From positions 1 to 39,321 of the forward strand of contig JAHIZJ010000027.1 of the NCBI GenBank assembly GCA_018814765.1: a DNA stretch of 39,321 bases, read 5' to 3'. Under the pieces are notes generated by a model. It made no database searches. It worked only from the letters and a program-made list of their open reading frames with translations, and was not told the DNA's origin. Below, piece after piece: positions 1 to 39,321 of the stretch. Both the position numbers and the translations under genes were made by a program. Source of the DNA: Patescibacteria group bacterium. Its GTDB lineage: Bacteria > Patescibacteriota > Patescibacteriia > JAHIZJ01. Positions within the stretch are counted from its first letter, which is position 1. Each line of letters begins with the position of its first letter.

Positions 1-225
1 GTTGGTCGGATACCAGACGGTTCTTCTCAGCCAGCAGTTCGTGTGAACGGATGGATTGGAACACTGATTGTGGGTAATGTATTCCGCAATGCAAAAGTGA
101 GAGCACCAGAGGAACAAGATTGGGTAACACGAGCCCAGACCAGAGAAGGGGACATTACGACGACAGAGGTTAAAGCGGTTGCTCAAGCGGCAAGATCAGA
201 ACTGTCTGCGGTTAGTACAAAATAG
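1..225 (+). CDS. Hypothetical protein, 3' part (runs in from window edge)
   Basis: Frame open from base 1 to TAG at 225, followed by a terminator hairpin. Confidence 0.55.
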   Translation, partial: VGRIPDGSSQPAVRVNGWIGTLIVGNVFRNAKVRAPEEQDWVTRAQTREGDITTTEVKAVAQAARSELSAVSTK

Positions 226-250
226 GATTGGTTCCATGAGGAGTCAGCCT

Positions 251-280
251 GAGCCGGTTATATATCGGCTCCTTTTTTAT
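251..280 (+). terminator. Intrinsic terminator
   Basis: GAGCCG-loop-CGGCTC followed by a T run. Confidence 0.6.
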
Positions 281-310
281 ATCCACCACTTTACAGGGGG
301 GCCTTCTTCT

Positions 311-350
311 CCAAGACCTAACTTTAGTTGGGGTTGTATAGCTTTAGCTA
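311..350. repeat. REP-like element, left flank of transposase
   Basis: ccaagacctaactttagttggggttgtatagctttagct; imperfect direct copy at ~1037-1076. Confidence 0.65.
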
Positions 351-872
351 TCAAAGCTTACAAATGGTTATATATCCATCAGCATCTTCATTGGATTGTA
401 TTACGCTTCGTACCAGTGTCTTAGCCTGATCAATTCCGTGTTTTTTTGAAAAATCATAAAAACTACAGAATGGATAATTCAGTAAATCATCAAATCTACT
501 TACTTCACGATGTTTAAGTGGATTTCCTATTATATATCTAGATATCTTCCAGTTAATTACTTCTGAATCAATTCGTCTAGAGTGGAAACTCTGCCAAAAA
601 TGTTCATATGGTTTAGGGAATAATTTCCGATAGTCATATGATGTTCCTCCGTGTAGAAATTGACGGATTTTCGGAATTAGATTATTTGAATTTAATCTGA
701 ACTTAAGATGGTAATGATTCATTGAAATTGAAAAGACTATGTAATCCATTTCAAATTTATTTCGAAGCCCATCAATTCTATTTAGAATAATCTGTTTTTG
801 ATTTTCTTCTCTAAAATACGGATAGTGGATATACGTTGTTCCTGTTAAAAAATAGATGGCGCTATTGGACAT
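351..872 (-). mobile_element. REP-associated tyrosine (HUH/Y1) transposase, RAYT/IS200-like
   Basis: YFLT N-terminus, NHYH HUH motif, YIIGNP catalytic Tyr motif, YPFCS tail; REP-like flanks. Confidence 0.8.
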
Positions 873-967
873 ATAGATCTCCTATATCTCTCCTGCCATC
901 TTATGAATTGAGAATATATTTATATAGTGAATGTGTCAAGCTTTATATAACTGAGAAGGGCTTAATC

Positions 968-1077
968 TTAGCTACACCCGGACTGAAGTCCTCTTCACCG
1001 GCGTTAAAACGCCGTCTTGGAAGGAAGTGCTTTTCCCAAAGACCTCGCTTTAACGGGGTTTGTATAGCTTTAGCTGT
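968..1077. repeat. REP-like palindrome cluster, right flank of transposase
   Basis: Hairpins ggact/agtcc and cggcgtt/aacgccg; ends in tgtatagctttagct like the left copy. Confidence 0.6.
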
Positions 1078-1153
1078 CTTTAGAGTGCCCGACATAGATT
1101 GAAATTATCAAAGTATAGTGATATATTAGAAGCACATTATTAACGACAAAGCC

Positions 1154-1888
1154 ATGCCAATTGATTACCCCCCTCCCGATGAGGGAGGACCTGACAAAGA
1201 AATTAGAAATGCTCTTTGGAAGGGAATAATTCAGAAAACAATCGGAGCAGCTATTATTCTCCTGGTATTTGGTATGGTCTGGTGGTATTTCAGTTTAGAC
1301 GAAACGAGCAACGAAAACACTAACCAAGCTACAACGAATACTAATACCACTGAAGTAGTTACAGGTCCGACCGTAACAGAAATAAAAAACAAATTCGGCG
1401 ATGAGTTTAATTTTTCGCTACAAAACAATGTCGAAGGGCGAAATAGTTGGCTTGGTTTAAATGGAACTGACTATATTCAAATCTTCAGTGATGAAGAAGA
1501 GATCGAGCAAGTCTCATATGTTTTTTCAATTGGGGCTGATGGTAAGCTAACTGACCTGCAATTAGATCTTGCCCGACAAATTGCCGAAGCTTCTGTGAAC
1601 CATGGATATGCTGATTGGGTAATGGAACAATTCGACGAATATGTACCAGACAAAGACTACACCACTTTTAAAGTTGAAGAAAATTTCAATGACTATTCAT
1701 ACTATGGAAGAATAAGATGCGATGAAATTAGCAATACTCGATTCTGTAGTACAACTATTCGTTGGCCAGCGCCTGTATTAAGAGCGCAACCAACCGATGA
1801 TTCAGTGTTTAACTTTGAATATATAGGTGAGAGTGAAGAAAATGAAGAACTGGAGCCAGTAGAATCGCCTGAGGGAACATTTTTCTAA
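1154..1888 (+). CDS. Hypothetical single-pass membrane protein
   Basis: 244 aa; N-terminal TM helix, then N/T-rich linker and acidic domain. Confidence 0.8.
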   Translation: MPIDYPPPDEGGPDKEIRNALWKGIIQKTIGAAIILLVFGMVWWYFSLDETSNENTNQATTNTNTTEVVTGPTVTEIKNKFGDEFNFSLQNNVEGRNSWLGLNGTDYIQIFSDEEEIEQVSYVFSIGADGKLTDLQLDLARQIAEASVNHGYADWVMEQFDEYVPDKDYTTFKVEENFNDYSYYGRIRCDEISNTRFCSTTIRWPAPVLRAQPTDDSVFNFEYIGESEENEELEPVESPEGTFF

Positions 1889-1900
1889 TCACGCAACAAT

Positions 1901-1933
1901 AAGAAAAGAGCCTCCAGACCGGAGGTTCTTTTT
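1901..1933. terminator. Bidirectional terminator
   Basis: aagaaaagagcctcc-agacc-ggaggttctttttg between convergent genes. Confidence 0.7.
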
Positions 1934-1952
1934 GTATTAAGATGCTTATTAT

Positions 1953-2609
1953 TTATGAATCATAACAGACATATAAACAAGGATCTATCCAGCTGGTAAG
2001 CTCTGGTTCAGAGCCGACATAGCCTAGAAGGTTTATGGTGCTTCCTTTGTGCATTCCCAGGTGGAGGTGTTTACGCTCTCCGTCTGTTTCTATGCTTTTA
2101 TCAGCACCTAGTACACCAACGACTTGGCCAGTTTCCAGCTCGTCATTTATGTTAGCAATACTTGATAATTTTAAATGCCCATAAATTACTATTATGGGCT
2201 CATTGTTCAGTTTGCAGGCCTGGACAGCGACTCCACCGTAGCCACTAACCGTTCTTTTCGAAATTAAGCCTCCAGTACAGATAGCTATGATTGAAACATC
2301 TTGATTAAATTCTTCAGGAAATATTTCAAAATCTGTACCGGTGTGATATCCTTGAAACCGTTCTGGCTGAATGGGGGATGTGCTTGGAGTAATAAAAACA
2401 CCAAACTCTTTGTTTGTTACTCTTTCGCTTGCCCTGTCTAATGGGGGTTTGAGAATATGGTTATTCTTGATATCTATTGGTTCATTCTTAGGTTGTTGAT
2501 CAGCAGTCACCACTAGTTGACTTTCAATAGTACCAGAGTCGTTATTTATAAGAACAAAAATTACGTAAGCAATCATTACAATAAGTACTACCAGAAATAT
2601 TTTTTTCAT
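1953..2609 (-). CDS. M23 family peptidase, membrane anchored/secreted
   Basis: HTGTD (HxxxD), YGHL and HLH motifs; start moved to MKKIFLVV signal. Confidence 0.88.
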   Translation of the reverse strand: MKKIFLVVLIVMIAYVIFVLINNDSGTIESQLVVTADQQPKNEPIDIKNNHILKPPLDRASERVTNKEFGVFITPSTSPIQPERFQGYHTGTDFEIFPEEFNQDVSIIAICTGGLISKRTVSGYGGVAVQACKLNNEPIIVIYGHLKLSSIANINDELETGQVVGVLGADKSIETDGERKHLHLGMHKGSTINLLGYVGSEPELTSWIDPCLYVCYDS

Positions 2610-2763
2610 ATGACAAGTATACCAAAAAACGGACCATTGTGGACTATATACATCTGGGGGCATGTATTTATTTAACACTTATATTTATCTATGTAAAATG
2701 AAGCTAGTTCTTTCAAATAGATTGAAGTCAATCGGACAAGAAGTCTAAATAAGGAGGTTTTGG

Positions 2764-3004
2764 GTGAAAGGAACTACCAGAAAAGGGCTAAGAGAGTTGC
2801 TCTCGCCCTTATACTGCCTTGTGGCCGTTTTTTTCAATGGTGGCAATTGTGTTGACTACTCTACTTCTATCCCGGGCCGTTCAGGTTATGACGGGTGCAA
2901 ATGAATTGTGTACTATACAACTTCAGATTGAGCATCCAGATCGTTACACCTGTGTCGGATTTAACCGCAGGTGTGTTGACGGGGGCAGAACCATTGTCTG
3001 GTAA
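2764..3004 (+). pseudogene. Small membrane protein, apparently frameshifted at T7 (2828-2834)
   Basis: AAGGAGG before GTG at 2764; deleting one T joins it to ORF 2819..3004 and gives a continuous TM helix. Confidence 0.45.
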
Positions 3005-3065
3005 CAAAGCTGGCCTTTCTTGAACTGATCACCCGGAATAGACACCTTAATTTGGAGGTTTCTCG

Positions 3066-3203
3066 ATGATAAGACATGAATTGGACATGATCGGGCCTTA
3101 TGGGTTCATGGTGCCATATGGGATGGACCCAAGGCGCTACTTCCCGTTGCCATTCGGTGGATTCTACTACCGGATGCCCGGTTTGACCATCATCGTATGG
3201 TGA
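3066..3203 (+). CDS. Small hypothetical protein (45 aa, MIRHELDMIG...TIIVW)
   Basis: GGAGG RBS; terminator at ~3221-3251. Confidence 0.5.
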   Translation: MIRHELDMIGPYGFMVPYGMDPRRYFPLPFGGFYYRMPGLTIIVW

Positions 3204-3284
3204 TCTCTAACGGACATCATAAACTGATCTTCTCTGAGGGTCAGTTTTTTTATTTTGCGAAAATATTACCAGGCTGTAAACCCA

Positions 3285-3312
3285 GTAGACGAGATTCCGG
3301 AATCTCGTCTAC
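3285..3312. repeat. Perfect 28-bp palindrome, GTAG-type REP-like
   Basis: gtagacgagattccggaatctcgtctac. Confidence 0.8.
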
Positions 3313-3371
3313 GAAATAGAAATTGATAATAAAAAATAGCGCCTCAATCAGATTGATGAGGCGCTTGATCA

Positions 3372-3620
3372 CTACCATGTGCTGCGTCGACTACTGTCCA
3401 CGATATTGACGTTTTTCCGCAGCCACCTTGTGTGTCTTGGTTTGTCGGCTTTACGTCCCTGTTGGACCCAGAGAGTAACCGGCACATGGCTAGATTCACA
3501 CGGGAAGATCTCTTCTGGATTGTTAGGATCCTTACGAACCTCTCCCACCAGCCCACTCTTGGTGTTTTGCAGATCCATGCCGGGCTTGAGTATGTCTTGG
3601 GTTACCTGTGTGTCTGCCAT
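3372..3620 (-). CDS. Small hypothetical protein
   Basis: Start MADTQVTQ after GAAGG; hairpin plus T run downstream. Confidence 0.6.
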   Translation of the reverse strand: MADTQVTQDILKPGMDLQNTKSGLVGEVRKDPNNPEEIFPCESSHVPVTLWVQQGRKADKPRHTRWLRKNVNIVDSSRRSTW

Positions 3621-3883
3621 AGTTTCTATACCTTCGTTTTGTGTTGCAGCCATTGGTCGACAAAAAAGCGAGTAGAGAAACTTTATCATAAGCAGATTGC
3701 TTATCAAGACCTTTCTGGTTAACTGATTTATAATAAACAAGTCAGACGTGGAAGACTGACTAGCTGATAAAGAAAACCTCGCTTATCAGACAGGTTCAGT
3801 CTTGACAGCCAATCATAAAGCGGGTATACAGTAAGTAAGTACTTTTGTTACGAGGGAGGTTGGACGATAACGGAGGATCAACG

Positions 3884-4261
3884 ATGAGACATTTGCTCGT
3901 TATATTGTCATGCATGCTGATTATGGTGGCTGTAGCGCCAAATCAGTGTAGCGGGTGTCAGGAGGGCGCAGTCCTTATTGTAACTAGCCCAGAGAAGGTG
4001 GACATTACTGTTGACAGAGAGGAGAGGAGCAAGAGAGTACGGCTAACCTTTTCTATTGTCGAGGCAGGGCCAGTCAATCTGGATATCGGATGGATATCAA
4101 GATATTGTCTCGACTTTAACGGGGTAGTCATGATTTTCGACAAGAAATGGTTTGAAGTTGGCACGTACGAGTTGTTCGTTGATTTGCCTGATCCGCATGC
4201 GGACAACTATTACGTGTTTAATCTGGTCGTTAATGGCCAGTTGATTCAAGCTGATCTTTAG
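3884..4261 (+). CDS. Hypothetical secreted protein
   Basis: GGAGG RBS, signal peptide MRHLLVILSCML, TTGACA promoter upstream, terminator downstream. Confidence 0.7.
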   Translation: MRHLLVILSCMLIMVAVAPNQCSGCQEGAVLIVTSPEKVDITVDREERSKRVRLTFSIVEAGPVNLDIGWISRYCLDFNGVVMIFDKKWFEVGTYELFVDLPDPHADNYYVFNLVVNGQLIQADL

Positions 4262-4370
4262 GAACAACCTAAACAATACCACCGTCACTATGAATTAGTT
4301 GGCGGTGTTTTTTTGTTATGAAAATAATATAAAAAAGGCCCTGTCCAAAGAATCAGACAGGGCAAAGGAA

Positions 4371-5129
4371 CTAGTCAGTAGGGGTAACCGGGATGGCGGT
4401 GGACCATTCGGGAGACTGGTATTCGCGACCACCCACGCTTGGTTCATGCTCTACTGTTGAGCCTAGATCGACCAGATCTGGGTCTGATGCCACCACAGAC
4501 ACCTCTTTGGCTGTTAGTTCGTAATGATTGATTGCTTCACAGGCTTTGAGAATTCGCGTTACGAACCCATGAAGACTACGGTAGTTTTCAGATGCTCCAC
4601 GTAATCTCCCCAGAGCTTTCTCGAGACGTCTTAGGCCAGTCCTGAGACTGCTGGCCTCTTGATAAAAACGAGCACGACCTCGAACCACGGACTGATGATA
4701 AGTTAGCGCTTCTCCAAGGCCACTATTACCCGCTGCCCAGAGCCAGAAGAGCTCTTGAAGCTCCTCTGGAAATTCAGTATTCTGTAGCTCCAACCTTCCA
4801 TGCATGACAGGGAATGTGCACTTGTAATCCCAGTCCGTACATGGATCAGGGCAGGATTCGGTATTGAGGCGAACTGTTCTTATTCGTCCGTCTACTTTTA
4901 CCAGCACCACTAGACGAGGGTCCTTTTTAGCGTGCTTGATCCAAAAAGGGTTTGGCTCGCTGATGTACATGACATGACGATTTAGTAAGCTACAGCGATG
5001 GTTTTTGTAGCCCTTGAGAGCCATAACCATGTTCCGCCAGATGCCGGAAATCTTATACTTGCCGAACAAGTAGAGAATGGCGGTCACTGGCCAGATCGTA
5101 TTGGTCCAGCACTTAGGTATAACCTTCAT
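4371..5129 (-). CDS. Hypothetical protein
   Basis: 252-aa ORF with AAGGAG RBS; terminator downstream. Confidence 0.7.
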   Translation of the reverse strand: MKVIPKCWTNTIWPVTAILYLFGKYKISGIWRNMVMALKGYKNHRCSLLNRHVMYISEPNPFWIKHAKKDPRLVVLVKVDGRIRTVRLNTESCPDPCTDWDYKCTFPVMHGRLELQNTEFPEELQELFWLWAAGNSGLGEALTYHQSVVRGRARFYQEASSLRTGLRRLEKALGRLRGASENYRSLHGFVTRILKACEAINHYELTAKEVSVVASDPDLVDLGSTVEHEPSVGGREYQSPEWSTAIPVTPTD

Positions 5130-5444
5130 ACTATATCTCCTTATTATCTATCGCACTCTGTCATTCAGATGCCTAAGCATCCTTTGCAGCCGGGGATAGA
5201 CGGAGGGAGACTGTCTCTGGCAGTTAGCAATGTGGACAAATATTGACCACAAACCTGTTTTAGGCAGAGACAGGGTACTATATCACTAACTGATATAGTT
5301 GTCAATAGACATACGACCTACTTGTAAATATTGAATAATGGAATTTATTGTTCATTTTACTAGCTGTCGTTTATTAAATCTCAAGAATATTGGGCAGGTG
5401 CTTGACTTAATGATGTTTTTAAATAGTATATGACTAATGGAGCC

Positions 5445-6257
5445 CTAGTCGCTTTTATTGAAGAGAAAAACTCCAAAGGTTACCATAATGACACCGAACA
5501 CCGATACTATCAATAAATCAGTCCAGAGGTTTACCTGGTGACCAAATAAGTCAATACTCAATAAATCGATTACTTGAGTAGGGGTGTCCATGAATTTAAA
5601 AGATACTTGGCGTACCAGATCGATAGCATAAGAGGCGGGATTAATCTTTGATAAGATATCCATCCAATTGGGCAGGTTTGACAAGGGGAACATGGCGCCA
5701 GAAAGAAAAAACATTGGCATCATGATAAAGTTCATTATCATCTGGAAACCCTCGGCTGATTTCATACGTGATGCCACAACCAGACCGATAGACGTCAGGG
5801 CTATTGAAGCAATAAACATGACCGGTAGCATGGCCAGAACTAATCCGAGTGAAAGCTTTATACCGACAATCGGGGACAATAAGATCATTATAGTACCCTG
5901 GATCATAGCTGTGGTAGATCCGCCGAGTATTTTACCGAGAGCTATGGAGACGCGTGAAACTGGAGCAACCAATATTTCTTTCAAGAAGCCGAATTGACGA
6001 TCAGTTACTATCGACATGACCGAAAATATTGAAGTAAACAATATGGACATACCGATTACGCCCGGAAAAAGAAACTGGATAAAGTCGAATCCAGCCTGTC
6101 CTCCGCCAATGGCAAAAGCTGATTTCATCCCCGAGCCGAAAAGCACCAGCCAGATAAGTGGCATGGCTAGAGATGATATAAGCCGGGGCTTAGTGCGCCA
6201 ATAGCGGATCATTTCTCTTAGCCAGATAATATATATTTCTTTAAATAATTTTTTCAT
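5445..6257 (-). CDS. ABC-2 type exporter permease (DrrB-like)
   Basis: Multiple TM helices; DRQFGFLKEILVAP and FLSGAMFP motifs. Confidence 0.92.
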   Translation of the reverse strand: MKKLFKEIYIIWLREMIRYWRTKPRLISSLAMPLIWLVLFGSGMKSAFAIGGGQAGFDFIQFLFPGVIGMSILFTSIFSVMSIVTDRQFGFLKEILVAPVSRVSIALGKILGGSTTAMIQGTIMILLSPIVGIKLSLGLVLAMLPVMFIASIALTSIGLVVASRMKSAEGFQMIMNFIMMPMFFLSGAMFPLSNLPNWMDILSKINPASYAIDLVRQVSFKFMDTPTQVIDLLSIDLFGHQVNLWTDLLIVSVFGVIMVTFGVFLFNKSD

Positions 6258-6258
6258 A

Positions 6259-7233
6259 TTAATGTCTTATTCTCATTTTATAGAATTTTTTTGCTTTATC
6301 GTACGTTGAAGCTTCTTCATCTCTGATTTCACGGCCGGTCAGCTTTAGGAAAACGTCGTTTAGGGTAGGCTTTCGCAGATCAACACTTTTTACTTTCATG
6401 GACAAGCCACGAAAAAGTAGGGGTATGAATTCCTCGCCTGTCTCTTTTGTAATTAGTAATCCATCATCTTTTTTATTAACCTCAAGACCGAATTTATTTT
6501 TTATTTCTTGAGTTGCCTGATCGTTGTTGTCAGTAATTAAGGTAATAACATCGCCCCCAATCATATCTTTCAGTTTTTTCGGAGTATCAATAGCAATTAT
6601 TTCACCTTTATCCATAATAGCTATTCTATCGCAGTATTCAGCCTCATCCATGTAATGAGTGGTCATAAACATAGTTATGTCTTCTTTTTGTCTTAATTGC
6701 ATGATATATTCCCAGATACGGTTTCTGGTTTGCGGATCCAGACCAATTGTCGGCTCATCCAGAAAGAGAACCTTCGGATAATGTAATAAACCACGAGCTA
6801 TTTCCAGACGTCTTTTCATGCCGCCGGAGAAAGTCTCTACCAGATCCTTTTTTCTAACAGCCAAGTCAAGCAACCCTAACATGTTATCAATCCGCTGGTC
6901 CATTTTTTCGCCTGATTCTCCGTATAGCCAGGCATGAAATTTTAAGTTTTCCTTGGCTGTCAGCTTGTCATCCAGCGAAGGATCCTGAAAAATCAGGCCG
7001 ATAGATGAGCGTACTTTGTCTTTGTCTTTCACTGCATTAAAGCCGTTTATTAGAGCTTGTCCGGATGTGGGCTTAAGAAGAGTGGTTAGCATGTTTATAG
7101 TGGTCGTTTTACCGGCGCCATTTGGTCCGAGAAATCCAAAAATCTCCCCCCTGTTGACTTCAAAGGATACATTGTTGACCGCTGTTAAATCTTTAAACTT
7201 TCTGGTTAATCCTTTAACTTCAATAATACTCAT
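6259..7233 (-). CDS. ABC exporter ATP-binding protein (DrrA-like)
   Basis: GPNGAGKT, FSGGMKRR, LDEPT, TTHYMDEA. Confidence 0.95.
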   Translation of the reverse strand: MSIIEVKGLTRKFKDLTAVNNVSFEVNRGEIFGFLGPNGAGKTTTINMLTTLLKPTSGQALINGFNAVKDKDKVRSSIGLIFQDPSLDDKLTAKENLKFHAWLYGESGEKMDQRIDNMLGLLDLAVRKKDLVETFSGGMKRRLEIARGLLHYPKVLFLDEPTIGLDPQTRNRIWEYIMQLRQKEDITMFMTTHYMDEAEYCDRIAIMDKGEIIAIDTPKKLKDMIGGDVITLITDNNDQATQEIKNKFGLEVNKKDDGLLITKETGEEFIPLLFRGLSMKVKSVDLRKPTLNDVFLKLTGREIRDEEASTYDKAKKFYKMRIRH

Positions 7234-7328
7234 ATGCTTATTTACTATGCTTCTTAATGTTTTTTTTCATAATATTCATAAAATAAGAATTTTAAAAAAT
7301 CATTCATATATAGGGAACGACTCCCTGA

Positions 7329-7736
7329 TGGGGTGGTAGATGGACCCAGTACCACTCACTTCGTTCGGGTACTGGGTGAAAAACCACAACCGCCGGTACC
7401 ACCCAGTCCCGCCAAGCAAGCTGGTTGATTAGGAAACGATGTCTGGGGTGGCCGATGGGGCTCGAACCCACAACCGCCGGTACCACAAACCGGTGCTCTA
7501 CCATTGAGCTACGGCCACCCCAGACATAACTTCTTTATTATATTCATATTTAATAATGCACATACTTTTATTTTGGCTTGGCGAGCGGGGCGGGGCAAAC
7601 CGGTGCTCCCTGTCCCGCACCCAGGGTGGTGCGGGATACCATTGAGCCCCGACGAGATCGCTCTGCGATCTGTCGGGATCCTGGATCCCGAACGGCTCTG
7701 CCGCTTCGGAACATCGGGACTACGGCCACCCCAGAC
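7329..7736 (-). pseudogene. Fragmented tRNA-His copy with four hairpin insertions, enclosing the intact gene
   Basis: Collinear tRNA pieces at 7329-7343, 7384-7402, 7596-7608, 7637-7647 and 7720-7736. Confidence 0.8.
7444..7519 (-). tRNA. tRNA-His (GUG)
   Basis: GGTGGCCGTAGCTCAATGGTAGAGCACCGGTTTGTGGTACCGGCGGTTGTGGGTTCGAGCCCCATCGGCCACCCCA; cloverleaf, G-1:C73, encoded CCA. Confidence 0.96.
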
Positions 7737-7757
7737 CCTACTTGCTGTAACGTCTAT

Positions 7758-7786
7758 ATTGTAATGGAACTTTAACCAGATGGCAA
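7758..7786 (-). promoter_or_regulatory. Sigma70-type promoter for the tRNA-His locus
   Basis: TTGCCA-N17-TACAAT on the minus strand. Confidence 0.6.
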
Positions 7787-7789
7787 GAT

Positions 7790-7985
7790 AAAAAAATGGT
7801 CCGGAGGAACACTAATCGCGCGAGCGATAGCGTTCCCCGGACCGGCCCGGACGGATCCCTTTTTTGGACAAGAACAGGAGCGGGAAACCGCCGGGCAGAC
7901 GAGATCAAAACCGCGTCCAAGGCCGGGTCAAGACCGACTCATGGTGCTACACGGCTGACCTCCCAAAAAGCATTATATAAAGCTA
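7790..7985 (-). ncRNA. Candidate small GC-rich RNA
   Basis: TTGACA-N17-TAACAT upstream (8019-7991); long hairpin 7798-7843 plus T run; no convincing ORF. Confidence 0.35.
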
Positions 7986-8046
7986 GGATTATGTTATCGT
8001 AAGATAATTATATTGTCAAGGGGGTGTATTGAAAATAGCCGAGTAA

Positions 8047-8670
8047 CTATAGTATAAATTCTTTCCCTGATCCGTGGAAAGTAACTTGATTATCTTTTAC
8101 AACGAAAAACTGTCCGTCAGCAAGTAGTCGGATGGGATATTTGAGATTAGCATATATATTTCTAAAGTTGGGAAGCTTTTCTTCTGTGACGTGGCATTTA
8201 ACCAAGAATGGTACCAATTTCATCGCTGTGAAGTCTGTCAGACCGACTGTGTTCCACTTAGGTTTCAATATTGCATGTTGGTCGATTGACGGACCGGCCA
8301 CATAAGCTCCTGAACTGCTACCGGTATATACACCACCTTGGTCTAGGAATTCTCGGACAACTTGTTCGAATCCACTTTCTCTGATTGCGAGTAGCATGTG
8401 AAAGCCGTTACCGCCGGTTAGATGGACAACGTCTTTATCTTTTAGGGCATGCCTAACCTCGTCCTGATCTTTGCCCTTTATATCATAATCCTCCAGATCC
8501 ATTCCCAACGAAGTCCAGACGCTTGCCCCTCTCTCAATGTAGGTTGTATCCGGAACATCGCGACAGGCAGAAGTAATACGTAAAACCCTGGTTTGATCCG
8601 GGCTCTTGGGAAAATGTTTGGAAAATTCTTTTACGTCTTTATTGGCTGAGGCCAATATTATTGTACCCAT
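8047..8670 (-). CDS. Peptidase E (S51) / class I glutamine amidotransferase-like protein
   Basis: LTGGNG and YTGSSSGA nucleophile elbow, downstream His. Confidence 0.85.
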   Translation of the reverse strand: MGTIILASANKDVKEFSKHFPKSPDQTRVLRITSACRDVPDTTYIERGASVWTSLGMDLEDYDIKGKDQDEVRHALKDKDVVHLTGGNGFHMLLAIRESGFEQVVREFLDQGGVYTGSSSGAYVAGPSIDQHAILKPKWNTVGLTDFTAMKLVPFLVKCHVTEEKLPNFRNIYANLKYPIRLLADGQFFVVKDNQVTFHGSGKEFIL

Positions 8671-8688
8671 AAATCGGTAGTTACGAAA

Positions 8689-9297
8689 TTATTTATTAAC
8701 AGATTTACCTATTTCTGTGTTTATATAACGTCTAACCTGTTCTACATTCCTATAGAGTAACGTGTGAACATGATGTTGTTTAGCGCGCTGTAAATAATTT
8801 TCTTTATTATCAATGAAAAGGATTTCGGTGGGCTTAAAGTATATTTTAGAGAATACAGCATCCCATATTTGGTCTTGTGTTTTACTAAAACCAAGCTTGT
8901 GAGATAACAGCAGTTTATCGAAGTACTCGTTGAAATTAATCTGTTTCTGATAATTTGGAAAGACAGCCCCAAAGTTGTTGGAAAATAAATATATAGTAAA
9001 TTTGCTCCTGAGCGCTTTTATGTAGTCAAGTAATTCTGTGTTGAGTTCGGGGATTGCTCCAAACAAATACTCAAAATCTTTTGGGTTGGCTTCTTTGTCT
9101 AATGAGCCAATAAATTTTTCCAGAAACTGATCAGGAGACAGCTCGTTGCGGGCAAATGGCTGAATGAGTGTGTGAAAAACACCTCTGACTGTTTGCTCGT
9201 CAACCCCAAGAGCTTTGTTTAGCTCTCTACCTAAACAATTTCCCCAGTTCTCTTTTGTACAGACACCGAACCAGTCTATTAATAATGCTTTGATCAT
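8689..9297 (-). CDS. HAD-superfamily hydrolase (YihX-like)
   Basis: IDWFGV motif I, FSNN, K, FIDNKE motif IV. Confidence 0.85.
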   Translation of the reverse strand: MIKALLIDWFGVCTKENWGNCLGRELNKALGVDEQTVRGVFHTLIQPFARNELSPDQFLEKFIGSLDKEANPKDFEYLFGAIPELNTELLDYIKALRSKFTIYLFSNNFGAVFPNYQKQINFNEYFDKLLLSHKLGFSKTQDQIWDAVFSKIYFKPTEILFIDNKENYLQRAKQHHVHTLLYRNVEQVRRYINTEIGKSVNK

Positions 9298-9647
9298 TAT
9301 TGTTCAGCTTGGCCGGTTTCCTCTTCTTGTCCAAGCTGAGCTTGTAGTCTTTGCTCTTGAGCACGTAAACTCTCCAGCGTGCTTACATTTGCCCGATCAC
9401 CCATGCCCTCTAGGGTTTTTATCTGGCCTTGAACTGCCTCTAATTCTCCTTGTGCTGCCTCAGTTTCCTCTGCTGTTCTTGGAGGGCGTTCTTGTTGTGA
9501 AGCAAGCCTGTTGGTTTCTTCTGGTGGGGGATATGTTTCTTTGGCTGAGGCAAGCCTGTTGGTTTCTTCAGCAGGTTTTGCGCCCCCTTCTGGATTATCT
9601 GGAGTAAGCCCAGATTCTTGAGCTAATCTATTAGTTTCTCTTCCCAT
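9297..9647 (-). CDS. Hypothetical acidic protein with three ETNRLA repeats and a coiled coil
   Basis: Start moved to MGRETNRLA because the longer ORF crosses REP palindromes; stop overlaps the HAD start. Confidence 0.7.
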   Translation of the reverse strand: MGRETNRLAQESGLTPDNPEGGAKPAEETNRLASAKETYPPPEETNRLASQQERPPRTAEETEAAQGELEAVQGQIKTLEGMGDRANVSTLESLRAQEQRLQAQLGQEEETGQAEQ

Positions 9648-9692
9648 GTTTTTGTAGTTAGATAATAAGATACTATATATTAGTTTTTTATA

Positions 9693-10272
9693 GACTGTCG
9701 AATCAAGCCTGCCTGCATACCTTCGGCATGTAAACCGGCAGGCAAGCTGGATAGTGACAATGGGTAGAACCCTAAAAGCCACAACGATTGTCATTGTCGA
9801 GTTTAACTCGACAATCCAGAAATTCCACCAAACCAATCTTCAGCTAAATCAAGCCAGTTGGGATTTGAATTCTCTATTAGAGCTAACTTCCACTCACGAT
9901 TCCAGCCCTTTAGTTGTTTCTCACGACGGATTGCCTCAGCCACATCATCGGTTTCTTCAAAGTAAACAAGCCTATTAACATTGTACTCTTCCGTGAAGCC
10001 TTTGTTGAATTTTGTTTTGTGTTCATATGCTCGTCGCTCAAGGTCGTTGGTTACACCGATGTATAATGTTCCATTGCGTTGGCTGGCGAGGATATAAACA
10101 TAGTAGGTTCGTGACATATGACGGGCGGTAAATATTAAATATAACCCGTCATGTTTTTTGTCTTTATTTCTAGGCTGTCCGATCAAGCCTGTCTGCCGAC
10201 AAGGCAGGTTGGATAGTGACATAGGACGTTTGTTTGTTTTTCTAGACTATCGAATCGAGTTCGATAGTGACA
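9693..10272. repeat. Four TGTCA-headed REP-like palindromes flanking the GIY-YIG gene
   Basis: Units at 9693-9759, 9789-9816, 10173-10221 and 10245-10272; consensus TGTCAYTRTCSA...TCGAYAGTC. Confidence 0.75.
9803..10117 (-). CDS. GIY-YIG nuclease family protein
   Basis: YYVYILAS...LYIGVTNDLERR...AIRREKQLKGWNREWK. Confidence 0.93.
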   Translation of the reverse strand: MSRTYYVYILASQRNGTLYIGVTNDLERRAYEHKTKFNKGFTEEYNVNRLVYFEETDDVAEAIRREKQLKGWNREWKLALIENSNPNWLDLAEDWFGGISGLSS

Positions 10273-10311
10273 TTGAGTGGTACCCTCGAGAGCCTGCCCG
10301 CCTGACTCGTC

Positions 10312-10386
10312 TGGTGTCCCCAGTAGGAATCGAACCTACATCTAGGGCTTAGAAGGCCCTCGTTCTATCCGTTGAACTATAGGGAC
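10312..10386 (-). tRNA. tRNA-Arg (UCU)
   Basis: GTCCCTATAGTTCAACGGATAGAACGAGGGCCTTCTAAGCCCTAGATGTAGGTTCGATTCCTACTGGGGACACCA. Confidence 0.95.
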
Positions 10387-10405
10387 CTCAGGCGAGTTGG
10401 GCGGG

Positions 10406-10440
10406 GAAGGCCGCTGTTCTATCCGTTGAGCTACAGGGGC
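10406..10440 (-). pseudogene. 5' half of a second, divergent tRNA-Arg (its 3' end probably at 10278-10290)
   Basis: GCCCCTGTAGCTCAACGGATAGAACAGCGGCCTTC breaks inside the anticodon; CTCGAGGGTACCA lies on the other side of the intact tRNA. Confidence 0.7.
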
Positions 10441-10526
10441 ATAAGTAAGTATGTTGTCAAGCTACGCTTGATCCGGCATAGCCGGAAACTACAGAGACAA
10501 GAAATGTGTTAATAAATATACGATGA

Positions 10527-11492
10527 TTATGATTTATCGTCAACGCCTTTGTCTTTTTTAGGACGACCACGTTTACGCGCGTGGAAAGCATTATAAACAT
10601 CTTTTAGCTGTTGATTAGTAATGTGGGTGTATATCTGTGTGGTGGTGATCGAAGCGTGACCCAAGAGTGATTGAACAGAGCGAATGTCTGCTCCACTGGT
10701 CAGAAGATCGGTGGCATAGGAGTGCCTTAACACATGAGGTGTAATTCGTTTGGTAATGCCGACTGACTTGGCGTAGTATTGTACCAAGCGCTGAATACTT
10801 CTAGGGGTTAAGTGTTTGGTGTCGTTTGATTTGTTGGCAGCTCGATCATGTCTGACAAAGAGGGCCAGTGAAGCATCTTGGCGTGCATCCAGATATTGTT
10901 TAAGCCAATACTTTGCCTGGTTAGATAGAAAGACTAAGCGCAACTTACTTCCTTTGCCACGGACAGTGAAGTCGTCTTTTTTCAGGTTGATCTGGTCTTG
11001 TGTCAGATTGGCTAGCTCAGAGACACGTAAACCGGTTGAAAAAAGGAGCTCGAGGATAGCCTTGTCACGTTTTTGAATGATTGGTGGCTCTTTTGACTTT
11101 AGCGGAGCTTCGAGAAAACGCTCCAGATCTTCCCCTTCGAGAAAGGTAACCTGACGATCTGGCATCTTGGCCAGCTCTATCTTTTCCGGGGCTAGAGCCT
11201 TGATATCACGTTTAGCTAAATATTTTAGGAACGAACGCAGAGCAATCAAATAGTAATTCTGGGTACTTTTATTAAGTGGTTCTTTGCGCTGGTTCTCTTG
11301 GCGATTTAACCAAAGGCGATATTTTCTCACAACTTCAATTTCTAGATCGTCAGCGGTTTTGATTTTTGAAAACTCCAAGAATCTATTCAAGTATGATTTG
11401 TAATTCCTTTTTGTGGCTAAGCTACAGTTTCTTTCAATTTCCAGATGATCCAGGAATTCTTTGATGAGTTGTTTGAGAGAAGGTGAGGTCAT
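10527..11492 (-). CDS. Tyrosine recombinase, XerC/D family
   Basis: N-terminal SAM-like domain; TGLRVSE, GKG.K.R, HVLRHSYAT, LGHASITTTQIYTH. Confidence 0.93.
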   Translation of the reverse strand: MTSPSLKQLIKEFLDHLEIERNCSLATKRNYKSYLNRFLEFSKIKTADDLEIEVVRKYRLWLNRQENQRKEPLNKSTQNYYLIALRSFLKYLAKRDIKALAPEKIELAKMPDRQVTFLEGEDLERFLEAPLKSKEPPIIQKRDKAILELLFSTGLRVSELANLTQDQINLKKDDFTVRGKGSKLRLVFLSNQAKYWLKQYLDARQDASLALFVRHDRAANKSNDTKHLTPRSIQRLVQYYAKSVGITKRITPHVLRHSYATDLLTSGADIRSVQSLLGHASITTTQIYTHITNQQLKDVYNAFHARKRGRPKKDKGVDDKS

Positions 11493-11690
11493 AAGGATAT
11501 TTTACGACACTATGTAATATATTTCAAGGGGTTGCAAAAAGCTAATAAATAAGGTATAATAACAGGGTAAATGACTATTTATTAAGCTTTTATTATGATC
11601 CATGTGGTTGACAAAGCGAATAAAACAAAAAACAAAACAATATTACACATAAGCTATTCTAGTACCACCTAAAGAGCGGTATTTTTTTAT

Positions 11691-14600
11691 ATGAACCCTA
11701 TGGCTACAAAAACCAAGATCACGACCAATACTTTTACCAAAGTGTTCATTTATATTACCGGTGGAATGTTTGTTGTAACTGCGGGTTTCGGGATTTACCT
11801 TTCGGGAAATATTAAAGTATTCAACAAAGAGGCTGCTATTAAAGAATCAGGGGCAGCGAACTCCGCTCATTCAAGAAATGTTAGTAGTATTTCTTCAGAC
11901 CGCGTACTGGTAGCCTATAGTGCTGATTGGCCCGAAGACCTAGATAATAATGGAACACAAGACTCGTTGCAGGTTGCCGAGTACTATATGCAGAGGCGAG
12001 GAATCCCAATAGAGAATATTATCAGTCTTCCCATCACAGACGTTACAAGTTACAACCGTTTTCAACTTTCTTATGATAGATTGCATGACGAGATAATAAC
12101 TCCGTTAAAAGAGAAGCTGGCAATTCTTGGTCCCTCCAATATTGATGTGATACTTCTTTGCTATGGCCTACCATATAAAACAGTAGCGTACGCCGGTACA
12201 GACCCACTTACGGTTAGTGTAGATAATGCGGTTATGGGATTATATCGTCTGGTTCCAGAGGTTGACCTATTTAAAGATAACAACCCTTATTTTGAAGTGA
12301 GCCCGATTTTTAACTTACCAGACAAAGGGCACTTTAATCATGATGACTACAAGTATGGTGGTCAAACAATGTACCTGGTCTCTCGTCTCGATGGACCAAA
12401 CGGAGTTACCGGTACGCTTGAGCTTATTGACCAGGCGCTCTATGGGGAGCAATACATATCAGCTCAAGATGGATACTATAATGGTATTGGCTATGCAGAC
12501 AGCTATGGTGAGTTTGGCGGAGATGAAGGACTGGCAAACGATCCGGCAGTGCAGAATGGCTGGTACAGTACGGTTAACGATGCCGCAAAGAATATTGCCT
12601 GGACTGAACATTTCGTTGTTGAAGGAGAATTTCCCCTGAAGTGGGAAGTTACAAGCAATGAAATCGGAGAGCCGGGCGCAGAATATTCTGATAGCAGCTC
12701 AGCCGAAGAATCACCGGAACAGCCATTGTTTTATGGCGGGTGGTATGTGATGAATGAGGACGTCTGGGATTGGCTACCGGGTTCATTGGGAATTGATTTG
12801 AATAGCTATTCGCTGTCTGATTTAAAAACTGGCACAGGCTATATGGGCGAAGGCTTGGTCCGTGGTTTAACAGGCACATCAGGGGTGATCAACGAGCCCT
12901 ATGTAAATGGTCATGCTCGTCCGCATATATTTATGGCATACATTGTGAGGGGGTATCCATTTGTCGAAGCGGCTATGTTAGCAACCCCTTATTTGGGATG
13001 GATGGCCGTAAATATTGGCGATCCGCTCTATACTCCATTAGCAGCAGATAAACCTCTTATATATGATACACAGGAGCCTGTAATCAGCAGTGGTTATCCT
13101 GTTCTGATCGGAGAGATTGATTCCGGATCAAGGGTGGTAAGTGTAAAAGTTGATGACTCTCCTGAACCTGAGGTGGTGAAAGTAAGTATCGACTATGGTG
13201 TTGACACAGACTATGAGGTGACCGTTGATTCAGGTCCAGGATATTTCCGCCGCCATGAAATTACTTTGCCAGACATTGATGCAGATACAATATATCATTA
13301 TCGCCTTACGCTAGAGGATCCGGTTGGAAATATAACAGTGAGTGATGATTACAACTTTAGTAATGTGTCCATTCCGGCCATCGAGAGCGTAAAAGCCAAT
13401 CAGATAAATGAAATAGATGTAGCTTTCAGCGAAACAATGGATCGGGTCAGCGCAGAGACAGTCTCAAATTACTCTATTGATCAAGGTATTACCGTTTCCT
13501 CTGCCTCGCTTAGTTCCGATGAAAGGACGGTTACACTATCCACCGCTCCGTTAACACCGGGTACAATTTATACTCTGACAGTTAATAATGTGGCTGACCT
13601 AGCGGGACACCCCGTTAATCCGAACACTCAAGCAACGTTTTTTTACGCAGCTAGAGTGTATAGGTCTGTCGGTCCGGGTAATACAGCCGCACTGGCCATA
13701 GGTGCAAGTAACGCACTAAGCATTTCAAATTTCACGGCATCATTTATTTTACCTTTACCAGATAATGTAGGAGTAGGTGATGCTATCCAGTACGATTCTA
13801 GTGGCGATGGAATTATCGACACCATAGCTTTTATTAGTAGCCGTATCTCATCTACCGAATACGTATTAACAAATTCTCTGGGTGGTACACCGGACCAGGT
13901 ATCAGGAGACAGTGACTGGTCGATATTTCGAGCTTATACTTCATTAACTAACGCTGAAAGTGGCTCTGAAAACAGCGGTATCGACTCGTCTGTAAGTGAT
14001 TTTGATAGCTGGACTGATGGAAAAGACTTAGTATCTGCTGGAGAGATTAGGATGATTGCTTGTTATGCTGATGCTATCGATACCGAACGAGTCGATGTAA
14101 ATGGTTGGACCACAAGCCAAGAAGCCTATCTGAAGATTTTTGCTCCGGTGGCTCCTAACGAGGTGGGTGTGACTCAACGTCATAATGGAATTGCCAATGA
14201 ACAGGGGTATAAGATTACCAATGGTACAAACTGGCAGGCAGTTATTAAGGTTTCCAGTAATAATGTTCAAATTGAAGGATTGTGGGTTGAATCAACCGGA
14301 GATAACTGTAAAGGGATTTCTACAAGTGCACACATAACCGATACAAAAATCTTTGGAAACTTAGTGTCTTCAGTTGCTATAAATCCAGGTCTAAACTCCA
14401 ATGTTGGAATATCTATGGAAACAGCGGACCAAGGGCATTCTACATATGTAACGAATAATATTGTTATCGGATATGGAACAGGTATCTATGTTAAGGGTAG
14501 TTGGGATAGTTTTGCCAATTTTTTTATATACAATAATACTGCCGTGAGAAATATTAACGGTGTTAAATGCTATCATGGGGCCGATAATGGTAGCTTTATC

Positions 14601-15251
14601 TTTAAAAATAATCTTGTAGCTGATAATACTTCAGCAGATTGGTATCAGGCTAGTGTAAGTACGGGCTCTACTCACAATTCATCCAGTGATGACACAGTAC
14701 CCGAGGAAGGAATATATTACGCCGATGCCGTGGTGACATTTATTGATGAAAGTAATAATAACTATCACCTTGATACTTTAGACACAGGCGCTAAGGACAA
14801 AGGAACTAATTTGTCCGAAGACGAGTATTATGCTTTTAGTGTCGATGTTGACGTTGAGGGTCGAACCGGCATTTGGGACATTGGTGCAGATGAGGCCCTG
14901 GGAGGGCAGATAAATCAACCGCCAAGCGTGGATGCGGGATATAATCAGGAGATAACTTGGCCTATAGTAACAGTGAGCCTTGATGGAACAGTTGATGATG
15001 ATAATTTACCAGCTGTAGCGACTCTGTGGGAGAAAGTTGGAGGAGATGGTGAGGTAAGCTTTGGTGATCCAAGTGCAATAGATACGACCGCATCGTTTAG
15101 TGAGGCAGGTGCTTATGAGTTAAGGCTGACCGCAGATGATGGTGAGTTTCAGATAAGCGATATTGTTACTATCATTGTGCACGAAGCCCCTACGCCAGGT
15201 GGTTCACCGGTGATGTTAAAAGAGGTGTTTCATTATATCTTTCAGGATTAG
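11691..15251 (+). CDS. Large surface protein: TM anchor, TIGR03790-like domain, FN3/Ig-like, beta-helix, PKD-like
   Basis: AEYYMQRRGIP, VSRLDGP, GVINEPY, IGDPLY motifs; FSETMD...NYSI Ig module; WDIGADE; NQPPSVDAG. Confidence 0.8.
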   Translation: MNPMATKTKITTNTFTKVFIYITGGMFVVTAGFGIYLSGNIKVFNKEAAIKESGAANSAHSRNVSSISSDRVLVAYSADWPEDLDNNGTQDSLQVAEYYMQRRGIPIENIISLPITDVTSYNRFQLSYDRLHDEIITPLKEKLAILGPSNIDVILLCYGLPYKTVAYAGTDPLTVSVDNAVMGLYRLVPEVDLFKDNNPYFEVSPIFNLPDKGHFNHDDYKYGGQTMYLVSRLDGPNGVTGTLELIDQALYGEQYISAQDGYYNGIGYADSYGEFGGDEGLANDPAVQNGWYSTVNDAAKNIAWTEHFVVEGEFPLKWEVTSNEIGEPGAEYSDSSSAEESPEQPLFYGGWYVMNEDVWDWLPGSLGIDLNSYSLSDLKTGTGYMGEGLVRGLTGTSGVINEPYVNGHARPHIFMAYIVRGYPFVEAAMLATPYLGWMAVNIGDPLYTPLAADKPLIYDTQEPVISSGYPVLIGEIDSGSRVVSVKVDDSPEPEVVKVSIDYGVDTDYEVTVDSGPGYFRRHEITLPDIDADTIYHYRLTLEDPVGNITVSDDYNFSNVSIPAIESVKANQINEIDVAFSETMDRVSAETVSNYSIDQGITVSSASLSSDERTVTLSTAPLTPGTIYTLTVNNVADLAGHPVNPNTQATFFYAARVYRSVGPGNTAALAIGASNALSISNFTASFILPLPDNVGVGDAIQYDSSGDGIIDTIAFISSRISSTEYVLTNSLGGTPDQVSGDSDWSIFRAYTSLTNAESGSENSGIDSSVSDFDSWTDGKDLVSAGEIRMIACYADAIDTERVDVNGWTTSQEAYLKIFAPVAPNEVGVTQRHNGIANEQGYKITNGTNWQAVIKVSSNNVQIEGLWVESTGDNCKGISTSAHITDTKIFGNLVSSVAINPGLNSNVGISMETADQGHSTYVTNNIVIGYGTGIYVKGSWDSFANFFIYNNTAVRNINGVKCYHGADNGSFIFKNNLVADNTSADWYQASVSTGSTHNSSSDDTVPEEGIYYADAVVTFIDESNNNYHLDTLDTGAKDKGTNLSEDEYYAFSVDVDVEGRTGIWDIGADEALGGQINQPPSVDAGYNQEITWPIVTVSLDGTVDDDNLPAVATLWEKVGGDGEVSFGDPSAIDTTASFSEAGAYELRLTADDGEFQISDIVTIIVHEAPTPGGSPVMLKEVFHYIFQD

Positions 15252-15271
15252 TTAAAAATACAAAAATTATT

Positions 15272-18200
15272 ATGATAACCATGACTACAAAAACCAAGAC
15301 TTCAACTCCAACAGTCGTAAAAATTTTTATTTATCTGGCTAGCGGAGTATTTATCTTGGCGACTGGTTTTGCAATATTTGTTATTGGGACAGGTAGATTC
15401 CAAACGGGCACTATTGGTTTAAGGACAAAAGAAGAAAGGAATTATCTTTATAATACTGAAATTGTTGAGAAACGCAATACCGGGCTGTATAAGGAAACAA
15501 GACTTGGAAACCACTTGATGTTTGTCCGTGAGGTTGAAAATGATTATGGTGATGAAGTATTGATTGATAATCACTACGACTGGTACATGTTTGACTTAAG
15601 TACCGGAGATATGGTTTTGACCAGAACACATTGGCGTTATGATTTGCCTGATGTATTACCTGAAACGATTAGCAAGTCAGAGATAGAAAGTACAGCCAGC
15701 GAAATGTTTGGATTGGAAATAAATTATAGCAGAATTGTTTTGATCTCTGAGGACTCAAAAATGTACCAACTACCGGAGCCACCAGTTAATCCTACTTGGG
15801 TTGTTTATTTGGATAATAAACAGTCAAAAATATTTGACTCAGTAACCGGTGACTTTTTGGGTGATGGCCCAACACTTTTAGCTCAAGATGCATATCTAAC
15901 ATCGGGTCCGGAGAGTTGTAATCCCCCTATTGTTGGCGAAGGATGGCCTGATTTGATGAGCGATGCGGAAGAATTTATATCATCTATGAATTATGATACT
16001 GGCACTGTTAGTACAATGCCGTCAAAAAATGAGATTGAAGCAAAAATATCTAATGAAGAAGTCGCCGTTTTTTATACAATAGGTCACACTGGATATGAAG
16101 GTGCGGGTATTATTACCGGATGTTCTGGTAACGATGATGAAATATTATCAGTAACAGACATTGCGATTGCTCTCGATGGATATCCAAAAATGCCTTTTAC
16201 TTACCTGGCCAGCTGTGATGGCATGTGTGACACCGGCGAATTTTCATTAGCCCAGTCTTTTACTAAAGGAGTAAGTGAAGATGCGGCTGTGGTGGGTTTT
16301 TGCGGTATGGCTGAGTCAAGCTGTGCTGACTGTTGGAATAACATTTACGATTGGCAGTGGAGCTTCTTTAGTTTGCTTTCAGAAGGAAATAATGTAGGTA
16401 CTGCATTTACTGGTGCAGATGCATCGGTTTATAATGAGTGTACCAGTTGCATTGATTATTATGGTGATCCAGAATTAAAACTAGTTCCGAAGATAAGTCG
16501 ACGTTCCTTTAGCGGTTCTTCTCCGGCACCGTCAGTCTGTGATGATTTGTGGGAGAACAATGTTTGTATTTTGCCGACGGATAACATGGAAGACCCGAGA
16601 TTATTCGGCATACCAACCGATGATACTTTGACGGAGGCTAATCGGATAATGGTTTGGGTAAAAAATGACCTGGGACAACCGGTACAAGATGCACACGTAC
16701 ATCTTAATATAAATGGAGCCTGTAACTTTTGTTACTGCGATTCTCTTGAGGTTGATGCTATTACCGATATTCTTGGATATGCAGAGTTTCAATTAGCTTA
16801 TGGTGGATATTGTAATATGCCAGGAAGTTACGCAGTCCGAGTACTTGTAGATAATCAGCCAGTCCGCTATATAAAAAAAATGGTCAGTGCCGATTATAAT
16901 AATGGAACATGTGATGGAGATGTAGGTTTAGCTGATTTTACGGTTATGGGTAATAATTTCCAGGACAATACCAAGGACTGTAATCAACCGACTGATTTTA
17001 ATGGAAATTGCCAAACGGATGATTTGGAAGATTACGAAATCTTTTCCCAGGCTTGGGACCAAACCTGTGATTATGAATATCTGAAAAATGCTGGAGAAGA
17101 TTTAGGGAATACTGATAACGAAGAATTACCGGAATTTATGACACCGCTTCCTGACCCGGGTGTTTATTGTGGTGGATTAATAACGGGAGACACTGTCTTA
17201 ACTGAAGATCTAGATTGTTCCAGTAATTCCAGCGGATTGAAAATTGGTAGCAGTGACATTACTTTAGACTGCAATGGTCATTCGATTATCGGTGGAGAAA
17301 ATTCTGGAACGGGGATTAAGGTTGGAACACAATATCCCGCAGAGCAGCACTATAACAACATATCCATAATAAACTGTACTATAAAGAATTATGACAATGG
17401 CATATGGTTAATCGGGACTTCTGACTCTTTGATTAATATGAATACAATAAGCTCCAGAGATGGCGGTATTTTACTCCATGATTCTGACAATAATGATCTA
17501 ATAGGTAATAAAATTGTTGGTGCTAGTGACCCAGGTGCAATATTTTTAAGTTATGATTCTGAGTTTAATAATATTGCTTCCAATGAAGCTTGCTATAATG
17601 ATACCGATATTGATTGTTGGGAAAACCCGACTGTCAATTATGGAGAACAGAATAAATTTCATATAATGGAAAATTGTCCCTTTATAGAAAATTTGAGATG
17701 TGAAAATGTGTGTTTATCGATGGATCAAGATTATGTTGATAATCATCCGGAAGAATTAAAAATTGACCATGGATGTGTAGAATTGCAGGAAGATATAGTT
17801 ACAAACACGGCAATTATTTTGGGTGACAATGTAACATTCAACTGCAATAACAATTCAATAACCAGCCCCGGATCAGATGCAGGCTTTCTGCTTGATCACA
17901 CGGAGAGTGCCACAATTGAAAACTGCGAAATAAGCGGCTTCTATACCCAAATACAACTCTTGTACAGTTCTGGCAATACAATAATAAACAACACCCTTGA
18001 CGGGAACGGTTACTTGGGTATAAATGCCACGAATAGTCCCAGCAATACTATCACAGCCAACACTCTACAAAGTAATACAAACATAAAAATTAATTACAGT
18101 CCGGATAACACCATCACTGAAAACACACTGGGTAATTATTCAACCATCTACTTATTCGGAGACTGCCAAGGTAGCACGCTCAATGGCAATACATCCTGTA

Positions 18201-19153
18201 ATAACGTTACCAATGACCTAGTCTGCTACCCAGAAGATAACAGCGTTATAGGATACGGAAACCAATTTAATACAACGCTCCGCTGCTCAAACGTTGAATA
18301 CAATACCTGTAACTCCGAGAACAATGAAGTCGCACTCAATAATTCTTTCGAAGTTGATTATGGATTTGATTACTTTCCAGATTGGGATACTGACAATGCA
18401 ACAACTGGAGACAGCTTACCGGATGGGTGGTACTCTAACACAACTTTCCCTGGAGTAATCGATGACAGTGAAATACACGATGGACAGTATTCAGTCAAAA
18501 TAGAAAGAGACACCCAAAATACAGCCAATGCCTATTCATTCCAGGACATTCCGGTAGAAAACGGAAAAACATACAGAGTCAGCGGATACGTAAAAACAGA
18601 CCAAGTTTGTACTGCAGATGACGAGTGCTTTGCAACCATAATAACCGAGTGCAGAAATGCAGACCATGATATTCAATATAACTGCGGACTGAAGCTCACA
18701 TCAGACAAATGGCAAAAAAGAAAGAGCCGTGAATCTCAAACCTGGACAAAGATAGATTTCACTGTCACGGCAGATAATCCAAACGCAGAGTTTTTAAGAG
18801 TACTTTGCTATAATACGCCACACGAAACAGGTGACCCGTTAGGAGAGGGAACCATATGGTGCGACAATATAGAAGTCAAAGAGTATGAAATTCCGGAAAC
18901 CTGCGGAAACGGATTGTGTGAAGCCAGTGAGGCTTGTCTTCCATCATACAATGATTGCCAAAGCTCACCCTATTATGCTTGCACTGACTATGAGTGTAAT
19001 TATGGAGAGTGCGAGCCAGTATATGCGCATAACTGTGAACAGTTCACGCGCTGCCAAGACTGTGGAGGAGGCAGTGATCGTTGTATCTGTTATCAAGAAC
19101 ATCCACTCTACTCTAACTGTGTTGAGGATTTTGGGCAGTGCTCTGAGGAATAA
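15272..19153 (+). CDS. Large Cys-rich surface protein: possible clan CD peptidase domain, dockerin-like, NosD-type beta-helix, CBM4/9-like, Cys-rich tail
   Basis: TM anchor; IGHTG and LASCDG; DYNNG..DGDVGLADF; ITLDCNGHSI (two copies); NNSFE...YRVSGYVKT...CDNIEV; CGNGLCE. Confidence 0.75.
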   Translation: MITMTTKTKTSTPTVVKIFIYLASGVFILATGFAIFVIGTGRFQTGTIGLRTKEERNYLYNTEIVEKRNTGLYKETRLGNHLMFVREVENDYGDEVLIDNHYDWYMFDLSTGDMVLTRTHWRYDLPDVLPETISKSEIESTASEMFGLEINYSRIVLISEDSKMYQLPEPPVNPTWVVYLDNKQSKIFDSVTGDFLGDGPTLLAQDAYLTSGPESCNPPIVGEGWPDLMSDAEEFISSMNYDTGTVSTMPSKNEIEAKISNEEVAVFYTIGHTGYEGAGIITGCSGNDDEILSVTDIAIALDGYPKMPFTYLASCDGMCDTGEFSLAQSFTKGVSEDAAVVGFCGMAESSCADCWNNIYDWQWSFFSLLSEGNNVGTAFTGADASVYNECTSCIDYYGDPELKLVPKISRRSFSGSSPAPSVCDDLWENNVCILPTDNMEDPRLFGIPTDDTLTEANRIMVWVKNDLGQPVQDAHVHLNINGACNFCYCDSLEVDAITDILGYAEFQLAYGGYCNMPGSYAVRVLVDNQPVRYIKKMVSADYNNGTCDGDVGLADFTVMGNNFQDNTKDCNQPTDFNGNCQTDDLEDYEIFSQAWDQTCDYEYLKNAGEDLGNTDNEELPEFMTPLPDPGVYCGGLITGDTVLTEDLDCSSNSSGLKIGSSDITLDCNGHSIIGGENSGTGIKVGTQYPAEQHYNNISIINCTIKNYDNGIWLIGTSDSLINMNTISSRDGGILLHDSDNNDLIGNKIVGASDPGAIFLSYDSEFNNIASNEACYNDTDIDCWENPTVNYGEQNKFHIMENCPFIENLRCENVCLSMDQDYVDNHPEELKIDHGCVELQEDIVTNTAIILGDNVTFNCNNNSITSPGSDAGFLLDHTESATIENCEISGFYTQIQLLYSSGNTIINNTLDGNGYLGINATNSPSNTITANTLQSNTNIKINYSPDNTITENTLGNYSTIYLFGDCQGSTLNGNTSCNNVTNDLVCYPEDNSVIGYGNQFNTTLRCSNVEYNTCNSENNEVALNNSFEVDYGFDYFPDWDTDNATTGDSLPDGWYSNTTFPGVIDDSEIHDGQYSVKIERDTQNTANAYSFQDIPVENGKTYRVSGYVKTDQVCTADDECFATIITECRNADHDIQYNCGLKLTSDKWQKRKSRESQTWTKIDFTVTADNPNAEFLRVLCYNTPHETGDPLGEGTIWCDNIEVKEYEIPETCGNGLCEASEACLPSYNDCQSSPYYACTDYECNYGECEPVYAHNCEQFTRCQDCGGGSDRCICYQEHPLYSNCVEDFGQCSEE

Positions 19154-19359
19154 TATTTATTGCATATCATACTAACGTGTTTAAAATTAGGCCTTTTTAT
19201 GCCATAACATGCTATTTATTAGTATAATGTTCATATTCACCTTCTGAGATTTATTATCTAATAACGGCCCTTGATAAATATTAATGTCTGTAATAAAATG
19301 CCCTGTTGTCCCATGGGTTTTTTTGGCAACGCAGAGCTCATTCCACATAGGAGGTTTCG

Positions 19360-19621
19360 ATGAGTGATATGATTACATTTTATGCTGTTAGAGTTGACCA
19401 GCTTATAAAGAGCACCAGTAGGGGTTCAGAGGTTTGTCACAGAGTTCTTCGCAGAACAAGAAGTTCACGGCGTTAAGTGTATGGTGGCGGTTGGCATAGA
19501 CCATAGGGCCCCTTGGATTGATTGTGATGATGATTGCGAAGAGGGTCTTGATGGCGAACAATCAGTTTATGATTGGTTTGGTGCTAATCCAGACGTAGTC
19601 TATGTCTTTAATTGGTCATAA
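19360..19621 (+). pseudogene. Small acidic hypothetical protein with +1 frameshift near 19405
   Basis: AGGAGG-ATG start; second frame RAPVGVQRFV...VFNWS ends just before a terminator; 262 nt = 87 codons + 1. Confidence 0.45.
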
Positions 19622-19671
19622 TCCTCAATTACCCACTACCCCCGTTATACAATTGTGTGATGGGGTTTTTC

Positions 19672-19831
19672 TTGACAACAACAATAATACGTGATATTTT
19701 ATGTTCAGTTAAATTTTAATTCTACGAATCCTTGGTTATGCCAGCTTACGCTCGTTCGACAAGCTCAAAGCTTCGTCTGACAGGCCATTTTCAGGACATT
19801 TCTCGGGATTCGCGGACAAGAGGAAACAAGC
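19672..19831 (+). promoter_or_regulatory. rpsO promoter and structured 5' leader
   Basis: TTGACA at 19672; cgaatcc...ggattcg long-range stem encloses the leader. Confidence 0.45.
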
Positions 19832-20101
19832 ATGGCTATTGAGAAAAAGAAAAAGGAAGAACTGATTAAAAAATTTAAAACACATGCGCATGATACGGGT
19901 TCTTCCGAGGTTCAAATCGCTATCTTATCAGAAGAGGTCAACGAGCTGACTGAACATCTTCAGCAGCATAAAAAAGATTTTTCGTCCCGTCGGGGACTTC
20001 TACGCAAGGTCGGTCAGCGCCGACGTCTTTTAAAATATTTGGAAAAGGAAAACGAAGAGAGCTACTTATCTTTAATTAAAAAACTTAAACTAAAAAGATG
20101 A
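19832..20101 (+). CDS. rpsO: 30S ribosomal protein S15
   Basis: DTGSSEVQIAIL...HKKDFSSRRGL. Confidence 0.98.
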   Translation: MAIEKKKKEELIKKFKTHAHDTGSSEVQIAILSEEVNELTEHLQQHKKDFSSRRGLLRKVGQRRRLLKYLEKENEESYLSLIKKLKLKR

Positions 20102-20697
20102 TAAAACATTCGGACCAACGAGTCGGTGTATTCGTTGATGTCCAGAACTTGTACTATTCAGCTAAGAATATCTATAATTCAAAAGTTAACTTCGGTGAAA
20201 TATTAAATACAGCTATTGCCGGACGAAAATTAATTCGCGCGTTTGCCTATGTTGTCAGAGCTGAGGCCCCGGAAGAGCAAAGTTTTTTTGATGCCTTGAG
20301 CAAGCAAGGGTTTGAACTACGCATGAAAGATTTACAGATTTTTTTCGGTGGTCAGAAAAAAGGAGACTGGGACGTGGGCATTACAATTGATGCCATAAGG
20401 CTATCAGACAAGCTTGACGTGGTGGTTTTAGTCAGTGGTGATGGTGACTATATTCCTCTGGTGGAGTATTTGAAGTTTTCCGGCCAGCAGGTTGAGGTGA
20501 TTGCTTATCAGAAGTCCTCATCCTCGAAGCTTATCGAAGCGGCTGATGATTTTATTGATTTATGCCTTGATGAAAATAAATATTTAATCCGTGGCAGCAA
20601 AAAAGCTTTTAACCTAAAGCGGCTGGTAAACCCGATTCAAAGAGTTACACGACCACGGCGCAGAACAGACAAAATTCAAAAACCAAACATTACGTAA
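20098..20697 (+). CDS. NYN domain protein (LabA/DUF88)
   Basis: FVDVQNLY, KGDWDV, SGDGDY, ADDFIDL. Confidence 0.92.
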   Translation: MIKHSDQRVGVFVDVQNLYYSAKNIYNSKVNFGEILNTAIAGRKLIRAFAYVVRAEAPEEQSFFDALSKQGFELRMKDLQIFFGGQKKGDWDVGITIDAIRLSDKLDVVVLVSGDGDYIPLVEYLKFSGQQVEVIAYQKSSSSKLIEAADDFIDLCLDENKYLIRGSKKAFNLKRLVNPIQRVTRPRRRTDKIQKPNIT

Positions 20698-20799
20698 ATT
20701 ACTAATTAATATCATCCTGGTCCCCGGACCAACAGGCTTTTATGAAACTATACTGAAAGTCTGGAGTCCGTGGGGCAGGTGTTTAAAGGGGTAACTGAC

Positions 20800-23052
20800 A
20801 TGTCAGTTCAAAAATTTGAGACCGATATTGGCGGTCGCAAGATGACAGTTGAAGTCGGTAAATTTGCCGGCCAAGCTGATGGCGCTTGTACTGTCCGCTA
20901 CGGTGACACCGTTGTACTTGCTACTGCGGTGCTTAGTGATTCCATCCGAGAAGGAATTGATTACTTCCCATTGATGGTGGATTATGAAGAACGGCTCTAT
21001 GCAGCCGGTAAGATCAAGGGTTCGCGCTTTATCAAACGCGAGGGACGACCAACCGATGAAGCGGTATTGACCTCGCGGCTGGTTGACCGCTCTATCAGAC
21101 CATTTTTCGATCCAGTCATTCGTAATGATGTTCAAGTTGTCATTACAGTTTTTTCAGTTGATCAGGAAAACGATCCAGACGTTCCAGCTCTTGTAGCTGC
21201 CTCTTGCGCTTTAATGATTTCGGATATTCCCTGGAATGGCCCGGTCGCCGGTGTGCGTGTTGGTCAGATCAACGATGAATGGGTTCTCAATCCCTCATAT
21301 GAAGCACGGGAGAAATCAGCACTGGATTTATTTGTAGTAGAGAATGATGGCAAAATAGTCATGCTTGAGGCCGGTGGCCAGGAAGTTTCGGAAAAGACTA
21401 TGGTAGAAGCTTTGAAGTATAGCCAGAAACATATTAAGAAAATTGTTGAGTTAATTGCAGAAGTACAATCCAATCTGGGAAAAAAGAAGATTGTTCCCGC
21501 AAGCACTATAGTTGAGTCAGCCGATGTCTTGATTAATAATAAGGTTATGGAGTATAGTCAGGAGCGCATCGTTGATATCATAAAGATTAAAGACAAGGCC
21601 GAACGTGAAGAAAAAACCAAACAGTTAATGGATGATCTTGAAGTCAAGCTCAAAGATGACAACGAAGTAACTAAAGAGATGCGTGTTCAAGCGCCTCGCA
21701 TAGTAGACAGGTTACTAGAAACAGCAGTCCGAAAAGTGGTTCTTGAGACGGGAAAGCGAGTTGATGGTCGTGCCATCGATGAACTTAGACCGCTTGAATC
21801 TGAAGTAAGTGTTCTTCCTCGGACCCACGGAACAGGCCTGTTTAATCGGGGTGAAACCCAGGTTCTTTCAATTGTTACCCTTGGTTCACCAGGTGATGAG
21901 CAGCTACTCGACACGATGGAAGAGAGTGGCAAAAAACGCTACATGCATCATTATAACTTTCCGGCTTTTTCGGTCGGTGAAACTGCGCCATTGCGTGGTC
22001 CTAGCCGTCGGGATATTGGTCACGGGGCTCTGGCAGAGAAGGCTCTTGTGCCCGTTCTGCCAAACCAAGAAGACTTTCCATATACCATTAGAGTTGTTTC
22101 AGAAGTGCTTTCGTCAAATGGATCAAGCTCAATGGCTTCTACTTGCGGATCGACTCTTGCCTTGATGGATGCAGGCGTACCCATCAGCAAACCGGTGGCT
22201 GGCATTTCAATCGGTATGATGTCAGACTCAAAATCAGGTGAATATAAGATTCTAACAGATATACAGGGACTGGAAGACCACGTGGGAGATATGGATTTCA
22301 AAGTGGCCGGAACAAAAGACGGGATTACCGCGATACAGCTTGATGTAAAAAACGATGGTTTGACCAACGAACAATGTGCCGAGACACTGGAGCGTGCTAA
22401 AATAGCTCGAGAGCAAATCCTTGATGTGATAACCACAGCTATAAAAGAGCCAAGAGCCGAGCTTTCACAGTATGCACCAAGAATAACTACGCTAAGGATT
22501 GATCCTGATAAGATCCGAAATGTTATTGGTAAGGGTGGTGAGACGATTAATGGAATCATCGATAACTGTGGTGGAAAAGATGTGACCAAGATTGATATAG
22601 AAGATGATGGTCTGGTCATGGTTACTTCACACAGCTCTGAAATGGCCGAACGAGCTATAACCACAATTAAAGATTTAACTCGTGAGCTAAAGGTTGGCGA
22701 AGAATTTGATGGAACGGTTACACAGATCATGACTGATCGAAATACCGGCAAGGAAATTGGCGCCATCGTCGAAGTTCTACCGGGCAAGGACGGCATGGTT
22801 CATATCTCTGAACTGTCAGCCAAAAGGGTTGAAAAAATCGAAGACGTAGTCAAAGTCGGTGATCCACTCAAAGTAAAAGTGGTCGCAGTTGATGCAGAGC
22901 GCGATCGAATAAGTCTCTCTCACCGAGCCTTAACCGAAAGCGATGAAGACCGGGAAAGACGCAAACAGCAACAGCGCGAACGCCGACCGTTCAATAGTCA
23001 TCGTGGCGGTGGCGGTGGATACCGTAATGATAGAGGATCACGAAGCAGATAA
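20800..23052 (+). CDS. pnp: Polyribonucleotide nucleotidyltransferase
   Basis: Two RNase PH domains, SNGSSSMAS, GDMDFKVAG, KH and S1 domains. Confidence 0.98.
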   Translation: MSVQKFETDIGGRKMTVEVGKFAGQADGACTVRYGDTVVLATAVLSDSIREGIDYFPLMVDYEERLYAAGKIKGSRFIKREGRPTDEAVLTSRLVDRSIRPFFDPVIRNDVQVVITVFSVDQENDPDVPALVAASCALMISDIPWNGPVAGVRVGQINDEWVLNPSYEAREKSALDLFVVENDGKIVMLEAGGQEVSEKTMVEALKYSQKHIKKIVELIAEVQSNLGKKKIVPASTIVESADVLINNKVMEYSQERIVDIIKIKDKAEREEKTKQLMDDLEVKLKDDNEVTKEMRVQAPRIVDRLLETAVRKVVLETGKRVDGRAIDELRPLESEVSVLPRTHGTGLFNRGETQVLSIVTLGSPGDEQLLDTMEESGKKRYMHHYNFPAFSVGETAPLRGPSRRDIGHGALAEKALVPVLPNQEDFPYTIRVVSEVLSSNGSSSMASTCGSTLALMDAGVPISKPVAGISIGMMSDSKSGEYKILTDIQGLEDHVGDMDFKVAGTKDGITAIQLDVKNDGLTNEQCAETLERAKIAREQILDVITTAIKEPRAELSQYAPRITTLRIDPDKIRNVIGKGGETINGIIDNCGGKDVTKIDIEDDGLVMVTSHSSEMAERAITTIKDLTRELKVGEEFDGTVTQIMTDRNTGKEIGAIVEVLPGKDGMVHISELSAKRVEKIEDVVKVGDPLKVKVVAVDAERDRISLSHRALTESDEDRERRKQQQRERRPFNSHRGGGGGYRNDRGSRSR

Positions 23053-23062
23053 TTAGATATAT

Positions 23063-23094
23063 AACAGAGCCGGGTCGTTGAGACCCGGTTTTGT
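23063..23094 (+). terminator. pnp terminator
   Basis: acagagccgggtc-gttga-gacccggttttgt. Confidence 0.75.
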
Positions 23095-23101
23095 GATCTA
23101 C

Positions 23102-23130
23102 TTGACCTTATTATAAAAATATCATAAAAT
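23102..23130 (+). promoter_or_regulatory. Sigma70-type promoter of the RT locus
   Basis: TTGACC-N17-TAAAAT. Confidence 0.65.
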
Positions 23131-23136
23131 AAGGAA

Positions 23137-23445
23137 TGCCATACAATATGGTGGTGACGTTGCGTCATCAATGATCATTGAACCTATTAAATATTCACCT
23201 CCTCATTTCGCGCGGTATCCGCGTCCCCGAAAGGGGTCATTTTTCTGGGGCAGGAGATTGATGTGAAGTTACTTCTCTGTAGTTGTTAATTAAAACCATG
23301 TCATCAATTATGTTATCTTCTTTACCAAATAGAAGTAGAATCATAGTTGTATACTTTACGCAATACCTGTTATCCAGTAAGGCAGTAGTTTTAGTATGCT
23401 GTCTTTTAAGGATTCGTTTCTTATTCCTAAAAGATCATTAACAAA
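23137..23445 (+). ncRNA. Candidate RT-associated structured ncRNA (msr/msd-like)
   Basis: No ORF; serial hairpins ccata/tatgg, ggtgacg/cgtcatc, cgcgg/ccgcg, cccc-gaaa-gggg, caattatg/catagttg; long-range ttgttaat/attaacaa. Confidence 0.6.
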
Positions 23446-23462
23446 TTAAAGGGGGTGATAAA

Positions 23463-23675
23463 ATGGAAAATAATAGGTGGATAAAGATAGAACAACACCG
23501 TACCACTACTACACTGTTAATCAAGTACAACAGAAAATCCAAAAGGCCAAAATTGAGAGAAAACCCAGTGTTGAAGGTATTAAGTGCTGTAATAGCAAGA
23601 GTGATAATGAGTGTTCTAAGAATTCCTTACAAATTAACTCGTCTTATACAAACAGACGAGAATAATATATGTTAA
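23463..23675 (+). CDS. Small basic hypothetical protein overlapping the RT start
   Basis: Strong RBS AAAGGGGGTGA; 70 aa; an alternative overlapping frame (23477..23665) is also open. Confidence 0.45.
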   Translation: MENNRWIKIEQHRTTTTLLIKYNRKSKRPKLRENPVLKVLSAVIARVIMSVLRIPYKLTRLIQTDENNIC

Positions 23676-24596
23676 AAATAAATCATTTATCACAGTTGTC
23701 TAATTTAATAAAGACTCCCGTTTCTGTAATACGAGAGTTAATTAAGGTTCGTCAGAACCTTTATAGGTTAAAAGTTGAAAAGAAGAAAGATGGATCGGAT
23801 AGAATCTTGCATATTCCTAGCCCTGAGTTAAAAACTACACAGAAAAAGATAAATAGAAATATCTCAAACTTTTTAAAGCTCCCTAGTTATATTCACTCTC
23901 AGTCTGGGCATTCACATGTTCACCATGCAATGAGTCACATTGGTCGGCCGATGGTATATGTATTTGATATCGAGGATTTTTTTCCTAGCATTACAGGTAG
24001 AATGTTAAAAAAAATATTAATGAAGCATGGCATGAGTGAGATAGTTGCAAACTCTATAACAAAGTTATGTACATATAGCGGCTTTCCTCAAGGAAGAAAA
24101 AAAAATTTGTTAGAAATTTTCTTCCACAAGGAGCACCGACTAGTCCAGCACTTGCCACAATGGTTGCTACAAGAATAGATAGTCGACTGGCTAGAATGTG
24201 TGAAAAAAATAATTGGGTCTATTCAAGATATGCTGATGATTTAGCAATATCTGGCGGAACAGGAATTAAAAAAGCCAGGAATACGATAGAGAAAATTATT
24301 ATGGATGAAGGCTTCTTTATTAAAAAAGCTAAAATAGAAATGATCTTACCAAAAGAAGGGAAAATACTTGTTGGACTCCGCATTGTAAAAAATCAGGTAT
24401 TGTTACCAAGAAGTTATTACAAGAATTTAAGGTCGATGATATTCAAGTTTAATAAAGGCATAGAGGGCGCGAAGCCCAAAGAGACAAACTTAGAATATCC
24501 ATCCAATCTAAGCTTGCATATGCTTTGTACATTGAAAAATTCTTTAGTACAAATGGCAAATATTCGAGACTATCCGCTACAGTCTCTATAACATAG
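23669..24596 (+). pseudogene. Retron-like reverse transcriptase, split across reading frames
   Basis: KKDGSDRILHIP..LK..Q, HAMSH (NAxxH-like), DIEDFFPSI; in the -1 frame LPQGAPTSP, YSRYADDL and LVGL (VTG-like). Confidence 0.88.
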
Positions 24597-24739
24597 TATT
24601 ACATTGCATGTGAAAGTAATTTGGCGACCTTGAAACAATATATTTCGAATATATGATAAGTTTAGTTCGGGAAAATATCGATCTTAAATAGGTCCGACTT
24701 TTTATTTACTCTAATAGGATTATTTGTTAGAGTAACAGT

Positions 24740-25321
24740 ATGATCATATCCATATCAGGTAAGCCGGGCTCAGGAAAAAGCTCAGTTGCTAAGGCGATTG
24801 CTAAAGAGTTTGGACTGGAACGATATTACATGGGCAGACTTTGGCGCGAGAAGGCTCGTGAGAAAGGCTTAACATTAGTTGAAGGGCTGATAGAAGGTGA
24901 GACAGACTCCGTTACAGACAAAGAAATAGATGACTATCAGATAAAGCTCGGTCAGACCAAAGATGATTTCGTTATAGAAGGCCGAACCTCATTTCACTTC
25001 ATTCCTCAATCATATAAGATATACCTGGATGTGGAGCCGGAAGAAGGGGCCAAGCGCATCTGGGGCGACCTGCAAAAGAACGCAGATAAAAGAAACGAAG
25101 CTCAGCAATTAAACAGCGTTGACGATGTGATAAAAAGCGTAGCCAGACGTATTAAAAGCAGTCAAATACGTTACCGGAAGTACTACAATATAGATGTATT
25201 TGATCCAAAAAATTATGATTTTTATCTGGACACAACTAAGATAGATAAGCCAGGTGTGATAAAAAAAGTTATTGAACAAATAAAAAAAGATGTGGTCACT
25301 AGAATCAAAGAAAGGAATTGA
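24740..25321 (+). CDS. cmk: Cytidylate kinase, archaeal-type (AAA family)
   Basis: ISGKPGSGKS, VIEGR, RYRKYYNID, YDFYLDT. Confidence 0.85.
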   Translation: MIISISGKPGSGKSSVAKAIAKEFGLERYYMGRLWREKAREKGLTLVEGLIEGETDSVTDKEIDDYQIKLGQTKDDFVIEGRTSFHFIPQSYKIYLDVEPEEGAKRIWGDLQKNADKRNEAQQLNSVDDVIKSVARRIKSSQIRYRKYYNIDVFDPKNYDFYLDTTKIDKPGVIKKVIEQIKKDVVTRIKERN

Positions 25322-26876
25322 TAAACAGGCGGTAATCGCGCTAATTGGGGGGTTTTTTGTTATTGTGATAATTATAGTCCTTACTGTTGTTATTGAAAAA
25401 AATAATCCATTTAATGGTCAGGGGGCATTTGATCGTTTAATACCCAGCCAGTCACAGTTGTATATACACGCTGATATAAGCAGGATACCAAAAGATAGTG
25501 AATCTGTTGCTAACGAGGAGCTGACTAAGTTTGTCCTAAATGGTGAGCAGGAGCTAAAAAGGCTGATGCCCGGAGGGATTAACCTGACTGTTTTTGCATC
25601 TAATCTTAACAATGAATTGGCGTTTTTCAAGTTAACCGAAGGCTATGGCTTATTGGTCAGAGTAAAATCAGAGGAGCAGTTTCGTGAGTTTATGGCTGAT
25701 TCGTTTAAGGATGAAATAAAGAGTGAGGAGTTTGAAAGTACCAAGATAGTTACACAGACCGCAGATAGTTCTATCAACCTTAGTTGGGCTCGGGTGAATA
25801 AAAAAGTTTATATAATTGCCAGCACAACTGATGTAATTAAAGAAGTTATTTCCGTTGATAAGAAAAAGACAGAGTCGATCGAAGCGCGAATCAAAGTATA
25901 TAATCCCGGTGCTCATTTTATCTATGGGATAGCTAACCCAAAACAATTGGTTGGTACATATAATATTCTTGATTCTATCACTGAGATAGGTTCACAAAGT
26001 CTGAATGAATTCACTGAAACATATTTTGACCTGGACACAAAGGATGGAATGCTTTTTGGAACGATCAGTAATTATGCACCGACCTTGCTAGAAAGATTAA
26101 CTGCCGGTGACTTGCCAAACATTTACAGACAGTCAAGCAGGTACATGCCGGATGATTTGAATCTGGCTTGGCTAAATACAAATCCCGGTGAGTTCATTGA
26201 TAATCTGCAGATGTTTCAACTAGCTTTTCCCGACGAACTGAACTTTGACTGGCCAGACTTTGTAAATCAGGCGCTGGGCTTTGATTGGGAAAAAAACATC
26301 TTGCCTCTTCTTGACATTCAGACCGATATATATGTTGCTCCAACGGATCAGCCAGATGATATGAGTAAACCATTTGTTATTTCCTTTATCCCAGACGAGT
26401 TGGAACAATTGACGGAGACACAAAATAATTTAGAAGCAGTCCTAAGACAAGTACTGGGAACTATGTATCCCAGTCGCTTAGAAAAGATATTATCCGACGG
26501 TAGTAGTGTAGTTGAGCTACTGCCAAATCCCCAAGCAGGTGAGACGACACAGTATCAATATGAAGATCAAACGATTGATAATCTTTGGCGAATTGATTTA
26601 CCGAAATCCGAGATGGTCATAGTTTTTGGTCAGCTGGATAAGCGGATAATCTTTTCGAACTCTACAGAGTTGGTTGATTCTATAATCCAGCAATCGGCTA
26701 TAGATACTGAAGCCACACCCAAGTGTCTGGAAGAAATAAAAGGCAGTCGTCTAATCGTTCTGGATAATAAGCAGATTGAGTCACTAAATTCGCTCGGGCA
26801 TAACATTTCACATCTCTATATAGGAGACGGAATCACAGATAATAAGATTTTGTTAAATTATTGTCTGGAATTCTAA
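25290..26876 (+). CDS. Hypothetical membrane-anchored protein (DUF3352-like)
   Basis: 528 aa with N-terminal TM helix; family call tentative. Confidence 0.7.
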   Translation: MWSLESKKGIDKQAVIALIGGFFVIVIIIVLTVVIEKNNPFNGQGAFDRLIPSQSQLYIHADISRIPKDSESVANEELTKFVLNGEQELKRLMPGGINLTVFASNLNNELAFFKLTEGYGLLVRVKSEEQFREFMADSFKDEIKSEEFESTKIVTQTADSSINLSWARVNKKVYIIASTTDVIKEVISVDKKKTESIEARIKVYNPGAHFIYGIANPKQLVGTYNILDSITEIGSQSLNEFTETYFDLDTKDGMLFGTISNYAPTLLERLTAGDLPNIYRQSSRYMPDDLNLAWLNTNPGEFIDNLQMFQLAFPDELNFDWPDFVNQALGFDWEKNILPLLDIQTDIYVAPTDQPDDMSKPFVISFIPDELEQLTETQNNLEAVLRQVLGTMYPSRLEKILSDGSSVVELLPNPQAGETTQYQYEDQTIDNLWRIDLPKSEMVIVFGQLDKRIIFSNSTELVDSIIQQSAIDTEATPKCLEEIKGSRLIVLDNKQIESLNSLGHNISHLYIGDGITDNKILLNYCLEF

Positions 26877-26991
26877 TTATCTTCATGTGGATAAGCCATA
26901 ACCATACTAACAAGCAGTCCACCTTTTTGTATTTGGCTGGATTTCACGTTTCTTGGCTAAGACTATACAAAAAGATGACAAAATACTGCTC

Positions 26992-27020
26992 TTGACAAGA
27001 TGCTTTTTCTTTGCTATACT
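26992..27020 (+). promoter_or_regulatory. Strong sigma70-type promoter
   Basis: TTGACA-N17-TATACT. Confidence 0.75.
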
Positions 27021-27026
27021 CCTAAT

Positions 27027-27432
27027 AGAATCATTGACAACCCAAATACTTCATGCCGGAATGGTGTGAAATACCACTTCCACGTAGCGCGGAATTGGAT
27101 TTTCATACTGTTCGAAATAACTGCCCTTCCGACGGGCTGAAAACCAAAACAAATTCCCCCAAAACAGGGGAAAACAAAAACAAAAAGGTGTTTTTCTGCG
27201 ACTTCGGTTAAAGTGAAATACCGTAAGAACGGTGTGAAGAGCTGCACATTTGATAGTCGGATATAATGTGTGTAAGAGCATTGAACGGAATGCCTTGCGC
27301 TGGCTATACGAATACCTCATTTGAAAAAAGTTAAATTGGGTGCTCGTATAGCCGGACTCGGCTTATTTAATGCTTTGGGCGTAGCTAGCCATTTACTAAT
27401 CGTTTAGGGCTTGAACTACGCCCTTTTCTTTT
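27027..27432 (+). ncRNA. Unidentified ~400-nt structured RNA
   Basis: Lies between promoter and terminator (gggcgtag...ctacgccc plus T run); long-range G-U-containing helices; no credible ORF. Confidence 0.6.
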
Positions 27433-27479
27433 TGTTGTAATTCGTTGTAGAAATTATATACTTGTTGTAGGAGATTATT

Positions 27480-27947
27480 ATGTTAAATCCATTTCGTTAT
27501 CCCGTATTACTTATTTCAGCTTGTGCTGTTTTATTTTTCTCTGATCGGTTGGGTAAGCTTATATCACAACTAAATGTCAACACCAACGTCATAATAAATA
27601 AGTGTTTTGCTTTTGGATATTATCCAAATCAGGGAATAGGCTTTGGGATACAGATGAACAAAACGATCATTATTGTTACGTCGGTAATAATCATTTTAGG
27701 ACTAGCCGGTTGGCTAGTTCATGTATGGAATAAAGAATATGCAATGCAAGCTTGGGGCATCAGCTTTATTGTTGCGGGAGCTACTAATAATTTGTTAGAC
27801 AGAATATTTTTTGGTCATGTGATTGATTATATAAAGTTATTTGATTGGTCACTGTTTAACCTAGCTGATGTAATGATAGTTGTTGGATTGATCATTGTTT
27901 TGTTGGGACTGCATAAGCCTGAAAAGAATGACTTTACAAAAAATTAG
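27480..27947 (+). CDS. lspA: Signal peptidase II
   Basis: NQGIGFG, GATNNLLDRI, VIDYI, FNLAD. Confidence 0.9.
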   Translation: MLNPFRYPVLLISACAVLFFSDRLGKLISQLNVNTNVIINKCFAFGYYPNQGIGFGIQMNKTIIIVTSVIIILGLAGWLVHVWNKEYAMQAWGISFIVAGATNNLLDRIFFGHVIDYIKLFDWSLFNLADVMIVVGLIIVLLGLHKPEKNDFTKN

Positions 27948-27997
27948 TATTGAGTTAGGCTAATAATAGCAGGCGAGATTTGTGGCCTGTTTTTCTT

Positions 27998-29506
27998 ATG
28001 CCTGCAAAAGTATATTCAGCCGGAGTGGTCGGTCTCGATGCCCAATTGATTGAAGTTGAGGCGGATATTGCTTCGGGTTTACCCAAATTCCTAATTGTTG
28101 GTTTACCTGATATTGCAGTACAGGAAGCACGCGAAAGAGTACGATCAGCAATTAGAAATAGTTTACTGCGCTATCCTTCAACTCGGGTAACAGTTAACCT
28201 GGCTCCAGCCGATATAAAAAAAGAAGGGCCGGCTTTTGATTTGCCAATGGCTGTCAGCATTCTGGCCGCCTCGAGTCAGATACCTATAATACCGCCACGT
28301 TCATTGTTTATAGGTGAACTATCTCTTGAAGGAAGACTACGACCGGTAAATGGTATCCTCTCTGTGATGCTGGAGTGCCAGAAAAAGGGCTGGCAAAGAA
28401 TCTTTCTTCCGTCTAGTAATGCTACCGAAGCTTCGATTATTAAAGACGTAAAAATCTACCCTGTAGAAAACCTTAACCAATTAATCAATCATTTGATTGG
28501 TGCTGGTAAAATCAGTCAATACAAGGCCGGTCCATCAGTTTATCAGGCACCTGTATTCTCCGTGGATTTTAGTCAGGTAAAGGGACAAGAACAAGCCAAA
28601 AGAGCACTAACAATTGTTGCAGCTGGTGGCCACAATGCACTACTATCAGGTCCACCAGGCTCTGGTAAAACATTATTGACCAAAGCTTTGGTGTCCATTT
28701 TACCTGAGATGGAGCTGGAAGAAGCTCTTGATGTTACGCGGATCTACAGCGTTGCCGGATTAATACAGACAGACCAGCCACTTTTACGGCAAAGACCATT
28801 CAGGTCACCTCATCATACTGCTTCAGCTGCTTCGCTAATCGGCGGTGGCCGGATACCCCGCCCTGGTGAAATCTCATTAGCTCATAGGGGGGTTCTCTTC
28901 CTAGATGAATTACCGGAGTTTCCCCGTTCGGTTCTGGAAAGTTTACGCCAACCTCTTGAAGAAGGTGTGATATTTGTCACCCGGGTACAGGGTAGCTTGA
29001 AATTCCCGGCAAAGTTTATTCTCATGGCAGCCCAAAATCCCTGTCCCTGTGGATACTATGGCGATCGGGACAAAGAATGTTCCTGTACCCCTTGGCAGAT
29101 TTCTAAATACAATAAAAAGATCTCCGGACCGTTACTTGATCGGATTGATCTGCATTTGAGAGTGTCTCGAGTAAAGTTCGAAGAGCTAACCTCTATTTCA
29201 CCTGCTGAGAAGTCTGACAGCATACGAGAAAGGGTAGTTCAAGCACGCCAAGTACAGTTAAAAAGATTTAAGAACGCAAAAATATTTACAAATACAGAGA
29301 TGGATTCAAGAGGCATTAAAATGTTCTGTCAGATTGATACAGTTAGTCAAGAAATCTTACACAAGGCCATGAGTCTACATCAATTATCTGCCCGTTCCTA
29401 TACCAGGATCTTGAAAGTGAGTCGTACAATCGCGGACCTGGAGGGGAGTGAGAGTATTAAATCACGACATATTGCTGAGGCGCTTCAATATCGAGCGGTT
29501 GATTGA
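27998..29506 (+). CDS. comM: YifB/ComM Mg-chelatase-like AAA+ ATPase
   Basis: IVGLPD, NLAPAD, GPPGSGKT, PFRSPHH, LDELPEF, NPCPCG. Confidence 0.93.
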   Translation: MPAKVYSAGVVGLDAQLIEVEADIASGLPKFLIVGLPDIAVQEARERVRSAIRNSLLRYPSTRVTVNLAPADIKKEGPAFDLPMAVSILAASSQIPIIPPRSLFIGELSLEGRLRPVNGILSVMLECQKKGWQRIFLPSSNATEASIIKDVKIYPVENLNQLINHLIGAGKISQYKAGPSVYQAPVFSVDFSQVKGQEQAKRALTIVAAGGHNALLSGPPGSGKTLLTKALVSILPEMELEEALDVTRIYSVAGLIQTDQPLLRQRPFRSPHHTASAASLIGGGRIPRPGEISLAHRGVLFLDELPEFPRSVLESLRQPLEEGVIFVTRVQGSLKFPAKFILMAAQNPCPCGYYGDRDKECSCTPWQISKYNKKISGPLLDRIDLHLRVSRVKFEELTSISPAEKSDSIRERVVQARQVQLKRFKNAKIFTNTEMDSRGIKMFCQIDTVSQEILHKAMSLHQLSARSYTRILKVSRTIADLEGSESIKSRHIAEALQYRAVD

Positions 29507-29518
29507 TTATGGATGATT

Positions 29519-29604
29519 GGCGGGGACGCCTTCATGTAAATTAATAATATATTATATTAAGAAATAGCATTCCTCTTTTTATCCCATTCGTAGGCGTCCC
29601 CGCC
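29519..29604. repeat. 13-bp inverted repeat (REP-like) upstream of transposase
   Basis: ggcggggacgcct (29519-29531) / aggcgtccccgcc (29592-29604). Confidence 0.7.
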
Positions 29605-29619
29605 GTAGACTCTAAATAT

Positions 29620-30171
29620 ATGAAAAACAAGATTTATTACAACAAAGACCATTTTTATTTCTTGACATCCACCATCAGTGGTCATCGTATTATATTTGAT
29701 CGAGATAATTACGCAACAATAGTTATCGATAGTTTGAAGTATCTTCGTGAAAAAAGATATATGAAATTATATTCGTTTGTACTCATGCCAAACCACATCC
29801 ACATTTTACTGAAAGCTATAGATGGATCAACAATTAATGAAATTGCACAAAAACTTCATTCCTATACAGGACACGCACTTCTTGCTCAAATGCGAAATGA
29901 AAAAGATTGGGGATTATTAAAGTATTTTAAAGAGTTTGCTTATTATTCAAAGAACGATCGTAGCCATTGCTTCTGGTATGATGCATTAGTAAGAAGTATA
30001 GTTGACGAAAGATCAGTATTTAGATTTATGGAATATATACATTCAAATCCTTTTAACAAAAAGTGTGAGTTAGTCAAAGATAGATCGGAGTATAAATACT
30101 CAAGTGCTTGTTACTATGATTCGGGTATACAGTCGATTATAGAGGTGGATGATGTGAGGGAAGAGTGTTAA
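29620..30171 (+). mobile_element. REP-associated tyrosine transposase (RAYT)
   Basis: YFLTS, VLMPNHIH, FW, YIHSNP, YKYSSA. Confidence 0.88.
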
Positions 30172-30274
30172 ATAAGCATTATGAAACCGTATGAAAGTTT
30201 ATGCAGTTATTGCTTGACATTGTCTGACAGTATTCAATAATGACTATACTACTAATAATTCATATGGAGGATAT

Positions 30275-30781
30275 ATGAGTAATAAAACAGTAATGGTAAT
30301 TATCGTCATATTGGTCGCTGGCGGGCTAGTGTGGGTAGCATCATCAAATACATCAGAGACAATAAATAACGACAACAGCAATACAGCGAACACTAGTGTG
30401 AATGTGAACTCAGTAAATAACAATGAAAGCAACATCAACGAAAACAGCAATGCCGTAATGGCTGAGGATAATTCAGCAGGGCGATATATTGACTATTCAG
30501 AATCAGCTGTAGCCCAGACAAAAAGCAAGAAACAGGTTTTATTCTTCCATGCCGGCTGGTGCCCAACTTGCATAGCGGCTAATATTGAGTTCAATGAAAA
30601 CCTAGATGGCATTCCTAATGACGCTGTGCTTGTTAAAACGGATTATGATTCTCAAACCGAGCTCAAGAAAAAGTACGGCATTACCTACCAACATACATTT
30701 GTTCAGATTGACGAAAGTGGAGATGAGATTACCAAGTGGAATGGTGGAGGCATTGATGAGCTTACTTCAAATATTAAATAA
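30275..30781 (+). CDS. Membrane-anchored thioredoxin family protein
   Basis: FHAGWCPTC, YGITYQHTFVQ. Confidence 0.9.
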   Translation: MSNKTVMVIIVILVAGGLVWVASSNTSETINNDNSNTANTSVNVNSVNNNESNINENSNAVMAEDNSAGRYIDYSESAVAQTKSKKQVLFFHAGWCPTCIAANIEFNENLDGIPNDAVLVKTDYDSQTELKKKYGITYQHTFVQIDESGDEITKWNGGGIDELTSNIK

Positions 30782-30787
30782 TCCAAT

Positions 30788-32512
30788 ATGTTTGTATTAT
30801 CCGGATTTGCGTTTATTGCCGGGGTGGTTACAATACTATCGCCCTGCATACTTCCCCTTCTACCAATCATTCTATCTAGCTCTACAGCTGGTAGTAAAAG
30901 ACGGCCCTTTGGTGTTGTCTTTGGGTTTATTGCCAGTTTTACATTCTTCACATTATTTCTGACCTCAATAGTTAAAGTGACAGGCTTGTCAGCTGATTTT
31001 CTGCGTAATTTTGCGATTATAGTTTTACTGGGATTTGGTGTCAGTATGCTATTACCCCAAACACAAGTACTACTGGAAAAATCATTTACCAGTTTATCCA
31101 GTAAAGCACCTCAGCCAAAAAGACGAAGCGGATTCAAAGGAGGGGTATTAGTTGGCATCAGTCTGGGCTTGATCTGGACTCCTTGTGTCGGACCAATTTT
31201 AGCATCTGTGATCTCATTAGCTCTGACCGGCAGTGTCACCGGAACAGCATTTCTGATTACTTTAGCGTACTCGATAGGTACTGGTCTGCCGATGTTGGCA
31301 ATAATATTCGGTGGTCGGCAATTATTACAGCGCGTACCGTGGTTATTGCGCAATACTGCCATAATAAAAAAAGTATTTGGCGTCCTGATGATACTTACAT
31401 CGATTGGTATATTTTACAACATTGACCGATCGTTCCAGACATATATTTTGGATAAGTTTCCTAGTTATGGTACCGGTTTAACCGAGATAGAGGACAATGA
31501 AACAGTCCGCCAGGAGCTAGAAAAAGTTGATGAACAAACAATTAATGATGAAAACATGGGCCAACCAATGGACGAGTTTATAGATAGCGAAAAATTAATA
31601 GCCCCTGACTTAATACTAGGTGGCAGTTGGTTAAATTCAGATCCGCTGACAATATCAGAGCTTAAAGGAAAGGTCGTTTTGGTAGATTTCTGGACCTATA
31701 CCTGCATAAACTGTATAAGAACACTTCCTTATGTACAAAGTTGGCAGGAAAAATATTCAGACAAAGGACTGGTCATTATAGGTGTGCATGCGCCGGAATT
31801 TGAATTTGAAAAGAAATCAGCTAATGTTCAGAAAGCTATTGAAGATTTTGGATTAACTTATCCGGTAATGCAAGACAATGATTTTCGTACCTGGAGAGCC
31901 TATGACAATCACTATTGGCCGGCAAAATATTTGATAGATAAAGATGGTCGAATACGCTATACGCATTTTGGTGAGGGTAAGTATGATGAGTCTGAAAAAT
32001 GGATTCAGAAACTATTGGACGAGGCCGGTCAGGAGGTTAATGATTCGATCAATAATGCCACCTATTCTATCAGTGCGTTGACCCCGGAGCTATATTTTGG
32101 CTATTGGCGGATTGATTATTTAGCATCACCTGAAAAATTAGTAAAAGACCAAGTCATTACCTATAGCTCGCCCAACTCCTTACCGCAACATCACTTTTCT
32201 TATGAGGGTGACTGGAAGATAGCTAGACAGCATGCCATACCAGGGGAAAAATCCAAACTGATTCTCAACTATGAGGCAAAAAATGTTTTTCTGGTCATGC
32301 GACCACTAGAGAAAAAGGCTACAGTCAGTGTTAGTCTAGATGGAGCTACGGTATCTGAAAAAGATTTAGGTGATGATCTTAAAGATGGGCAGGTAATTGT
32401 TGATACGGATAGGCTTTACTCTATAATCCAGTCAAATTCTTCAGGTATACATGAGCTCACTTTGGAATTTCCTGATGGTGGGGTTGAGCTATATGCTTTT
32501 ACGTTTGGTTAG
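30788..32512 (+). CDS. dipZ: DipZ-like CcdA/DsbD transmembrane domain fused to a redoxin
   Basis: SPCILP, WTPCVGP, DFWTYTCINC, C-terminal YAFTFG. Confidence 0.9.
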   Translation: MFVLSGFAFIAGVVTILSPCILPLLPIILSSSTAGSKRRPFGVVFGFIASFTFFTLFLTSIVKVTGLSADFLRNFAIIVLLGFGVSMLLPQTQVLLEKSFTSLSSKAPQPKRRSGFKGGVLVGISLGLIWTPCVGPILASVISLALTGSVTGTAFLITLAYSIGTGLPMLAIIFGGRQLLQRVPWLLRNTAIIKKVFGVLMILTSIGIFYNIDRSFQTYILDKFPSYGTGLTEIEDNETVRQELEKVDEQTINDENMGQPMDEFIDSEKLIAPDLILGGSWLNSDPLTISELKGKVVLVDFWTYTCINCIRTLPYVQSWQEKYSDKGLVIIGVHAPEFEFEKKSANVQKAIEDFGLTYPVMQDNDFRTWRAYDNHYWPAKYLIDKDGRIRYTHFGEGKYDESEKWIQKLLDEAGQEVNDSINNATYSISALTPELYFGYWRIDYLASPEKLVKDQVITYSSPNSLPQHHFSYEGDWKIARQHAIPGEKSKLILNYEAKNVFLVMRPLEKKATVSVSLDGATVSEKDLGDDLKDGQVIVDTDRLYSIIQSNSSGIHELTLEFPDGGVELYAFTFG

Positions 32513-32695
32513 AAGGATATAAAACGACAACAATATGTAGCATGGTAATGGAAAGCTAAAGCTATCCGTTTTAAAGATCCATAATTTATTCATGACGCGC
32601 ACCCACAGAGGGGTGCGCTATGAGGCGTGTTGTCTCTTTGCAAAGAAAAAGGACCAGCCTAGTGAAAGGTGGCCCAAAGATTGGAGAAGTGTGAT

Positions 32696-33022
32696 CTAGC
32701 TGGCATATGGCCGCATTATTGTGCCACAGCCTTGGCACTTGCCCATTTGTCTGGCCTTGTCACGGCATTCAACCTTTACGGTTGGGTTATTTCCGAGGAA
32801 GCAGCTGGGACATTTGTTGTGATGCCAGCGTGCCTGCGGATACGAGCCAAAGGTAGGCAGGTGGATACGAGGATTCATCATCTGCTGGAACACTGCGAGT
32901 GGAATGGTCCCGTGTTGCCAGAACGGGAAAACGATATCACCTGCGATATAGCCTTGGCGCACTCCGCCATCTCTAGGGTGTCGTCCATCTTTCGTTAAAA
33001 CCACTATACCTGCCACGGCCAC
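32696..33022 (-). CDS. Hypothetical protein with C-terminal Zn ribbon
   Basis: AGGAGG upstream; CPSC and CQGC pairs; TTGACA promoter upstream; exact start uncertain. Confidence 0.6.
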   Translation of the reverse strand: MAVAGIVVLTKDGRHPRDGGVRQGYIAGDIVFPFWQHGTIPLAVFQQMMNPRIHLPTFGSYPQARWHHNKCPSCFLGNNPTVKVECRDKARQMGKCQGCGTIMRPYAS

Positions 33023-33391
33023 CTCCTGTATTTATTGCCTATGACTTGATAAAGAACACGGGTGTATATTAATCGATTGTGGGGTGGGTGTCAATATACA
33101 GACTGTCATGCCGGACCGCGATCCGGCATCTCCAAAGGAGCCAGGCCTCTGAATAAAAAAAACAAAAACCCCGCTTCGTCCATGCTAAGTAATGCCATGG
33201 GTTAATTGAGTCGACTACGCGGGATTATTTACGGTGACTAAAGATATTGCTTATTCGTTTATTTATTAGCATAAAGTTGCTTTAAGGATTGGTTCTATGT
33301 AAATAAAAAGAGGCGTTTCGCTGACACCCGTTAGAGTGAAAACGAAACGCCGAAGCCAGCAACCAGGCGTGGCGAGTTCGCGTCATATACG

Positions 33392-33499
33392 CTACTTATC
33401 GCTTGTGGCCTCGAGGTTGCCGGTGTTGGTGGTGGTCACCGGGGAATGTACGTAGGAAGTCGTGGGGGCCCGAGTCCGGGCCCGTCCAGAGTTTTTCAC
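33392..33499 (-). CDS. Candidate 35-aa peptide MKNSGRARTRAPTTSYVHSPVTTTNTGNLEATSDK
   Basis: AAGGAGG RBS before GTG; terminator ggcgtttcg/cgaaacgcc plus T run downstream. Confidence 0.4.
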   Translation of the reverse strand: MKNSGRARTRAPTTSYVHSPVTTTNTGNLEATSDK

Positions 33500-33866
33500 C
33501 GATACCTCCTTGGAAAAGGTCCAGAAGGATTGCTTCGTTCCGCGAGGATTGAATGCGGGAGCTAAGCGGGTTGGCCTGATAGACTGGAACCGGATCTATC
33601 AGTGACCACTGTCAGACTTCCAATTTGGTTACCTCCTTTGTTTCGAAGACCAGGAAGCAACTGGAAAAAACATGCGCAATGCCGAGCGCATTTATGATGC
33701 TAACACGCATAAGCATTTTGGTCAATATGACATATATACGAGTATGTGGAAATCTCAAGCTGTCTATATTACCATTACTTCTCAAGGAGAATAGTGATAT
33801 TATACCTTTGTAAATGTACAAAAATCGTGATACTGTTAGATTATAATTATTTATGATAAAAAAACT

Positions 33867-34574
33867 ATGGATCCATCATCTATTCCCGAAGAAAAATCTG
33901 AAAAGAAGAAACGTCATATCGGGCTTTGGATACTTTTAGTCATTGTTATTCTAATTGTACTATTTTTTGGATGGACTGGTATTTATAACATTCCATTGCT
34001 GACAAACTTAATGGGCACCAATGAACCGATTGACCTTGGTGTTGAAGTAAGTGAAGAGGCTCTAGCTAGTGCTATGGTAAACAACCCAATGGATTTACAG
34101 GGTAGTGCGACTGAATATTCCGGTGTGGCTAAAAAGATATTCACGGGAGAGGTGCCGATTGACGGTGAAAATACGTCCGAAGAGCTAACCTCGTTCTTAC
34201 AGCATTACACACAAAACGCACCCCATGTCCGGGATCTGCAGGTTAAATACATTGAGGGAGGGATGGAAATATCTACTTTTGTAAAAACGCGTATCAATGC
34301 CCCAGTCTATGTTAGAGTAGGTGTGACTAAAACCGGTGCTAAGTCAGTGGACATTGATTTACAGAGCGCTAAAGTTGGCCGATTACCTATACCCAGCAAT
34401 TATTACGACCAGATAGAGGAGATTGCCGAAGAGATTATTAATGACAGGATAGCGAGTATCGAAAGCTTCTCTATTGATACGCTTGAATATCACGATGGCT
34501 ATGCCTATTTTAAGGGATCAATGCCAGAGACTGTTGAGGTGGTATCAGGTGAAGAGAATGGTTTATTGGATTAG
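33867..34574 (+). CDS. Hypothetical single-pass membrane protein
   Basis: 235 aa with TM helix; terminator at ~34586-34618. Confidence 0.8.
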   Translation: MDPSSIPEEKSEKKKRHIGLWILLVIVILIVLFFGWTGIYNIPLLTNLMGTNEPIDLGVEVSEEALASAMVNNPMDLQGSATEYSGVAKKIFTGEVPIDGENTSEELTSFLQHYTQNAPHVRDLQVKYIEGGMEISTFVKTRINAPVYVRVGVTKTGAKSVDIDLQSAKVGRLPIPSNYYDQIEEIAEEIINDRIASIESFSIDTLEYHDGYAYFKGSMPETVEVVSGEENGLLD

Positions 34575-34711
34575 TTAATATATCAGAAAGCCAGCTTACA
34601 GATAGGCTGGCTTTTTTATACTTTACAAAAACGATACATTGAGTTAACATCATTCCACGAGTTCTTTAGAATAAACAATCATCGTATTGGTCTGCAACAT
34701 AGGAGGTTTAC

Positions 34712-35326
34712 GTGGATGAAACACGGAATATATTCGGGACGGAGGACATTTGTGCATACTTTCCAGATGGACGATTTGGGCGGTTTCGCTCATTCATCGA
34801 CCAAGGTCTAGGGGGGGCGAGCCTTTTGTCGGTAGTTACTCGAGGTTATCAGAATCCATTCGCAGACTTAGCCTCGACTGGCTATCAGTTCTTGTCAGTC
34901 AAGCTGGCTGATGGGACCGTCTTTCTGGCTCTCAAGGGATTTGAAGTGTTCAATGGTAGTAACCCCCCAACTCGTTCAGATGGATCGGGGGCGGTTTATC
35001 TGGCTCAAGGCGTGGGGCAAATGAATGGTTTGCTGGTTCAATGGCTACCACCAAACAGTCGCACTTCCTGGCATACTCACCGGAGCAAAACCGAGTGGGT
35101 CATTAATCTGGCTGGCTCGTGCCAAAGAGGTCAAAATGATGAAGGTGCGGTAGTGGATGCTACGGATTGCAGCTATCTGGTACTGCCCAACCAGGCACAC
35201 TTTCTTCAGACCGGTGTGCTCCCCGCCTTGAATCTATTGGTTATCACTAGCCATAATGGCGGTGATCCACTCAATGCGGATGATTATACTTATCGTGAGT
35301 TTGATCATTCCTACCCTCCAACCTAG
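34712..35326 (+). CDS. Cupin-domain protein
   Basis: AGGAGG RBS; TSWHTH..KTE motif 1 and VLPNQAH motif 2. Confidence 0.7.
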   Translation: MDETRNIFGTEDICAYFPDGRFGRFRSFIDQGLGGASLLSVVTRGYQNPFADLASTGYQFLSVKLADGTVFLALKGFEVFNGSNPPTRSDGSGAVYLAQGVGQMNGLLVQWLPPNSRTSWHTHRSKTEWVINLAGSCQRGQNDEGAVVDATDCSYLVLPNQAHFLQTGVLPALNLLVITSHNGGDPLNADDYTYREFDHSYPPT

Positions 35327-35578
35327 TAGTGGGGGGTCTTTTTATTATGTCGAAATACTAATACTTGCCCGCCATGCCAGACAAAGTAGGCGGGTTGAAT
35401 GTCGAAGGAAATCCCAATATATAAATGTTCAAAATTCAAAGTATGTCTGTGGAAGGAGAGTAGTTTAGACATTCTTGTTTTAATGATTAGATATTCCTTC
35501 GAAATTCGGATTTTGAAATTTGGGATAATAAAAAAAATGATCCAAACGATAGATCGCATTAGATAATTAATTTTGGAA

Positions 35579-36868
35579 CTATAGATACGACAACGGATTC
35601 ACTTTGCTACCATTTATTTGTACCTCAAAGTGTAAGTGCGTACCTGTACACCAGCCGGTACAGCCCATCATACCTAGGGTATCGCCTGTAGAAACAGTCT
35701 GGCCGGCATTAACATATGATTTGCTTAAATGAGCATAGACTGTTTTTTTGCCTCCGCCATGGTTGATAATCACATGCAGACCATAGCCGGTTCCCCAGCC
35801 AACATTTGCAATCGTACCGGATTCAGCCGCATAAATTGGTGAGGAGTAATCTCCGTCAATGTCGACACCATGGTGACGCCAAGTATAGTATTGGTTAATT
35901 TTATGGCTAGGGGTGGGCCAGAGCATTTTTTCGGAGGATACTACGCGTGCAGGAGGCGGAGGAGAGCCACTAAAGTATTTGTCAATTGTATTGCTCGGAG
36001 AGATGATTTTTACAGCTTCAGGAGCTTGACCACCGGGGATTATCAATATTTGATTAACTGTAATATCATCAGCTGAAGCTAATTTGTTGTATTCAATAAT
36101 CTTATCAGCTTCTATTTTATATTTACTCGCAATAGAAGAGATGGTGTCTTTGTTCTTAACTTGGTGGGAAACGCCGGACATTGGCAAGATAGTCAGTTTA
36201 TCGCCTGGTTTGATGTAGTCTTTCTCGCCTAGTTTATTTTCCCATAAGATAGTATTTGTTGATACGTTATAGTCTTCAGCAATAGTGCTGATAGTATCGC
36301 CTTGTTCTACAATATAGTACTCAACCACATCTCTAACACGATCACCAAGGTCGGTGGTGGGAATGTTTGGCTTGACTATTGTGCCGGAGCCTTGAGTCAG
36401 GGCTAGTGATTGATCGGTCTCATCTACAGTAGTGTCCTGGGCTAGGCCGGATGCTCCGCCAACTAAACCCTTGTAATTAAGATAGCTGGTAGGCATATTA
36501 ACGGCATCTTCCGCAGTCTCTGTTATGATCTCTTGGTTACTATTGCCAAGTATTTTTGAAACCAAGCTATCATTGGCAAACTCTTCTGCATAAACTTCAC
36601 GTGTTTGAATGCTATGTATCAGAACTCCGGCAGCAATCAATATAATAAATCCATGTACTATGTAACGCGTAGCAAATGGATACCAAACCTTGCTCTTCGC
36701 GTTTGAGAATTTGAGAATGACGAATTTTTTTATAGGAAAATAGATATTTAAATAGACGCGTGATAGCACTGAATGAAGCAACCAATGGCTCACTATGAAA
36801 ATTGGTTTTATTGCAGACCAATAGAGCAATAAGCCTAATCCTTTGAATAAATAAGAAACACCGCTCAT
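35579..36868 (-). CDS. LysM + M23 peptidoglycan endopeptidase
   Basis: Two LysM repeats; HHGVD, YAHL, TGTHLHFE. Confidence 0.93.
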   Translation of the reverse strand: MSGVSYLFKGLGLLLYWSAIKPIFIVSHWLLHSVLSRVYLNIYFPIKKFVILKFSNAKSKVWYPFATRYIVHGFIILIAAGVLIHSIQTREVYAEEFANDSLVSKILGNSNQEIITETAEDAVNMPTSYLNYKGLVGGASGLAQDTTVDETDQSLALTQGSGTIVKPNIPTTDLGDRVRDVVEYYIVEQGDTISTIAEDYNVSTNTILWENKLGEKDYIKPGDKLTILPMSGVSHQVKNKDTISSIASKYKIEADKIIEYNKLASADDITVNQILIIPGGQAPEAVKIISPSNTIDKYFSGSPPPPARVVSSEKMLWPTPSHKINQYYTWRHHGVDIDGDYSSPIYAAESGTIANVGWGTGYGLHVIINHGGGKKTVYAHLSKSYVNAGQTVSTGDTLGMMGCTGWCTGTHLHFEVQINGSKVNPLSYL

Positions 36869-37121
36869 GAGATAGCGGAGGAAGACTAGACTGTATTTTG
36901 TTAGGTGAATGCTAATTGCTTTTCTTTATTATTGAGATAAAAAGCGTAGTGTTTAAGCCAATATTAGCTAAATAATGATGGCTTAGTCAGTTACTGCAGT
37001 CAGCATAATAGATAGACTATCATGACCCTAAGTGGTTGTCAAGCAAAATTGTTATGTCAAAAAGCGATGGTCTAATACGTTAAAAAGTGATATTATTTAT
37101 TGGAATAAAGGCAAAAATGTA

Positions 37122-38546
37122 ATGATAAAAAAAGAGAGCACAATAAACGACAGACCAAGATACCAGCCTGAAGAAATTGAGCCTAAGTGGCAGGAGATTT
37201 GGGATAAGACTAAGGCAAGTCTTGTTAAAGAGGATCCAGACAAAAGGAAATACTACATACTGGATATGTTTCCCTATCCTTCGGGCGATGGTCTTCATGT
37301 TGGTCACCCTGAAGGTTACACAGCAACGGATATAATGGCGCGGTATCAGACTATGCACGGTAAAAATGTTCTTCACCCGATGGGTTTTGATTCGTTTGGT
37401 TTACCGGCAGAGAACGCTGCCATAAAACGCAACATCCATCCGCAAGAATATATGGCTCACAATATAGAGCGATTCCGACAACAGATAAAACGTCTGGGTT
37501 TTATGTATGACTGGTCACGCGAAGTAGACACTTCGGATCCTGAATATTATCGCTGGACCCAGTGGATGTTTTTAAAGATGTTTGAACGAGGCCTGGCCTA
37601 TCAAGCTGAGGTGCCGATTAACTGGTGTCCATCATGTAAAACAGGGCTGGCCAATGAAGAGGTGGTTGATGGCAAATGCGAACGCTGTGATACACCGGTT
37701 CAGAAAAAGAAGCTTAAACAATGGTTATTAAAGATAACAGATTATGCCGATAAACTATTAAAAGGACTGGATGATATTGACTGGCCCGAATCTATCAAGA
37801 CACTTCAGAAGAATTGGATTGGTCGATCAGAGGGAGCAGAGATTGAATTTAAAATTTATAATGAAGAATTAAAAATAAAAAGTAATGAAAAAAGTCAGTG
37901 CCTAATTATTCATGGCATAGGCGGCCACAGAAGAGAAAATTGGTTCCCTTGGTTAAAATCAGTTTTGAAGAAAAATGGATATACGGTAAATTTGCCAACA
38001 CTTCCCATCACAGATCATCCAGAGGTGGATGTGTGGAATGAAGCACTAAAAAAGGAAAGTAAGTCATCATCAGTTCTGATTGGTCATAGTATAGGGGCTA
38101 CAGCTGCTTTAAATTTAGTACAAACAACTGATCGACCAGTAGATCAAATTATCTTAGTAGCACCGGTTAATCCCGAGCAAGATTGGAAGCACTCTCAGGA
38201 GGAGTTTCCTGAAGCTGATTGGAACGCTATAAAGCAATTCGCTGATATTAAGTTTGATTGGAAAAAGATTAATAAGCTGGTAAAACATATAGTTATATAT
38301 TATTCCGACAATGATCCGTTTATTTCTGTTAAGTCGATTGGCTTTTATAAACGACATTTACCAAATGCCACATTTAAACTGTTGCCTGGTAAGGGGCATT
38401 TTAATGAACGAGATGGAATTACCGAATTTCCCGAGATACTCGATGTATTAACTCCTAAAATAAAAGTCTTTACCACTAGGCCCGACACCTTGTTTGGTGC
38501 TACCTATCTCGTGCTCGCGCCTGAGCACTCGATAATTAATAATTTA
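37122..38546 (+). CDS. leuS: Leucyl-tRNA synthetase, N-terminal part with inserted alpha/beta hydrolase; truncated
   Basis: [39 protein letters not shown]; homology stops after APEH. Confidence 0.93.
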
Positions 38547-38964
38547 GCCTTTGATTGTCATCAAAATAAGCAGGTACTGTGATAACAGCCTTTTTTATTG
38601 GCTCTCCAACAAACTCCTCAGCATCTTTCTTTATTTTTTGCAGAATAAAAGCAGAAATCTGCTGGGGAGTATAGTTTTTTCCATTGATTTTATACTCAAA
38701 ACTTTTTCCCATCTTTCTTTTTGCAGCAGTTATTGTGCCTTGCGGGTTGCTTATAGCCTGTCTTCTTGCTGGCTCTCCTACAAGCATCTGCCCGTCTTTT
38801 GTAAATGCCACAACACTTGGAAATGCTATCCCGTAAGCAGTTGTTCCTTCTGCGCTTGGTATGATTGTTGGCTTTCCAGCCTGCAATACCGCTGCAGCAG
38901 AATTTGATGTGCCTAAATCTATTCCAATAATTTTTTCTTTCTTCATTTTTGTTTTTTCAGCCAT
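38547..38964 (-). CDS. dnaK: DnaK/Hsp70 N-terminal fragment, archaeal-like; truncated
   Basis: [11 protein letters not shown]...[14 protein letters not shown], then abrupt loss of homology. Confidence 0.92.
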
Positions 38965-39009
38965 TGTTAATCACCTTGTTAATTTTGTTTTAATTATCTG
39001 TTTTCAAAT

Positions 39010-39321
39010 TTATATCATCTCAAAACTTAATATTTTCTTTAACTTTTCTTTGTCAGGAATCAGATCCTCTAATTCAGCCCCCAATAATGTTTTTCCACCG
39101 CTTTTCAGGTAAATCGCAAATTGCCTTACACTTTCTGGCTCATTTTCATTTACAAAATGATTAAGCATGAACCATAAGCTTAATTGCTCACCATAATCTT
39201 TGCACCCCATTGTGACTTTGCATTCCAATGGTTTTACTTCGTGGACCCTGCATCCAACTTCTTTATCAAAAAAGACGCATTTCCCATAAGGCTTGCCTTT
39301 TCTTAATATCTTTGGACGGTA
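39010..39321 (-). CDS. Cys-cluster protein (YkgJ/CxxCxxCC-like), C-terminal part
   Basis: Frame open from the window edge: KCVFFDKEVGCRVHEVKPLECK. Confidence 0.6.
   Translation of the reverse strand, partial: YRPKILRKGKPYGKCVFFDKEVGCRVHEVKPLECKVTMGCKDYGEQLSLWFMLNHFVNENEPESVRQFAIYLKSGGKTLLGAELEDLIPDKEKLKKILSFEMI

Follow-up and report, generated by a model that had tools for sequence, protein, structure and literature searches.

The window, that is, the whole stretch of 39,321 nt that was analysed (positions 1 to 39,321 of contig JAHIZJ010000027.1, here C114), is part of a genome bin of a Patescibacteria group bacterium (assembly GCA_018814765.1, here G000) that comprises 1.38 Mb in 139 contigs, with a G+C content of 40% and a completeness of 98.7%. 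The 16S rRNA of G000 scores 1349 bits with the bacterial model versus 941 bits with the archaeal model. On its minus strand the window carries an intact tRNA-His gene (7444-7518), the only tRNA-His found in G000, which is located within the anticodon of a second, broken tRNA-His copy. In the following the intact gene is referred to as the inner gene and the broken copy, which consists of five pieces separated by four insertions, as the outer copy. The features of the locus are, in the direction of transcription:

7758..7786, minus strand: sigma-70-like promoter (TTGCCA, 17 nt, TACAAT; 10/12 matches), upstream of the outer copy
7720..7736, minus strand: outer piece 1, a 7-nt leader (gtctggg) and tRNA positions 1-10, identical to the inner gene
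7648..7719, minus strand: D-element, a 72-nt double hairpin (TCCCGAYG...GGGATCCCGA...TCGGG) between tRNA positions 10 and 11
7637..7647, minus strand: outer piece 2, tRNA positions 10-20, exact copy of the inner gene
7609..7636, minus strand: 28-nt hairpin TCCCGCACC/GGTGCGGGA followed by CAGG, where the D loop meets the 3' D-stem strand (20/21)
7596..7608, minus strand: outer piece 3, tRNA positions 21-33 (ARAGORN numbering), an exact copy whose last base is the first anticodon base
7403..7595, minus strand: 193-nt insertion in the anticodon, holding the whole intact gene (from reading the sequence and folding the arms)
7444..7518, minus strand: intact inner tRNA-His(GTG), G-1 (7519) and CCA being encoded (ARAGORN; Rfam 66.9 bits)
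7384..7402, minus strand: outer piece 4, anticodon bases 2-3 to the 5' T-stem strand, exact copy of the inner gene
7344..7383, minus strand: TTTTTC and a 10-bp hairpin ACCCAGTACC/GGTACTGGGT with the loop CGAACGAAGTGAGT (40 nt), in place of the T loop
7329..7343, minus strand: outer piece 5, a divergent 15-nt 3' end (CCATCTACCACCCCA) with 2 changes, two acceptor bases being unpaired with outer piece 1

A preliminary description of the locus had reported collinear pieces of a second tRNA-His copy around the intact gene, and exact matches as well as spliced alignment confirmed them. The upstream flank of the inner gene aligned with a score of 46, compared to 26 for the best of 60 shuffles (z 9.0), and the downstream flank with a score of 48, compared to 30 (best of 60 shuffles, z 10.0). 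All 60 bases of outer pieces 1-4, including the 7-nt leader, are identical to the inner gene, and the 3' end of the outer copy is CTACCACCCCA. The hairpins, too, were found as described, including the perfect 10-bp stem 7344-7353/7368-7377, and the stem of the 20/21 hairpin is formed by 7613-7621 and 7628-7636. No target-site duplication of more than one base was detectable at any of the four insertions. In the 193-nt insertion the left arm (7595-7576) and the right arm (7420-7403) are GC-rich, and between them lie an AT-rich spacer and the inner gene, whose leader and trailer are paired. The arm sequences CGCCAAGC (7583-7576) and GCTTGGCG (7418-7411) are paired in the predicted fold. The region 7329-7786 contains no ORF, GIY-YIG or other, and the nearest GIY-YIG gene is located 2.2 kb away beside a tRNA-Arg gene.

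Between 7990 and 7300 the minus strand holds a sole sigma-70-like site, TTGCCA-17-TACAAT at 7786-7758, upstream of the broken copy, where the promoter had been placed before. It is probably the promoter of the whole tRNA-His unit, and TTGCCA-17-TAnAAT sites are also found upstream of the tRNA-His outer copies in two genomes of the same family, G001 and G005. The AT-rich spacer of the 193-nt insertion contains a perfect TATAAT at 7542-7537 that lacks a -35 partner and might possibly act as a weak internal promoter for the inner tRNA-His. The 446-nt tRNA-His transcript is predicted to fold into a cloverleaf within a cloverleaf (z -6.3). Scanning for the tRNA-His leader pattern gave no stretch in the metagenome scan and three in the genome collection, all at loci of relatives that had already been found.

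The outer copy is a dead gene and not an intron-bearing gene. We joined its five pieces in silico, leaving out the four insertions, and ARAGORN detected no tRNA in any of three variants while detecting the inner gene as control. The T loop is lost and the acceptor pairs 5:68 and 6:67 are mismatched. In G000, at 98.7% completeness, neither EndA (PF01974) nor RtcB (PF01139) gave a match, the EndA control being positive in four archaea and the RtcB control in 10 of 14 genomes. A search of the region 6800-8300 against Rfam with E values up to 10 returned a single tRNA and one chance match only and thus no intron family; another tRNA of G000, on C16, matches the group I intron family RF00028 at 48.5 bits, which is near-threshold (gathering score 50). 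As joining the pieces gives no tRNA and EndA and RtcB were not found, the outer copy is not a working gene. These results give no support to the suggestion of excisable introns.

The preliminary description had called for a survey of all tRNA loci, and we ran it on G000 by spliced alignment of the flanks of its 47 ARAGORN tRNAs with annotated tRNAs masked; a lower gap cost was too permissive, with shuffles scoring 40-52. Significant partial copies were present in 22 of 91 flanks. Two of these were set aside, namely the downstream flank on C133, which is weak (score 10 on a short flank), and the upstream flank of the tRNA-Ala on C102, a weak chain of short pieces, leaving 20 flanks at 16 of the 47 tRNA genes. 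Relatives are affected as well. In G000 5' parts lie upstream and 3' parts downstream of the intact tRNA, and four genes (His, Leu-GAG, Tyr and Thr-GGT) have partial copies on both sides. The break or hairpin is located within the anticodon loop at 11 of the 16 affected genes, mostly after the first anticodon base, the second common break site being the 3' side of the D arm. At loci other than tRNA-His whole halves of the outer copies are missing, and the tRNA-Gln(CTG) on C57 shows a perfect 110-bp tandem repeat of positions 1-21, hairpins and spacer. The proposal that a replacement copy is restored within the scar is thus borne out by a nested or adjacent intact copy at 16 of 47 tRNA genes, with one replacement identified by congener comparison (see below).

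Some outer copies are a different allele from the inner gene. The outer copy of tRNA-Thr(GGT) on C105 has the acceptor stem GTCCACC/GGTGGGC versus GCCGATG/CATCGGC in the inner gene, the outer copy of tRNA-Lys(CTT) on C101 is a different allele with compensated stems, and in G005 the outer tRNA-His copy has the acceptor stem GTGGCCA/TGGCCAC, the family consensus, versus GTGACTA/TAGTCAC in the inner gene. The stems pair within each of these outer copies, which were formerly working genes in their own right. The tRNA-Arg locus of the window also contains a part of a different allele, likewise of a formerly independent gene, next to a GIY-YIG gene:

10406..10438, minus strand: 5' half of a different tRNA-Arg(TCT) allele, 33 nt with 5 mismatches, broken in the anticodon
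10312-10386, minus strand: intact tRNA-Arg, following a GC linker behind the broken 5' half
9803..10222, minus strand: GIY-YIG ORF of the longer type, downstream of the tRNA-Arg (PF01541, 63 bits)

The comparison with relatives included 11 tRNA-His loci outside G000, six of them from the same family (G001-G006, with G003 and G006 being congeners of each other); all compared genomes are short-read metagenome bins. In three of the six family genomes outer copies of tRNA-His were found: they flank the gene on both sides in G001, and they lie 3' of it in G005 and only 5' of it in G002. The upstream flank in G005 was not significant by the test, scrambled 5' pieces being visible by eye. No outer copy was found in G003, G004 and G006, nor at the five loci from other families once matches to neighbouring tRNAs had been removed; apparent outer copies at G012 and G007 turned out to be neighbouring annotated tRNA genes and were dropped. 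Nesting of tRNA-His is thus present in two further genera of the family, and in none of G000, G001 and G005, which represent three genera, does the tRNA-His structure contain a GIY-YIG or other ORF. In each genome the outer pieces carry the bases of that genome's own tRNA-His, the outer copy of G001 sharing the derived bases of G001, which suggests recent or repeated events or gene conversion and does not fit decay after a single ancient event. G246, a genome of another family, contains a nested tRNA-Lys(CTT) that is laid out like the tRNA-His of the window. It has a D-element at 10/11, a CCCCGCACC hairpin followed by CAAG at 20/21, an inner gene that is framed by inverted arms within the anticodon, and further hairpins in its 3' part.

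The hairpins belong to families with preferred sites. All four D-elements of G000 are located between positions 10 and 11 of broken tRNAs (His, Lys-TTT, Thr-TGT and Val-TAC), and their inner stems vary between copies with pairing being kept. Of 401 genomes of the class, 15 match the pattern TAG, D-element, CTCA (14 of 400 if G000 is left aside); they are distributed over many families, and the reversed control of this pattern gave no match across the class genomes. The 20/21 and T-loop hairpins form one family, CCCNGYACC...GGTRCNGGG, with the loop CGAACGAAGTGAGT in many members; this loop also occurs on other stems on C108, C105, C76 and C54 and twice in the RNase P RNA. Further members of the family, oriented either way with respect to the tRNA strand, lie beside tRNA-Met, Thr, Lys, Leu, Ala and Ser, and two are contained in the RNase P RNA gene of G000, which has a length of 668 nt versus 367 nt of the model. 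Hairpins resembling the one at 20/21 occur elsewhere in G000, including helix P3 of RNase P RNA. The notion that palindromic elements repeatedly target tRNA genes is therefore supported, as the same families occupy the same tRNA positions in G000 and in other families.

Perfect GC hairpins in general, with stems of at least 8 bp, show a mild enrichment, 20 of 197 being located near tRNAs, against 2.9% of the genome, so that most GC hairpins are unrelated. G000 has 14 Y1-transposase-like matches (PF01797), which are candidates for moving the hairpins. Consistent flanking hairpins were not seen at the Y1-transposase genes of G000. A GC hairpin of at least 9 bp lies within 260 nt of 3 of the 13 Y1-transposase genes examined, and none of these hairpins belongs to the families found in the tRNA debris. 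Reverse transcriptase matches in G000 are limited to two fragments that show no link to tRNA loci, and the small SRP RNA model gave no match.

GIY-YIG nuclease genes are linked to the tRNA genes of G000. Of 17 GIY-YIG matches, 15 score 48-66 bits (Pfam cut-off 22.6), and 10 of the 17 are located at most 300 nt from a tRNA, all on the strand of that tRNA, whereas 2000 random placements gave 0.45 on average and never more than 4. Of the GIY-YIG genes, another one interrupts the 16S rRNA gene in its 3' part, one is enclosed by a 16-bp perfect inverted repeat, and one lies between a broken tRNA copy and the intron-bearing tRNA. The tRNA-linked proteins are of a short type of 80-110 aa, at least 9 of 11 sequences retaining Y, YIG, R, H and E, and their closest solved structures are the UPF0213 proteins 1zg2 and 1ywl. 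The sole NCBIfam match of these proteins, to group I intron endonucleases, stays below the threshold (22 bits versus a cut-off of 56). We know of no cleavage activity, target site or function of UPF0213-type proteins. The longer ORF of the window (9803..10222), whose real start is likely near 10117, is flanked by two hairpin-bearing repeats of about 60-80 nt (approximately 10224-10165 and 9762-9685). ARAGORN called a false tmRNA on C102 across a nuclease ORF.

Linkage extends to other genomes, GIY-YIG ORFs being present at tRNA loci also in G003, G006, G057, G122, G350 and G369. In G003 five of eight small GIY-YIG genes lie less than 50 nt from a tRNA, and those of its congener G006 are located at other tRNAs, the two genomes having no tRNA-linked GIY-YIG gene in common. 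A module consisting of an intact tRNA, a GIY-YIG ORF, a D-element and tRNA positions 11-76 that lack a matching 5' strand was found at Val-TAC (G000, G057, G122) and at Met (G350), and thus also outside the family of G000. In G369 the GIY-YIG ORF runs into an intact tRNA-Lys so that its stop codon is formed by U8-A9-G10. Both the genome-wide scale and the link to GIY-YIG genes lie beyond what the preliminary description could see.

Filled and empty alleles in close relatives were found for tRNA-Gln(TTG) and tRNA-Met, both in the G003/G006 pair. The intact 74-nt tRNA-Gln(TTG) of G003 is present in G006 as the exact pieces 1-21 and 29-74, and between these pieces are located a double hairpin, a GIY-YIG ORF and a different intact tRNA-Gln. 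This inner tRNA-Gln is identical to the resident gene at 57 of 74 positions and to the tRNA-Gln of G000 at 63 of 72 positions, and within the outer 3' piece the sequence switches from inner-type to resident-type inside the anticodon loop. The comparison shows that the outer copy is the displaced resident gene and that the inner gene arrived together with the nuclease gene. The tRNA-Met pair is empty in G006 and filled in G003, where a 104-nt CCCGCC... insertion follows position 11, with those 11 nt repeated, and a GIY-YIG gene replaces the intergenic spacer; the 104-nt insertion has a homologue in G000.

Taking these results together, the reading that we favour, and hold to be probable, is that a resident tRNA-His gene was split by a tRNA-bearing insertion and then colonised by palindromes, as one case of an invasion by selfish endonucleases and palindromes that carries a replacement tRNA. 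The outer copy would be the former resident tRNA-His, which retained its promoter. The 193-bp insertion with its GC-rich inverted arms would have split the resident gene within the anticodon (34/35) and, by carrying a complete tRNA-His, would have ensured that the function was never lost to the cell while the split gene turned into a pseudogene. This pseudogene would then have been colonised by three non-coding palindromic elements, each at its preferred position (10/11, 20/21 and the T loop). Transcription of the inner gene would most likely start at the old promoter and yield a precursor of about 450 nt, from which the usual tRNA processing enzymes would cut out the inner tRNA. Across the lineage, small GIY-YIG genes of the UPF0213 type and their hairpin companions would enter conserved sites in tRNA and other stable-RNA genes, bringing a whole or partial replacement tRNA with them. 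A GIY-YIG nuclease would cut tRNA genes, and this nuclease or a relative of it, acting in trans, may have made the ORF-less tRNA-His insertion; as this insertion holds no nuclease gene, the role of a nuclease at tRNA-His rests on analogy with the other loci and with phage SegB.

The identity of outer and inner copy at tRNA-His can be explained equally well by a recent event within one population, by gene conversion, by local duplication or by an incoming cassette. One alternative explanation is local duplication, in which a nuclease or problems of replication at a highly transcribed, structured gene lead to repeated breaks. These are repaired by template switching, partial copies remain to either side of the gene, and the hairpins come later. 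It accounts for outer pieces 1-4 being identical to the inner gene, leader included, for the outer copies of G001 and G005 carrying the tRNA-His bases of their own genome, and for the tandem repeat at tRNA-Gln(CTG), and SegB-driven amplification of a tRNA segment is published (PMC13096335). However, the sequences upstream of the outer and the inner copy have only 7 nt in common, whereas a tandem duplication would have copied the spacer, too, and local copying cannot give the different alleles observed in outer and inner copies of Thr-GGT, Lys-CTT, Arg-TCT, His (G005) and Gln-TTG (G006), rendering this explanation rather unlikely. Scars of integrative elements, i.e. of elements with a tRNA part that were inserted by tyrosine integrases at an anticodon-loop attachment site and mostly deleted later, are very improbable. 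Breaks in the anticodon loop are indeed typical of integrase attachment sites, and a tyrosine recombinase gene is located 141 nt upstream of the tRNA-Arg of the window, which has a partial 5' copy, but G000 has just 3 tyrosine recombinase matches (PF00589) versus 16 affected tRNA genes, and none of them adjoins the tRNA-His. Moreover, the inserts comprise just 50-600 bp, upstream 5' parts are as frequent as downstream 3' parts, and integration by crossover results in copies that lie side by side and are not nested.

The structure might also work as RNA, the insertions being introns of a type not yet known that yield a second tRNA, or the shell serving as a scaffold for processing or protection of the inner tRNA. 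Every insertion is located at a loop or junction of the cloverleaf, the transcript is predicted to fold as a cloverleaf within a cloverleaf, the stems vary between hairpin copies yet stay paired, the same hairpin family occurs inside RNase P RNA, which must stay functional, and the layout recurs in another family (G246). Nevertheless, we regard this explanation as improbable: the joined exons with their lost T loop and two broken acceptor pairs form no tRNA, EndA and RtcB were not found, no intron family was detected at the locus although a group-I-like intron was detected in another tRNA of G000, the conserved hairpin loop can be oriented with or against the tRNA strand, and elsewhere whole halves of the outer copies are missing. 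Finally, the locus is repeat-rich and lies in a short-read bin of 139 contigs, so that a chimeric repeat join had to be considered. The whole of 6900-8100 is covered without difference by Logan contigs from the runs X1 and X2, which belong to two studies and either of which may be where the window comes from, and low-depth contigs of a third study (X4, X5) agree without difference over 7618-7915 and 7112-7423, crossing several junctions. All of these contigs are built from short reads. With these contigs agreeing and the same architecture being present in independently assembled genomes of other genera, an assembly artefact is extremely improbable.

The favoured reading of a split resident gene can be extended to a more specific scheme of self-complementing homing, which we put forward tentatively, as a possibility that falls short of being probable. 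GIY-YIG nucleases of the UPF0213 type would cut single-copy tRNA genes at conserved loop or junction sites (10/11, 20/21 and anticodon 34/35), the spare tRNA would avoid lethality, the broken shell, which repeated repair would keep similar to the live gene, would provide homology arms for further homing and perhaps a repair template, and the site-specific hairpins would be non-coding relatives of these elements that are mobilised in trans. If true, UPF0213 proteins would thereby receive their first function, and it would be understandable that a homing element persists in a tRNA gene with no self-splicing intron. With its strictly defined site and its direct link to an ORF of the UPF0213 type, the double hairpin provides a testable hypothesis for a widespread family that has no known function. 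If invasion with replacement tRNAs is true, the single-copy tRNAs of very small genomes would turn over by replacement and not by point mutation, and tRNA alleles would be able to move between genera. For annotation it is relevant that tRNA finders detect the inner genes only and that the debris yields false calls.

Within the scope of our literature search, which lay outside subscription journals and supplements, nested tRNAs or tRNA-linked GIY-YIG cassettes in Patescibacteria were not described. Among the closest known systems is SegB, a free-standing GIY-YIG homing endonuclease of T4-like phages that cuts inside tRNA genes; its gene lies among tRNA genes and is statistically linked to them, and SegB leads to duplication of a tRNA-holding segment (PMC13096335). 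SegB, however, is encoded by phages and has a DNA-binding part, whereas the proteins described here have 80-110 aa, are of the UPF0213 type and are encoded on a bacterial chromosome, and the parts of the SegB report considered here mention neither nested or split tRNAs nor hairpin companions (PMC13096335). Dispersed palindromic elements are a known class (PMC4478555). Compared to such elements, the D-element is located strictly at tRNA 10/11 and often directly after a GIY-YIG ORF, which sets it apart from REP/REPIN, Rickettsia and yeast elements. REP/REPIN with RAYT, the Rickettsia palindromic elements and the GC clusters of yeast mitochondria are families of short, non-coding, GC-rich hairpins in AT-richer genomes, and some dispersed palindromic elements lie inside genes of functional RNAs.

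In the atp6 gene of Allomyces mitochondria a mobile GIY-YIG ORF is said to enter this essential gene and to bring along a copy of the displaced gene end, so that the gene stays whole and the old end is left as a fragment, and GC-rich double hairpins reportedly occur near the mobile GIY-YIG ORF in these mitochondria. There the target is an organelle protein gene, whereas in the present case tRNA genes are targeted, whole nested replacement is possible and the affected loci are numerous. When islands and phages integrate into tRNA genes, they carry the displaced tRNA part and often target the anticodon loop, the incoming DNA restoring the gene and one partial copy remaining at the far end; such islands are kilobases long and encode tyrosine integrases. 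In contrast, the inserts described here have 50-600 bp, the copies are nested or both-sided, and integrases are scarce. The multi-intron, split and permuted tRNAs of archaea have several interruptions and GC-rich complementary sequences at the anticodon-loop break and are spliced by EndA and a ligase, whereas G000 is a bacterium in which neither enzyme was found and the pieces are unable to form a tRNA. Homing endonucleases are thought to persist in essential genes by means of self-splicing introns or inteins; here, the cost of residence in an essential gene appears to be paid by a spare copy of that gene.

The hairpin family that interrupts the outer tRNA-His copy of the window (CCCNGYACC...GGTRCNGGG type) also occurs in the RNase P RNA gene of the same genome, where we located two copies. 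The gene is 668 nt long compared with 367 nt for the model, and its extra hairpins total approximately 300 nt. One family copy forms helix P3, and the other immediately precedes the conserved ACAGAAUUCGGCUUA. The 16S and 23S rRNA genes also carry extra sequence, the three loci being as follows (C-numbers denote contigs of this genome, L-numbers extracted loci):

C130:5189-5856 (L015:2190-2857), RNase P RNA gene, 137.6 bits to the model
C99:14980-15231 (L062), short-type GIY-YIG ORF within the 16S rRNA gene (3' part)
C11:388-3813, 23S rRNA gene, 3426 nt vs a 2925-position model

The ORF in the 16S rRNA gene is bounded by gaagacccccc and ggggggg, with the canonical 3' end of the rRNA (ggatcacctcctttct) following approximately 300 nt further on. 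For the 23S rRNA gene the excess of the span over the model indicates insertions of approximately 500 nt. The bacterial model of the small SRP RNA had no match in the whole genome, which is 98.7% complete; insertions may mask this gene.

Three further loci of this genome involve tRNA genes:

C16:4782-5094 (L061:583-895), intron-bearing tRNA gene
window 9650-11492, tRNA-Arg(TCT) locus
C57:33780-34072 (L064), tRNA-Gln(CTG) tandem repeat

The anticodon loop of the first tRNA carries a group-I-like intron of approximately 230 nt, which scores 48.5 bits against RF00028 (gathering score 50). This gene is preceded by a GIY-YIG ORF and by a broken 5' copy of a tRNA that contains hairpins. The tRNA-Arg(TCT) locus has a tyrosine recombinase gene (10527-11492) upstream, followed by a 5' half-copy from a different tRNA-Arg allele, the intact tRNA-Arg, which is enclosed by inverted GC arms, and a GIY-YIG gene of the longer type, flanked on either side by one of two direct copies of a hairpin-containing repeat of approximately 60-80 nt.

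Dispersed elements were recorded at these positions:

C130:~4390-4540, C112:~9870-10000, C96:~520-660 and C83:~8090-8210, a ~150-nt repeat present in four copies
window 29500-30171 and 531-824, Y1 (IS200/RAYT-like) transposase domain matches
window 23780-24357, (+) strand, reverse transcriptase domain match
C74:4485-4658, reverse transcriptase domain match

The repeat opens with the hairpin CCCCGCACCacattgGGTGCGGGAC and contains a variable GC hairpin in its middle; an Rfam scan of three of the four copies (C130, C112 and C96) gave no match at E <= 0.1. Counting 12 matches elsewhere in the genome, the Y1 domain was matched 14 times, and a 13-bp GC stem with an AT-rich 60-nt loop, followed by GTAG, is located upstream of the Y1 gene at window 29620-30171. 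The reverse transcriptase match of the window falls into two pieces with a TAG in frame, and that on C74 lies at the contig end, approximately 570 nt from a tRNA-Val(CAC) locus.

Leader and trailer of seven of the 47 tRNAs pair over 5-18 additional bp, which prolongs the acceptor stem through CCA. The helix of tRNA-His is conserved across seven genomes (alignment A1), with 82.5% of the cells paired vs 70.5% after shuffling and both sides changed in four of nine pairs.

The tandem repeat at tRNA-Gln(CTG) is perfect, with two units of 110 bp upstream of the intact gene, each comprising tRNA positions 1-21, a double hairpin and an AT-rich spacer. In G006, a genome of the same family, the tRNA-Gln(TTG) cassette carries the same double hairpin at the identical position of the tRNA.

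Follow-up and report, generated by a model that had tools for sequence, protein, structure and literature searches.

A tRNA-Arg(UCU) gene nested in the anticodon of a dead tRNA-Arg in a Patescibacteria genome, and its possible origin by serial insertion of palindrome-ended tRNA cassettes

The window analyzed here, a stretch of 39,321 nucleotides from a Patescibacteria (CPR) genome, carries a tRNA-Arg(UCU) gene and a tRNA-His gene downstream of a gene for a Xer-type tyrosine recombinase (Table 1), and the order xer, tRNA-Arg, tRNA-His is kept in 13 of 20 related loci, across which the neighboring Xer has 58-83% identity. The intact tRNA-Arg, 72 of whose 75 nt are the same as in the genes of loci L002 and L006, is enclosed by a GC-rich inverted repeat of 17-19 nt. 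The left arm ends 2 nt before base 1 of the tRNA and the CA of the encoded CCA joins the pairing of the right arm, so that the arms bracket the gene near its mature ends, as a first-pass annotation of this DNA had proposed. By inspection, 14 of the 17 positions of the arm core are paired (P ~1e-6 in a fixed register, or ~9e-5 with a per-base pairing of 0.35), and the repeat search, which counted in the acceptor stem, gave 24 nt at 79% complementarity. The arm motif has three matches in the 39 kb of the window against 0.18 expected, all of them at the two tRNAs. In the predicted folds the paired arms form a helix that encloses the inner cloverleaf and extends from the outer anticodon stem, with folding z values of -3.06 for 223 nt of the window and -7.86 (-250.8 kcal/mol) for 529 nt of L001. 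Searches against Rfam, by gathering threshold and, for 10100-10600 and 7200-8100, by E-value, returned the two tRNAs and chance-level matches only, with no covariance-model match to a group I intron ribozyme core at either tRNA region, and no ORF lies inside the tRNA cassettes of the window. In the phage and plasmid collections only the 75-nt tRNA core found matches, to generic tRNA-Arg genes at 75-81% identity and over no more than 36% of the query, and the arms and relics were unmatched.

The intact tRNA-Arg interrupts the anticodon of a dead tRNA-Arg, between its positions 35 and 36. The 5' half of this dead gene, described in the first-pass annotation as divergent and ending inside the anticodon, is identical to the L015 tRNA-Arg at 31 of 35 positions (E 8e-7), to the inner gene at 29 of 35, with differing acceptor and anticodon stems, and to the matching split half in L001 at 28 of 35; when the whole window was searched, it matched the inner gene over 23 nt at 91% (E 0.002). 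Downstream, what had been taken for a tRNA 3' end at 10278-10290 is a genuine tRNA-Arg 3' end that extends to 10295. Fifteen of its nucleotides, CTCTCGAGGGTACCA, are found in two copies 3' of the intact gene in L006, and the intact L001 tRNA-Arg has a matching 3' end. The 5' half lies 19 nt and the 3' end 16 nt from the intact tRNA-Arg, and the junctions of the insert, marked by a slash, read ...CCTTC/CCCGCC... and ...GGCGGG(C)/.... By inspection, the 3' relic pairs imperfectly with the neighboring 5' half, with one C.A mismatch and two wobbles. Because the outer gene lacks positions 36 to about 58, the exactness of the Arg insertion is not demonstrable in the window itself.

A third layer, earlier suspected as a faint relic at about 10470-10498, proved real and consists of GTCTCTGTAGTT followed by two 15-nt hairpins, together spanning 10457-10498. 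The same module, an insertion of hairpins after nt 12 of a tRNA-Arg 5' end, recurs in L001, L004, L005 and L012, and the stem of the second hairpin of this D-arm doublet differs in sequence among the five genomes with pairing kept in every one. Counted with explicit patterns (a crude scan for GC-rich 6-bp stems was discarded as too noisy), the family TCCGCC-N3/4-GGCGGA occurs 6 times in 287 kb, where 0.008 copies would be expected, with five of the copies within 320 nt of a tRNA-Arg and the sixth in a putative tRNA 3' relic. For the first mini-palindrome, 36 of 36 cells were paired, with one compensatory pair in 6 copies, a covariation count matched by 80 of 500 shuffles and hence lending no statistical support to a role as RNA; it neither favors such a role nor rules it out.

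Table 1. Features of the two tRNA loci and their surroundings in the window.
Feature	Position	Strand	Basis or remark
Y1-transposase-like genes	351-872 and 29620-30171		45 and 69 bits vs NCBIfam cut-off 80
Nested tRNA-His locus	7329..7736	minus	outer gene in five pieces, GC-rich hairpin inserts between
Outer tRNA-His pieces	7730-7720, 7647-7637, 7608-7596, 7402-7384, 7343-7329	minus	window alignment
Intact tRNA-His	7519-7444	minus	at outer anticodon position 34/35
tRNA-His arms	7595-7576 and 7417-7403	minus	flank intact tRNA-His
Outer promoter-like site of tRNA-His	7786-7758	minus	consensus match
Small GIY-YIG nuclease gene, catalytic domain only	9803..10117	minus	160 nt downstream of stack
Hairpin 3' of stack, CTATCGAA-CTCGA-TTCGATAG	10247..10267	minus	L001 version with two compensatory pair changes
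Dead tRNA-Arg 3' end GGGTACCA	10278..10295	minus	AGGC plus last 14 nt with CCA; allele type intact in L001
Right arm GACGAGTCAGGCGGGC	10296..10311	minus	starts immediately 3' of CCA
Intact tRNA-Arg(UCU), encoded CCA, working gene	10312-10386	minus	ARAGORN (TCT); Rfam 72.4 bits
Left arm CCCGCCCAACTCGCCTGAG	10387..10405	minus	repeat search and comparison with L001
Dead tRNA-Arg 5' half, positions 1-35	10406..10440	minus	sequence matches; ends CCTTC after anticodon base 35
Two 15-nt mini-palindromes, TCCGGC-TAT-GCCGGA and TCAAGC-GTA-GCTTGA	10457..10486		after nt 12 of outermost relic
Outermost relic GTCTCTGTAGTT	10487..10498	minus	first 12 nt of tRNA-Arg; intact gene at that place in L002, L006
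Promoter-like site TTGACG-17-TATATT	10515..10543	minus	end of xer, upstream of tRNA-Arg stack; 10/12 consensus positions, consensus match only
Xer-type tyrosine recombinase gene	10527..11492	minus	directly upstream of stack; conserved neighbor of tRNA pair

Around the stack, the TATATT box of the promoter-like site aligns by inspection with CGTATATT in L001 and L002, and a copy of the GIY-YIG gene, which in the window lies outside the tRNA stack, is found 82% identical at the equivalent place in L001. Farther away, a retron-type reverse transcriptase gene is split by a frameshift at 23669-24591, and truncated leuS and dnaK fragments meet at an odd junction at 38536-38582.

The tRNA-His of the window is nested as well, as the first-pass annotation had held for both tRNAs, and since the pattern recurs, it argues for a mechanism at work. 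Four of the outer pieces (11+11+13+19 = 54 nt) match the inner gene without a difference, at 54 of 54 positions, and the fifth matches it at 13 of 15; inner and outer genes share 17 of 17 nt that include 6 nt of the 5' leader, and their 3' trailers are alignable. Between the inner tRNA-His and its left arm lie 55 nt with an AT-rich stretch. The outer gene has no T-loop and two adjacent acceptor mismatches, and its pieces, joined in silico, gave no tRNA by ARAGORN. On these alignments, the identity of outer and inner His genes and their common leader would suit a local duplication better than an import.

Among related loci, relics of tRNAs stand beside the intact Arg gene in 9 of 18 and beside the intact His gene in 5 of 14 (window included), and none of these 9 Arg and 5 His loci lacks an intact copy. 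The first-pass annotation had proposed a comparison of orthologous loci for empty, palindrome-only and nested states, and all three were found. The simple state is seen in L002, L003, L010 and L014-L019; the palindrome alone, CCCGCC-TCT-GGCGGG, with a stem identical to the outermost 6 nt of the arms, occupies a D-arm site in L005 and a T-loop site in L006, which also has a 33-nt hairpin at His 34/35; and the nested state exists besides. The arms, likewise sought elsewhere, occur only in the window, L001 and L006 among the 21 sequences searched, and only at tRNA loci. Sequence comparison shows them to be common to the Arg and His cassettes and across genomes: the 15-mer CCCGCCCCGCTCGCC stands next to tRNA-His in the window but next to tRNA-Arg in L001, the right arm of the window is identical to L001 11339-11354 at 16 of 16 positions, and the left arm to L001 11050-11068 at 17 of 19 (counted by hand). 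Relic patterns without such arms are present in L004, L005, L009 and L013, and L008 has another short inverted repeat; the locus is subject to more than one process. The bases before the insertions are CTTC (Arg anticodon), GTTC (T-loop) and GTT (D-arm and one T-loop), with TTTG, GTAG and GGTA in tRNA-His, a target that is T-rich but from which no single consensus could be defined over the Arg and His sites. The intron mode of ARAGORN, applied to all sequences, was uninformative and yielded only chimeric calls that combined a relic 5' half with an intact 3' half.

The closest relative, L001, carries a 111-nt arm-tRNA-arm unit between ...CCTTC and TAAG... (junction ...GGGCGGG/TAAG...). Its flanking halves abut exactly at 35/36 and, joined in silico, give a tRNA-Arg(tct) that ARAGORN accepts. 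The alleles have swapped roles between the two genomes, with X inside a Y-type relic in the window and an intact Y inside an X-like split gene in L001, and the left arm stands 3' of the split 5' half in the window and 5' of the split half in L001. We could not derive a single order of events for the window, L001 and L006. By alignment, the inner and outer Arg genes of the window are different alleles, and together with the anatomy of the locus this supports the earlier description, in which a palindrome with a working tRNA in its loop interrupts a different and older allele. The tRNA-Arg alleles, as compared by sequence, are also at odds with the genome tree. Identities are 82% for Xer and 73% for tRNA-Arg between the window and L001; 68%, 96% and, for tRNA-His, 79% between the window and L006; and 68% for Xer with 100% for tRNA-Arg between L002 and L006. 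In the L004-L005 pair, Xer is 90%, tRNA-His 94% and tRNA-Arg 79% identical, and the intact L004 gene is the one lying between relics of the L005-type allele. As the identity of tRNA-Arg is at odds with that of Xer, the alleles are undergoing replacement. The four-fold sites of Xer are saturated between the window and L001 (38 of 135 identical; third positions 38%), and despite this the arms and relics of the two are 80-100% identical. Identity of this order, read from the alignments, exceeds what neutral descent would leave and fits either recent spread or constraint; conservation above the neutral expectation could also reflect a function that the composite itself performs.

We consider it moderately probable that the three-layer tRNA-Arg(UCU) stack arose through serial gene replacement on the DNA level by palindrome-ended tRNA cassettes. 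A complete tRNA gene would arrive in an ORF-less cassette of ~110 nt, bounded by a GC-rich inverted repeat of 15-19 nt, and would enter the anticodon loop of a resident gene of the same specificity (35/36 in Arg, 34/35 in His) with no target duplication. Since the insert provides the essential tRNA, the split resident copy would become dispensable; the dead copy would then decay and gain GC-rich mini-palindromes of 15-40 nt in its D-arm, anticodon loop and T-loop, and nesting would arise when a later cassette strikes the working gene again. In the transcript, pairing of the arms would lengthen the acceptor stem into a long helix, from which the inner tRNA would be cut. We infer both this processing role of the arms and the movement of arm, tRNA and arm as a single unit. 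As to the enzyme, we would guess at an activity specific for hairpins or single strands, such as that of a Y1/HUH transposase, or else at the repair of a break made by a homing-type nuclease. The confinement of the arm family to 3 of the 21 sequences searched counts against this mechanism; neither a free or circular cassette among the sequences examined nor a filled and an empty state of one and the same allele among the loci examined was seen.

The alternative that survives best holds that the locus bears the scars of integrases, with kilobase-sized elements having entered the tRNA genes with partial tRNA copies and then lost their interiors. Large serine recombinase genes adjoin tRNAs in L002 and L009, L006 has a run of 3' relics downstream of its intact gene without a 5' relic, and the locus shares with integrative elements both its character as a hotspot and its breakpoints in the anticodon loop and T-loop, which Williams in 2002 is said to have given as the classical crossover places of tyrosine integrases. 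In the accessible parts of PMC9897764 and of a study of Thermus elements (10.64898/2026.04.20.719267), tRNA fragments from integration are described as common in prokaryotes; a partial copy of the tRNA lies beside a complete one, and the gene stays functional through tRNA sequence supplied by the element, as here by the insert. The layout speaks against this reading, which we regard as unlikely. Integrative elements are of kilobase scale, end in direct repeats, leave one partial copy and have their own integrase and a repeated core, whereas the insert here measures ~110 nt, has the tRNA as its sole gene and inverted repeats at its ends, and is flanked on both sides by fragments of the resident gene, the 5' half upstream and the 3' part downstream of the complete gene, within 20 nt of it in the window and L001. 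No integrase was found at the window insert, and inspection recognized no core repeated at its two junctions or at those in L001. The fragments are not a standard attL/attR pair, nor do the exact abutment of the L001 halves and the D-arm site, which is not among known integrase sites, agree with such an origin. The adjoining xer is a conserved core gene and is not evidence of an integrated element, because it adjoins simple and nested loci alike.

Local duplication without any mobile element, through slippage, template switching or repair of breaks at the palindrome combined with gene conversion, is a rather unlikely account of the whole. It has the tRNA-His locus in its favor, with its identical outer pieces, common leader and alignable trailers, as well as L005 and L008, which resemble partial tandem duplications of the 5' part of the gene itself. 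Against it stand the different inner and outer Arg alleles, the incongruence of allele identity with Xer identity and the presence of one arm 15-mer around different tRNAs in different genomes; pieces of 11-19 nt are also probably too short for ordinary gene conversion.

Improbable, too, is a functional composite RNA, in which the inserts would be removed from the outer tRNA in the manner of an intron or intervening sequence (IVS), or the nested fold would serve as a scaffold or leader. This reading would account for the retention of architecture and sequence between genomes with saturated synonymous sites, the compensatory changes in the hairpin behind the stack, the constant pairing of the second D-arm hairpin, the very stable predicted folds and the joining of the L001 halves into a valid tRNA. 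The gaps in the window's outer Arg gene, the outer His gene with its missing T-loop, mismatched acceptor and unrecognizable joined pieces, the intact copy that accompanies every set of relics and the failure of Rfam to identify an intron or other family at the locus all weigh on the other side. The accessible part of PMC11270868 describes many short, uncharacterized insertions in CPR rRNA genes, and there are several likenesses: the insertions come from the same phylum, are without ribozyme features, sit at the tips or bases of helices, have complementary ends that form a long stem and are associated with GIY-YIG and 23S-rRNA-IVS proteins, and here GIY-YIG genes occur in the window, L001 and L009, while L004 has an IVS protein. 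The word 'tRNA' does not occur in the main text of PMC11270868. The complementary ends of rRNA-type intervening sequences form a long stem in place of a loop, as the window arms do in predicted folds. In contrast to the rRNA case, a tRNA cut at the anticodon cannot work in pieces, and the insertion carries a replacement; excision by RNase III with a host RNA that goes on working in pieces would thus be implausible here.

Disrupted tRNA genes are best known from archaea. The split tRNA genes of Nanoarchaeum have GC-rich complementary sequences after the 5' half and before the 3' half. In the accessible parts of PMC4390854, PMC4090602 and PMC3218864, archaeal tRNAs are interrupted in the D-arm, anticodon loop and T-loop, the same places as here. 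Unlike the archaeal split and intron-containing genes, those described here belong to a bacterium and always have a complete gene beside or inside the pieces. Archaeal exons join to a functional tRNA, whereas the outer copies of the window cannot be rebuilt and only the split gene of L001 joins; the archaeal bulge-helix-bulge of exon-intron junctions was not recognized at the junctions here, which were inspected by eye.

The first-pass annotation had offered two origins for the inner tRNA, rescue by recombination or the copying of a mature tRNA. Recombination is possible, but the inner Arg gene differs from the outer one and is probably an imported allele, not a rescued copy. Reverse transcription of a mature tRNA into the loop of the palindrome, for which the close fit of the window arms to the mature ends and the frameshift-split reverse transcriptase gene might be cited, is very improbable and was not supported: the L001 cassette has no CCA, the inner tRNA-His has a leader and a trailer in common with the outer gene and lies well away from its arm, and GACGA, with which the right arm begins, also follows a copy of that allele in L006 that has no arms, so that the first bases of the right arm look like an ordinary trailer. 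An assembly artefact is scarcely credible, even though the contig is apparently metagenome-assembled and contains the odd leuS/dnaK junction, given the layered architecture with homologous arms and hairpins in independent assemblies from different projects (L001, L004, L005, L006, L012).

Palindrome-ended tRNA cassettes, the reading we prefer, have partial counterparts among mobile elements. Xer-dependent dif modules of plasmids are small cassettes bounded by inverted recombination sites, and the tRNA locus here always adjoins xer; in the arms, which are 15-19 nt long and GC-rich, no 11-6-11 dif-like layout was recognized. In L008 and L012, an HNH gene (phrog_1271, E 1e-15) follows a tRNA-His 5' half that stops at the anticodon and is itself followed by an intact tRNA-His belonging to a different allele; in L009 a GIY-YIG gene separates the 5' part of a tRNA-Arg from the intact copy. 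These insertions, at or just after the anticodon loop, resemble the intronless homing, T4 SegB and 'fractured genes' described in the accessible parts of PMC13096335 and PMC2677866, in that a nuclease-interrupted tRNA is accompanied by an intact copy, but the window cassettes have no endonuclease gene inside the insert.

Our literature search, whose coverage of subscription journals was small, found no bacterial case of one tRNA gene lying within the anticodon of a second. We tentatively propose, at somewhat less than even confidence, that ORF-less, palindrome-ended mobile cassettes with a whole tRNA gene as sole cargo and, as target, the anticodon loop of a resident gene with the same specificity form an unrecognized, self-compensating 'tRNA-in-tRNA' class, which, together with 15-nt mini-palindromes that home to the three tRNA loops, would make the tRNA alleles of Patescibacteria turn over rapidly by horizontal transfer. 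A possible setting for this is a conflict with nucleases whose targets are tRNAs or their genes. The usual picture of tRNA genes is one of stable landmarks at which large elements integrate; here the genes themselves turn over, and insertion into the anticodons of their predecessors leaves layers that record the order of events. If mobile, the arm-flanked units would be the smallest known elements that make good the damage of entering an essential gene, and would open a path by which tRNA alleles pass horizontally among reduced CPR genomes. In practice, relics and copies loaded with hairpins will mislead tRNA annotation, as well as island finders that rely on tRNAs, in this large phylum.

REPINs consist of two inverted arms and a spacer that form one long hairpin, to which the arms here are similar, and we know of no REPIN with a tRNA in its spacer. 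REP and REPIN sequences and their RAYT proteins, as described in the accessible part of PMC3733652, share with the cassettes short GC-rich palindromes and insertion with no target duplication. REP and REPIN sequences carry a GTAG or CGTC tag and are dispersed and mostly extragenic, whereas the arms here have neither tag and are restricted to two tRNA loci in 39 kb; the D-arm mini-palindromes begin 0-3 nt after the (G/A)TAG of the tRNA itself, possibly by coincidence. The two Y1-transposase-like genes of the window give it a likeness to the REP/RAYT setting. They lie 9 and 19 kb from the event site, tblastn found no homologue of their proteins in 20-23 related loci, and, whereas a RAYT gene is flanked by its own repeats, the repeats that flank them are unlike the arms. 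Just upstream of one of them, at 29519-29608, is a 13-bp inverted repeat with a GTAG tag.

Both tRNA genes of the window are nested, and we read the tRNA-Arg stack as most likely the product of serial tRNA gene replacement at the DNA level. The two genes, found with ARAGORN and Rfam, lie on the minus strand and encode CCA, and every part of the tRNA-Arg(UCU) nest listed in the first-pass annotation is present at the coordinates given there, including the remains of an older split allele outside the GC-rich inverted-repeat arms that bracket the working gene. With the register set by the tRNA ends, 14 of 17 arm-core positions pair (P ~1e-6, or 9e-5 under a generous per-base pairing chance); pair counts, like the junction readings used here, were made by eye on printed sequences. 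The arm motif has 3 matches in the window against 0.18 expected, a number reached in 0 of 100 shuffles. The dead 5' half is 91% identical to the inner gene over 23 nt (E 0.002, searched against the window) and matches the tRNA-Arg of the related locus L015 at 31 of 35 positions (E 8e-7), and 15 nt of the 3' relic occur exactly, in two copies, in locus L006.

Features of the two nested tRNA regions of the window
Feature	Position	Strand	Basis
Promoter-like site, end of xer	10543-10515	-	consensus match only
Outermost relic, tRNA-Arg nt 1-12	10498-10487	-	
Mini-palindrome doublet, 2 x 15 nt	10486-10457	-	
16-nt spacer	between mini-palindrome doublet and tRNA-Arg 5' half	-	
tRNA-Arg 5' half, ends after anticodon base 35	10440-10406	-	
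Left arm	10405-10387	-	
tRNA-Arg(TCT), intact	10312-10386	-	ARAGORN; Rfam 72.4 bits
Right arm	10311-10296	-	
3' relic, AGGC + final 14 nt of tRNA-Arg with CCA	10295-10278	-	
Additional hairpin past the stack	10267-10247	-	
Small GIY-YIG gene	10117-9803	-	
Promoter-like site of outer tRNA-His	7786-7758	-	consensus match
tRNA-His(GTG), intact, CCA encoded	7444-7518	-	ARAGORN; Rfam 66.9 bits

The adjoining gene (10527-11492) encodes a Xer-type tyrosine recombinase with many close homologues, their source names being Patescibacteria, Kerfeldbacteria and Falkowbacteria. A genome search with this protein gave 23 loci, of which 20 are related after exclusion of L021-L023 (Xer 27% identity); no tRNA is present in L007, L011 and L020, all three of them short. 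Thirteen of the 20 keep the order xer, tRNA-Arg(TCT), tRNA-His(GTG), and the Arg-His gap of 5-12 nt in L009, L010, L013, L014 and L015 is what we take as the simple state. Relics were sought by blastn-short (E <=0.05), every intact tRNA serving as a query against each region between the end of xer and a point 700 nt beyond the last tRNA; they flank the Arg gene at 9 of 18 loci (window, L001, L004, L005, L006, L008, L009, L012, L013) and the His gene at 5 of 14 (window, L005, L006, L008, L012).

The closest parallel, L001 (Xer 82% to the window), carries the window's arrangement mirrored: its intact tRNA-Arg is the allele whose 3' end persists as the window's relic, lies between arms of the same family, and is enclosed by outer halves (5' ...CCTTC, 3' TAAG...) of an allele resembling the window's working gene. 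Joined by script, these halves give a tRNA-Arg(tct) in ARAGORN, and therefore the 111-nt unit interrupts the anticodon precisely at the 35/36 junction, with neither duplication nor loss. A second arm pair (right arm 16/16 and left arm 17/19 identical to the window's) lies outside the first, and beyond it are pieces of a third gene, whose nt 1-12 followed by two hairpins are the counterpart of a faint third relic suspected in the window. Since the place of the outermost relic is taken in L002 and L006 by an intact gene, that layer is the original resident.

The flanking fragments are not a standard attL/attR pair, nor are the arms confined to the window. In the window, the 15-mer CCCGCCCCGCTCGCC forms the left arm of the tRNA-His insert; its complement serves as the right arm of the L001 tRNA-Arg insert. 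In L006 a relic 3' end is followed by a right arm. Among the window and all 23 loci, these three genomes alone contain arm motifs, and none of the motifs lies outside a tRNA locus. Between window and L001, third codon positions of xer are 38% identical and four-fold sites at conserved residues 38/135, i.e. saturated, while the arms, 28 of 35 positions of the split 5' half and the post-stack hairpin, the last with two compensatory pair changes, are retained; this therefore indicates recent spread between genomes or selection. Pairwise identity of tRNA-Arg is incongruent with that of Xer: window-L001, Xer 82% and Arg 73%; window-L006, Xer 68%, Arg 96% and His 79%; L002-L006, Xer 68% and Arg 100%; L004-L005, Xer 90%, Arg 79% and His 94%. 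In L004, the intact Arg gene lies between 5' and 3' relics of the L005-type allele. Judged by sequence, tRNA-Arg alleles are undergoing replacement.

The tRNA-His gene is nested likewise, in richer form. Five pieces tile the outer gene, four exact (11, 11, 13 and 19 nt) and the last 13/15, kept apart by three GC-rich hairpin inserts (72, 28 and 40 nt) and, at anticodon position 34/35, by an insert of 193 nt. The latter comprises, in order, the left arm, an AT-rich stretch of 55 nt, the intact gene, another 26 nt and the right arm. A hairpin with a T-run follows the outer 3' end. Joined in silico the pieces gave no tRNA call; the T-loop is gone and two adjacent acceptor-stem positions mismatch. 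Upstream, a GC-rich stretch of 170-180 nt at 7790-7968 (-), between an S51-peptidase gene and the outer tRNA-His, has three long hairpins and a terminal U-run (fold -88 kcal/mol, z -5.71) and matches no Rfam family; it could be a novel small RNA or further hairpin debris.

Short GC-rich hairpins, which we call mini-palindromes, interrupt the dead copies at recurring positions: after tRNA-Arg nt 12 (window, L001, L004, L005, L012), in the D-loop (L009; His of window and L006), in the T-loop after GGTTC or GGGTT (Arg of L001, L004 and L006; His of L005) and in the anticodon (L006 His). Over 287 kb, TCCGCC-N3/4-GGCGGA occurs 6 times against 0.008 expected and CCCGCC-TCT-GGCGGG twice against 0.004; tRNA relics at the xer locus account for seven of these eight. 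The remaining one, found in L010, belongs by our reading to a tRNA-His 3' relic 6 kb from xer, so tRNA relics are not limited to that locus; there, at 4215-4275, a mini-palindrome doublet precedes the apparent tRNA-His 3' end, adjoining pnp. One 15-mer occurs in both orientations in L004, at the D-arm site in L005 and the T-loop site in L006. The stem of CCCGCC-TCT-GGCGGG equals the six outermost arm bases, which makes it a candidate palindrome-only state. Hairpins with stem TCCCGCACC/GGTGCGGGA occupy three different tRNA-His relic positions in the window, L005 and L006 (there imperfect) and behave as a small repeated family that is probably mobile; stem covariation is too sparse for a test. 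Elsewhere, L018 holds intergenic arrays (545-607, 11032-11112, 12084-12141) of a species-specific mini-hairpin, TCCGGAG-N5-CTCCGGA, and its variants, one immediately 3' of tRNA-Arg(CCT); here another CPR genome seems to harbour a dispersed family of REP-like type. In L003, two oppositely oriented copies of one 22-nt hairpin (9937-9958, 12106-12127), separated by 2.1 kb, enclose tRNA-Val and an FtsH-like gene. At 3285-3312 the window has a perfect palindrome of 28 nt, its two 14-nt halves directly adjoining.

Larger insertions occupy the same sites. In L008 and L012, an HNH endonuclease gene (phrog_1271, E ~1e-15; Pfam score under cut-off) separates an intact tRNA-His from the 5' half, cut off at the anticodon, of a different tRNA-His allele. 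In L009, a GIY-YIG gene separates the intact tRNA-Arg from a tRNA-Arg 5' part that carries a hairpin; in L013, a gene for a 224-aa HTH protein stands between the intact tRNA-Arg and a tRNA-Arg 5' half (1-38). L004 has a 23S-rRNA-IVS-protein gene between Arg and His; large serine recombinases adjoin tRNAs in L002 and L009. The locus is thus a general hotspot, at which at least two processes act.

Under serial replacement, a whole tRNA gene between GC-rich inverted repeats would enter the anticodon loop of a resident of the same specificity and assume its function; the split resident would decay and gather mini-palindromes, leaving the working gene open to a further hit. Where the gene is single-copy and essential, only inserts with a matching tRNA would survive, from which Arg in Arg and His in His would follow, and homology of the flanking halves would allow recombination to spread the whole unit between genomes. 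Neither target duplication nor a repeated core was read at the junctions, which, with hairpin ends and loop targets, suggests a single-strand or hairpin-specific activity, as Y1/HUH transposases possess, or the repair of a break made by a homing-type nuclease; none of the events could be linked to an enzyme. Structure prediction pairs the arms around the inner cloverleaf (window z -3.06; L001 -250.8 kcal/mol, z -7.86), and in the transcript they might serve as a leader-trailer helix for processing; such pairing may be general in the clade. In L008, an inverted repeat of different sequence and 12 nt in length (CCCCTCACCATT / AATGGAGAGGGG; 1813-1824 / 1899-1910) immediately brackets the intact tRNA-Arg, which a partial, 97% identical self-copy precedes.

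Against replacement stand the limitation of the arm family to three genomes and the failure of window, L001 and L006 to yield a single consistent history; the 21 related sequences examined included neither a free cassette nor an empty-versus-filled pair. Local duplication suits the tRNA-His nest, where inner and outer copies are one allele with a common leader. The composite could also have a function of its own, given its conservation beyond saturated Xer sites. Of the claims in the first-pass annotation, the nesting, the older allele and the existence of a mechanism find support; copying of a mature tRNA, one of the routes it proposed, does not.

We rate the nested stack as belonging with known mobile-DNA scars at tRNA genes. 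Fragments left by integrating elements are well known (PMC9897764; 10.64898/2026.04.20.719267), though there they are direct repeats ending kilobase elements. Compared with REP/REPIN sequences (PMC3733652), the arms share the hairpin form but lack the tag, dispersal and transposase linkage. Archaeal disrupted tRNA genes are interrupted at the same positions, whereas the window's outer copies cannot be rebuilt, and no bulge-helix-bulge motif was recognised by eye in the printed sequences. Short non-intron insertions with GIY-YIG or IVS proteins are numerous in CPR rRNA genes (PMC11270868); the main text of that paper does not mention tRNAs. Literature searches found no report of a bacterial tRNA gene that sits within the anticodon of a second one, and the arm-flanked tRNA units stand a real chance of being a new element type.

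Several further features of the window were observed. Between stack and GIY-YIG gene (10120-10275, -), there are three copies of ATGTCAC with a hairpin, the third of them being the start codon of that gene, which suggests duplicated GIY-YIG 5' ends or repeated hairpin modules. At 37032-38964, a leuS frame has a serine-hydrolase (alpha/beta hydrolase) domain between its catalytic and editing domains (aa 291-474) and ends after 516 aa, overlapping an opposite-strand 142-aa N-terminal dnaK fragment, a junction due to rearrangement or else to a join made in assembly. At 23669-24591 (+), a frameshift has apparently split a retron-type reverse transcriptase gene into two overlapping frames (169 + 143 aa). 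A Y1 (IS200-like / REP-associated-like) transposase gene at 351-872 (-) is flanked at 300-350 and 1035-1080 by direct, not inverted, repeats of ~45 nt (...GGGGTTGTATAGCTTTAGCT...). At 29519-29608, an AT-rich stretch of 60 nt lies between the two halves of a perfect 13-bp inverted repeat (GGCGGGGACGCCT / AGGCGTCCCCGCC), after which comes GTAG; the repeat lies immediately 5' of a second Y1-transposase-like gene (29620-30171, +), a REPtron-like layout.

Follow-up and report, generated by a model that had tools for sequence, protein, structure and literature searches.

Background

In known retrons the priming G stands at the position next to the a1 arm of the RNA. Type VI was, to our knowledge, the last retron type lacking a mechanism, and its RT clade is reportedly RT-Clade 3 of Mestre et al. 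Passages on RNA structure in two preprints (bioRxiv 10.1101/2025.10.22.683967 and 10.64898/2026.04.27.721009) describe a type VI hybrid RNA with a stem-loop before the 5' inverted repeat, a small-protein gene placed between the ncRNA and the RT, and the ribosome binding site (RBS) of the small protein masked inside the RNA. The same passages of these 2025-26 preprints have the RNA double as the messenger of the masked toxin. In those portions of the published type VI material that deal with gene content, a Cro/C1-type HTH (cluster cl2_1) lies upstream of or overlaps the RT in ~78% of type VI entries, and the small proteins diverge greatly between clusters. [quoted passage not shown]

Here we compare with these systems a cassette found in the window, the term used below for the whole stretch of 39,321 nucleotides of Patescibacteria DNA that was analysed. 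The cassette is probably a decayed copy of a rare, unclassified retron lineage, seen so far in candidate-phyla-radiation bacteria and built on a type-VI-like logic.

An AT-rich cassette inserted between pnp and cmk

The cassette covers ~1.5 kb (23100-24625), with the pnp terminator on its left and the cmk promoter on its right. A promoter comes first, followed by a structured leader of ~325 nt, a basic ORF of 70 aa, and an RT of retron type, the order that an earlier note on this DNA had described. The note had also called the unit AT-rich, and the composition agrees: GC is 0.32-0.37 across 23050-24850, against 0.41-0.51 in the flanks. The boundaries are marked by the following features.

23070..23096, plus strand: pnp terminator hairpin and T-run, the native left flank; the cassette starts just 3' of the terminator
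24630..24657, plus strand: cmk promoter-like site, 10/12 matches, the native right flank
24740-25321: cmk gene

The relatives G001 and G004 lack the island. In both, the cmk promoter and start come straight after an equivalent hairpin, in a pnp-cmk gap of ~190 nt. Because pnp and cmk are adjacent there without the island, the cassette is an insertion between two housekeeping genes. Large genes nearby (760, 1186, and 1293 aa) are uninterrupted. The earlier observation that no recognisable effector is present holds for known families: the cassette contains no effector belonging to one, and its neighbours are pnp and cmk.

A retron-type reverse transcriptase in three frames

The RT region is made up as follows.

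23669..24103, plus strand: RT piece 1, fingers and region X (HAMSH), 53% identity to P0123
24097..24105, plus strand: frameshift 1, an A9 run that contains a zero-frame A AAA AAA; reading continues in frame -1
24100..24459, plus strand: RT piece 2, with LPQGAPTSP, YADD, and LVG, 47% identity to P0123
24453..24460, plus strand: frameshift 2, -1, without a slippery heptamer
24456..24596, plus strand: RT piece 3, C-terminal region, aligned with P0123 residues 286-327

The region had been taken for an RT of ~300 aa. It does encode a retron-type RT, but not as a single ORF: three pieces in three frames are colinear with the intact RTs P0123 and P0124. Piece 3 shows 50% identity over 42 aa to P0123 286-327 (E 8e-10), and the in-frame continuation past frameshift 2 shows no similarity (E 5.2). 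Logan contigs X1, X2, and X3, from two studies, are identical to the window over 23000-24735 or more; X4, from a third study, is identical over 23938-24420, a range spanning frameshift 1. The first frameshift is accordingly found in contigs of three studies and the second in contigs of two, with the limit that assembled contigs cannot reveal rare A10 variants. Because both frameshifts recur in independent assemblies, the window RT is most likely a pseudogene and the module inactive. Relatives are uninterrupted, at full length in P0123 (locus L013), P0124, and L058, and in L029 up to the contig end, which falls inside the RT. In the alignment with the relatives, the A9 run falls within an insert of variable length. 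It is flanked by an inverted repeat (I9).

Assignment to the retron RTs is based on the catalytic YADD, within SRYADDLAISG, together with the best profile matches. Pfam RVT_1 scores 28.7 and 40.5 bits, and the top PADLOC matches shown are all retron RT models: the best model for the N-half is RT_VI (96.4 bits), while the C-half matches RT_II-A (119.5 bits) and RT_III-A (116.8 bits). The best NCBIfam model, retron_St85_RT, stays below its cut-off. PADLOC scores for the clade as a whole are low and tied, at most 205 bits for III-A, II-A, and VI. The variant X and Y motifs reported earlier are present, with HAMSH where NAXXH is usual and LVG where VTG is, such that the H and G are kept and the N and T replaced. 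P0123 and P0124 share changes of the HAMSH and LVG type, L029 shares the change in region X, and L058 keeps VTG.

In trees whose type labels are best PADLOC matches, not curated references, the window RT groups with L029, P0123, and P0124 (support 99); L058/P0154 and P0203 join next (support 99 and 98). FastTree (141 rows) and a quick IQ-TREE (58 rows) both place this clade outside the RT_VI-labelled cluster, and joining it with that cluster is not rejected by the AU test (p 0.405). The phylogenetic placement that the earlier note called for ends at a retron-type RT to which no PADLOC retron type can be assigned. Three other loci of the clade carry intact RTs, at least two of them from candidate-phyla-radiation bacteria (Patescibacteria). 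Among 400 other genomes of the class there is one close RT relative, in G378, and none of 400 sampled genomes of the phylum reaches E 1e-35 for the RT clade. Phage records gave 42 matches to P0123, all below 60% identity, with 26-35% among the eight matches listed.

Layout of the upstream RNA

Only four loci of the lineage are known, namely the window, L013, L029, and L058. All four were compared, and L023, a canonical RT_VI + HTH_VI locus, served as control. Because a MAFFT alignment misregisters several helices, these were registered by hand, by coordinates, across the loci, and compensatory changes were counted, a tally distinct from a statistical covariation score. The upstream elements of the window, in order, are listed here.

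23102..23130, plus strand: sigma70-like promoter TTGACC-17-TAAAAT, 10/12 matches
23138..23152, plus strand: SL1, first small stem-loop, stem at the same place in 4/4 loci
23153..23169, plus strand: SL2, 7-bp stem-loop, abutting IR5 on its 5' side
23170..23179, plus strand: IR5, 5' arm of the long-range helix (a1 equivalent), pairing with 23430-23439
23180..23180, plus strand: conserved G after IR5, motif UUGA, candidate priming (branching) G
23195..23203, plus strand: anti-Shine-Dalgarno (anti-SD) box UCACCUCCU, pairing with the SD of the small ORF
23210-23224, plus strand: HP3, msr-like hairpin
23225-23236, plus strand: HP4, msr-like hairpin with a U-rich tract 3' of it
23237..23429, plus strand: variable region, presumed template (msd-like), 193 nt in the window
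23430..23439, plus strand: IR3, 3' arm of the long-range helix (a2 equivalent)
23450..23458, plus strand: Shine-Dalgarno (SD) AGGGGGUGA of the small ORF, predicted to be masked by the anti-SD
23463..23675, plus strand: small ORF (SP-like), 70 aa, net charge +10
23638..23660, plus strand: hairpin at the 3' end of the small ORF, just 5' of the RT start

Comparison of the homologous upstream regions, in the spirit of the earlier note's proposal, shows that this structured layout is common to all four loci, save for the promoter, which is found in three. Two stem-loops are followed by the 5' inverted repeat, the conserved G, the anti-SD box, and two hairpins, and then by the variable region and the 3' inverted repeat; a basic ORF of 65-90 aa, with its SD and AUG, comes last and overlaps the RT start. 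Compensatory changes were found in SL2, IR5/IR3, HP3, and the RT-start hairpin. Shuffled sequences fold worse than the leader (z -3.8 for 23102-23470, z -2.9 for 23125-23680). No Rfam family reaches its gathering score in the window, and matches at E up to 10 over 22950-24800 are at chance level only. No RNA run is listed as holding the window stretch.

The promoter claimed earlier at 23102-23130 is sigma70-like, and transcription likely starts at about 23137-23139. Promoters of L013 and L029 have 11/12 matches, and in these two loci and the window the promoter ends exactly 7 nt 5' of SL1; a search for an equivalent promoter in L058 found none. Two small adjacent stem-loops had been described at the start of the RNA, and they are present at 23138-23152 and 23153-23169. 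The msr layout that had been read into them, however, is not the conserved arrangement. The register of SL1 is uncertain in L013 and L058. SL2, compared across the window, L029, L013, L058, and L023, has both-sided changes in five of seven pairs, with one of 35 cells broken; its loop is UUG in the window versus AUU in the other four.

The helix that closes the RNA in 4/4 loci is 23170-23179 / 23430-23439. Compensatory changes occur in four of its ten pairs, and two of 40 cells are broken over the four loci, including an A-A mismatch in the window. Equally good duplexes arise in 3-14 of 200 shuffles in each locus. The ttgttaat/attaacaa pairing, formerly proposed to close a second domain, is unconserved. 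The pair 23130-23137 / 23622-23629, offered earlier as a1/a2, occurs in the MFE fold of the window and has no counterpart in the other loci, where (as in the window) the proposed pairing was set against shuffles: 137-168 of 200 are as good in three loci, and 52 of 200 in L058. This candidate was rejected; it also falls 3' of the -10 box but 5' of the point where transcription likely begins. The window RNA deviates from the others at conserved spots, in the SL2 loop and at the A-A mismatch in IR5. Such deviations would fit decay, and they weaken inference from the window copy.

After IR5 the four loci read GAACCU, GAAUCU, GAAUCU, and GACAGG, and L023 reads CUUUGAA. G23180, directly after IR5, is put forward as a candidate priming G. 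An ncRNA with terminal inverted repeats (IR5/IR3) and a conserved G beside the a1-like arm is a feature of retron systems, and it is found here.

In 4/4 loci the MFE fold is closed by a stem in which the anti-SD box pairs with the SD. IR5/IR3 crosses this pairing, so the two cannot both exist within one nested fold. A multibranch GC-rich domain had been drawn at 23194-23267; the GC-rich hairpins are there (23210-23236), but the multibranch form is not, and the stretch resolves into the anti-SD box, a pair of simple hairpins, and a tract rich in U. In L029 a GC pair of HP3 is replaced by AU, a compensatory change, and in L058 the HP3 stem is built from another sequence. HP4 with its U tract is flagged as terminator-like in the window, L013, and L029.

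The variable region is poorly conserved and measures 114-128 nt in the other loci, the window being ~74 nt longer. It contains no single long msd hairpin, as had been stated. No direct repeat shared by the 5' domain and the variable region is conserved across the loci, and a conserved 7-nt direct-repeat pair was looked for and not found. The only direct repeats found are pairs of 12 nt in the window and of 11 nt in L029. At the RT start, the hairpin stems of the window, L013, and L029 differ in sequence yet pair, and in L029 and L013 the 3' arm contains the SD-like GGAG/GAGG of the RT.

The small ORF

The 70-aa basic ORF of the earlier note is present at 23463-23675, with a net charge of +10, and is the sole ORF between the ncRNA and the RT of the window. 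An ORF of 65-90 aa follows the SD and overlaps the RT start in 4/4 loci, and every product is basic; the chance of such an open frame is 0.0004-0.028 per locus. Residues 36-50 of the window product form a hydrophobic or amphipathic stretch, and a hydrophobic stretch is found in all four small products and in a 93-aa ORF upstream of the L023 HTH. Pairwise identity among the small proteins is 13-28% (best E 0.066), and the one motif that they share, Y.LTR, overlaps a conserved RNA hairpin. The 70-aa sequence found only itself in a set of 5.8 billion proteins, in a search confined to near lengths, and is unmatched in Pfam, PADLOC, and NCBIfam. The HTH_VI model matches neither it nor its three counterparts (77.4 bits for the L023 control). 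No HTH gene was found in the window, L013, or L058; in L029, where the contig stops within the RT gene, none was found on the 5' side of the RT. An AlphaFold2 model from a 4-row alignment has two helices, with a mean pLDDT of 61.7 and a pTM of 0.26, values too weak to use.

Searches for further members

Covariance model R1, run on 52 sources, recovers its three seeds and gives weak matches in L023 and L058; the former lies upstream of the canonical RT_VI + HTH_VI genes and scores 20.6 bits (E 0.015 over 291 kb). The model finds nothing in 150 other genomes of the class. A motif scan of viral contigs returned at least 120 stretches, and the 80 loci examined all score at most 16.9 bits by covariance model; a stricter motif has 0 matches. 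The class-wide motif scan matched 14 of 401 genomes, including G378. Nine of the 13 others, those with loci, scored at most 14.9 bits.

Interpretation

For intact members of the lineage we propose the following working scheme. One promoter would give a hybrid RNA running from SL1 through the structured non-coding part, the gene of the small basic protein, and the RT gene. The non-coding part would comprise SL1 and SL2, an a1-like arm with the conserved G, the anti-SD, two msr-like hairpins, a template-like region, and an a2-like arm. In the resting state the anti-SD would pair with the RBS of the small gene, and the small protein would not be translated. In intact relatives the RT may prime at the conserved G (G23180 in the window) and copy the variable region into cDNA. 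The cDNA, or a remodelling of the RNA, could then expose the RBS, and the small protein, a putative toxin, would be made and would harm the infected cell, which would give the module a role in defence; the order of these events is likewise conjectural. Because the RT starts in or behind the hairpin at the end of the small ORF, its translation is probably coupled to that of the ORF.

A further step, which we offer tentatively and hold to be possible, if doubtful, is that these loci form a distinct minimal two-gene lineage of candidate-phyla-radiation bacteria. Its sole effector would be the RNA-embedded small basic protein, silenced by the anti-SD and released by reverse transcription, with no HTH and with the RT coupled. 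Such a lineage might have branched early as a sister of type VI, or might have reached its design independently, by convergence.

Other explanations differ mainly in what they make of the small ORF and of the broken RT. The ORF might be a leader for coupled translation of the RT, in a bare RT + ncRNA retron whose effector is absent or elsewhere. We think this unlikely. Its amino-acid conservation is very weak, it lacks any family match, it overlaps the start of the RT in every locus, and either that start or the SD of the RT is covered by a hairpin, all of which would suit a leader; yet a strong, masked SD and a dedicated anti-SD are kept in 4/4 loci, the four products and the 93-aa ORF of L023 are all basic with a hydrophobic stretch, and the type VI small proteins, in the published portions that treat them, likewise diverge between clusters. 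If the small protein is a toxin, it might instead be restrained by RT-msDNA and freed when a phage interferes with the msDNA. This is the common retron mechanism according to 10.1101/2025.10.22.683967, and Retron-Sen3, of type VI, is reported to be able to run on constitutive ssDNA. A masked RBS nevertheless indicates translational control, loss of the RT as in the window should kill unless the toxin is silent as well, and the HTH antitoxin is absent. We consider this classical logic improbable here.

Long A runs slip, and the RT of the window could in principle still be made if the ribosome slipped by -1, or the transcription machinery slipped, at the A9 run, which might then act as an on/off switch. 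The zero-frame A AAA AAA lies exactly at frameshift 1, the required shift is -1, and the inverted repeat I9 flanks the site. Against this, frameshift 2 (24453-24460) has no slippery heptamer although the true C-terminus is in the third frame, four sequenced relatives are unbroken (L029 as far as its contig goes), and the A9 run, placed in an insert that varies in length, is no conserved recoding site, which leaves recoding very improbable. We give still less weight to another RT class with its own ncRNA, whether DRT2- or DRT3-like, Abi-like, or a group II remnant. The variant HAMSH and LVG motifs and the lack of a long msd hairpin would suit it, but the DRT2 and DRT3 equivalog models are not matched (Drt2 30.3 bits, cut-off 390; Drt3a ~20 bits, cut-off 200), group II models reach 16-26 bits (cut-off 300), the top PADLOC matches shown are all retron RT models, and an a1/a2-like helix arm is followed by a conserved G.

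Returning to the reading that we prefer, a decayed copy of a retron lineage with type-VI-like logic, a lineage that shares the type VI RNA logic without the HTH would be a natural minimal version of it. With clear helices and a readable anti-SD, it could reveal the essential parts of the type VI mechanism. It would also extend a type-VI-like design to bacteria of ultra-small genome, in which defence systems are sparse. The broken copy in the window is a pointer to intact relatives, the L013 and L058 cassettes, and would itself illustrate how a retron may decay, its RNA and small ORF outlasting the RT.

Comparison with known systems

The poly(A) tract invites comparison with programmed -1 frameshifting and transcriptional slippage. 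An A9 run with an in-frame A AAA AAA at the first break is shared with these, whereas the second break is non-slippery and the relatives are unbroken.

The effector type of III-A retrons is given in Table 1 of PMC7736814. Types III-A and II-A have the highest summed HMM scores for the two RT halves, ~203 bits, but true members score 390-470 bits versus ~200 here, and the neighbours, pnp and cmk, include none of the effector genes of these two types (PRTase, winged-helix, or NDT-like). Among NCBIfam models, that of the retron St85 family matches the window RT best.

From type VI (Retron-Vpa2, Retron-Sen3) the locus differs in several respects. The window cassette lacks the Cro/C1 HTH gene, its small ORF shows a direct overlap with the start of the RT, and a conserved 7-nt direct-repeat pair is not found. 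The RT clade falls outside the RT_VI-labelled cluster in two trees (though the AU test, p 0.405, does not reject joining the two), VTG and NAXXH are altered in the inner four-member clade, and the RT of the window copy is broken. The likenesses are as follows. An ncRNA, a small-protein gene, and an RT follow one another on one strand; a stem-loop abuts the 5' inverted repeat (SL2/IR5 in 4/4 loci and L023); paired inverted repeats enclose a variable internal region; and the RBS of the small protein is sequestered by the ncRNA, here as a prediction in 4/4 loci. In both, a basic small protein has a hydrophobic part and the RT is of small size (~300 aa). The N-half of the window RT has RT_VI as best PADLOC model, and the RNA model weakly matches a canonical type VI leader (L023). 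The earlier note had seen a possibly undescribed RT-ncRNA defence module. Its components, an RT, a conserved RNA, and a small ORF, are all present; the reading as undescribed, however, is not supported, because the design closely matches the hybrid RNA of type VI retrons.

The island between pnp and cmk

The feature flagged in the earlier note as a retron-like island is real. The gene order in the window is a probable rpsO, a NYN-domain gene, pnp, the retron cassette and cmk, and GC content is 0.32-0.37 across ~23100-24625 versus 0.41-0.51 in both flanks.

Features of the pnp-cmk region (window coordinates)
20770-23052: pnp
23053-24739: pnp-cmk gap, occupied by the retron cassette
23669-24103: RT piece 1, 53% identity to P0123, an intact relative
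24097-24105: frameshift 1, an A9 run (A AAA AAA in frame) needing a -1 shift, within a length-variable insert preceding LPQG
24100-24459: RT piece 2, 47% identity to P0123
near 24453-24460: frameshift 2, needing a -1 shift, without a slippery site
24456-24596: RT piece 3, about 50-51% identity to P0123
24740-25321: cmk

Two family-level relatives, G001 and G004, have cmk within ~190 nt of the pnp terminator and no island-like sequence between. The gap in a third genome, G003 (586-1327 of its locus L008), is filled by genes for a cytochrome b5-like protein and a 145-aa membrane protein, and the gap in G006, of the same genus, is of the same size. The absence of the island from the first two and the different cargo in the third mark the cassette as an insertion at a spot that varies within the family. 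No integrase or flanking repeats were seen at the cassette, and the genome (1.38 Mb, 139 contigs) contains no second RT of this kind.

The NYN-domain (RNase-like) gene, at 19832-20697, overlaps by 4 nt the stop of a preceding 89-aa ORF that resembles rpsO by eye, and the two make up an RNA-metabolism cluster directly upstream of pnp. On the other side, a 528-aa ORF (25290-26876) without a Pfam match at E 1e-5 overlaps the cmk end.

A retron-type RT in three frames

Both RT halves match Pfam RVT_1, and the top PADLOC matches listed for each are retron RT models only (N-half, RT_VI at 96.4 bits; C-half, RT_II-A at 119.5 and RT_III-A at 116.8); summed over both halves, II-A and III-A reach ~203 and VI 176. 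The best NCBIfam match, the retron St85 family, falls under its cut-off; the Drt2, Drt3a and group II models score far under their own cut-offs. The RT has YADD, with HAMSH in region X and LVG in region Y, following the motif definitions in PMC7736814.

The three pieces, in three frames, align end to end with the intact relatives P0123 (328 aa) and P0124 (297 aa). Nothing matched the in-frame continuation of piece 2, and piece 3 matches the P0123 C-terminus at E 8e-10. An FPQG...LPQG duplication points to a local duplication or insertion as the origin of the 13-aa insert at frameshift 1. An inverted repeat at 24085-24132 (TCCTCAAGGAAGAAAA / TTTTCTTCCACAAGGA, 81% complementary) flanks the A9 site.

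Logan contigs from three runs of two studies match the window without any difference over the whole island at depth 15-53, and a low-depth run of a third study (X4) is identical over 23009-23720 and 23938-24420, the latter spanning frameshift 1; the assembly may derive from two of the studies supplying these contigs, and contigs also mask rare variants. The large genes neighbouring the cassette are intact. Slippage could in principle bypass frameshift 1; frameshift 2 could not be bypassed in this way. A pseudogene is thus the most likely status of the window RT. The cassette is broken in this genome, and its intact relatives, rather than the window copy, are the ones worth testing.

Over the cmk start (24676-24800), the X4 contig differs at 10 of 125 positions, although the island pieces of the same run equal the window; the run contains either a related strain whose island is identical or a second, island-free organism. 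Short contigs in the other three runs (X1-X3) match 23443-23475, a 33-nt segment with the Shine-Dalgarno (SD) sequence and start, with 3 differences and divergence on both sides, and may represent either a distant second cassette copy or the ribosome-binding region of a different gene.

Relatives and phylogeny of the RT

An exhaustive protein search with the N-half found 3161 sequences at E <=0.001, only two of them at <=1e-30 (the window's own product and P0123); no hit to the C-half in a word-index search exceeded 46% identity. Locus searches led to L013, the P0123 locus in a MAG of a Patescibacteria group bacterium, and to L029, a metagenome contig (51% identity) that ends within the RT. 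Scanning 400 other genomes of the class added one relative, L058 in genome G378, whose RT is joined to P0154 (Candidatus Kerfeldbacteria bacterium per NCBI) by zero-length branches in the trees; no relative reached E 1e-35 in 400 genomes sampled from the phylum. Every protein of the clade is a singleton cluster. Adjoining the G378 relative, near the contig end, is a LAGLIDADG-type homing endonuclease ORF (L058 2480-3124, minus strand), possibly within an rRNA intron region.

A FastTree of 141 rows was restricted to P0123-P0271 and P0001-P0059 hits that are 265-420 aa long, plus four locus/window sequences, and 57 other proteins were labelled by best PADLOC model. The window groups with L029, P0123 and P0124 (support 99), and P0203 and L058/P0154 join next (99). 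A support-96 split separates this clade from a 56-row cluster containing 14 RT_VI labels, among them L023, a canonical type VI locus (RT_VI 215.5 bits; HTH_VI gene 77.4 bits). A quick IQ-TREE of 58 rows gave the same picture with weak deep nodes, and an AU test did not reject a tree uniting the clade with the V/VI cluster (p 0.405). No clade member exceeds 205 bits on any retron type model, against 390-470 for true III-A members, and in both trees the clade falls outside the RT_VI-labelled cluster. Scores and tree placement together indicate a retron-type RT of a clade without type assignment.

A conserved leader RNA

The leader has the same layout in all four loci (the window, L013, L029 and L058).

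Leader elements, 5' to 3'
1: sigma70-like promoter, its -10 box ending exactly 7 nt before stem-loop SL1 in the window, L013 and L029
2: SL1, then stem-loop SL2
3: IR5, the 5' arm of a long-range helix (a1/a2 equivalent), abutting SL2; conserved UUGA next
4: anti-SD box, UCACCUCCU in the window
5: msr-like hairpins HP3 and HP4, then a U-rich tract flagged terminator-like by a scanner in three loci
6: variable region, 114-193 nt
7: IR3, the 3' arm, then a strong SD and the AUG of the small ORF

A promoter scan of the L058 leader found none. Both sides of the helix change in 5 of 7 SL2 pairs (five sequences) and in 4 of 10 IR5/IR3 pairs (four sequences), and HP3 and a hairpin at the small ORF's end likewise covary; the helices were registered by hand, by coordinates, across four sequences, which makes this good qualitative evidence rather than a statistical covariation test. 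Duplex searches placed IR5/IR3 at the same relative position in every locus, with 3-14 of 200 shuffles equally good, and the anti-SD/SD stem closes the single-sequence MFE fold in each. Since IR5/IR3 crosses this stem, the model would require either a pseudoknot or two alternative states.

The a1/a2 pair suggested in the earlier note (23130-37 / 23622-29) did not survive: it occurs in the window's MFE fold, but has no equivalent in the other loci and is placed upstream of the likely transcript start. The window also carries a 12-nt direct repeat, GTCATCAAT(G/T)AT, at 23164-23175 (SL2 3' arm and IR5 start) and 23300-23311 (variable region), which was not found in the other three loci.

A small ORF behind the leader

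Each locus has an ORF of 65-90 aa overlapping the RT start (by 7 nt in the window) and beginning 4-7 nt past the SD, or 6-9 nt past its core AGG[G/A]GG. The chance of its being open, from base composition, is 0.0004-0.028 per locus. Every encoded protein is basic, with a net charge between +7 and +18, and contains a moderately hydrophobic stretch. Pairwise identity is a weak 13-28% (best E 0.066), and the sole common motif coincides with the conserved RNA hairpin at the small ORF's end. The 3' arm of this hairpin contains the RT's SD-like sequence in L029 and L013, which suggests that the small ORF and the RT are translationally coupled. The feature goes further than the earlier note could see: its RNA is conserved, and the small gene it carries is masked.

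Comparison with type VI retrons

The module is less novel than the "possibly undescribed" one of the earlier note, because the type VI hybrid-RNA design has now been described, in two preprints. In Retron-Vpa2, a ~470-nt hybrid RNA combines an msr-msd with a translationally repressed small toxic protein, whose RBS and start codon are buried in stems, and msDNA is required for derepression (Zhang et al., 10.1101/2025.10.22.683967). Type VI retrons have the order SP-HTH-RT (HTH in ~78% of 158 entries), a stem-loop abutting the 5' inverted repeat, the SP RBS sequestered in a basal stem and a variable internal stretch, and a Candidatus Levybacteria retron is among those tested (Garcia-Rodriguez et al., 10.64898/2026.04.27.721009). 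Every RNA-level feature listed here is also found in the window cassette, as read from its sequence. The 12-nt repeat recalls the proposed derepression repeat pair, but is not conserved across the four loci. The cassette differs from type VI in having no HTH gene and an RT of unclear affiliation, and for these reasons is not filed as a member. The L023 leader is the best non-seed match of a covariance model built from three loci, and shows the same stem-loop, with an AUU loop and with CUUUGAA after it; a 93-aa ORF upstream of its HTH is likewise basic, with a moderately hydrophobic stretch. By analogy, the cassette would work like a type VI retron.

Follow-up and report, generated by a model that had tools for sequence, protein, structure and literature searches.

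The interval 26992-27433 (+) of the 39,321-nt stretch of Patescibacteria DNA analysed here (the window) is a stand-alone RNA gene of ~400 nt without a conserved ORF, and its product is best read as a large non-coding RNA of compact fold, from a new Patescibacteria family. The sigma-70-type promoter of the gene (26992-27020, +) has the -35 hexamer TTGACA (26992-26997) and the -10 hexamer TATACT (27015-27020), separated by a 17-nt spacer with TG at its end, and matches the consensus at 11 of 12 positions. This promoter block is kept in all seven members of the family to which the genome belongs, and promoters of the type TTGACA...(TG)nTATACT are also found at many distant loci of the RNA. With its 5' end placed by the -10 hexamer and its 3' end by the U-run of the terminator, the inferred transcript is ~400 nt long (27027-27433, +). 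The intrinsic terminator (27377-27433, +) consists of an outer stem, in which GGGCGUAG (27377-27384) pairs with CUACGCCC (27416-27423), an inner stem that closes an AU-rich, ~17-nt loop, and a following U-run (27424-27433); its stem covaries, with compensatory changes across the seven-member family alignment, and distant relatives have a terminator of the same design (-19 to -26 kcal/mol). A sequence-only reading of this DNA had proposed a ~400-nt structured RNA gene that it could not identify, with a promoter, a terminator and no credible ORF between them. The near-consensus promoter, the strong terminator and the lack of a conserved ORF bear out the description of the locus, and the core of the proposal is supported by negative Rfam searches, by homologues and by covariation.

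The RNA region folds with an energy of -139.8 kcal/mol on the + strand (z = -7.4 relative to shuffles; z = -4.6 for the - strand), and RNAalifold finds compensatory changes at 53 of the 110 pairs in the seven-sequence family alignment. In a set of 28 sequences, the paired fraction of cells is 90.3% (shuffles, 66.1%; slid controls, 43-52%), and 55 of the 61 pairs in the 5' domain have compensatory changes, with none of 500 shuffles equalling the observed values; the A4 alignment behind these pair counts was fitted to the model, such that the modelled structure is favoured. The architecture begins with two 5' hairpins, H1 and H2, after which H3, a closing helix of 13 bp, encloses a junction with H4, H5 and H6; 3' of H3 are H7, the ~100-nt hairpin H8, and the elaborate terminator hairpin. 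H1 (27050-27070, +) is formed by UUCAUGCC (27050-27057) and GGUGUGAA (27063-27070) according to RNAalifold; it is well supported in the family, with 88% of cells paired in the CM-aligned count, and its duplex energies are weak beyond the window's own family. H2 (27074-27098, +) is variable in sequence, with compensatory changes at seven of seven pairs, and one relative has a 33-nt insertion immediately 5' of it. The 5' strand of H3, UUUCAUACUGUUC (27101-27113, +), includes the nearly invariant ACUGUUCG and pairs with the 3' strand, GAACGGUGUGAAG (27227-27239, +), with a duplex energy within the same genome of -14.2 kcal/mol versus -7.2 kcal/mol for the control; helices 3 and 4 together comprise 13 pairs, 11 of them with compensatory changes. 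Within the junction, H4 (27123-27137, +) pairs GCCC (27123-27126) with GGGC (27134-27137) around a loop at 27127-27133, and its stem covaries between CCC/GGG and CCU/AGG. H4 is followed by a conserved block, the A/C-rich single-stranded tract 1 (CUGAAAACCAAAAC..., 27138-27153, +), by the small hairpin H5 (27154-27172, +), which is optional and absent from many families, and by the A-rich tract 2 (AAACAAAAACAAAAAGG, 27172-27188, +), which runs into H6 and whose core, ACAAAAACAAAA, is kept with minor variations in the displayed alignments from other classes. H6 (27187-27222, +) has a conserved GGU...ACC base and, in the family, a UUCG tip; after it, the motif ACC-G/A-N-AAGAAC-GGU is conserved at 27220-27233. 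H7 (27244-27271, +) pairs 27244-27250 with 27265-27271 and has compensatory changes at eight of eight pairs, and the long, irregular H8 (27275-27376, +; ~100 nt), the 3' domain, shows strong covariation in the family and includes GGCUAUACGA (27302-27311) paired with UCGUAUAGCC (27344-27353). Single-sequence folds of distant relatives contain a similar long hairpin.

The loops of H4 and H7 are predicted to pair with each other. The segment UCCGAC (27128-27133) of the H4 loop is complementary over 6 bp to the segment GUCGGA (27256-27261) of the H7 loop, and 24 different complementary sequence pairs are seen at these loops. In 25 of 30 cases the two loops of the same genome are complementary over at least five positions, as compared with 24.8% of between-genome loop pairs; this control is restricted to hairpin loops, a wide-region control being uninformative. 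The covariation points to a loop-loop kiss of ~6 bp that would lock H7 onto H4, and it yields a testable three-dimensional model of the RNA.

Three of the four helices proposed from the sequence alone are part of the consensus fold, each with compensatory changes: tttcatactgttc (27101-27113) with gaacggtgtgaag (27227-27239) is H3, gcacatt (27244-27250) with aatgtgt (27265-27271) is H7, and ggctatacga (27302-27311) with tcgtatagcc (27344-27353) lies within H8. The fourth, agcgcgg (27087-27093) with ttgcgct (27295-27301), is complementary in this genome only and does not belong to the consensus fold, and we noticed no matching complementarity in the aligned rows of relatives. The sequence GTGAAATACC does occur twice, as had been pointed out (27066-27075 and 27213-27222), and the T-loop-like loops ascribed to the copies did not hold up: both copies are helix strands, one the 3' strand of H1 and the other that of H6. 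Nor was a proposed switch between H1 and H3 strands sustained, the alternative pairing being strong in the window's own family only; outside the family, the cross-duplexes have energies of -5.2 and -4.5 kcal/mol, versus -4.5 and -3.3 kcal/mol for the between-genome control.

Of 151 genomes sampled from the class, 56 have a homologue, with exactly one match in each carrier genome, and occurrence within families is mostly all-or-none. A phylum-wide sample gave matches in 10 of 150 genomes, of which eight are convincing. We rejected L075 and L078, matches of our model R2 of this RNA, which by eye are coding-like and lack the hallmarks of the RNA, and L045 and L050 are doubtful R1 matches. A strict DNA pattern scan of genome contigs returned 12 loci, seven of them genuine. 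Across six genera, the RNA is 71-83% identical, versus 27-44% for the flanking proteins. A search for homologues upstream of lspA, suggested earlier as a check, does recover them in Patescibacteria, and they covary. The RNA recurs in many families and in several classes of the Patescibacteria, a phylum that accounts for a large part of bacterial diversity. An important function is likely, because an RNA with a near-consensus promoter has been retained in genomes of ~1 Mb from which much else, the whole SRP pathway included, has been shed, and because it recurs so widely. New classes are seldom found among large bacterial RNAs with an intricate fold, and those already known have led to ribozymes, ribonucleoprotein machines and global regulators.

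Another check that had been suggested, a comparison with Rfam, matched no known family at the RNA region. An Rfam 15 search of the window returned no family at gathering score other than two tRNAs, matches to the RNA region at E <= 10 were noise only, and our literature searches found no publication on this RNA. The RNA had not been recognised as tmRNA, SRP RNA or a T-box, and indeed it matches none of these models. ARAGORN finds no tmRNA (RF00023) in the window, and the genuine one lies on another contig (C83:12252-12641, 91.4 bits); the T-box leader (RF00230) has no match at E <= 10. SRP RNA (RF00169, RF01854) likewise gave no model match, and the RNA is not SRP RNA, given that Ffh and FtsY are both missing from the genome: we found no SRP54 GTPase or M domain, and the best E-value of a tblastn search with E. 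coli Ffh against the genome was 0.05. Ffh/FtsY searches of 101 phylum-sampled genomes gave P-loop-level matches only, and SRP subunits are described as missing from many CPR bacteria (PMC8080830). RNase P RNA (RF00010), which is similar in length to this RNA, was rejected on the same grounds as tmRNA, with no model match here and a genuine gene elsewhere (C130:5200-5701, 132.9 bits). The conserved P4 strands of RNase P RNA are GAGGAAAGUCC... and ...ACAGAANCCGGCUUA. A likeness to RNase P had been seen in ACUCGGCUUA, which does recall the P4 3' strand; the RNA is nonetheless not RNase P RNA, the 5' P4 strand GAGGAAAGUCC is not in its sequence, and ACTCGGCTTA lies in a variable part of H8, a decamer that is not conserved among relatives. 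CrcZ and CsrB/RsmZ resemble this RNA in being several hundred nt long, in having their own promoter and terminator, and in carrying A-rich single-stranded motifs between hairpins, and CrcZ gave noise-level matches on the terminator tail and A-rich tract 2. Unlike these sponges, however, the RNA has a rigid tertiary fold and no repeat array. We rejected a CrcZ/Csr-type sponge given only two A-rich tracts and a CrcZ (RF01675) score of 14 bits versus a gathering score of 95; a search of the genome by motif regex, which has little power, likewise gave no signature of Hfq or CsrA. Further parallels in kind are OLE, ROOL, GOLLD and raiA motif RNA, which are also large, intricate, covariation-supported and lineage-restricted RNAs of unknown function, encoded by independent genes with conserved neighbours. 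Our RNA differs from them in having no Rfam 15 match, in its phylum and architecture, and in the DnaA boxes upstream.

A perfect DnaA box (26886-26894), TTATCCACA on the - strand and TGTGGATAA along the RNA strand, lies ~100 bp upstream of the -35 hexamer. It is the sole perfect box in the 39-kb window, out of 26 in the 1.38-Mb genome (0.019 per kb), and six of seven family members have a perfect box at a like distance (-160 to -162 from the model start). Boxes with at most one mismatch occur upstream of the RNA in 23 of 29 loci; the 280-nt intervals upstream of these 29 loci contain 41 (~5 per kb), as compared with 30 in the remaining ~85 kb (~0.35 per kb), and 32 of the 41 share an orientation. 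A locus usually has one to four boxes, roughly 25 to 176 bp from the -35 hexamer as read off the sequences. We considered and rejected the possibility that the locus is a replication origin, since there is no GC-skew switch there; dnaA-dnaN, with three near-consensus boxes, is on another contig. The conserved putative boxes offer a handle linking chromosome replication to a structured RNA.

Immediately downstream of the RNA is lspA, encoding signal peptidase II (27480-27947, +; PF01252, E = 9.5e-25). Of 35 loci, 24 have lspA as the downstream gene and one has lgt, and in the remaining 10 the gene is unrelated, unidentified or absent; the cases without lspA include cca, rnhB, a gene for a CarboxypepD_reg protein, an IS200-like fragment and a dksA-like gene with no lspA, and two loci have no same-strand downstream ORF. 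In the window, the lspA start codon is 48 nt from the terminator, and a promoter-like site with a weak consensus match (9/12) lies between them (27435-27462, +; TTGTAA, 16-nt spacer, TATACT). Relatives, read by eye, have a -10-like TATAAT/TATACT after the terminator. The strong, conserved terminator, the -10-like element that follows it and the differing downstream genes (not lspA in 11 of 35 loci) argue that the RNA is independent of the gene downstream. The gene that comes next codes, in many relatives, for a protein of DksA/TraR type; DksA-family proteins bind RNA polymerase, in keeping with the 6S-like role considered below. An obligate partnership with a DksA-like protein can be rejected, since this genome has no zf-dskA_traR gene.

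On balance, we lean towards an RNA that acts in trans by binding a protein and is transcribed in response to DnaA, with RNA polymerase as the leading candidate partner and possibly a 6S-like role. DnaA would modulate transcription of the RNA, and therefore replication or growth state would modulate it too. The RNA, acting in trans, would use its rigid junction to offer the A/C-rich strands CUGAAAAC... and AAACAAAAACAAAAAGG, together with ACCNNAAGAAYGGU, to a protein partner, for which it may be a scaffold or a decoy; were that partner RNA polymerase, the role would be like that of 6S RNA, which binds the sigma-70 holoenzyme and serves as template for pRNA synthesis. Like 6S RNA, this is a housekeeping-type RNA with a strong sigma-70 promoter and a single copy, and its H3 domain (~140 nt) has a long closing helix, an extensive unpaired region inside it and a terminal hairpin, a ~75-nt loop strand with two hairpins standing opposite a 4-nt strand. 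Unlike 6S RNA, it is about twice as long and is not rod-like: its multi-helix junction comes with a kissing loop, and it has additional hairpins, one on the 3' side and others on the 5' side. The rod-like 6S fold of 150-200 nt, made up of a closing stem, a central bubble of two similar strands and a terminal stem, is thus not seen in the consensus, which is multi-domain and ~400 nt long. We also asked where each RNA occurs. RF00013 finds 6S RNA in 22 of 151 phylum-sampled genomes and in none of 151 genomes of this class, and at E <= 0.1 it finds none in any of the 36 genomes carrying our RNA. Conversely, none of the 22 genomes with 6S RNA matches this RNA convincingly; three of them gave weak R2 matches, which we rejected as lacking the hallmarks, one of these matches lying in A-rich sequence. 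Since 95 of the 151 genomes of the class have neither RNA, the complementarity is partial, and both RNAs are clade-bound, such that related genomes are non-independent observations. A bolder and rather doubtful proposal is that the RNA functionally replaces 6S RNA where none is found, as an RNA-polymerase decoy of different, kissing-loop-locked architecture whose level is set by DnaA. The non-overlap makes this a specific hypothesis open to a binding assay; if it is true, replication state would feed straight into global transcription by way of a DnaA-set RNA.

The likeness to 6S RNA raises the question of whether this is instead a very divergent copy of 6S RNA, RNase P RNA, tmRNA or SRP RNA. 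The outline of the H3 domain (closing stem, large loop, terminal hairpin) fits such a reading, as does a stretch of 13 identical nt, CAUACCACAAGAA, shared by two relatives with E. coli 6S RNA, a match of that length or longer arising in only 3 of 200 shuffles. The 13-mer, however, is not collinear with 6S architecture. No Rfam match was seen at E <= 10, that of 6S (RF00013, gathering score 46.4 bits) included, and the genome as a whole has no 6S match; RNase P RNA and tmRNA are encoded elsewhere in the genome, which lacks Ffh, FtsY and SRP RNA. With filters off, R2 gave nothing meaningful on five bona fide 6S genes (four from Patescibacteria, and E. coli ssrS), the sole overlap being one noise hit of 4.3 bits. 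Moreover, canonical Patescibacteria 6S genes are at a different locus, following a Peptidase_M50 gene in four of four cases and lacking DnaA boxes, and we therefore rejected a shared locus. We regard this reading as largely refuted already and as highly improbable. Still less credible is a small-protein mRNA or dual-function RNA: the + strand of the RNA region has ORFs of 46 and 52 aa in this genome, but none is kept in position or length among the seven family members, whose indels are of 1, 2, 4, 5 and 7 nt, and substitutions track base-pairing rather than codons. A ribozyme, in which the conserved compact fold would be catalytic on an undefined substrate, is somewhat easier to entertain and still improbable. 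In its size, and in having a multi-helix junction, a tertiary kissing loop and unpaired nucleotides that do not vary, the RNA is like large ribozymes, and it is kept in genomes of ~1 Mb; against this, no ribozyme family in Rfam 15 is similar, there is no hint of a substrate, and the most conserved parts are low-complexity A-rich strands, more typical of protein-binding sites.

The alternatives that draw on the neighbourhood of the gene are a cis-acting leader and a replication-linked RNA. As a leader, the RNA would be a very large riboswitch-like or protein-dependent attenuator gating read-through into the dksA-like/lspA (or lgt) genes, which serve lipoprotein maturation. We consider this a minority possibility, on a par with replacement of 6S RNA. 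In 25 of 35 loci, from several classes, lspA or lgt directly follows the RNA on the same strand, an arrangement that a leader explains no less well than chance synteny does; the synteny with lspA holds in other-class loci with a different upstream neighbour, the terminator and the start codon are a mere 48 nt apart in the window, and a complex junction locked by a kissing loop is typical of ligand-binding aptamers. The 10 loci with an unrelated, unidentified or missing downstream gene argue against it, as do the -10-like elements after the terminator, the ~100 nt of unrelated hairpin H8 between the conserved domain and the terminator, and the terminator hairpin itself, whose conservation and elaborate form are what a stable RNA should have at its 3' end; by inspection, we noticed no antiterminator pairing to the terminator. 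A replication-linked RNA, either a decoy or cofactor for DnaA that acts through its A-rich strands or an R-loop/primer-type transcript, seems improbable, to much the same degree as a ribozyme or slightly more so. The upstream DnaA boxes are conserved and enriched across classes, the rigid scaffold presents A-rich single strands, and the AAA+ domain of DnaA binds single-stranded nucleic acid. Nevertheless, the locus lacks the GC-skew switch of an origin and is on a different contig from dnaA-dnaN, and there are usually only one to four boxes, at the distances from the -35 hexamer given above. A search of this genome for complementary T-rich targets of the A-rich tract gave only matches with at least two mismatches, as expected for a low-complexity 17-mer, and a match near dnaA led to nothing further.

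Upstream of the RNA, and on the same strand, is a gene for a 528-aa protein (25290-26876, +) with no Pfam match and an N-terminal hydrophobic run resembling a membrane helix. We considered this protein as a partner of the RNA and judged it an unlikely one, given its membrane-helix-like N-terminus and its absence from many loci. Homologous upstream neighbours are present in all six other family members, and DUF3352 is found in the upstream neighbours of some relatives (L030, L071).

The 600-bp gap between a protein-coding gene (25290-26876) and lspA (27480-27947; PF01252 match) holds a gene for a non-coding RNA of ~400 nt on the forward strand (26992-27433). The sequence-only reading had described a promoter and a terminator with no credible ORF between them, and this description held: the promoter (26992-27020) agrees with the sigma-70 consensus at 11 of 12 positions and has an extended -10 element, the terminator (27377-27433) consists of a long, GC-rich hairpin with a U-run 3' of it, and no ORF within the region is kept in position or length among the seven relatives compared. 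We infer the 5' and 3' ends of the transcript. The forward strand has a folding energy of -139.8 kcal/mol, as against -97.8 +/- 5.7 for shuffled sequences (z = -7.4), and the reverse strand is less exceptional (z = -4.6). Within the terminator hairpin (27377-27423), a conserved second stem is accompanied by an AU-rich loop of ~17-19 nt with the pattern A-UAAU...U-U-GG, an arrangement also present in relatives and unusual in a plain terminator; by eye, we found no pairing partner for this loop among the A-rich tracts.

The RNA region matches no Rfam 15 family, as the sequence-only reading had anticipated. Two tRNAs are the sole matches in the window at gathering thresholds, and noise alone appears in the RNA region at E <= 10 (top score 25.6 bits, threshold 52). 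The same genome has genuine genes for RNase P RNA (contig C130, 132.9 bits) and tmRNA (contig C83, 91.4 bits) which, with the lack of an Rfam match, rule out either identity; an ARAGORN "permuted tmRNA" at C102:10660-11227 lacks a recognisable tag, is apparently pieced together from tRNA-like stretches and is most likely spurious. SRP RNA, likewise not recognised from the sequence alone, was not found in this genome, and its absence leaves no gap for the RNA to fill, since neither Pfam nor signature motifs revealed an SRP-type GTPase or M domain there (best tblastn E with E. coli Ffh, 0.05). Indeed, Ffh and FtsY are absent from 101 genomes sampled from the phylum Patescibacteriota, where PF00448 matches are at the P-loop level alone, and a 151-genome sample of the phylum gave no SRP RNA (RF00169). 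PMC8080830 states that many CPR bacteria lack SRP subunits, so SRP loss in Patescibacteria is probably already known. A search of literature open without subscription found no published description of the RNA.

Homologues are nonetheless widespread. By blastn, the 5' 250-280 nt are 71-83% identical in all six remaining genomes of the family, drawn from five other genera; across 54 other families, six further "matches" were fragments of 21-33 nt. The proteins flanking the RNA are just 27-44% identical within the family, and the RNA is therefore the best-conserved part of the locus. Of 151 genomes sampled from the class Patescibacteriia, 26 gave a single copy with R1, a covariance model of the 5' domain, and 56 gave exactly one match apiece with R2, a second model built from 26 diverse core sequences; presence is mostly all-or-none within families. 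Across the phylum, R2 matched 10 of 150 sampled genomes, eight of them judged genuine by their hallmarks and two false. Because these searches applied strict filters to samples of genomes, the prevalence figures are lower bounds. DNA-pattern matches include records labelled "Patescibacteria group" and "Candidatus Kuenenbacteria". Two records labelled "uncultured Gammaproteobacteria bacterium" (L056 and L062) also carry the RNA, with R1 scores of 239.8 and 35.3 bits, the former equal to that of the family member in L003; these labels look wrong.

The predicted fold begins with two 5' hairpins, H1 (27050-27070) and H2 (27074-27098), followed by a 13-bp helix, H3 (27101-27113 with 27227-27239), closing a junction that contains H4 (27123-27137), an optional H5 and H6 (27187-27222); a hairpin, H7 (27244-27271), and a long irregular hairpin of ~100 nt, H8 (27275-27376), come next, and the terminator hairpin completes it. 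RNAalifold predicted 110 pairs from seven full-length sequences, with compensatory changes in 53. In 28 model-aligned sequences, whose fitting to the covariance model biases the alignment toward the modelled structure, 90.3% of cells are paired, compared with 66.1% after shuffling and 43-52% with slid partners; compensatory changes occur in 55 of 61 pairs, and 0 of 500 shuffles reached the observed pairing and covariation. Single-sequence folds suggest that the order of elements is the same in distant relatives. Three of the four helices proposed from the window's sequence are borne out; the fourth, agcgcgg/ttgcgct, is complementary in the window's genome alone. Both copies of the repeated GTGAAATACC, previously read as T-loop-like loops, are helix strands. 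Duplex energies would allow the suggested switch, in which H1 and H3 strands exchange partners, within the window's family, but beyond that family the exchanged duplexes do not outperform strands paired between genomes.

The loops of H4 and H7 are complementary (UCCGAC, 27128-27133, with GUCGGA, 27256-27261, in the window) and change in concert across lineages, giving 24 different complementary pairs, among them UCCGGC/GCCGGA, UCCUAG/CUAGGA, CCAUGA/UCAUGG, UCCCAC/GUGGGA, ACCAGC/GCUGGU and UCCAAUC/GAUUGGA. When hairpin loops were extracted automatically with 3 nt on each side, own-genome loops matched at >=5 positions in 25 of 30 cases, versus 24.8% between genomes, and at >=6 positions in 16 of 30, versus 9.9%; the same control over wider regions did not discriminate. 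This covariation points to a tertiary contact between H4 and H7. The most conserved letters of the RNA, those of ACUGUUCG, CUGAAAAC, AAACAAAAACAAAAAGGU and ACCNNAAGAAYGGU, are either single-stranded or located at the ends of helices, and a rigid junction would display highly conserved A/C-rich single strands as a candidate protein-binding surface.

Upstream of the RNA, at 26886-26894, lies the only perfect DnaA box in the window, one of 26 in the genome. Six of seven family members have a perfect box at the same spacing (-160 to -162 from the model start), and 23 of 29 loci have boxes with <=1 mismatch within -320 to -40. Such boxes number ~5 per kb upstream of the RNA versus 0.35 per kb elsewhere in the same loci, 32 of 41 share one orientation, and they also occur at RNA loci from other classes. 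The locus is not a replication origin: GC skew does not switch there, and dnaA-dnaN is on another contig. The dnaA-dnaN spacer (C79:5826-5990), likely part of oriC, has three one-mismatch DnaA boxes, and contig C79 has no perfect box.

The RNA could be the leader of the downstream gene, a reading favoured by its linkage to lspA, which lies downstream on the same strand at 24 of 35 loci, usually with a DksA/TraR-type gene in between. However, lgt takes that position at one locus and cca, rnhB, a CarboxypepD_reg protein or others at the remainder; these varying downstream genes, a terminator both strong and conserved, -10-like elements directly 3' of it and the single copy per genome make a leader unlikely and indicate that the RNA is probably a separately made, stable transcript. 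Upstream genes also differ (cmk, a DUF3352-like protein, PNPase, RNase J, helicase or trmD). Within the family the upstream neighbour is throughout a counterpart of the window's 528-aa protein gene. The product of the window's gene lacks a Pfam match and has an N-terminal hydrophobic run like a transmembrane helix; in two relatives (L030 and L071), the protein encoded upstream matches DUF3352.

For this separate transcript, our leading guess, on thin evidence, is a 6S-like role. Among widespread housekeeping RNAs, 6S RNA alone was still unaccounted for in the window's genome. RF00013 detected it in 22 genomes of a 151-genome sample of the phylum (seven above threshold), in 0 of 151 genomes of the class and in 0 of 36 genomes that carry the RNA; the 22 genomes gave no convincing match to the RNA. 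DksA-family proteins bind RNA polymerase. We favour a 6S-like role because no genome convincingly showed both RNAs, because the promoter is a strong sigma-70 one and because of the DksA/TraR-type neighbour, which most relatives have between the RNA and lspA, unlike the window's genome, where no DksA/TraR zinc-finger gene (PF01258) was found anywhere. Against it, 95 of the 151 class genomes have neither RNA, and both are clade-bound, which weakens the non-overlap argument. Furthermore, 6S RNA differs in fold, neither covariance model recognises the other family, and Patescibacteria 6S genes occupy another locus that lacks the DnaA boxes of RNA loci. A 13-nt stretch shared with E. coli 6S RNA is non-collinear, and 3 of 200 shuffles yielded one of equal or greater length. 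Canonical 6S genes (58-73 bits) lie directly 3' of a Peptidase_M50 gene at four of four loci (L079-L082), two of which represent one genus.
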